The position numbers and the translations under genes were made by a program. 24,000 bases of DNA, taken from positions 11,768 to 35,767 of the forward strand of contig CACIXQ010000005.1 in the NCBI GenBank assembly GCA_902590655.1, written 5' to 3'. Below are positions 1-24,000 of this stretch, in pieces (within the stretch, counting starts at the first letter, position 1; every line of letters starts with the position of its first letter). Below the pieces are notes generated by a model. The model was not told the DNA's origin. It did not search any database and was given only the letters and a program-made list of their open reading frames with translations. Source of the stretch: an uncultured marine group I thaumarchaeote. Its GTDB lineage: Archaea; Thermoproteota; Nitrososphaeria; Nitrososphaerales; Nitrosopumilaceae.

Positions 1-137
1 AATTTACAGTGGAATTTTTTATTTATAAACCGAATCAGCAAGTTTTTGGTGTTTGCGTATACAATTATAAGAGAAAAACGCTATTTTGAATGAGTGCTAC
101 GAGTAACATTTTCGTGTAATTTTGTTGAGGGGTATAT

Positions 138-770
138 TTGGTAAAGAAGGGATTTCCTAGTTTTGGTATAACACAGTCTGGCGCATTTGTTGCCGCCCTG
201 AAAAACTACAACCTTCCTGATTTTATATTGGCTTTAGTTGCCAAGGATTGCAATTCAGATCTTCTGGAGCGCGGAAGAATTGATGACAGGCTTTCTAGTA
301 TGAATGATCAATCTCTTGAGTTATTACACAAAGTCTTTGTTGAGTGTGAGGAGGATACAAATGGCAAGTATGCACAGTACAGATTCTTTGCATATGTATC
401 AAGCATGTATCACAAGTGCGAAGTGTTCATCAACGAAACAATACCTGGTAAGTCTGGCAAAAACCACAAGATGCCAATAGCTATCAAAAACAACGGCATG
501 TACGTTGCTGTTGGATTTAACAAATCAAAGGGACATGCCGTATCAAAAAAGGACGTGATAAAGTTCTATGGCATAGTTACTGATGTAAAAAATGGAGAGC
601 ATGGAACACAACTTATTGATGCAATATATGGTTCATCAGCAGGATTCAAGGGAGAAGCCATAGTAGAATTGGAAAAGTTAAGCAAGAAGATAGACCCTGA
701 CGAGGAGTTCAAACTTAACTTTAAAACAGCAAATTTTGAAAACAGAATTTATTCTGTTACAAAATGTTAA
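138..770 (+). CDS. hypothetical protein (function unknown)
   Basis: 210-codon ORF. The only in-frame start after the upstream stop (126-128) is TTG at 138, and the next ATG is at about 300. I recognise no family motif. It ends 1 nt before the convergent ORF 772-1344. Confidence 0.5.
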   Translation: MVKKGFPSFGITQSGAFVAALKNYNLPDFILALVAKDCNSDLLERGRIDDRLSSMNDQSLELLHKVFVECEEDTNGKYAQYRFFAYVSSMYHKCEVFINETIPGKSGKNHKMPIAIKNNGMYVAVGFNKSKGHAVSKKDVIKFYGIVTDVKNGEHGTQLIDAIYGSSAGFKGEAIVELEKLSKKIDPDEEFKLNFKTANFENRIYSVTKC

Positions 771-771
771 A

Positions 772-1344
772 CTAACTTTTTTTCGTAAATAGGTCCGTAT
801 TCATAGCAAGGAATGAAGGTTTTTCAGAAGTTATCTCAAAGTCCTCGCCATATTGTTCAAATTCAATCCCACCGAAGAGATGCTTCTGCCAAACCTCATG
901 AACGTCCTCGATGTATCTCTTGTATCCAGACTGTCGTAGTAATTCATGTGCAATCTCATGTGATATGGCAGTACAGTTTTTTTCTGCAAGAAACAGTTCG
1001 TCCATACCATCCTCCGGCTTTTCCCATCTGATCATACCAAAGTTTTGTGCATGATATCCCTCGCATGTACAATCTGTCCATAACGGTCTAAAGTGACACA
1101 GATAGAAATGGTAAATGTCTTCGCCACGTTCCGTGTGATCTTTTAACAAGGAATGAGTATCAAGTCTTTGAAGTATCATTCTTGGTTTAGTTATCATCTC
1201 GTCACACTGTACATCAATGTCGATGGAAAATTTTGTTTTAATCCATGACTTGAAAAACTTGGACATCTTTTTGATATACTCAAACTCTGCATCGCGCATA
1301 CCAAGTTCCTTGTCTTTGATTACAAAAATAAAATGTAAAAGCAT
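772..1344 (-). CDS. hypothetical protein with HExxH motif (putative zinc metallopeptidase-like)
   Basis: 190-aa ORF containing SHEIAHELL (HExxH) and a Cys/His-rich stretch, HFYLCHFRPLWTDCTCEGYH. The start is ambiguous; an internal Met at residue 16 is possible. The family was not recognised. Confidence 0.5.
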   Translation of the reverse strand: MLLHFIFVIKDKELGMRDAEFEYIKKMSKFFKSWIKTKFSIDIDVQCDEMITKPRMILQRLDTHSLLKDHTERGEDIYHFYLCHFRPLWTDCTCEGYHAQNFGMIRWEKPEDGMDELFLAEKNCTAISHEIAHELLRQSGYKRYIEDVHEVWQKHLFGGIEFEQYGEDFEITSEKPSFLAMNTDLFTKKS

Positions 1345-1353
1345 GGTAATAGT

Positions 1354-1593
1354 CTATGATTGGCCTTCGATGCCCATAAGTGTTAGAGTGGACCTAATCT
1401 GTTCTATCTTTCGTATCTTCCAGGTTATTGTCTCACGCAAGTCCTCAACGGTTGAAGATTCTATCTTTCCTAAAATGTCATAAGCGCCAAATGTCCCATG
1501 CACTTCGACTATGCCGGGCAGGCTCTTTAGTTGTTTTATGATGGACTCTTCAGAACCTAGTTCACAGTTTATCAGAACGTAAGCTGTTGCCAT
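1354..1593 (-). CDS. stand-alone Lrp/AsnC-type ligand-binding (RAM) domain protein
   Basis: 79 aa. The pattern AYVLINCELGSEESIIKQLKSLPGIVEVHGTFGAYDILGKIE is typical of the AsnC-family C-terminal domain. No HTH is present. Confidence 0.75.
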   Translation of the reverse strand: MATAYVLINCELGSEESIIKQLKSLPGIVEVHGTFGAYDILGKIESSTVEDLRETITWKIRKIEQIRSTLTLMGIEGQS

Positions 1594-1636
1594 GTAATGT
1601 TTACCAATTTGCGATATATCAATGAAACGATAATTT

Positions 1637-2053
1637 TCACTGCGACATTTTGATTATCTTATCCCATATCTTTTTTGGTACAGGCATCACCGACAGTCTT
1701 CCAATTCTCAGTAGCTCCCAACCCTTGAATGATTTTTCTTGTTTCATCTGTTCAAGTGTTACGGGATTCTTGAATTGTTTTTTGAACTTTACATCTACTG
1801 CGATGAATCTTTCGTTGTCTTCTTTGGGATTTGGATATGGTTTTGATGTTACCGTCATGATGCCAACAGCCTGGCGTTCATCACCAGTGTGATAGTAAAG
1901 TATCTGGTCCCCTTTCTTCATATTCCTCATGTGTTTCAGAGCTAGGTTGTTATGCACCCCATCCCACATTGTTGTTTTGTCCTTCTGCAATGCAGACAGA
2001 CTGTATCCTCTTGGTCCGCTTGGTTCTTGCTTTGCTAGCCAGTAGTTAACCAT
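1637..2053 (-). CDS. EVE (PUA-like, thymocyte nuclear protein 1-like) domain protein
   Basis: 138 aa. It has the N-terminal NYWLAKQEP motif, then WDGVHNNLALKHMRNMKKGDQILYYHTG and WELLRIGRLSVMPV, which are characteristic of EVE/DUF55 proteins. Confidence 0.8.
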   Translation of the reverse strand: MVNYWLAKQEPSGPRGYSLSALQKDKTTMWDGVHNNLALKHMRNMKKGDQILYYHTGDERQAVGIMTVTSKPYPNPKEDNERFIAVDVKFKKQFKNPVTLEQMKQEKSFKGWELLRIGRLSVMPVPKKIWDKIIKMSQ

Positions 2054-2101
2054 CTGTTTACAAATACAAATTGCCAGATTTAGATTTTTGCCAAAATAGT
2101 G

Positions 2102-2172
2102 TTCCCCGGTTCTGACTCACAAAGAGTCATTGGTATTAGCCATACCCTCCTCTTTGCTCTGAAACCGGGGAA
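2102..2172. ncRNA. candidate structured RNA element (unknown class, strand unresolved)
   Basis: A perfect 10-bp inverted repeat, TTCCCCGGTT (2102-2111) / AACCGGGGAA (2163-2172), encloses two perfect hairpins. These are TGACTC/GAGTCA (2113-2118 / 2124-2129) and GGTAT/ATACC (2132-2136 / 2142-2146). I count 51 G+C in 2101-2200, against roughly one-third elsewhere. It lies in a 230-nt non-coding gap. Confidence 0.3.
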
Positions 2173-2283
2173 GCGCCCATGTAACACACCTGGGTGAATT
2201 AGAAATCATGTGAATCATTACGATCTGTATCATCCTAATCCGTCTGTGTGCATGCTCTCTTCATTGGGCAAGATAAATTGCAG

Positions 2284-3927
2284 CTAATCAAATATTAATC
2301 CAGATAGTTTTATCTCAAAACCAACTACCTTTGTTCTTATCCTGAAATTTTCAAGAACCTTGGAATCCAGTTCGCCGATATATCCAACTGTCTTTCTGTT
2401 AATGATAATCTCCGCAACCCTACCCTGTGAGAAAAGTGCGTGATTTGATAGTGCCTTTGTTTCACATTTGATACTAAAACCAATCCGCAGGAGAGATTGT
2501 AGGATGGCCTTCATCTCCGAAAAGTTCGTCTCCTCCGAGGCTGTAACACACGCAAGGTTTGTTGTCTCCTTGATTGGGGAACCCTTTGAGAAAACTATGC
2601 CAGATTCAAAAAACTTCTGTGGATATGTCTCGTGTATGTTCTTTGATAGATTTTCCAGTAGTCCAGGAAGAATTGAATCCCTGAGTATTGTATGCTCCTG
2701 ACTCTTCGAGCTTGCGACGGAGATTATCTGTGACGAGTCTCGGTTTGTCATTTCATACAAGGTCTGCTCGCTTGTCAGTGTAGAATTGAGAGTCTCCATG
2801 AAACCAAACCCAGTCATTAATCGGCTAGTAGAATCAAGTTTCTCAGATGTTGGATTCTTCTCACCAATGTGTACAGATGCGGGCCATGCCGGCTTTAGGT
2901 TATCAATTCCATAACCCAGTGCAACCTCCTCAACAATGTCCATTCCGCCAAAGATGTCAAACCTGTATCTTGGAATCGTACACTGTATCTTTTTGCTCTT
3001 CACTACTGCATCCAACCTGGATTTTTTGAGGCATGACGCAAGTACCGAGTTGGAGATGTTCAGTCCAAGAATTTTATTCACCGGACCGGAATCAAACGTA
3101 ACTGTCCTGGTCGCAAAGTTTGGCGTCGAGTTTCTTGATCCGGAAACTTTCAGTTGTGAGAATTGAAATCCAGCCCCCTGTAGTATCGCAACAACCACCG
3201 ACAGCATATCTTCCGCTGACTGCTTGTCTATTCCAGTAACCTCGACTAGAATGTTTTTGGTTTTTGTTGTCACAGTTGTCAGTGAGGCATTAATGATTGG
3301 TGGAAACGATATTGTCTGCCCCTTTGCATCAGTAATTATGGGAACCTTCGAAGATTGCCCAAGTATTGATCCATAATCCCTTCCAACTTCTGAATCATGA
3401 AGTATCTCTGAGATTGAGCTCTCCTTGGTAGAGTTTAACGGAACAAATCTATGATCACGAGAGGTTGTCGTATACTTGAGAGGAAATGATATGTTGTCTA
3501 GGTCATGAATCCCAATCGATGATTTTTTTCTCTTCCTTCCTAATCCAAAATGCAGGTCCTCCTGCATATTGATAATCTGCTTAACTGCCTCGTCGTCAAG
3601 TGATCCATTTCTTGCTATTATTCCGGTAACAAACGGCCTAATCTTGCTAGTTGAACTATCAACCTTGATTTCATAATTTCCCTTTGTTCGTATCTTCAAT
3701 CGTGGCATTCCCTTACTTATTCCTAGAATGCCTTGTAGTCCCAATGCAATACCAAAGTCAGTAGAATAGTCTGGTCTGTTGGGACTATATTCAACTCTTA
3801 CAACGTTGCGCCCCAACGATTCTATGTCAAGACCAAGGAATGGAAGGTTGTCAAGTATCTGTTTCTTGTCTGTGTTTTTTCCTACAAGCTTCTGAAGCCT
3901 GCTAAGATTCAGCTCAACTACTGGCAT
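2284..3927 (-). CDS. pheT: phenylalanine--tRNA ligase beta subunit (archaeal type)
   Basis: The long ORF matches archaeal PheT in length and pattern, and it lies immediately downstream of pheS. The ORF track starts at TTG 3948. I prefer ATG 3927 (MPVVELNLSRL...), which overlaps the pheS stop by 10 nt. Confidence 0.93.
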   Translation of the reverse strand: MPVVELNLSRLQKLVGKNTDKKQILDNLPFLGLDIESLGRNVVRVEYSPNRPDYSTDFGIALGLQGILGISKGMPRLKIRTKGNYEIKVDSSTSKIRPFVTGIIARNGSLDDEAVKQIINMQEDLHFGLGRKRKKSSIGIHDLDNISFPLKYTTTSRDHRFVPLNSTKESSISEILHDSEVGRDYGSILGQSSKVPIITDAKGQTISFPPIINASLTTVTTKTKNILVEVTGIDKQSAEDMLSVVVAILQGAGFQFSQLKVSGSRNSTPNFATRTVTFDSGPVNKILGLNISNSVLASCLKKSRLDAVVKSKKIQCTIPRYRFDIFGGMDIVEEVALGYGIDNLKPAWPASVHIGEKNPTSEKLDSTSRLMTGFGFMETLNSTLTSEQTLYEMTNRDSSQIISVASSKSQEHTILRDSILPGLLENLSKNIHETYPQKFFESGIVFSKGSPIKETTNLACVTASEETNFSEMKAILQSLLRIGFSIKCETKALSNHALFSQGRVAEIIINRKTVGYIGELDSKVLENFRIRTKVVGFEIKLSGLIFD

Positions 3928-5357
3928 TTCGTAGCGGTCCTCAACCAACTTAGATTGTTATTGTAAAACTCCCTTACGTCGTCTAATCCAAATTTCAACA
4001 TGGCAATCCTTTCAATGCCACCACCCCAAGCTAGAACTGGTTTTGTGATTCCCAGTGGTTTCGTAACTTCGGGTCTAAATATTCCCATACCAAAGAGCTC
4101 AATCCATTTTCCAAGCTTTTCATTGTAAACCATCGATTGCAAAGATGGCTCAGTATAAGGAAAGAATGTGGGCCAAAACTTTACCTTGGTAAGACCAATC
4201 TTACGGTAAAATTCCTTCTGTATGCCCATCAAGTCTCGTAGAGTTATGTGCTTTCCTACAACCACACCCTCGACCTGATTAAACTCAACAAGATGCTTGT
4301 AGCTTACCTTTTCATTACGAAAGACCCGCCCCAATGAGAATATCCTAGCCTCATCTGGTTTCTTGTCTGCAAGATGTTTGATGGTGACACAAGTGGTATG
4401 TGTTCGCAGGACCATCTTTTTTGCTTCCTGTACATCCCAATAATACCTCCAGCCTTTTTTGTGTGCATTTGATACATTCTTAATCTGAGTTGGTGTTGCA
4501 AGTTGTTTTGCATTAAGACTCTTGAGATAAAACGTGTCTTGCAGTTCTCGTGCTGGATGGTCCTGTGGGGTAAACAGCGCATCAAAGTTCCAGAAACTTG
4601 ACTGCGATAAGTTACCAGTGATTTCTGTGAATCCCAGGTGAACAAAGGTATCCCTTATCTCATTTATCGTATCATTTAGTGGATGTATTCTTGCCGCATG
4701 TACATGAGGTACATCAGCTTCTACATCGATTGCATCACTATCTAATTTTTCAAGATCAATATGTTTACCAGTTTCAGTTAGAGAGACTAATTTTCTTTTT
4801 TCCTCATGTTCAATGATAAAGTCAGGTCTTTCCATCAGTGACTTGAGTGATTCTTGTGGTGCAATTTTCTGAGAAGAATCACCAATAGATGAGATTAACC
4901 TTTCATCAGAATTCTGTGTTGGTTCCTGCTGTAGTGAAATCTTTGATCCAGTGTCTGTTTTTTCTATGTTAATCCATCCATTCTTTTTCGCGTGGGCAAT
5001 TGCCGCGTTAAAATCAAGTCCATGTAAACTGCTTCGGATCTCATCAAATGTTTTGGGACAGTCCTTAACAAGATTGACGAGTCTTCGTTCAGGCAAGCCA
5101 TTTTTAAGAGCATCCAAACCATTTTTCCCAAGACTGTAAGAATTGTCAGTAGAGTCACTTACATCTACAAGTTTTTTCTGGCGAAGCCATTCTACTCCAC
5201 GCCTAATTTGATCCATTGAGAGTTTAGTTTCTTTGGATAAATCCTCTTCGTATAATCTGGTGGTGCTATCGTCCGGACCGGGCTCGTCATATGGATCAGC
5301 ACCTCTTTGCAATTCCTTGACAATTTGTTTTTCAATATCATGTAGGACATGGGACAA
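3918..5357 (-). CDS. pheS: phenylalanine--tRNA ligase alpha subunit
   Basis: 479 aa. The C-terminal class II catalytic core (FTPQDHPARELQDTFY, LRTHTT, FSLGRVFRNE, GGGIERIAML) is typical of archaeal/eukaryotic PheS, and the N-terminus has winged-helix repeats. Confidence 0.95.
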   Translation of the reverse strand: MSHVLHDIEKQIVKELQRGADPYDEPGPDDSTTRLYEEDLSKETKLSMDQIRRGVEWLRQKKLVDVSDSTDNSYSLGKNGLDALKNGLPERRLVNLVKDCPKTFDEIRSSLHGLDFNAAIAHAKKNGWINIEKTDTGSKISLQQEPTQNSDERLISSIGDSSQKIAPQESLKSLMERPDFIIEHEEKRKLVSLTETGKHIDLEKLDSDAIDVEADVPHVHAARIHPLNDTINEIRDTFVHLGFTEITGNLSQSSFWNFDALFTPQDHPARELQDTFYLKSLNAKQLATPTQIKNVSNAHKKGWRYYWDVQEAKKMVLRTHTTCVTIKHLADKKPDEARIFSLGRVFRNEKVSYKHLVEFNQVEGVVVGKHITLRDLMGIQKEFYRKIGLTKVKFWPTFFPYTEPSLQSMVYNEKLGKWIELFGMGIFRPEVTKPLGITKPVLAWGGGIERIAMLKFGLDDVREFYNNNLSWLRTATKCQ

Positions 5358-5480
5358 TAGTTCATCGTTCCAAAAAGAGTTAATTAAATTAGCTAGGACA
5401 ATTGTTACGATTTTTTTGATTAGAAAGTGGTTAAAATAACGGAATAAGACTTTTTAACATTAAATCAAAGTCAACCTTGA

Positions 5481-6590
5481 ATGCCAACAGATGATTTTGT
5501 TGTTACACCTTGGAACGTTGAGGGTGATATCGATTATGACAAACTAATCAAAAGATTTGGGACACAAAAAATCACCACAGAACTTTTGTCAAAGATTGAA
5601 AAATTTACCAAGGAATCACATTTCATGCTGAGAAGGGGCATCTTCTTCTCACATCGGGATTTGAACAGACTTTTGGATGATTATGAGAAGGGAAAGAAGT
5701 TCTTCCTATACACAGGAAGGGGACCATCAGGTCATACACATATCGGCCACTTGGTTCCATGGGTTTTCGCAAAATGGCTCCAAGACAAGTTTGACACGAA
5801 AATGTACTTCCAACTTACTGACGACGAAAAATTCTGGACAAAAAAAGACATGACTTTGGACCAGACAACAAACTTTGCATTTGAAAATGCACTAGATTTC
5901 ATAGCACTAGGCTTCAAACCGAAAAACACCAAGATCATCATTGATACAAAAAACATAAGAACACTATATCCAATTGCAGCAGAGTTTGCAAAGAGAATAA
6001 ACTTTTCAAACACAAAGGCTGTCTTTGGATTCAAGAATGAGACAAATGTTGGAATGATTTTTTACACTTCGTTACAGTCTGCTCCGTGCTTTATAGAAGA
6101 CATGCCTGTGCTGATTCCATTTGGAGTTGACCAGGATCCACATTTCCGAATTACGCGGGACATAGCACCAAAGATTAACAAACCAAAACCTGCACTGATT
6201 CACAATATAATGATTCCAGCTCTTGGTGGTCCCAAGGGAAAAATGTCTGCATCTAATGAGAATGAGACGATATACACAACTGACCCGCCTGAGACAGTAA
6301 AGAAGAAGATCAACAAGTATGCATTTTCCGGTGGCCAGCCAGACATAGAGGAGCACAGAAAAAAAGGTGGCAACCCAGACATTGACGTATCATATCAATA
6401 TCTTAGAATCTTCTTTGAGCAGGACGACAAAAAACTAAAAGAAATTCATGATGACTACAAGTCAGGAAAGATGCTGACTGGTGAGCTTAAGCAAATACTA
6501 ATTGAAAAGATTAACAAGTTTCTTGCCTCACATCAAGAAAAGCGCGAAAAGGCAAGAGACCAACTTGACAAATTTCTACTAGAAGATTGA
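5481..6590 (+). CDS. trpS: tryptophan--tRNA ligase (archaeal/eukaryotic type)
   Basis: 369 aa. It has VTPWNVEG..DYDKLIKRFG at the N-terminus, a HIGH-type motif (GHTHIGH), a KMSKS-type motif (KMSAS) and QLTDDEKF. Confidence 0.92.
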   Translation: MPTDDFVVTPWNVEGDIDYDKLIKRFGTQKITTELLSKIEKFTKESHFMLRRGIFFSHRDLNRLLDDYEKGKKFFLYTGRGPSGHTHIGHLVPWVFAKWLQDKFDTKMYFQLTDDEKFWTKKDMTLDQTTNFAFENALDFIALGFKPKNTKIIIDTKNIRTLYPIAAEFAKRINFSNTKAVFGFKNETNVGMIFYTSLQSAPCFIEDMPVLIPFGVDQDPHFRITRDIAPKINKPKPALIHNIMIPALGGPKGKMSASNENETIYTTDPPETVKKKINKYAFSGGQPDIEEHRKKGGNPDIDVSYQYLRIFFEQDDKKLKEIHDDYKSGKMLTGELKQILIEKINKFLASHQEKREKARDQLDKFLLED

Positions 6591-6871
6591 ACAGCGCAAC
6601 GATAATCTGTCAGGACAAGTATGAGGCACAAAAGCTGGCTAGCTTGATTTTCGTCAACGATACAAAAGAGACCTATGTAACTGAGATTTTGAACGTAATA
6701 GAAAATGAGGTTGTACTCTCGATAAAGGACAAGTCTGCTCACAGCGTCATTTTAGTCGATAATGACCAAGTTTTAGTTTTTACAGATTTCATTCAATCAG
6801 TGCTAGAAAACAGACAGAAGATAATACAGACCGAAACAGTAGGAAGTTCTGTCAAGATTGTAAAGGAATAA
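6587..6871 (+). CDS. hypothetical small protein
   Basis: 94-codon ORF that exactly fills the gap between the trpS stop and the convergent serS stop. There is no in-frame ATG; the only start is a TTG overlapping the trpS TGA. No family was recognised. Confidence 0.35.
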   Translation: MNSATIICQDKYEAQKLASLIFVNDTKETYVTEILNVIENEVVLSIKDKSAHSVILVDNDQVLVFTDFIQSVLENRQKIIQTETVGSSVKIVKE

Positions 6872-6872
6872 T

Positions 6873-8132
6873 TTAGATGGTTTTTTTGCCCATGTATTTT
6901 TGTAAAACATTTGGTATGTTTACGTGTCCATCTTTGGTTTGAAAGTTCTCCATTATTGCAACCATAGTACGTTCAGTAGCAACAAGTGTACTGTTTAGCG
7001 TGTGAGCATACTGCGTATCCTCATTTGTTTTATCTCTAAATCTTATCTTGAGTCTTCTGGATTGATAATCAAGGCAATTTGAACAAGAAGCAACTTCTCT
7101 GTACGCATTTTGACCAGCCATCCATACTTCCACATCATATGTTTTTGCAGAAATCTTTCCCATATCACCACTTGACAAAAGAACTGTCCTGTATGGAATC
7201 TCTAGTTTTTGAAAAAATTCTTCCGTGATAGCAATCATATTTTCGTGCTGATTCCAAGATTCTTCAGGTTTCGAGAAAACAAATTGCTCTATCTTTTCAA
7301 ATTGGTGTACCCTGAATATTCCTTTTTGGTCTTTTCCGTGTGCCCCTGCTTCCTTTCTAAAGCATGGACTAATAGCAGCATATTTGGTGGGCAGTGAATT
7401 CCCATCCAATATCTCATTTCCATGCATTGAGACCATAGCGTGTTCAGATGTGCCAATTAGATAGAGATCCTGGTCCTCAATTTTGTAAATGACATCCTCA
7501 AAGTCATCCAATATTACAGCACCCTGCATGGAATTTCTATTAATCATGTATGGAGGCTGGAACATTGTGTACCCATTTTCAGATAAAAAATCAAGACCAA
7601 ATTGAATTAGTGACTGGTTTAACTTTACTAAATCTCCCTTTAGGTAGTAAAATCTAGCCCCAGCTGTTTTTGCTGCTCTTTCAAGTTCAAGCAGATTTAG
7701 ATTTTCAGAGATGTCTATGTGATCTTTTACTTCAAAGTCAAACTTGGGAATATCACCCCATTTTCTAATTTCCTTGTTTGCAGTACTGTCTCCCTCAGGA
7801 ACTGATTTATCAAGCAAATTTGGTATTGTTAACGCAAGTTTTGTGTATTCTAATTCTGTCTTTTGTTGAACCTCTTCAAGTTTGGTAAGTTCCGCAGAGA
7901 CCGATTGCATTTCTTGAATTATTGATGTTGCGTCACTACCTGCTTTTTTTGTCTCTGAGATTTTAATAGACATTTCATTTTTTTTCTTTCTAAGTTCATC
8001 AGTAGTAATAATCATCTCTCTTCGTTTTTTATCTAATTCAAGTAGCAAATCAAGGTCAAACTGGACATCTCGATATTTTAGCATGTTTCTAATATTTTCC
8101 AGATTCTCACGAATCATTTTCATGTCGAGCAT
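6873..8132 (-). CDS. serS: serine--tRNA ligase
   Basis: 419 aa. It has the N-terminal coiled-coil arm (MLDMKMIRENLENIRNML...) and a class II core (FRVHQFEK, GDMG, YREVASCSNC). Confidence 0.95.
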   Translation of the reverse strand: MLDMKMIRENLENIRNMLKYRDVQFDLDLLLELDKKRREMIITTDELRKKKNEMSIKISETKKAGSDATSIIQEMQSVSAELTKLEEVQQKTELEYTKLALTIPNLLDKSVPEGDSTANKEIRKWGDIPKFDFEVKDHIDISENLNLLELERAAKTAGARFYYLKGDLVKLNQSLIQFGLDFLSENGYTMFQPPYMINRNSMQGAVILDDFEDVIYKIEDQDLYLIGTSEHAMVSMHGNEILDGNSLPTKYAAISPCFRKEAGAHGKDQKGIFRVHQFEKIEQFVFSKPEESWNQHENMIAITEEFFQKLEIPYRTVLLSSGDMGKISAKTYDVEVWMAGQNAYREVASCSNCLDYQSRRLKIRFRDKTNEDTQYAHTLNSTLVATERTMVAIMENFQTKDGHVNIPNVLQKYMGKKTI

Positions 8133-8374
8133 TATTCAATTATCTCCGATGCTAGTTTTACATGTTCTAACACTTCATCAACTGTAGCTGCCAACTTCCT
8201 TGTATCTCCTATACATTGAAAATTAAAAACAAGTTTGTTATCAATACTTTTGATTTCAAATGATAAACCTTTTGGGAAATTAACATTATCTGGCTCCAAT
8301 GCATTTTGAATTGAGGCAGCCTTTTTTTTGGTGATGTTATTGAATGTGATTTGAATATTGGATTTTAGTGACAT
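8132..8374 (-). CDS. KEOPS complex Pcc1-like subunit
   Basis: About 80 aa. Its pattern (IQITF...A.SIQNALEPD...LVFNFQCIGDTRKLAATVDEVLEHVKLASEII) resembles archaeal Pcc1. I prefer ATG 8374 over TTG 8395. The stop overlaps the serS ATG (TAATG), which suggests translational coupling. Confidence 0.55.
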   Translation of the reverse strand: MSLKSNIQITFNNITKKKAASIQNALEPDNVNFPKGLSFEIKSIDNKLVFNFQCIGDTRKLAATVDEVLEHVKLASEIIE

Positions 8375-8432
8375 TTTCCTGTCAATAATCAACAAGTCTA
8401 TACAATTAGTCTTTAGCTATTTTCCTATAGTA

Positions 8433-8882
8433 TTATTCGAGTTGCGCTACTAGAGATTTGTATTTCCAGTTTTGAGGAATACGACCAATTTTTTTGTAGT
8501 ATACTGATAATCGGTGAACTTTGGCTTCGATTAATTCAAGTGAACGTACGTTTCTTTTATCGCTCTTGTTTGCCTTGAGATGTTTTTGTAATCCAATTGC
8601 CTTCTTTACTATATTATCTAGGTCTTCAGGTAGATCGGCTTTTAGATCATTTTCTTCTAAAACTTTGGAAATTGTCTTTTTTATGACAGGTTTTACGAGT
8701 GGAATTGAATGTTGATCCCTTAATTTCACACCAATTTGACTAGCTGAGAGATTGTCTTTTCCGTACTTTACGATCAGTTCCTCAACCTCTTTTGCATCTT
8801 CCTTTATCCATGATGGTGCCTTTGGATCTATAGGTCTTGTAGAGTGTGATTTACCATAATTATGCGAATGTAGTCTACCCAC
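8433..8882 (-). CDS. rps15: 30S ribosomal protein uS15 (S15P/S13e)
   Basis: 149 aa with a GTG start. It has GRLHSHNYGKSHSTRP at the N-terminus and a C-terminal S15 fold (RSLELIEAKVHRLSVYYKK). Confidence 0.92.
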   Translation of the reverse strand: MGRLHSHNYGKSHSTRPIDPKAPSWIKEDAKEVEELIVKYGKDNLSASQIGVKLRDQHSIPLVKPVIKKTISKVLEENDLKADLPEDLDNIVKKAIGLQKHLKANKSDKRNVRSLELIEAKVHRLSVYYKKIGRIPQNWKYKSLVAQLE

Positions 8883-8999
8883 GAAGCAAAATTCTTCAAA
8901 AGTAACATAAACGTTTTCCTGAAGCTGATCTAGGGTTCCTAACGATGAAATTTAGAAAAAAGTTAAATAATAACGGGTAGGAGATTTTATCAGGTTAAA

Positions 9000-9311
9000 A
9001 TGAAAAGATCAATCTATGCTTTGAGTACATTGGCATTATGTATGGCAATGTCCACACTTGTAATTCCAGTAATGGCATACAGTGGTTTAGGTGCAGTAGA
9101 TGGAATCACACTTGAAGAACACCTAGAATTGGCAACCAGAAAGGTTGACAAGGCTGAAGCAAACCCAGCAACAGGCTCAGGAACTCCTTATCTTGATGCA
9201 CAAGGTGTCTTAGGTTCATCTATTATTGCTGGAGCAATATTTGGTGGAATCGCTACTGCTATGTTTGTCAGAGGAAGATCTGGCAGATACGCTGCATACG
9301 GACGCGGTTAA
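9000..9311 (+). CDS. small secreted/membrane-anchored protein (signal peptide plus C-terminal TM helix and basic tail)
   Basis: 103 aa. It has an N-terminal hydrophobic signal-like segment (ALSTLALCMAMSTLVIPVMA), a C-terminal hydrophobic helix (SIIAGAIFGGIATAMFV) and the tail RGRSGRYAAYGRG. Confidence 0.55.
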   Translation: MKRSIYALSTLALCMAMSTLVIPVMAYSGLGAVDGITLEEHLELATRKVDKAEANPATGSGTPYLDAQGVLGSSIIAGAIFGGIATAMFVRGRSGRYAAYGRG

Positions 9312-9436
9312 ATTCACCTATTCCTATTTTATGAAATTTTTCTAATTCTATTAAGCTACTTTCTGATCCAATACTTTCTAGCGGTCCCTGATAATCACAG
9401 AAATGTATATATGCATTCCAATTAGTCAATTTATTG

Positions 9437-9706
9437 ATGATTCCTCTATTCGGTACACTACTTCATATTCTAACTAGTGTAACTGGACAAATAGGACCAA
9501 ACTATGACCCACTATTTTATGACGTCATGCTGTACATCTTTGGTACAATGATGTTCTCAATATTCCTACTTGGAGTTATTGGATATTGGATTAGAGTTCA
9601 CGGATGGTCATACAAGGACAACCGTGAGAGATGGGTTGATGAATTAGATAGACATTTCGAGAACGAAGGAATAGGTCTTATTCCAGACAACGGAAAGTAT
9701 TGGTAA
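9437..9706 (+). CDS. small integral membrane protein
   Basis: About 89 aa with two hydrophobic segments. I prefer ATG 9437, one codon after TTG 9434. A TATA-like GTATATAT at 9406-9413 lies about 24-31 nt upstream. Confidence 0.5.
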   Translation: MIPLFGTLLHILTSVTGQIGPNYDPLFYDVMLYIFGTMMFSIFLLGVIGYWIRVHGWSYKDNRERWVDELDRHFENEGIGLIPDNGKYW

Positions 9707-9770
9707 AATAACCAATTTTATTATTTTTCTATTTTGACATATTTTTTTATCAGTATTACTTTCTATTTTT

Positions 9771-9962
9771 ATGGCAGAACCAGAACCGGAGGAACCAGTT
9801 GAAGACGGTCCAAGTCATTTTACTCCTGATGTAATATGTCCATTCTGTCATCAAAATGTAAAAAAGCATAAGGAAGGTTGTGTTGGGAAAAGATTCCCAA
9901 AGTCAGCTAAGGATAGAGAAGAAAATACTAAAAGATTAAGGGAACTATACAAAAATCGATAA
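9771..9962 (+). CDS. small Cys-containing protein (acidic N-terminus, basic C-terminus)
   Basis: 63 aa with CPFCHQ...H..GC, a possible zinc knuckle. A T/A-rich box at 9743-9750 lies about 21-28 nt upstream of the ATG. Confidence 0.4.
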   Translation: MAEPEPEEPVEDGPSHFTPDVICPFCHQNVKKHKEGCVGKRFPKSAKDREENTKRLRELYKNR

Positions 9963-9964
9963 TT

Positions 9965-10513
9965 CTACAAGTCTGGTGGCAAAAAGTCAGCTTCTTGTGA
10001 CGCATCAAATTCTTCTGAATAAAATTCAGCCCTGTAAACTGACCCATCTTTCAGAAGTGTATGGATAAATCTATCAGATTCCTTTCCATCCATTATTATG
10101 CGGGATTTTGATTCGTCCATATCTTTCATTGGGAATTCCCAAATCCAAAGAAAATGACCAATTTCAAATGGGTATGCTTCTTCCCATTCTACGTAGATTT
10201 TTCCATCATCCGTAAGTGTATAGATAGTCCTTTGACAGTCAGAAGCCAATAAGTCATCACCAAGACTATCACCAAATCCTATGTTGGCAGGTATGTCTGC
10301 CCTGTTTCCATCCACATACAATTCTAGAGTCACTGACATTTTGTATGGTGTATCCCTGTTCTCAATACAGACTTTTAGTGGATCACTTTGGCCAAGAAAT
10401 CCTTGGATGGTACTACTGGTCACACCAACTGTGACCCCAATGATGAGTAAAATTATGAGAAACCTTATTGTTTTTCTCCTTCTGTTTGGGTCCCCCATTC
10501 CTGGCCAGCGCAT
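9965..10513 (-). CDS. membrane-anchored protein with an extracytoplasmic domain, function unknown
   Basis: 182 aa. A basic N-terminus is followed by a TM helix (IRFLIILLIIGVTVGV) and a roughly 140-aa soluble domain with two Cys. It is on the same strand as amoAB and downstream of it. Confidence 0.6.
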   Translation of the reverse strand: MRWPGMGDPNRRRKTIRFLIILLIIGVTVGVTSSTIQGFLGQSDPLKVCIENRDTPYKMSVTLELYVDGNRADIPANIGFGDSLGDDLLASDCQRTIYTLTDDGKIYVEWEEAYPFEIGHFLWIWEFPMKDMDESKSRIIMDGKESDRFIHTLLKDGSVYRAEFYSEEFDASQEADFLPPDL

Positions 10514-10547
10514 AAATCAAAAACACCTAATTTGCATAAAGTCGTTT

Positions 10548-10859
10548 CTATAATACCGATATCTCAAGCGTATCAAACTGGTCTTGATGGTCAGCAATGT
10601 AAAATGTGATTGGACTAGAATCGATTTCTACCCATTCTGATTCTCCTCTATATTCAACAAAGTCCTCAACTGATACGCCAGGACCTGAGCATTTGACTAG
10701 AACTCTCTTTTGTGTATTTATGGGAAAAGGAAGACGTAGCACTTTTCCCCTCCTTTCATCTTGTATATTTATCGTAAATTCATCGTTTTGAAATCGTACT
10801 TTTCCCTTGAAATAACTTTCATGAATGTCAAGATATTCTATTTGAAAAATATACCCCAT
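10548..10859 (-). CDS. hypothetical soluble protein immediately downstream of amoB
   Basis: 103-aa ORF with an ATG start. Its own TATA-like box (TTTATAAT on the minus strand, 10888-10895) lies about 29 nt upstream. Confidence 0.55.
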   Translation of the reverse strand: MGYIFQIEYLDIHESYFKGKVRFQNDEFTINIQDERRGKVLRLPFPINTQKRVLVKCSGPGVSVEDFVEYRGESEWVEIDSSPITFYIADHQDQFDTLEISVL

Positions 10860-10898
10860 GATATGCTAACGAAATGGTACGTTAAAAATTATAAAATG

Positions 10899-10905
10899 AA
10901 AAAAA
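10899..10905 (-). terminator. oligo-T (T7) tract downstream of amoB
   Basis: The A7 run on the plus strand is T7 on the coding strand, and it begins 12 nt after the amoB stop. Archaeal RNA polymerase terminates at oligo-T tracts. Confidence 0.45.
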
Positions 10906-10916
10906 GGATTTGTTGG

Positions 10917-11483
10917 TTAGATTACTTGCCAAGGTCTTGTTGCAAATGTTACTACATATGCAGCTGCAATCATAACGCTCTGATATGCAAGCATTCCCCA
11001 TGCGATTGGCTTCAATATTGGTTCTCCCTCTACAACAACTGTTGTTCCTGGTCCTAGACCTGGTCCTACGTTTGCAACGTTAAGTTGTGTGTGAACGTGG
11101 TAAACGCCTGGTTCTAGTGCTTTAGCAGTAATTGCATAATTTGTTACAGAGTTACCAGGTATCTGAAATACAACACCTGGTGGGTCTCTAGCCATAATCT
11201 CCCATCTGTTACCAGAGTTGGTTGATTCTGAAAATAGAGAAATCCATCCTCTTTGTTCCCTCTCAACCAGACTTACTAGAGTTCCAGAAAGAACTAGAGT
11301 TTCACCTGTAGATAGTGATTGTCGAGAAATCGCTTCATTTGTAATTTGAATAAAACGACTTTGCAGCTGTGCTTGAACACCGTGTGCCTCAGCTGATTGG
11401 ACAATTTCAGCAACATTTGGACCATACATACCAAGTACGAAAACAGCCCCTACAGTAATTGCTAGAAATTTTTTATCTATCAT
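10917..11483 (-). CDS. amoB: ammonia monooxygenase subunit B (archaeal)
   Basis: It has a signal-like N-terminus, then AHGVQAQLQSRFIQ, which is characteristic of archaeal AmoB, and a C-terminal TM helix. I prefer ATG 11483 (MIDKKFLAI...), 5 nt after the amoA stop. The ORF track's upstream ATG at 11519 would overlap amoA. Confidence 0.92.
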   Translation of the reverse strand: MIDKKFLAITVGAVFVLGMYGPNVAEIVQSAEAHGVQAQLQSRFIQITNEAISRQSLSTGETLVLSGTLVSLVEREQRGWISLFSESTNSGNRWEIMARDPPGVVFQIPGNSVTNYAITAKALEPGVYHVHTQLNVANVGPGLGPGTTVVVEGEPILKPIAWGMLAYQSVMIAAAYVVTFATRPWQVI

Positions 11484-11488
11484 GATTA

Positions 11489-12139
11489 TCAGTCCCACTT
11501 TGACCATGCGGCCATCCATCTATACGTCCACGTATTGAGCTTACAACCCAATGCTGCAAATGTACATGCTAGTACCGATCCAGCTCCCGCTCCAAGAGCT
11601 ACTGGGCTGTTATAGAACTTACCTACCTGCGGTTCTATCGGCGTCATGTATGGTGGTAATGTTGGTCTTGGATACTTGAATGCAGTTTCTAGTGGATCTG
11701 CTATCAACATCAACTGTACCATGTTGAACAGTGGCATTGACATTCCGACTAAAACTCCGCCAAAGAATATCAGCGAGTGTTTATTCTTCTTTGTCGCCCA
11801 ATATGCCAAGTCCAATAACATACACGATGGAATCCACATTGGATGAACAATGAAGTCTGCAGGGTAACCAAGTGCAAACCATGCAACTTTTGCAACCCAA
11901 GTATAGACTTGCATAATTAAACCATAATACGATGCAGTACCGGGTACACCAGTAAATGTAAGATAGTACACAGCACCAACAACTGTCATCAAAGTGTTAG
12001 CTATAGAAAATACTACAAATGAAGTCCAGGCCCAATCAGTATAGAAGATATAGTCACCAGAGTTAATTGTCAATAAAGTTGAGTTTACCGCAACTACGAC
12101 AATAAACAGATAATGAGTACATCGTCTAAGCCAGACCAT
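11489..12139 (-). CDS. amoA: ammonia monooxygenase subunit A (archaeal)
   Basis: 216 aa. MVWLRRCTHYLFIVVVAVNSTLLTIN...DYIFYTDWAWTS and FKYPRPTLPPYMTPIEPQVGKFYNSPVALG...KLNTWTYRWMAAWSKWD match the archaeal AmoA sequences I know nearly throughout. Confidence 0.97.
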   Translation of the reverse strand: MVWLRRCTHYLFIVVVAVNSTLLTINSGDYIFYTDWAWTSFVVFSIANTLMTVVGAVYYLTFTGVPGTASYYGLIMQVYTWVAKVAWFALGYPADFIVHPMWIPSCMLLDLAYWATKKNKHSLIFFGGVLVGMSMPLFNMVQLMLIADPLETAFKYPRPTLPPYMTPIEPQVGKFYNSPVALGAGAGSVLACTFAALGCKLNTWTYRWMAAWSKWD

Positions 12140-12162
12140 TAAAGAACTAGCACTAGTGTGAG

Positions 12163-12170
12163 TATATAAA
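12163..12170 (-). promoter_or_regulatory. TATA box candidate for amoA
   Basis: TTTATATA on the minus strand is centred about 27 nt upstream of the amoA ATG at 12139. This implies a leaderless or near-leaderless transcript. Confidence 0.45.
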
Positions 12171-12258
12171 ATTTTATGAAATTTCGTGGATCGAGATAGG
12201 CAAAAACCTAGAAAGTTAAAAAAACAGTTTTTGAGGTATTAACACGATTTTTTCTAAG

Positions 12259-12276
12259 TCGATCGATATCATATCG
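12259..12276. promoter_or_regulatory. overlapping palindromes in the amoA/amoX divergent intergenic region
   Basis: TCGATCGA (12259-12266) overlaps CGATAT-C-ATATCG (12264-12276). This is the only CG-rich symmetric element in an otherwise A/T-rich spacer. Confidence 0.3.
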
Positions 12277-12292
12277 CGAAGATTAAGAAAGC

Positions 12293-12300
12293 TTTTTAAA
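12293..12300 (+). promoter_or_regulatory. TATA box candidate for amoX
   Basis: TTTTTAAA lies 24-31 nt upstream of ATG 12324. Confidence 0.4.
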
Positions 12301-12323
12301 CATTCTATAATGATAATTTGCAT

Positions 12324-12680
12324 ATGACTCTACCTAAAGGATTTGGCGGAGGTGGCGGCGGAGCCAGTCGTGCTGACGTCGAGGGTATGATTGGTAAGCG
12401 TATTGAAAACTATACCAGCCTGATTACACTTTCCTACTTGGGTGCATTCTTTGCAACAATGTTTGGAACAATGGTCGGTTATCTCTATTATCCATGGGCA
12501 TACGCATCAGCAAGTGGTCACTATGCAATGATTGTACTTACAGTCATTGAAGCAATTGGTTACATCTTTTGTGTCAAAGTCGCTGAAGAAGGAACAACCA
12601 AGAAAAGCAATGGTCAAATTGCAGCTGCTTTAGCAGGTACAACAGCAATTATGCTTTATGTATCACTCTATGTAGCATAA
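12324..12680 (+). CDS. amoX: small membrane protein, probable AmoX (amoA-linked putative AMO subunit)
   Basis: 118 aa from ATG 12324 (the ORF track uses TTG 12318). A Gly6 tract is followed by 2-3 hydrophobic helices. It is divergently adjacent to amoA, which is the position of amoX/ORF38 in other ammonia-oxidising archaea. The call rests on context and topology, not on sequence I can recall. Confidence 0.5.
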   Translation: MTLPKGFGGGGGGASRADVEGMIGKRIENYTSLITLSYLGAFFATMFGTMVGYLYYPWAYASASGHYAMIVLTVIEAIGYIFCVKVAEEGTTKKSNGQIAAALAGTTAIMLYVSLYVA

Positions 12681-12817
12681 TCAAAAAGTCACCAATTTTT
12701 ATTATAATTTTTGTCTGTTACAAAGTTTGTATTTAAGCTATTTGTCATAGATCAAATAATTCTCAACTCTTTGTGATGTTTTCTTGCCTTTGTCAGAGAA
12801 AACAATTTTGCGTCAGT

Positions 12818-13685
12818 ATGACGTCTGGCACAACAACTTCAAAAATATGTACAGGAACCACGACCATTTGTAAAATGGGCTGGAGGAAAAAGACAACTTC
12901 TAGATGAATTACAGAGGAATTTCCCAAAAAAATTTGATACTTATTTTGAACCATTTCTTGGTGGTGGCGCTGTTATGTTTAATCTACTAGGAAAACATCC
13001 AGATATGAAATGCCATGTATCTGACCTAAATTCTGATTTAATTTTAGCATATTTGGCAATAAGAGACAAAGTAACTGAAGTTATTGATTCGCTTGAAGAA
13101 CATGCCAAAAAATATCAGAAAAACCCAGATTCCTACTATTATCATGTTAGAGAGTCTGAACCAGTATCGCAGATTGAGAAGGTATCAAAACTAATCTTTC
13201 TAAACAAGACTTGTTTTAACGGACTATACCGCGTAAACAGTAAAGGTAAATTCAATGTTCCATTGGGAAGATACACAAACCCAAATATTGTCAATAAATC
13301 AAATCTTCTAGCAGTAAGCCAGATCTTACAGTCATCAAATTTGGAATTTTTCTGTAGAGATTTTGAGAGCGTTTTGCATGATATTAAAAAAGGCGATTTT
13401 ATCTATTTTGATCCTCCATACCAACCTGTCAGCAAAACAGCCAGTTTTACAAGCTATACAAACAAGATGTTCACGGATGACGATCTTGACAGATTAGCAA
13501 ATCTTGCTGAAAAACTTGATTCTATGGGATGCAAGGTTTTGCTTTCAAATTCAAAATCAAAAAAAGTGGAAAAATTGTTTTCTGCATCAAAATGGACCAT
13601 TAAGGAAATTCGAGTAAATAGGGCAATAAACTCCAATTCCAAAAAGCGAACAGGTCACTCTGAGATTCTAGTTAAGAACTATTAA
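12818..13685 (+). CDS. Dam-family (D12 class) N6-adenine DNA methyltransferase, apparently frameshifted near the 5' end
   Basis: The reading frame is open from 12822. It encodes PFVKWAGGKRQLL, FEPFLGGGAV (SAM motif I) and FDPPY (motif IV). The first in-frame ATG/GTG/TTG is only at 12975, after motif I. The ATG at 12818 is in another frame and would join after loss of one A from the A5 run at 12841-12845. Confidence 0.8.
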
Positions 13686-13759
13686 AGCTCCGAGCGGGAT
13701 CCGAACCCACGACCTTTACATTACCAATGTAACGCTCTACCAGGCTGAGCTATCGGAGC
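13686..13759 (-). tRNA. tRNA-Thr (anticodon GGU)
   Basis: The reverse complement folds as a canonical 74-nt cloverleaf: acceptor GCTCCGA/TCGGAGC, anticodon stem TTACA/TGTAA with loop TTGGTAA, and T-loop TTCGGAT. Confidence 0.9.
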
Positions 13760-13852
13760 ATGTAGAATCGTCAACAAAAATCCTTATAATTCTTGGTAAA
13801 ATTTTTCATAACCATAAACTGTTAAATTTCTCTGATAGTTAGCTAGTCTAGT

Positions 13853-13973
13853 GCAGGAGTAGTCAAGCCTGGCCAAAGAAAGCATGTATGCTTTTGGACA
13901 CGCGGGACTTAAGATCATATAATGGGTGATCCCGTCTCTCAGGAGTTCGTGAGTTCGAATCTCACCTCCTGCA
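13853..13973 (+). tRNA. tRNA-Leu (anticodon UAA) with two predicted introns
   Basis: It has acceptor GCAGGAG/CTCCTGC, T-arm GTGAG-TTCGAAT-CTCAC, a long variable arm, and anticodon stem CGGGA/TCCCG with loop CTTAAGA. A class II cloverleaf (85 nt) forms only after removing about 21 nt in the D-arm (about 13879-13899, containing the hairpin AAGCAT-GT-ATGCTT) and about 15 nt at the canonical 37/38 site (about 13914-13928). Confidence 0.8.
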
Positions 13974-13975
13974 CT

Positions 13976-14362
13976 TTATCTTGTTTGTCTGATTCCTTTA
14001 GAATTTAGAATTTCATAGACGTCAGGAAGACCAAAGACATAGCCAATATGGACACAATCCTTCTCCTCACAGAGTTGGCAGTAAAGTTGACCATTTTGAA
14101 TTGCAACTTCGGCAATTCTATTTTTGATATTGTCTTTTAGAATGATTCTATCAGCATCAACTGATACCTTTTCTAGTTTAGGTGCATAACGGGCAAATGT
14201 TTTGTCTTTTTTCATCACATCTTCAAGGAGATATGTCACATAGCCTGCAAAGCTGTTGACACCCTTCATTGTCAACTCGTCTTTGTTCTTTTGATATGCC
14301 TGGTTGAACTTATCGTATACTGCTTCAGATATGGTTATTGATTTGAATCCTGGTTTTGGCAT
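13976..14362 (-). CDS. ribbon-helix-helix (CopG/Arc-like) DNA-binding protein with a C-terminal Cys/His cluster
   Basis: 128 aa. The N-terminus has an RHH-like pattern (KSITISEAVYDKFNQAY...SFAGYVTYLLEDVM). The C-terminus has CQLCEEKDCVH, a possible zinc site. Confidence 0.55.
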   Translation of the reverse strand: MPKPGFKSITISEAVYDKFNQAYQKNKDELTMKGVNSFAGYVTYLLEDVMKKDKTFARYAPKLEKVSVDADRIILKDNIKNRIAEVAIQNGQLYCQLCEEKDCVHIGYVFGLPDVYEILNSKGIRQTR

Positions 14363-14365
14363 GCT

Positions 14366-14393
14366 ATGTACCTTACCGTAAATTAAGGTACAT
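14366..14393. promoter_or_regulatory. perfect 10-bp inverted repeat (candidate operator) at the RHH gene promoter
   Basis: ATGTACCTTA (14366-14375), an 8-nt spacer, then TAAGGTACAT (14384-14393). It sits between the TATA-like TTATATAG (minus strand, 14396-14403) and the RHH ATG at 14362, so it overlaps the expected transcription start. Confidence 0.5.
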
Positions 14394-14457
14394 AACTATA
14401 TAACATTTTTTGTTAGTATTTTTTTGACCAACACGAATCAGCCTTTATACACGATAA

Positions 14458-15369
14458 ATGCAGTTTACGATCATGGCTAGAGGGTATCAAACTGAGGAAA
14501 TAAAAGAAAAACTGGTTGACCTATTGACCACCTCCAGGACTGGGCTTTCTGGTCTTGAAATCTCTGAGCGTCTAGAGATTAATCGTATCACGACAACAAA
14601 GTACCTTAACATCTTTGCTGCTGAGGGTTTGATTAAACAGAAGAACATTGGTAACGTTAATCTCTGGTTTATCGAGGATGGTACTGAGAAGTTTAATTTT
14701 CCTGAGGATCTTTTCAAAGTAAAAACCAAGTATGTTGAATACCTAACTGCACGAAAGGAACAACAAGTGTATAATCTTGTAAGGAATTCCTTCCATTCTA
14801 CAACGCAGCCTGTCAAAATAATAACAGAGATTATCGTTCCTGCAATAGAATCAATATATGGTATATTTGATCAGGGAAAGATTGGTAAATCTGAACTCAA
14901 TCTTCTGGAAAAAATCATCTCCAATTCTATACAAATAATCAAACTTGAAAATTTTGATATTGACACAAAAAAGAAAGTAATTTTGATATCAGCTGACCAC
15001 CAAAGTACTCTGCTTTCAGAAGCAACATCAGCCACTTTTCATGCTGATGGATGGCAAGTCTATTCTTTGGGTGATATGTCTTCATCCATTGATGTCTTAT
15101 TTGATCTTGACCTGCAGAAGCTTCTAACTAAAGTTTGGAAGGCTGGGTCTGGAATGATGGTAATTATTGTATTTTCGTCAACACCAGAAAGTATGAAATT
15201 CTTTGCTGAATCTGTTAATTCCATTAAGGCAAAATCCAGAAGAAACCTGCATCTTGCTGTTTGTGGTGACATGAAGAAAAATGCTGGAATTAAGGCTGAT
15301 TTGATAGAGGAAGATGTTGAGGCAATATTACAATGGTCACAAACAACATTTGAGAGCTCAACTTCATGA
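14458..15369 (+). CDS. winged-helix DNA-binding protein fused to a B12-binding-like (cap helix bundle plus Rossmann) module
   Basis: The N-terminal wHTH pattern is GLSGLEISERLEINRITTTKYLNIFAAEGLI. The middle segment IVPAIESIYGIFDQGKIGKSELNLLEKI resembles the B12-binding cap. The C-terminal KKVILISADHQSTLL...GWQVYSLGDM...MMVIIVFSS...LHLAVCGD resembles the cobalamin-binding Rossmann domain, but with a degenerate DxHxxG. The start may be ATG 14473, because a TATA-like CTTTATAC at 14443-14450 is centred about 26 nt upstream of it. Confidence 0.5.
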   Translation: MQFTIMARGYQTEEIKEKLVDLLTTSRTGLSGLEISERLEINRITTTKYLNIFAAEGLIKQKNIGNVNLWFIEDGTEKFNFPEDLFKVKTKYVEYLTARKEQQVYNLVRNSFHSTTQPVKIITEIIVPAIESIYGIFDQGKIGKSELNLLEKIISNSIQIIKLENFDIDTKKKVILISADHQSTLLSEATSATFHADGWQVYSLGDMSSSIDVLFDLDLQKLLTKVWKAGSGMMVIIVFSSTPESMKFFAESVNSIKAKSRRNLHLAVCGDMKKNAGIKADLIEEDVEAILQWSQTTFESSTS

Positions 15370-15378
15370 TTAAAAGTA

Positions 15379-15453
15379 TGGGCCCGATGAGATTCGAACT
15401 CATGACCTTTCGATTATCAGTCGAACGCTCCAGCCAAGCTGAGCTACGAGCCC
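15379..15453 (-). tRNA. tRNA-Ile (anticodon GAU)
   Basis: The reverse complement is GGGCTCGTAGCTCAGCTTGGCTGGAGCGTTCGACTGATAATCGAAAGGTCATGAGTTCGAATCTCATCGGGCCCA. It folds as a canonical cloverleaf with anticodon loop CTGATAA. Confidence 0.9.
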
Positions 15454-15480
15454 TGAAAAATTTGCTTTACACTACGTGTT

Positions 15481-16041
15481 TTAAGTTTGCTGTTCCTTCC
15501 ATTTGATTGAGCAACCAATGGATGGGTCAAAATCCTTTTCTATCTTTTCTCCTGCCAGGAATTTCTTCAAGTTGTCCTGCATTGTATTTTCCGTTGCAGT
15601 AGCATCAGGATTCATGGCATTATCAATTCTACCATGAAAAATTAACTTCCTATCCTCATCAAAAAGGAATGGGTCAGGCGTACAAACCGCACCATATATT
15701 TTTGCAACTTCTTGTTTTTCGTCTACGAGATAATCAAATTTCATACCTTTCTCATTAGCTGTTTTTTGCATATTTTCAAAACTGTCATCTGGATATTCTG
15801 TCGAGTCGTTACTGTTTATCCCGACTATAGCAATATTTTCATTGAATTTCTCATGAATCTCCTTGATGGCCTCAATCTTAGCCTTGACATATGGGCAGTG
15901 ATTACACATGAAGATTATCAGTAATCCCTTACTTCCAGCATAGCTTTCAAGAGAATGCATTTTATCGTCAATTCCCTTTAATGAAAAATCTGGTGCACCG
16001 TCTCCGGTTTTTAGTGTGATCTTCGATTCTAATAGAACCAT
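15481..16041 (-). CDS. thioredoxin-fold redoxin (AhpC/TSA / TlpA-like thiol-disulfide oxidoreductase)
   Basis: 186 aa. APDFSL...LLIIFMCNHCPYV carries a CxxC in the redoxin context, followed by the typical GINSND...DYLVDE...YG layout. Confidence 0.8.
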   Translation of the reverse strand: MVLLESKITLKTGDGAPDFSLKGIDDKMHSLESYAGSKGLLIIFMCNHCPYVKAKIEAIKEIHEKFNENIAIVGINSNDSTEYPDDSFENMQKTANEKGMKFDYLVDEKQEVAKIYGAVCTPDPFLFDEDRKLIFHGRIDNAMNPDATATENTMQDNLKKFLAGEKIEKDFDPSIGCSIKWKEQQT

Positions 16042-16128
16042 CTAAAGAAAAACTCCTGTAAATCAAATAAAATTCTTGTCAATTAAAAAGAGAACAATTA
16101 AAATCTATACGGCAATGATTGAAGGGGA

Positions 16129-16202
16129 GGGCTGATAGTTCAGACTGGTAGAATACTCGCCTTGCACGCGAGGGGTCAGGGGTTCAAATCCCCTTCAGTC
16201 CA
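16129..16202 (+). tRNA. tRNA-Ala (anticodon UGC)
   Basis: It has acceptor GGGCTGA/TCAGTCC with the G3:U70 Ala identity pair, anticodon stem CTCGC/GCGAG with loop CTTGCAC, and T-arm AGGGG-TTCAAAT-CCCCT. Confidence 0.92.
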
Positions 16203-16288
16203 CCTTTAAAAACAAGCGTAAAATAGATCGTTCACAACTCTGACTATTTTAGATGGACTTAAATAGCAAATATTGCGCGATAGTAAAT

Positions 16289-16396
16289 ATGGCAGCTTTA
16301 ATTGAGATGTGGCCTGTGTTTATTCCACTGATTGTGGGATTAGCTCCAGGATTAGTTTACTGGTTTGCAATTACTGCTAGAAGAACTGGTAAGTAA
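16289..16396 (+). CDS. 35-codon hydrophobic mini-protein (not in the ORF track)
   Basis: ATG 16289 encodes MAALIEMWPVFIPLIVGLAPGLVYWFAITARRTGK, with stop TAA at 16394-16396. A TATA-like TTAAATAG at 16259-16266 lies about 23-30 nt upstream, and a T7 run at 16403-16409 follows just after the stop. Confidence 0.35.
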   Translation: MAALIEMWPVFIPLIVGLAPGLVYWFAITARRTGK

Positions 16397-16464
16397 AACA
16401 CCTTTTTTTAATTTCAGTATTTTGCTTTAATGAAAAACTATAATCTGTCTTTAACTATACTTGT

Positions 16465-16932
16465 ATGATGACACAATTTGATCTTGTTGCCATGGGTGGT
16501 ACATTTGATCTGATTCATGCAGGTCATGTTGCATTGTTAACCAAATCATTCTCAATATCATCCAAGGTGATAATAGGTCTAAGTAGTGATCAATTGGCAG
16601 AAAAACGTGGAAAAAATCTTACCAATGATTACTCAAAAAGACTGTCATCGTTAAAAGATGTAATTGAGCAGAACTTCCCAAATTCTTCGTATGAGATAAG
16701 TAAACTTGAGAATGACTTTGGACCAGCTGTTATCGAAGGAACTGTCCAGGCATTAGTTGTAAGTGAAGAGACCAGCAGTAAGGGTGTAAAACTTAACGAA
16801 CTGAGGGCGGAGAGAAACCACCAACCTGCGGAAATAGTTGTTGTGCCGATGGTATTAGCCAAGGATGGAAAAGCCATCTCAAGCACAAGAATCAAGAATT
16901 CTGAGATTGATAGTAGTGGAAATTTGAATTGA
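16465..16932 (+). CDS. coaD: phosphopantetheine adenylyltransferase, archaeal type (cytidylyltransferase family)
   Basis: 155 aa with a GGTFDLIHAGHVALL nucleotidyltransferase motif and a C-terminal ISSTRI motif. The size matches archaeal PPAT. Confidence 0.78.
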   Translation: MMTQFDLVAMGGTFDLIHAGHVALLTKSFSISSKVIIGLSSDQLAEKRGKNLTNDYSKRLSSLKDVIEQNFPNSSYEISKLENDFGPAVIEGTVQALVVSEETSSKGVKLNELRAERNHQPAEIVVVPMVLAKDGKAISSTRIKNSEIDSSGNLN

Positions 16933-16991
16933 CAAGCAACTTGCCTATCTTTGAGTTAGTCGAATAAAACAAGAATTTTGGCATTAATAGC

Positions 16992-17321
16992 ATGAGCGTT
17001 ACTAACAAGATGCTGAATAAGATAGACGTAGATATTGATAACCTAAGAGGCGGTCTTCAACCGGAAAACTTAGAGTATTGGTACAGAAAGATCACTGACG
17101 AGACAATAGAGATCCTCCCTCCATGGCTTCAAGACAAGATCAATATCACACAGGATCCAATACTCCCATTGAAATTTAACATAGACATTTCAAAGCGAGC
17201 TGTACGCTATTTCATGCAAGTTATTGACTATAATTTGCAAAAAATGCCATACACAACACAGCTGTATTTTATGAAAGTGCAGGAAGTTGTTAGCACAAAC
17301 ATGGACAAGTCACTAGTCTGA
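16992..17321 (+). CDS. hypothetical protein
   Basis: 109-aa ATG-initiated ORF in a clean intergenic slot. No family was recognised. Confidence 0.5.
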   Translation: MSVTNKMLNKIDVDIDNLRGGLQPENLEYWYRKITDETIEILPPWLQDKINITQDPILPLKFNIDISKRAVRYFMQVIDYNLQKMPYTTQLYFMKVQEVVSTNMDKSLV

Positions 17322-17363
17322 GTTCACTACAACTTATATTTTAGAATCAGAGGGCTGTATTAA

Positions 17364-17975
17364 TTGGCTAGAAAAACACGAAAAATTAAGGACAAGTGGA
17401 AGGAAAAAAGATGGGTAAGGGTCTTAGCACCTGATTCATTTAACAATGTTCCTGTAGCATACGTTCCAATAACTGACGACAAAAATGCTGTGGGGAGAGT
17501 AGTTGAAGTTACATTATTTGATATTTTGAAAGGCGATCCATCACAACATCAATACAAACTATTTTTCCAAATTAACAAAGTATCTGAAGACAAGGCTACT
17601 ACAATTTTTAAGAGATATGAATATTCGAAGGAATTCTTACGAAGTTTGATTAGACGTGGCTCTTCTAGGATTAATTTTGTTATAGATACAAAAACGAAAG
17701 ATGGTTATTCCTTTAGAATTAAGGTGTTAACTCTTAGCCATAGGGAACTTAACACGTCTAGAAAACATGCATTAAGGTTAGAGGCTAAAAAACAAATAGA
17801 AAAGATAGTCCCACAGATGACAATTGATGAATTTGCTCAGGCAGCATGTTATGGAAGGATTAACGGTGATATTATGGCGGCTACAAAAAAGATAATCCGT
17901 GTAAGACACGTTGGTCTGGAAAAAGTGAAACTACTTAGAACTTCCGAAGAAGAAGTAGCACTTCTTGAAGCTTAG
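17364..17975 (+). CDS. rps3ae: 30S ribosomal protein eS1 (S3Ae)
   Basis: 203 aa with a TTG start. ARKTRKIKDKWKEKRWVRVLAP... is typical of the S3Ae N-terminus. Confidence 0.92.
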   Translation: MARKTRKIKDKWKEKRWVRVLAPDSFNNVPVAYVPITDDKNAVGRVVEVTLFDILKGDPSQHQYKLFFQINKVSEDKATTIFKRYEYSKEFLRSLIRRGSSRINFVIDTKTKDGYSFRIKVLTLSHRELNTSRKHALRLEAKKQIEKIVPQMTIDEFAQAACYGRINGDIMAATKKIIRVRHVGLEKVKLLRTSEEEVALLEA

Positions 17976-18000
17976 ATTAAGGCAGAAAGTTTCTTTTAAA

Positions 18001-18432
18001 ATGGCAAAAAACACCGTAGTTAAAATAGATTTAATATTGCATGCTACGGAAGATTTTAAAAAAATTGTCGAACCTCTAAATGATTTGTTTGGAATAGAGG
18101 ATGATGAAATAGAAAAACATGAAGTTCCCGGACATTTTGGAAATCCAATTTTGATGCTACATATGGATCTTAAGAAAAAAAGGGCAGAACAATTCATCAA
18201 AAAACTTGTTTCCCTTATTCCTAGGGATCTGATAACAGAACTTTTGGGGAACATTGAAGAACGAATTTTTGAATCGTCTCTATATATACGGTTTTCAAAA
18301 CAGGATTTTGTTAGAAAAGATCTAAAATTTGAAGAAAGTGATCCAGTCAGAATTGCAATTTATACACCAACATATGTAAAAAGGGAGATACCAGAAACTT
18401 ATAGAAAATTATTAAATGAAAATAATGTATAG
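18001..18432 (+). CDS. conserved archaeal protein usually found downstream of rps3ae (COG1325-like, predicted exosome-associated RNA-binding protein)
   Basis: It occupies the position immediately after S3Ae and has the expected size. I prefer ATG 18001 (MAKNTVVKIDL...) over TTG 17965, which overlaps the S3Ae end. The family assignment comes from context and overall pattern only. Confidence 0.5.
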   Translation: MAKNTVVKIDLILHATEDFKKIVEPLNDLFGIEDDEIEKHEVPGHFGNPILMLHMDLKKKRAEQFIKKLVSLIPRDLITELLGNIEERIFESSLYIRFSKQDFVRKDLKFEESDPVRIAIYTPTYVKREIPETYRKLLNENNV

Positions 18433-18485
18433 GCTTGAAGTGTATTTTAGTACAATTTTAAATAAAGTTACGGGAGCCTAAAACC

Positions 18486-19949
18486 ATGAGTAACGATTAT
18501 GATGTTATTGTAGCTGGTGGTGGACTTACTGGAACTATCGTAGCTCAAGCAATTTCACATTATTCTAATCAAAATTTATCAATCCTTTCAATAGATAGAA
18601 ATCCAGAAACACTTCCAGGAAGAAAATCAAATCCAGGATGGACATGTGGTGACGCATGCTCAAAAGAAGCTGTTGATTTCATGACAGAGAGAATAAAGGT
18701 TCCTTGGACGTCTCCTGAAATTGAACATGACGTAAAAGGTGTCATGGCATTCTCACCTGATAAAGAAACTGCTATTCCATTTGATGGGGATGGCTACATG
18801 TTGAATCGTCAAAAACTACCAGAAGTTCAAAATGCAAGAACAAAGAAGATGGGAGTAAATTTTGACTTTGAAGTTAATCTTACAGGTTTACTATATGATG
18901 GACAACAAGCCATCGGCGTTCAGGGTATAAACAATAAAACAAATCAGCCATACAAAAAAACGGCAAAAGTTGTAATTGACGCCACTGGAGTTACATCAAT
19001 GCTTAGAAATCAACTAGAAAATTCTACTAAAATTGAGAGGAAGATAGACAGACGCGATTTGGAATCAACAGGCAGGCATATTATGTATTTTGAAAAGGGT
19101 GAAGAAGATCTAACTGAATTTGATCCGGATTATTGTATAATTCACTTAGACCAAGATATAGCACCAGGTGGATATGGATGGGTCTTCCCAAAGGCTGACA
19201 ACAAAGTAAACATTGGACTTGGTGTTGAAAAATCAATTTTGGATCAGAGAAATAAAAGACTTGGAAAAACTGACAACGTTGCATCATTGATGGAAGAATA
19301 TCTACAAAGAAATAAGGCAATCAAAAATGCAAAACTATCACAAGATCCATCAGATATTCACAATAACACTGGAGTATTCCAGGTTTCTGTAAGGAGACAA
19401 AATGATTGTTTAGTATCAGGTGGTTACATGCTAGTTGGAGACTCTGCATGGATGCCAAAACCAATTGATGCAGGTGGAATAGGTCCTGCCTTGATTGCTG
19501 GTACAATTCTAGGGAAAAATGTTGTAGATGCAATTGAAGCAAATGATGTCACAGAAAAGGGATTGTGGCAATACAATCTTGACTTTATTGAGGAATACGG
19601 TTACAAGACTGCTGGACTAGAACTTTTTAGACGTCTAGTACAAACATTAACCAACGAACAAATCAGTTATGGCATGAAACATTTTCTAGGAAATATTGAT
19701 GTTGAATCTATCAGTAAAGGCGAACATCCAGATTTCTCAGGTCTTACAAAACTTGGAATGATTATACGAGGAGCTATGAACAAGACAGTTGCTAACGGAC
19801 TAAAATACACATCAGAACAAAACAAGTGGTTGGTTGAACATTATAGAAATTATCCAAAAGATCCTGCTGGATTCGAAGAATGGAATAAATCTCTTCTTAA
19901 AACTCTTAATGAATCATTTGTAAAAATAGCCTCGTTTGCAAAGAATTAG
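18486..19949 (+). CDS. FAD-dependent geranylgeranyl reductase-family oxidoreductase
   Basis: 487 aa. It has an N-terminal dinucleotide-binding motif (DVIVAGGGLTGT), plus GGYGWVFPK and LVGDSA motifs typical of the GGR family. Confidence 0.82.
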   Translation: MSNDYDVIVAGGGLTGTIVAQAISHYSNQNLSILSIDRNPETLPGRKSNPGWTCGDACSKEAVDFMTERIKVPWTSPEIEHDVKGVMAFSPDKETAIPFDGDGYMLNRQKLPEVQNARTKKMGVNFDFEVNLTGLLYDGQQAIGVQGINNKTNQPYKKTAKVVIDATGVTSMLRNQLENSTKIERKIDRRDLESTGRHIMYFEKGEEDLTEFDPDYCIIHLDQDIAPGGYGWVFPKADNKVNIGLGVEKSILDQRNKRLGKTDNVASLMEEYLQRNKAIKNAKLSQDPSDIHNNTGVFQVSVRRQNDCLVSGGYMLVGDSAWMPKPIDAGGIGPALIAGTILGKNVVDAIEANDVTEKGLWQYNLDFIEEYGYKTAGLELFRRLVQTLTNEQISYGMKHFLGNIDVESISKGEHPDFSGLTKLGMIIRGAMNKTVANGLKYTSEQNKWLVEHYRNYPKDPAGFEEWNKSLLKTLNESFVKIASFAKN

Positions 19950-19983
19950 TCTTAAATAAAGTACCCAAGACAAGGATGTTACT

Positions 19984-20811
19984 TTGTCAGACCAAAGTGA
20001 ACAATCCATAGGAGGAAATGAACAACCATCTTATCTTGATTGGAACAATTCAATTGATGTTTTAGATAAAGCATTTGAGAATGGATTATTTGTTTTGATC
20101 ATTGGACCGAAGGGAACTGGTAAAACATCACTAGTAAGAGAATATGCAATACAAAAGTCAAGAGAATTAGAATCAATTAATTTTAGTCTTAGAACAAGGG
20201 AGAGTCATTTGATAGGAACCAAAAACTTAGTCGATGGTAATATTGGTTTTGATGAAGGAATTCTAGTCAAATCGATGAAGGAAGGAAATATCTTATACTT
20301 GGATGAAATTAATGCAGCAGAAGCTGACGTATTGTTAAGATTAGATGAAGCACTTGATGATCGTAGACAGATTATTCTCAAGGAATCTGACGGTAGAGTC
20401 ATCAAAGCAAAAGACTCGTGGTTTGTGATTGCAACAATCAATCCTCTCACACATGTTGGAACAAAGGAACTTCCTCCACAACTTCTAAGCAGATTTCCAG
20501 TTAGAATTAGATTAGATTATCCACCTGAAGATATTGAATACCAAATAATCAAAAAACACGTAAAAAATCCAAACGAATCTGAAGTTCTACAAGGAATTAA
20601 ACTAGCAAATACATTACGACAGGCATCAGCTGTTGAAGAGCTGTATTATTCTCCATCAATTAGAGAAACTATTGCATTTGCAAAGTTGTTAGAAAGCGGA
20701 GTTTCAGCAAAAGAATCAGCAAGGACCGTATTTGGAAACGTATACTCTCAATGGGGAAATGTAGAATTTCAAAAGGTAAATGACATTATTGCTTCTATGT
20801 TTGGTAGCTAA
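19984..20811 (+). CDS. MoxR-class AAA+ ATPase of the CbbQ/NirQ/NorQ type
   Basis: 275 aa with a TTG start. It has Walker A (IIGPKGTGKTS) and Walker B (ILYLDEINAAEADVL), then LDDRRQI...VIATINP...LLSRF. The size and layout match the single-ring AAA_5 CbbQ/NorQ proteins. Confidence 0.85.
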   Translation: MSDQSEQSIGGNEQPSYLDWNNSIDVLDKAFENGLFVLIIGPKGTGKTSLVREYAIQKSRELESINFSLRTRESHLIGTKNLVDGNIGFDEGILVKSMKEGNILYLDEINAAEADVLLRLDEALDDRRQIILKESDGRVIKAKDSWFVIATINPLTHVGTKELPPQLLSRFPVRIRLDYPPEDIEYQIIKKHVKNPNESEVLQGIKLANTLRQASAVEELYYSPSIRETIAFAKLLESGVSAKESARTVFGNVYSQWGNVEFQKVNDIIASMFGS

Positions 20812-22379
20812 TGCAATCCCTTGAATTACAAAATGATACTTTAATTGACATTGCGACTTTCCTTACAAGACGTTGGTCTGGAAAAGAAAATGTTACAGTC
20901 GAATTCTCAAAAATAAAACAAAGTGAAACAAGATTAAAGGAAAAAAGAATCCTATTGATGCCAAATGAAAATTATTATGGAGATGATTTTCAAAAATATA
21001 GACAGTTTAGAACTTCGATTTGGTATGAATCAATGCGATTAAAATATTGTGAAAAGATACTGAGCAATGATCATGCCTTTGGTTTTATTTTAAATGCGAT
21101 AGAGACACGTAGGATTGAACTTCTAGGAATTAAAACTTGGAAAGGAATGGTTGAGGAATTGATATTCAACTATACAAACATGTGGTTGTCTAGGTCTAAT
21201 CTAGGTTCAGTCTTTGGAAAAGCAAGGGTAGTGGAAGCATTCTATCAGTATTTCTTGTTTGATGATATCAAAGGTGAAATTCAGCCAAATCAGTTTAACA
21301 AAGTTTCAAAAGCTGTAGAGTTAGCCAAACACATTCTAAATGAGGCAATGGAACAAGAACACGACACAGCGTGGATTGAATCAAGAATACCAGAAATTTT
21401 AAAGATTTTAGATTTAGATGCCTTGATTTCTATCCCACTTTCAGTGCCTCTAAAGGGTCCTGGATTAGCCATAACACCTAATGATTTTGCTAAGGCAATG
21501 AAGCAAGTTACAAAATCACGAAAGGATGATTTTAGTAAGTTTGATTCAAAAAATGTTTTAGAAGGAAAAACTGTTCTTGATGAATTCAAAATAATAAAAA
21601 CTGAAAACAAGAAAAACGAGAAAAAAGGTTTGAGTACAAAATCAATTGGTATACAAATACCAGATCAGTCCAATGTAGATGAAACTATAATTTATGACCA
21701 GGATTTGATCAATAATTTGAAAGCCAAGTTTAAAGAATGGAAAACTGGATGGAAGGAATATCACTTTTTTGTAGGAGATGAGTTTGATAATGAAAGTTAT
21801 CTTGAGGGATATGATAGACCATTTGTAACGGACATAAAAAAATCAATTAATACGCGTATCGTAATTCTACTTGATCATTCATCTAGCATTGCTGATCAAC
21901 AAGTAGATTACAAAAAGGCCACACTAGCATTGTGTGAAGTCTTAGCTTTTTTGAAAATTAAATTTTCAGTATATGCATTCAATACTACTGAAAGGCAAGT
22001 GATGTGCTGGCTTGTCAAACCAGATAACTTGAAATGGAATAATTCGTGTGCAAAAAGACTTGCCCAAATTCCAGCCAACGGTGGAACACCTTTAGCCGAA
22101 GTTTATGATAAGCTGTACCCCATACTAAATTCTAAAAAACCAGACATCTTTCTCACACTTTCTGATGGAGAACCATCTGATGCATTTGCAGCTCGCTCTA
22201 TGGTAAAATCATTCAAATCTATTGGTATTAGGATGGTAGCAATTGGTGTTGGTCGGGATACACGTAATGCCACAATAATTGCAACCAATTTGAAATATCT
22301 GGGATTTGAGCGGACGTTGGGAGTTTCTAGACTTAGAGATATTCCTAATAAAGTGCTAAATGTACTAAGCGATAGATAA
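20811..22379 (+). CDS. von Willebrand factor A domain protein of the CbbO/NorD type
   Basis: 522 aa. The C-terminal VWA domain has a MIDAS DxSxS (ILLDHSSS), GGTPLAEV and LSDGEPSD. A long helical N-terminal region matches NorD/CbbO architecture. The ATG overlaps the stop of the ATPase gene (TAATG). Confidence 0.8.
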   Translation: MQSLELQNDTLIDIATFLTRRWSGKENVTVEFSKIKQSETRLKEKRILLMPNENYYGDDFQKYRQFRTSIWYESMRLKYCEKILSNDHAFGFILNAIETRRIELLGIKTWKGMVEELIFNYTNMWLSRSNLGSVFGKARVVEAFYQYFLFDDIKGEIQPNQFNKVSKAVELAKHILNEAMEQEHDTAWIESRIPEILKILDLDALISIPLSVPLKGPGLAITPNDFAKAMKQVTKSRKDDFSKFDSKNVLEGKTVLDEFKIIKTENKKNEKKGLSTKSIGIQIPDQSNVDETIIYDQDLINNLKAKFKEWKTGWKEYHFFVGDEFDNESYLEGYDRPFVTDIKKSINTRIVILLDHSSSIADQQVDYKKATLALCEVLAFLKIKFSVYAFNTTERQVMCWLVKPDNLKWNNSCAKRLAQIPANGGTPLAEVYDKLYPILNSKKPDIFLTLSDGEPSDAFAARSMVKSFKSIGIRMVAIGVGRDTRNATIIATNLKYLGFERTLGVSRLRDIPNKVLNVLSDR

Positions 22380-22380
22380 C

Positions 22381-23079
22381 TTGGAATTCATAAACATATC
22401 AGAACCAGAAATTAGAAAACCACTAGTCATAGCTGCGATGCAGGATATGGGAAATGTTGGTAGTATAGTTGTTAATTTTATCAACAAAAATCTTGGTACT
22501 GCACCATTCCGACATGTAAAATCTACTAGACCGCCATATGTTTACGACAGAGGTGGATTTATTGAGATACCAGAAGAAAAATGGGAATACAGATTTGGTA
22601 ATGACATTATAATATTTGGTGGAGGCTCAGGACAACCCCAACAAAATGATGAGTTGAATGAATTATGTCAAGATGTAATTGATATAGCAAAAAAATATGA
22701 TGCTAAATTCATCTATACAGTTGGTGGATTCCATACAAGCAGACAATTTGGAAAACATCCAACCACATATGTAACAACTACATCAAAAAATCTGTTAGAA
22801 CAAGTACAGAAACTTGGTATAGAAACAACACCACAAGAATCTGTTATTACAGGATTTAATGGTCTTATACTTGGATATGCAAAACTCAATGGAATTAATG
22901 GAATGGGGCTTTACGGAGAGCTTTTGGAACCAAATATTCCACAATATAGAGCAGCAAAAACCATTATTCAAACCCTAGAAAAATTAACATATCAAAAATT
23001 AGGTGATTTGAGTGAATTAGATGCCAAGGCTGATGCAGTTGACAATCAACTAAGTGGTGATATGAAAGATGAATACTAA
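22381..23079 (+). CDS. PAC2-family (proteasome assembly chaperone 2-like, COG1938) protein
   Basis: 232 aa. PLVIAAMQDMGNVGSIVVNFI, IIIFGGGSGQP, FIYTVGGF and the GFNGLILGYAKLNGINGMGLYGE pattern are typical of archaeal PAC2/PbaB-like proteins. The only possible start upstream of the conserved N-terminus is TTG 22381, 1 nt after the VWA stop. Confidence 0.7.
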   Translation: MEFINISEPEIRKPLVIAAMQDMGNVGSIVVNFINKNLGTAPFRHVKSTRPPYVYDRGGFIEIPEEKWEYRFGNDIIIFGGGSGQPQQNDELNELCQDVIDIAKKYDAKFIYTVGGFHTSRQFGKHPTTYVTTTSKNLLEQVQKLGIETTPQESVITGFNGLILGYAKLNGINGMGLYGELLEPNIPQYRAAKTIIQTLEKLTYQKLGDLSELDAKADAVDNQLSGDMKDEY

Positions 23080-23197
23080 AACAAAAAAGAAGACAATCTC
23101 CAAAAAGAAATCTAAATCAGCTAAAAGAAAGGAAAAAGAAATCAAAACTGAGATTTTTGAAGAAGAATATAGATACCAATGGAAAAATCGTCACTAG
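23069..23197 (+). CDS. 42-codon Lys-rich basic mini-ORF (speculative)
   Basis: ATG 23069 overlaps the PAC2 3' end by 11 nt. It encodes MNTKTKKKTISKKKSKSAKRKEKEIKTEIFEEEYRYQWKNRH, with stop TAG at 23195-23197. It exactly fills the gap to the convergent TRIC gene. It could be a chance ORF in A-rich sequence. Confidence 0.2.
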   Translation: MNTKTKKKTISKKKSKSAKRKEKEIKTEIFEEEYRYQWKNRH

Positions 23198-23198
23198 T

Positions 23199-23837
23199 CT
23201 AAGTACCGCCTCTTACTTTCGGCAAATTCCAGTTGTATTTCATCGCAACCATTCTTAAACCGGTAGTGACCACTATACCCAAAATACTTGCAGCGTAAAG
23301 CTGGTCGCTAAACATCAAAACAAAATAAAATACAATTGCACCAACAAAACTTGCACTGGCATAGAATTCCTTTATGAACACTATTGGAGTTTGATTGACA
23401 AAAATATCCCGAAGTATACCACCACCTATTGCGGTAAGCATGCCAGCAAGTATTATGATAAGAATATTCATTCCAAATAGATTGTACGCAAATGTGGCTC
23501 CTATTACGGTAAAAACACCAAGACCTATTGCATCAAATTTTAGGAAAAGATTCCAATGTTTACGCAGTCGTGAGTGTAGAAGAAATATGATAATGCCAGT
23601 AATTACAGTAATTATAACATATGATGGATCAATTAATGAATTTGGTAATGACTTTCCTAACACAATGTCACGAATTGTACCACCTGCAACACCAGTGATT
23701 GTAGCCAAAATAATTATACCTACAATATCAGCCTTGTTTTCAATAGCCTTGAACGCACCAGTAACGGCAAATGCCATTGTACCAAAAAGATCTAGAACGT
23801 GGATGAATGCTTCTACTGGAGTTGAAAATTCAACCAA
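23199..23837 (-). CDS. TRIC / UPF0126 family membrane protein (trimeric intracellular cation channel-like)
   Basis: 212 aa with a TTG start and 7 hydrophobic helices. The motif is duplicated (GVAGGTIRDIVLG and AIGGGILRDIFV), which is characteristic of UPF0126 repeats. Confidence 0.8.
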   Translation of the reverse strand: MVEFSTPVEAFIHVLDLFGTMAFAVTGAFKAIENKADIVGIIILATITGVAGGTIRDIVLGKSLPNSLIDPSYVIITVITGIIIFLLHSRLRKHWNLFLKFDAIGLGVFTVIGATFAYNLFGMNILIIILAGMLTAIGGGILRDIFVNQTPIVFIKEFYASASFVGAIVFYFVLMFSDQLYAASILGIVVTTGLRMVAMKYNWNLPKVRGGT

Positions 23838-23906
23838 TACAATTAGGATAGTAGTCTAGTAATTAACAATGAATGTCAGATTGGATCTAAAATTGATGAT
23901 ACAGAA

Positions 23907-24000
23907 TTAACCAAATAAGGATGAAAGTCCTTCCATTGCTGCTTCTTCTTTCTTGCCGTCTGCTGCTTTATCCTTCTTCTCTTCTTTCTTGCCTTCACCA
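23907..24000 (-). CDS. rpl12: 50S ribosomal stalk protein P1 (L12e), C-terminal fragment truncated by the window edge
   Basis: The reverse-strand translation ends ...GEGKKEEKKDKAADGKKEEAAMEGLSSLFG, with stop TAA at 23907-23909. This is the hallmark Lys/Glu/Ala-rich tail with a GLxxLFG terminus of archaeal P1/L12. It is not in the ORF track because it is truncated. Confidence 0.7.
   Translation of the reverse strand, partial: GEGKKEEKKDKAADGKKEEAAMEGLSSLFG

Follow-up and report, generated by a model that had tools for sequence, protein, structure and literature searches.

We conclude, as the probable explanation, that the MoxR-class ATPase gene and the adjoining VWA gene in the 24,000-nucleotide stretch of DNA of an ammonia-oxidizing archaeon analyzed here (the window) encode a two-gene remodeling chaperone of the NorQ/NorD class, and that the proteasome-chaperone-like PAC2-family gene that follows them is a lineage-specific neighbor rather than an obligate component. 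The pair is an "orphan NorQ/NorD" of a type known already from the genomes of ammonia-oxidizing archaea, where NorQ/NorD without NorB has been reported (PMC4084955, PMC6790972). The first-pass annotation had described a remodeler with no obvious client. The window does lack a classical client gene, and the client of the pair is not encoded in the cluster; however, the orphan NorQ/NorD arrangement had already been published.

Layout of the gene cluster

Four ORFs lie head to tail on the forward (+) strand. The ATPase ORF (19984..20811, 275 aa, TTG start) ends in a TAA at 20809-20811 that has one base in common with the ATG (20811-20813) of the VWA ORF (20811..22379, 522 aa), which creates a TAATG junction. 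The VWA stop codon at 22377-22379 is followed by a 1-nt gap and then by the TTG at 22381 of the PAC2 ORF (22381..23079, 232 aa), and the last 11 nt of the PAC2 ORF overlap a Lys-rich mini-ORF (23069..23197, 42 aa, ATG start). All of these coordinates match the earlier account of three tightly packed genes and a possible fourth, and the mini-ORF that overlaps the PAC2 end is kept in five other contigs (L014, L021, L023, L026 and L028). Family matches, many homologues and the invariant MIDAS residues described below show that these are genes rather than chance ORFs. Homologues recovered by a word-index search number 1860 for the VWA protein and 1976 for the PAC2 protein, and the VWA protein has 307 representatives in a 50%-identity representative library. 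Tight spacing is common in this genome, as 4 of the 13 same-strand junctions outside the cluster in the window also overlap.

Upstream of the ATPase gene lies a conserved promoter-like block, AATTAGTCTTAAATAAAGTA (19944..19963, + strand), with a TATA-like TTAAATAAA at 19952-19960, 24-32 nt before the ATPase TTG. The block is near-invariant in ~35 related loci, the TTG start is likewise kept in 35, and the block persists even with another gene upstream (L002/L003, L052, L056 and L057). From this position and conservation we infer a putative archaeal promoter, from which the ATPase-VWA pair would be transcribed. The PAC2 gene and the small ORF are probably co-transcribed with the pair in the window.

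The ATPase

The product of the first gene (19984..20811, +) belongs to the CbbQ/GvpN/NorQ group of MoxR-class AAA+ ATPases and carries the Walker A motif GPKGTGKT and the Walker B motif ILYLDEIN. It matches the Pfam AAA_5 profile (E=1.6e-23), and among solved structures NorQ is its best single-domain match (E=1.7e-21), followed by CbbQ (E=6.7e-15 and 1.6e-11), so the NorQ/CbbQ-like assignment made at first reading stands. A lower E-value of 3e-69 against midasin (Rea1/MDN1), which ranks first when scores are summed, adds up several AAA domains, with 53-60 bits for the best of them; the two proteins resemble each other as members of one clade, and midasin was rejected as an orthologue. Docking of a VWA finger in an AAA ring follows the same principle in midasin (PMC13036017), but there six AAA domains are fused in one eukaryotic polypeptide of 5000 aa, which acts in ribosome biogenesis. 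Where the VWA homologue is distant, the ATPase paired with it remains 60-67% identical to that of the window.

The resemblance to NorQ/NorD, the chaperone that inserts FeB into cNOR (structures 9qh4-9qhg, PMC13036017), extends to an ATPase of ~270 aa and a VWA partner gene directly after the ATPase gene. The window system differs in that the CbbQ_C domain was not detected in its ATPase, its VWA protein is shorter (522 aa) and has no sequence-level NorD match in the PDB, and norB/norC are neither in the window nor seen at loci with annotated neighbors. The CbbQ/CbbO Rubisco activase likewise combines an ATPase of this MoxR group with a VWA/MIDAS adaptor encoded downstream, but Rubisco genes were found neither in the window nor at loci with annotated neighbors. 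Ammonia-oxidizing archaea fix carbon by a route other than Rubisco, and CbbO is much larger, at about 770 aa. The first-pass statement that neither NorB nor Rubisco is encoded in the window is upheld, and the annotated neighbors elsewhere include no classical client either.

Architecture of the VWA protein

An AF2 model of the VWA protein is tripartite, with an N-terminal domain, a linker, and a finger plus VWA domain, in agreement with the layout of NorD (PMC13036017). The C-terminal part (21681..22379, +) comprises a conserved hairpin, a putative pore "finger", and after it a VWA domain whose MIDAS is intact. The MIDAS residues (D355-x-S357-x-S359, T426 and D452, with the D355 codon at 21873-21875) are invariant in family alignments of 21 and 41 sequences. 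The Pfam VWA match is marginal (23.7 bits against a cutoff of 23.8). The best Foldseek match of the domain is the NorD VWA in NorQD complexes (9qhd_G, E=2.5e-10), and the second best is the human MDN1 MIDAS domain (8ql1_G, E=4e-6). The fold match and the invariant MIDAS residues together bear out the proposed NorD-like identity, and of the profile HMM checks suggested in the first-pass annotation, AAA_5 and PF09754 were matched while VWA fell at its cutoff.

Residues ~211-290 (21441..21680, +) form a charged linker where AF2 pLDDT drops to 40-70, and which is Lys/Glu-rich and variable in length across the family. By position it would correspond to the NorD linker, which has been proposed to be stretched by NorQ (PMC13036017).

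The N-terminal domain (residues 1-210; 20811..21440, +) adds a detail that the earlier annotation did not contain, in that its model looks like a gluzincin peptidase. It has no Pfam family matches. The AF2 model (pLDDT 90.4, pTM 0.86) retrieved minigluzincins (selecase, jannalysin, abylysin) as all of its top 11 Foldseek matches in the PDB, with E-values of 0.04-0.09 for the best five and up to ~1 for the rest, and target-normalized TM-scores of ~0.57-0.60 for the best. Relatives outside the ammonia oxidizers read WHEAMH...IEDYRIE at the corresponding columns, with HExxH intact. The ammonia-oxidizer clade reads WYE[AS]MR...ETRRIE, a degenerate YExxR form that is YESMR in the window.

This degenerate motif bears on the hypothesis that the pair is a domesticated viral or mobile-element module, descended from an active metallopeptidase-VWA protein and ATPase in virion or element biology (compare ATV p618/p892), whose peptidase was inactivated as it gained a new cellular use in ammonia oxidizers. 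The intact-HExxH relatives occur on virus-like contigs rich in small unannotated ORFs that also carry PolB, ERCC4, primase, RFC-like, STIV_B116-like and integrase genes, and the ATPase matches the phage CobS-like family phrog_249 (E=3.6e-38). A viral structure search with the full-length VWA model returned many full-length CobT-like/VWFA proteins of phages and haloarchaeal tailed viruses (E=5e-14 to 1e-11) and ATV ORF892 (E=2.4e-6). However, sequence searches of INPHARED and of IMG/VR viral contigs found no relatives, and unlike the viral CobS/CobT-like pairs, the window pair is chromosomal, in a housekeeping neighborhood, and conserved and syntenic across ammonia oxidizers. In PADLOC, the ATPase drew nothing beyond faint AAA+ matches of a generic kind (best E ~2e-5), and the VWA protein, the PAC2 protein and the mini-ORF had no match. 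Transfer could also have run in either direction, and the hypothesis concerns origin more than present function. As an account of the pair, we find it very doubtful.

Proposed mode of action

For a NorQ/NorD-class chaperone, homology to NorQD predicts that the ATPase would assemble as a hexamer, that the hairpin before the VWA domain would enter the ATPase pore, and that the MIDAS site would grip an acidic side chain of the client protein. The gluzincin-like N-domain, with its zinc ligands lost, may provide a second handle on the client or the ATPase. ATP hydrolysis would then twist and stretch the charged linker such that the client is opened, possibly for metal insertion.

A narrower hypothesis is that the pair inserts metal into a Cu/Fe enzyme of nitrogen metabolism, paralleling the insertion of FeB into NorB by NorQD, with ammonia monooxygenase, NirK or a multicopper oxidase as candidates and PAC2 irrelevant. 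The closest characterized relatives (NorQD, CobST and CoxD) act in metal insertion or in the remodeling of metalloenzymes (PMC13036017), and the window has the amo gene cluster 8 kb upstream. In Nitrososphaera evergladensis, a multicopper oxidase gene resembling nirK is reported in the vicinity of the norQ/norD homologues (PMC4084955), and in Methanomethylicota a thioredoxin gene and a gene for an Fe-S radical-SAM protein border the orthologues. However, no metalloenzyme gene is a conserved neighbor across the loci examined, at L011 the stretch bounded by the same markers holds no amo genes, and virus-like contigs have the pair but no such enzyme. Some ammonia oxidizers have more than one AAA_5-VWA pair, and for this reason the published "NorQ/NorD near nirK" may refer to any of them. 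Taken together, this assignment appears quite unlikely.

Gene neighborhoods

The ATPase and VWA genes are adjacent, overlapping or at most 75 nt apart, at every examined locus that includes the upstream DNA, with a small ORF between them in L007. The pair was seen in marine ammonia oxidizers, in two other ammonia oxidizers (L011 and L013, with VWA proteins 41-43% identical to that of the window), at soil loci L008-L010, in Methanomethylicota (L004-L006) and on virus-like contigs (L007, L094-L096), and the flanking genes differ between lineages. At all of these named loci PAC2 is not beside the pair, and a profile HMM scan of flanks up to 6-8 kb either side of it gave no PAC2 or CWC match at eight distant loci (all E>0.3). 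The L011 locus has the same upstream order as the window (S3Ae, RNA_binding, GGR, ATPase, VWA), with PALP and ASCH genes downstream of the VWA gene. A PAC2 orthologue with 69% identity (P0427, locus L097) sits between SlaA-like and Polyketide_cyc2 genes on a 2.8-kb contig with no VWA gene near it. Although the distant sample is small (about ten contexts and this single unlinked PAC2 orthologue), the neighborhood survey contradicts the earlier proposal of a conserved MoxR-VWA-PAC2 triad: the three genes are not syntenic in distant relatives, and the triad fails beyond one marine Nitrosopumilaceae clade, the pair occurring elsewhere without PAC2. The PAC2 gene and the tail-bearing ORF were probably pressed onto the operon 3′ end by local rearrangement and genome compaction, as additions specific to that clade.

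Within the marine clade, the VWA gene lies upstream of PAC2 in 80 of 80 relatives, loci that were themselves recovered through PAC2 (PAC2 identity 75-99%). VWA divergence across them runs from 98% to 58%, with at least three downstream arrangements, and such persistence exceeds what might be expected of a mere passenger. Throughout the window's subclade, VWA and PAC2 overlap or stand 1 nt apart. In the second marine subclade, VWA and PAC2 are separated by a small gene for a Cys-rich CWC protein, whose junction with VWA is overlapping or 1 nt, and by a promoter-like element, a TATA-like sequence conserved 18-31 nt upstream of the PAC2 ATG.

The PAC2 protein

The third protein (22381..23079, +) is a PAC2-family member, as first proposed, with a PF09754 match that spans the whole protein (E=5e-27, 95.5 bits against a cutoff of 25.8). 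It scores under the cutoff for TIGR00161 and reaches 80 bits against a cutoff of 200 for TIGR00162. Its closest solved relatives are the archaeal homologues PbaB (3vr0, E=2e-9) and PbaA (3wz2, E=1.4e-6), to the former of which it is nearer, and it shares with them a flexible acidic C-terminal segment, here ...DAKADAVDNQLSGDMKDEY. Unlike PbaA and PbaB, it has no penultimate-Tyr HbYX motif; the protein ends in ...KDEY, and C-termini vary among orthologues with no conserved HbYX, in keeping with the non-canonical ending noted before. In the PbaA/PbaB literature examined, neither was reported to adjoin a MoxR-VWA pair.

An alternative hypothesis is that in marine Nitrosopumilaceae the pair acts on or with a PAC2 oligomer and a CWC or tail peptide as a four-part system. 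Such a system might put a PbaB-like ring onto the 20S proteasome, take it off or reshape it where the PAN unfoldase is absent, with the acidic PAC2 tail or an EEE-containing tail peptide as MIDAS ligand. The invariable VWA-PAC2 adjacency despite rearrangements close by and the tight VWA-PAC2 and VWA-CWC junctions of the two subclades would fit this hypothesis. PAN is reported absent from Thaumarchaeota (PMC3493965), and PbaA acts together with a small partner protein (PMC6992696). However, the housekeeping GGR gene is equally syntenic, and the VWA-PAC2 adjacency may therefore reflect only shared ancestry. The hypothesis must also accommodate lineages outside the marine clade in which PAC2 is never beside the pair, the unlinked orthologue, a PAC2 gene with its own promoter-like element in one subclade, and the missing HbYX, which PbaB needs for 20S binding. 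We regard a four-part system as unlikely and retain the two-gene NorQ/NorD-class chaperone as the preferred reading.

The mini-ORF and its conserved tail

The small proteins of the cluster bear on the same question. The 42-aa Lys-rich ORF (23069..23197, +) ends in a conserved tail, EIKTEIFEEEYRYQWKNRH; these last ~20 residues recur in ~40 loci and, in ~25 loci other than those with the mini-ORF, are fused to a Cys-rich CWC domain. Across three different architectures the tail seems to be constrained as protein, and the CWC gene occurs in roughly 70 of the 80 marine clusters, both of which would fit a four-part system. Of the small partners, the Cys-rich CWC protein is the more regular one. Against a four-part system, the CWC domain has been lost from the window, and the ASCH protein to which the tail natively belongs has no relation to the cluster. 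In the second marine subclade, the tail forms the native end of a 149-aa protein with an ASCH domain, an assignment taken from the existing annotation of the L011 orthologue, and the L011 ASCH protein carries a recognizable version of it. The mini-ORF tail derives from the ASCH protein C-terminus, a further detail beyond the first reading.

Organization of the cluster

MoxR-VWA gene pairs are common, and clients are known for only a few of them. The pair in the window consists of a MoxR ATPase gene (19984-20811, plus strand, 275 aa, TTG start) and a VWA-protein gene (20811-22379, plus strand, 522 aa) whose ATG begins on the last base of the TAA before it, giving TAATG. A PAC2 gene (22381-23079, plus strand, 232 aa) begins at a TTG one base past the VWA stop, and a Lys-rich mini-ORF of 42 aa (23069-23197, plus strand) overlaps the PAC2 end by 11 nt. 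The first-pass annotation, a reading of the sequence alone, placed the four ORFs and their junctions at these same positions, and all four are real genes. It went on to propose that they form a coupled NorQ/NorD-type plus PAC2 operon without an obvious client. A fundamental question is which of these genes make up the conserved machine? Our answer, held with moderate confidence, is that the conserved machine is a two-gene NorQ/NorD-class remodeler, and that PAC2 and the small ORF are lineage-specific genes compacted onto its 3′ end. In this genome tight spacing says little about shared function, because 4 of the 13 same-strand junctions elsewhere in the window, counted from coordinates outside the cluster, overlap too.

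A block 5′ of the ATPase TTG, AATTAGTCTTAAATAAAGTA (window 19944-19963), is near-invariant across ~35 related loci, even where the upstream gene differs, and the GATGTTACT-TTG segment downstream of it is likewise conserved. From its position and conservation, the block looks like a strong archaeal promoter, and the resulting mRNA would be leaderless or carry a very short leader, with initiation at TTG. The element TAATAAAG lies at 22346-22353, within the 3′ coding end of the VWA gene and 28-35 nt ahead of the TTG that starts PAC2. This element is akin to the TATA-like core of the operon promoter block and could be an internal PAC2 promoter.

The ATPase and its VWA adaptor

The ATPase matches AAA_5 over residues 37-171 (E=1.6e-23), and both Walker A (GPKGTGKT) and Walker B (ILYLDEIN) are legible in its translation. 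Among solved structures the best single-domain match is NorQ (E=1.7e-21 and 4.3e-19), with CbbQ next (E=6.7e-15), and these matches together bear out the earlier NorQ/CbbQ-type call. The top NCBIfam match is GvpN, far under its cutoff. The CbbQ_C domain (PF08406) was undetected in the window ATPase at E<=0.01, and in the Methanomethylicota orthologue it scored 18.3 bits vs a cutoff of 20.6. The ATPase belongs to the CbbQ/GvpN/NorQ (CGN) group of MoxR proteins. A special relationship to midasin was considered and dropped, since that match owes its apparent strength (E=3e-69) to summing over repeated AAA domains, of which the best reaches 53-60 bits on its own, and NorQ is better per domain. A phage family, phrog_249, also matches the ATPase (E=3.6e-38). 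Could the cluster instead be a known defense system? The PADLOC matches of the ATPase were weak and of a generic AAA+ kind (best E about 2e-5, 22 bits), and there were none for PAC2, its VWA neighbor, the mini-ORF, protein P0284 or a CWC protein (the small Cys-rich protein of the marine clusters); a known defense system is therefore unlikely.

The Pfam VWA match of the second protein is borderline (23.7 bits vs a cutoff of 23.8), and its sequence found no match in the PDB. Its family is large, with 1860 homologues in a word-index search and 307 representatives in a 50%-identity library, and the MIDAS residues D355, S357, S359, T426 and D452 do not vary across two alignments, one of 21 members and one of 41. 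An AF2 model (pLDDT 84) divides the protein into three parts, namely an N-domain of helices and a small sheet (residues 1-210), a charged linker of low confidence in the middle, and a C-terminal part in which a conserved hairpin is followed by the VWA domain. In a Foldseek comparison, the structure closest to residues ~270-522 was the NorD VWA domain of the 2026 NorQD cryo-EM complexes (9qhd_G, E=2.5e-10), followed by the human MDN1 MIDAS domain. The invariant MIDAS residues and the NorD match uphold the assignment as a NorD-type VWA protein. NorD reaches into the pore of NorQ with a finger, and its linker is proposed to be twisted and stretched as ATP is hydrolyzed (PMC13036017). The predicted layout of N-domain, linker, and hairpin plus VWA, with the hairpin as putative finger, would correspond to the architecture described for NorD, and we infer by homology that the pair may operate by a NorQD-like mechanism.

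Pfam detected nothing in the N-domain of the VWA protein in any of the 21 family members. In relatives outside the ammonia oxidizers, the N-domain carries WHEAMH and, ~25 residues on, IEDYRIE, which is a gluzincin-type HExxH...E signature. The same alignment columns in the ammonia-oxidizer clade that includes the window read WYE[AS]MR...ETRRIE, and the window itself, with WYESMR...ETRRIE, does not have the combination of HExxH and a downstream Glu ligand. The N-terminal handle of the adaptor would thus appear to be a disabled gluzincin-like domain whose active-looking relatives occur in virus-like elements.

The pair and PAC2 apart outside the marine clade

The ATPase and VWA genes are adjacent at every related locus whose upstream DNA is included, and what varies is the company that they keep. 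At the ammonia-oxidizer loci L011 and L012, from a 'Nitrosopumilus sp.' MAG with a 41% identical VWA protein, the genes for S3Ae, RNA_binding, GGR, ATPase and VWA follow the window order and are succeeded by PALP and ASCH genes. At a third such locus, L013 (VWA identity 43%), a convergent MFS transporter gene comes after the pair. The pair adjoins transaldolase and transketolase genes at soil loci L008-L010, where an unrelated AAA_5 plus VWA_2 pair precedes it, and it sits between a thioredoxin gene and a radical-SAM/ferredoxin gene in Methanomethylicota (L004-L006). In two of these (L004 6790-11187 and L005 5727-10135) the upstream gene is Thioredoxin_3 and the downstream gene encodes a 398-aa 2Fe-2S, 4Fe-4S and radical-SAM protein; a hemerythrin/PAS protein, a flavodiiron-like protein and rubredoxin in the vicinity give a redox and metal neighborhood.

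VWA relatives with an intact HExxH...E are found on four contigs of 30-54 kb (L007, L094, L095 and L096), each with a MoxR ATPase gene directly or closely upstream. Their gene content includes PolB, ERCC4, primase, RFC-like, PDDEXK, STIV_B116-like and integrase genes along with long runs of small unannotated ORFs, and they look like genomes of archaeal viruses or mobile elements. Archaeal-virus MoxR-VWA pairs are known, for example ATV p618/p892 (PMC4124505), and a structure search of viral proteins returned many full-length CobT-like/VWFA proteins and ATV ORF892. No relative turned up when the HExxH group was scanned against IMG/VR viral contigs, and INPHARED tblastn gave no match for either P0284 or the VWA protein of the window. 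A scan of genome contigs with a six-sequence alignment of distant VWA relatives returned one locus, in Methanomethylicota. Descent of the pair from a virus or mobile element is an idea that overlaps with our main reading and is not exclusive of it.

PAC2 and CWC profile HMMs derived from the marine sequences found nothing under E=0.3 at eight distant loci with flanks of up to 6-8 kb on each side. Conversely, the PAC2 orthologue P0427 (69% identical; L097, a Nitrosopumilaceae MAG contig) lies between SlaA-like and Polyketide_cyc2 genes, and VWA and CWC genes are absent from that 2.8-kb contig. The PAC2 protein search listed relatives of at least 69% identity, among which the single informative unlinked orthologue examined was L097. 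Distant pairs without PAC2 and an unlinked PAC2 at L097 mean that the pair and PAC2 are each found without the other. By the synteny test that the first-pass annotation had itself set, the claim of a conserved triad therefore did not survive beyond the marine clade, as three-gene synteny is restricted to that one clade, where it holds at 80 of 80 loci with PAC2 at least 75% identical, fails at L004-L013 and L094-L096, and is broken in the case of L097. The original observation was correct and describes an ordinary kind of system; it was the system-level claim that was over-extended.

PAC2 and the pair inside the marine clade

A metagenome scan seeded with PAC2 recovered 80 marine loci (PAC2 identity 75-99%). 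The VWA gene precedes PAC2 at every one with upstream DNA, and loci with longer upstream stretches usually retain the order RNA_binding, GGR, ATPase, VWA, PAC2. Two subclades can be distinguished. In the first, to which the window belongs, VWA proteins are 74-98% identical to that of the window, VWA and PAC2 either overlap or stand 1 nt apart, and a small ORF follows PAC2. In the second (VWA identity 58-72%), the 55-aa Cys-rich CWC protein is usually encoded between VWA and PAC2, and its start overlaps the VWA stop where this was read directly (L053). Loci of the second subclade have, in the spacer before PAC2, a conserved TATA-like element positioned 18-31 nt ahead of the ATG, in a geometry akin to that of the near-invariant block 5′ of the ATPase gene, and because of this element PAC2 probably has its own promoter there. 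Between subclades PAC2 (75-81%) is more conserved than the VWA protein (58-72%), which would suit a gene with a selective constraint of its own.

What, then, does the PAC2 protein do? Its family assignment was sound, with PF09754 matching residues 17-224 well over the gathering score (E=5e-27, 95.5 bits vs a cutoff of 25.8). The NCBIfam matches fall below their curated cutoffs (TIGR00162, 80.1 bits vs 200; TIGR00161, 47 bits vs 199), and these scores, with the matches among solved structures (PbaB 3vr0, E=2e-9; PbaA 3wz2, E=1.4e-6), put the protein nearer PbaB than PbaA. Binding and activation of the 20S proteasome by PbaB require its C-terminal HbYX motif, GYL (PMC3605417), whereas the window PAC2 ends in ...KDEY and has no HbYX, its final Tyr taking the place of a penultimate one as the first-pass annotation had noticed. 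Orthologue C-termini are of at least eight kinds (-DDYDF, -NDEYS, -EGYGR, -RRDGI, -EDDIPKR and -KYSNDI among them). One subclade has a Tyr 1-3 residues before the terminus, and the other usually lacks a terminal Tyr. Since HbYX is absent and the C-termini are variable, a canonical gate-opening role seems unlikely. Thaumarchaeota have been reported to lack PAN (PMC3493965), which keeps a proteasome-related role for PAC2 interesting without tying it to the ATPase.

An alternative hypothesis is that a real functional link joins the pair and PAC2 in the marine clade. The best argument for such a link is that their adjacency has persisted through several local rearrangements; we regard the link as unlikely. 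A literature search returned no paper linking PAC2 to MoxR or VWA proteins. The boldest form of the hypothesis would have marine PAN-less ammonia-oxidizing archaea recruit the pair to a PbaB-like PAC2 ring with small Cys-rich or tail peptides, yielding a new ATP-driven proteasome or quality-control regulator, a proposal to which we give very little weight. Such a putative regulator would combine an AAA+ ring with a VWA/MIDAS adaptor and use PAC2 as its scaffold, in loose echo of eukaryotic Rpt/Rpn10/PAC, and the operon fusion of the window would be its most derived form. If PAC2 did prove to be a real partner, it would suggest a new kind of proteasome-linked machine in PAN-less organisms.

A tail peptide in three settings

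The last ~20 residues of the mini-ORF (EIKTEIFEEEYRYQWKNRH; window 23138-23197) follow the pattern ..EIKTELFEEE.RY.W.N.H and recur in three settings. In the second subclade, this tail is the native C-terminus of a 149-aa ASCH-domain protein encoded ~3-6 kb downstream of PAC2 (L053 10556-11005); the ASCH family call is taken from the L011 orthologue (L011 10009-10452), in which the tail has the recognizable form ..EIIDEESRYRLVGWH. At most loci of the window's subclade, the tail forms the C-terminus of a 75-100-aa fusion to CWC located after PAC2. In the window and five other contigs it ends a Lys-rich stub without CWC. The simplest history would be that intervening genes were deleted, the 3′ end of the ASCH gene was fused to the CWC gene, and the CWC domain was then lost. 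The amino-acid sequence of the tail is conserved across all three settings, and the tail, though not native to the cluster, is probably functional; it looks like a short docking motif that has outlived gene fusions. Together with the disabled gluzincin-like handle, this traveling peptide is modestly new.

The CWC protein itself (55 aa; CSECG..F.C....TCWC...PK......I.D.DC.C..C) is encoded at L053 5772-5939 and at about 70 other metagenome loci (L015-L093). It belongs to the marine cluster more regularly than the mini-ORF does and is sited between VWA and PAC2 or after PAC2; the window has lost it. Its match to Pfam Cys_rich_CWC is weak (21 bits vs a cutoff of 24), and the protein may bind metal. 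PF0014, the small partner of PbaA, was considered as a counterpart of the mini-ORF and set aside as mere analogy; PMC6992696 draws no link.

The client of the pair

Ammonia-oxidizing archaea are globally abundant. The source of the window is such an archaeon, as AmoA is encoded at 11489-12139 (Archaeal_AmoA, E=6e-107; window GC 37%). The absence of NorB and Rubisco noted at first pass is confirmed, with neither norCB nor cbbLS present in the 24-kb window, and neither occurs among the Pfam-annotated neighbors at the related loci looked up; no classical client was detected beside the pair in any lineage examined. Ammonia-oxidizing archaea from both marine and soil habitats have been described with NorQ/NorD homologues and no NorB (PMC4084955, PMC6790972), and expression of the NorD homologue is reported in one of these two papers. 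Published mentions of 'NorQ/NorD' may conflate distinct pairs, because the soil contigs hold a second pair directly upstream (L008 3144-6138; also L009 and L010), comprising a 548-aa AAA_5-like protein and a 454-aa VWA_2/Rv0959_3rd protein, which is unrelated to the NorQ/NorD-like pair.

The GGR-family gene directly upstream of the ATPase gene (window 18486-19949; L011 4739-6193) was examined as a candidate client and rejected. It adjoins the pair in the marine loci and L011, and a weak GGR_cat gene abuts the VWA gene on the virus-like contig L007 (8652-9680), but GGR is missing from L004, L008, L013 and L094-L096, so that shared ancestry better explains the adjacency, and its recurrence probably reflects inherited synteny or coincidence. 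A further idea is that the client may be a copper or iron enzyme, for example AMO, which is encoded 8 kb away; this idea overlaps with the reading of the pair as a two-gene remodeler and does not exclude it. The amo cluster occupies window 9965-12139 on the minus strand, 8 kb upstream of the ATPase gene, and includes an AmoB-like ORF (10917-11519) plus two small unannotated ORFs. At L011 there are no amo genes between the corresponding flanking markers.

With PAC2 set aside as a conserved component and no classical client beside the pair in the lineages examined, the question is sharpened, and the pair offers a defined two-protein bait for pull-down in cultured strains. Elsewhere in the window, an EVE-domain gene (1637-2053) and a D12-class N6-adenine DNA methyltransferase gene (12975-13685) lie among aminoacyl-tRNA synthetase and ribosomal-protein genes.
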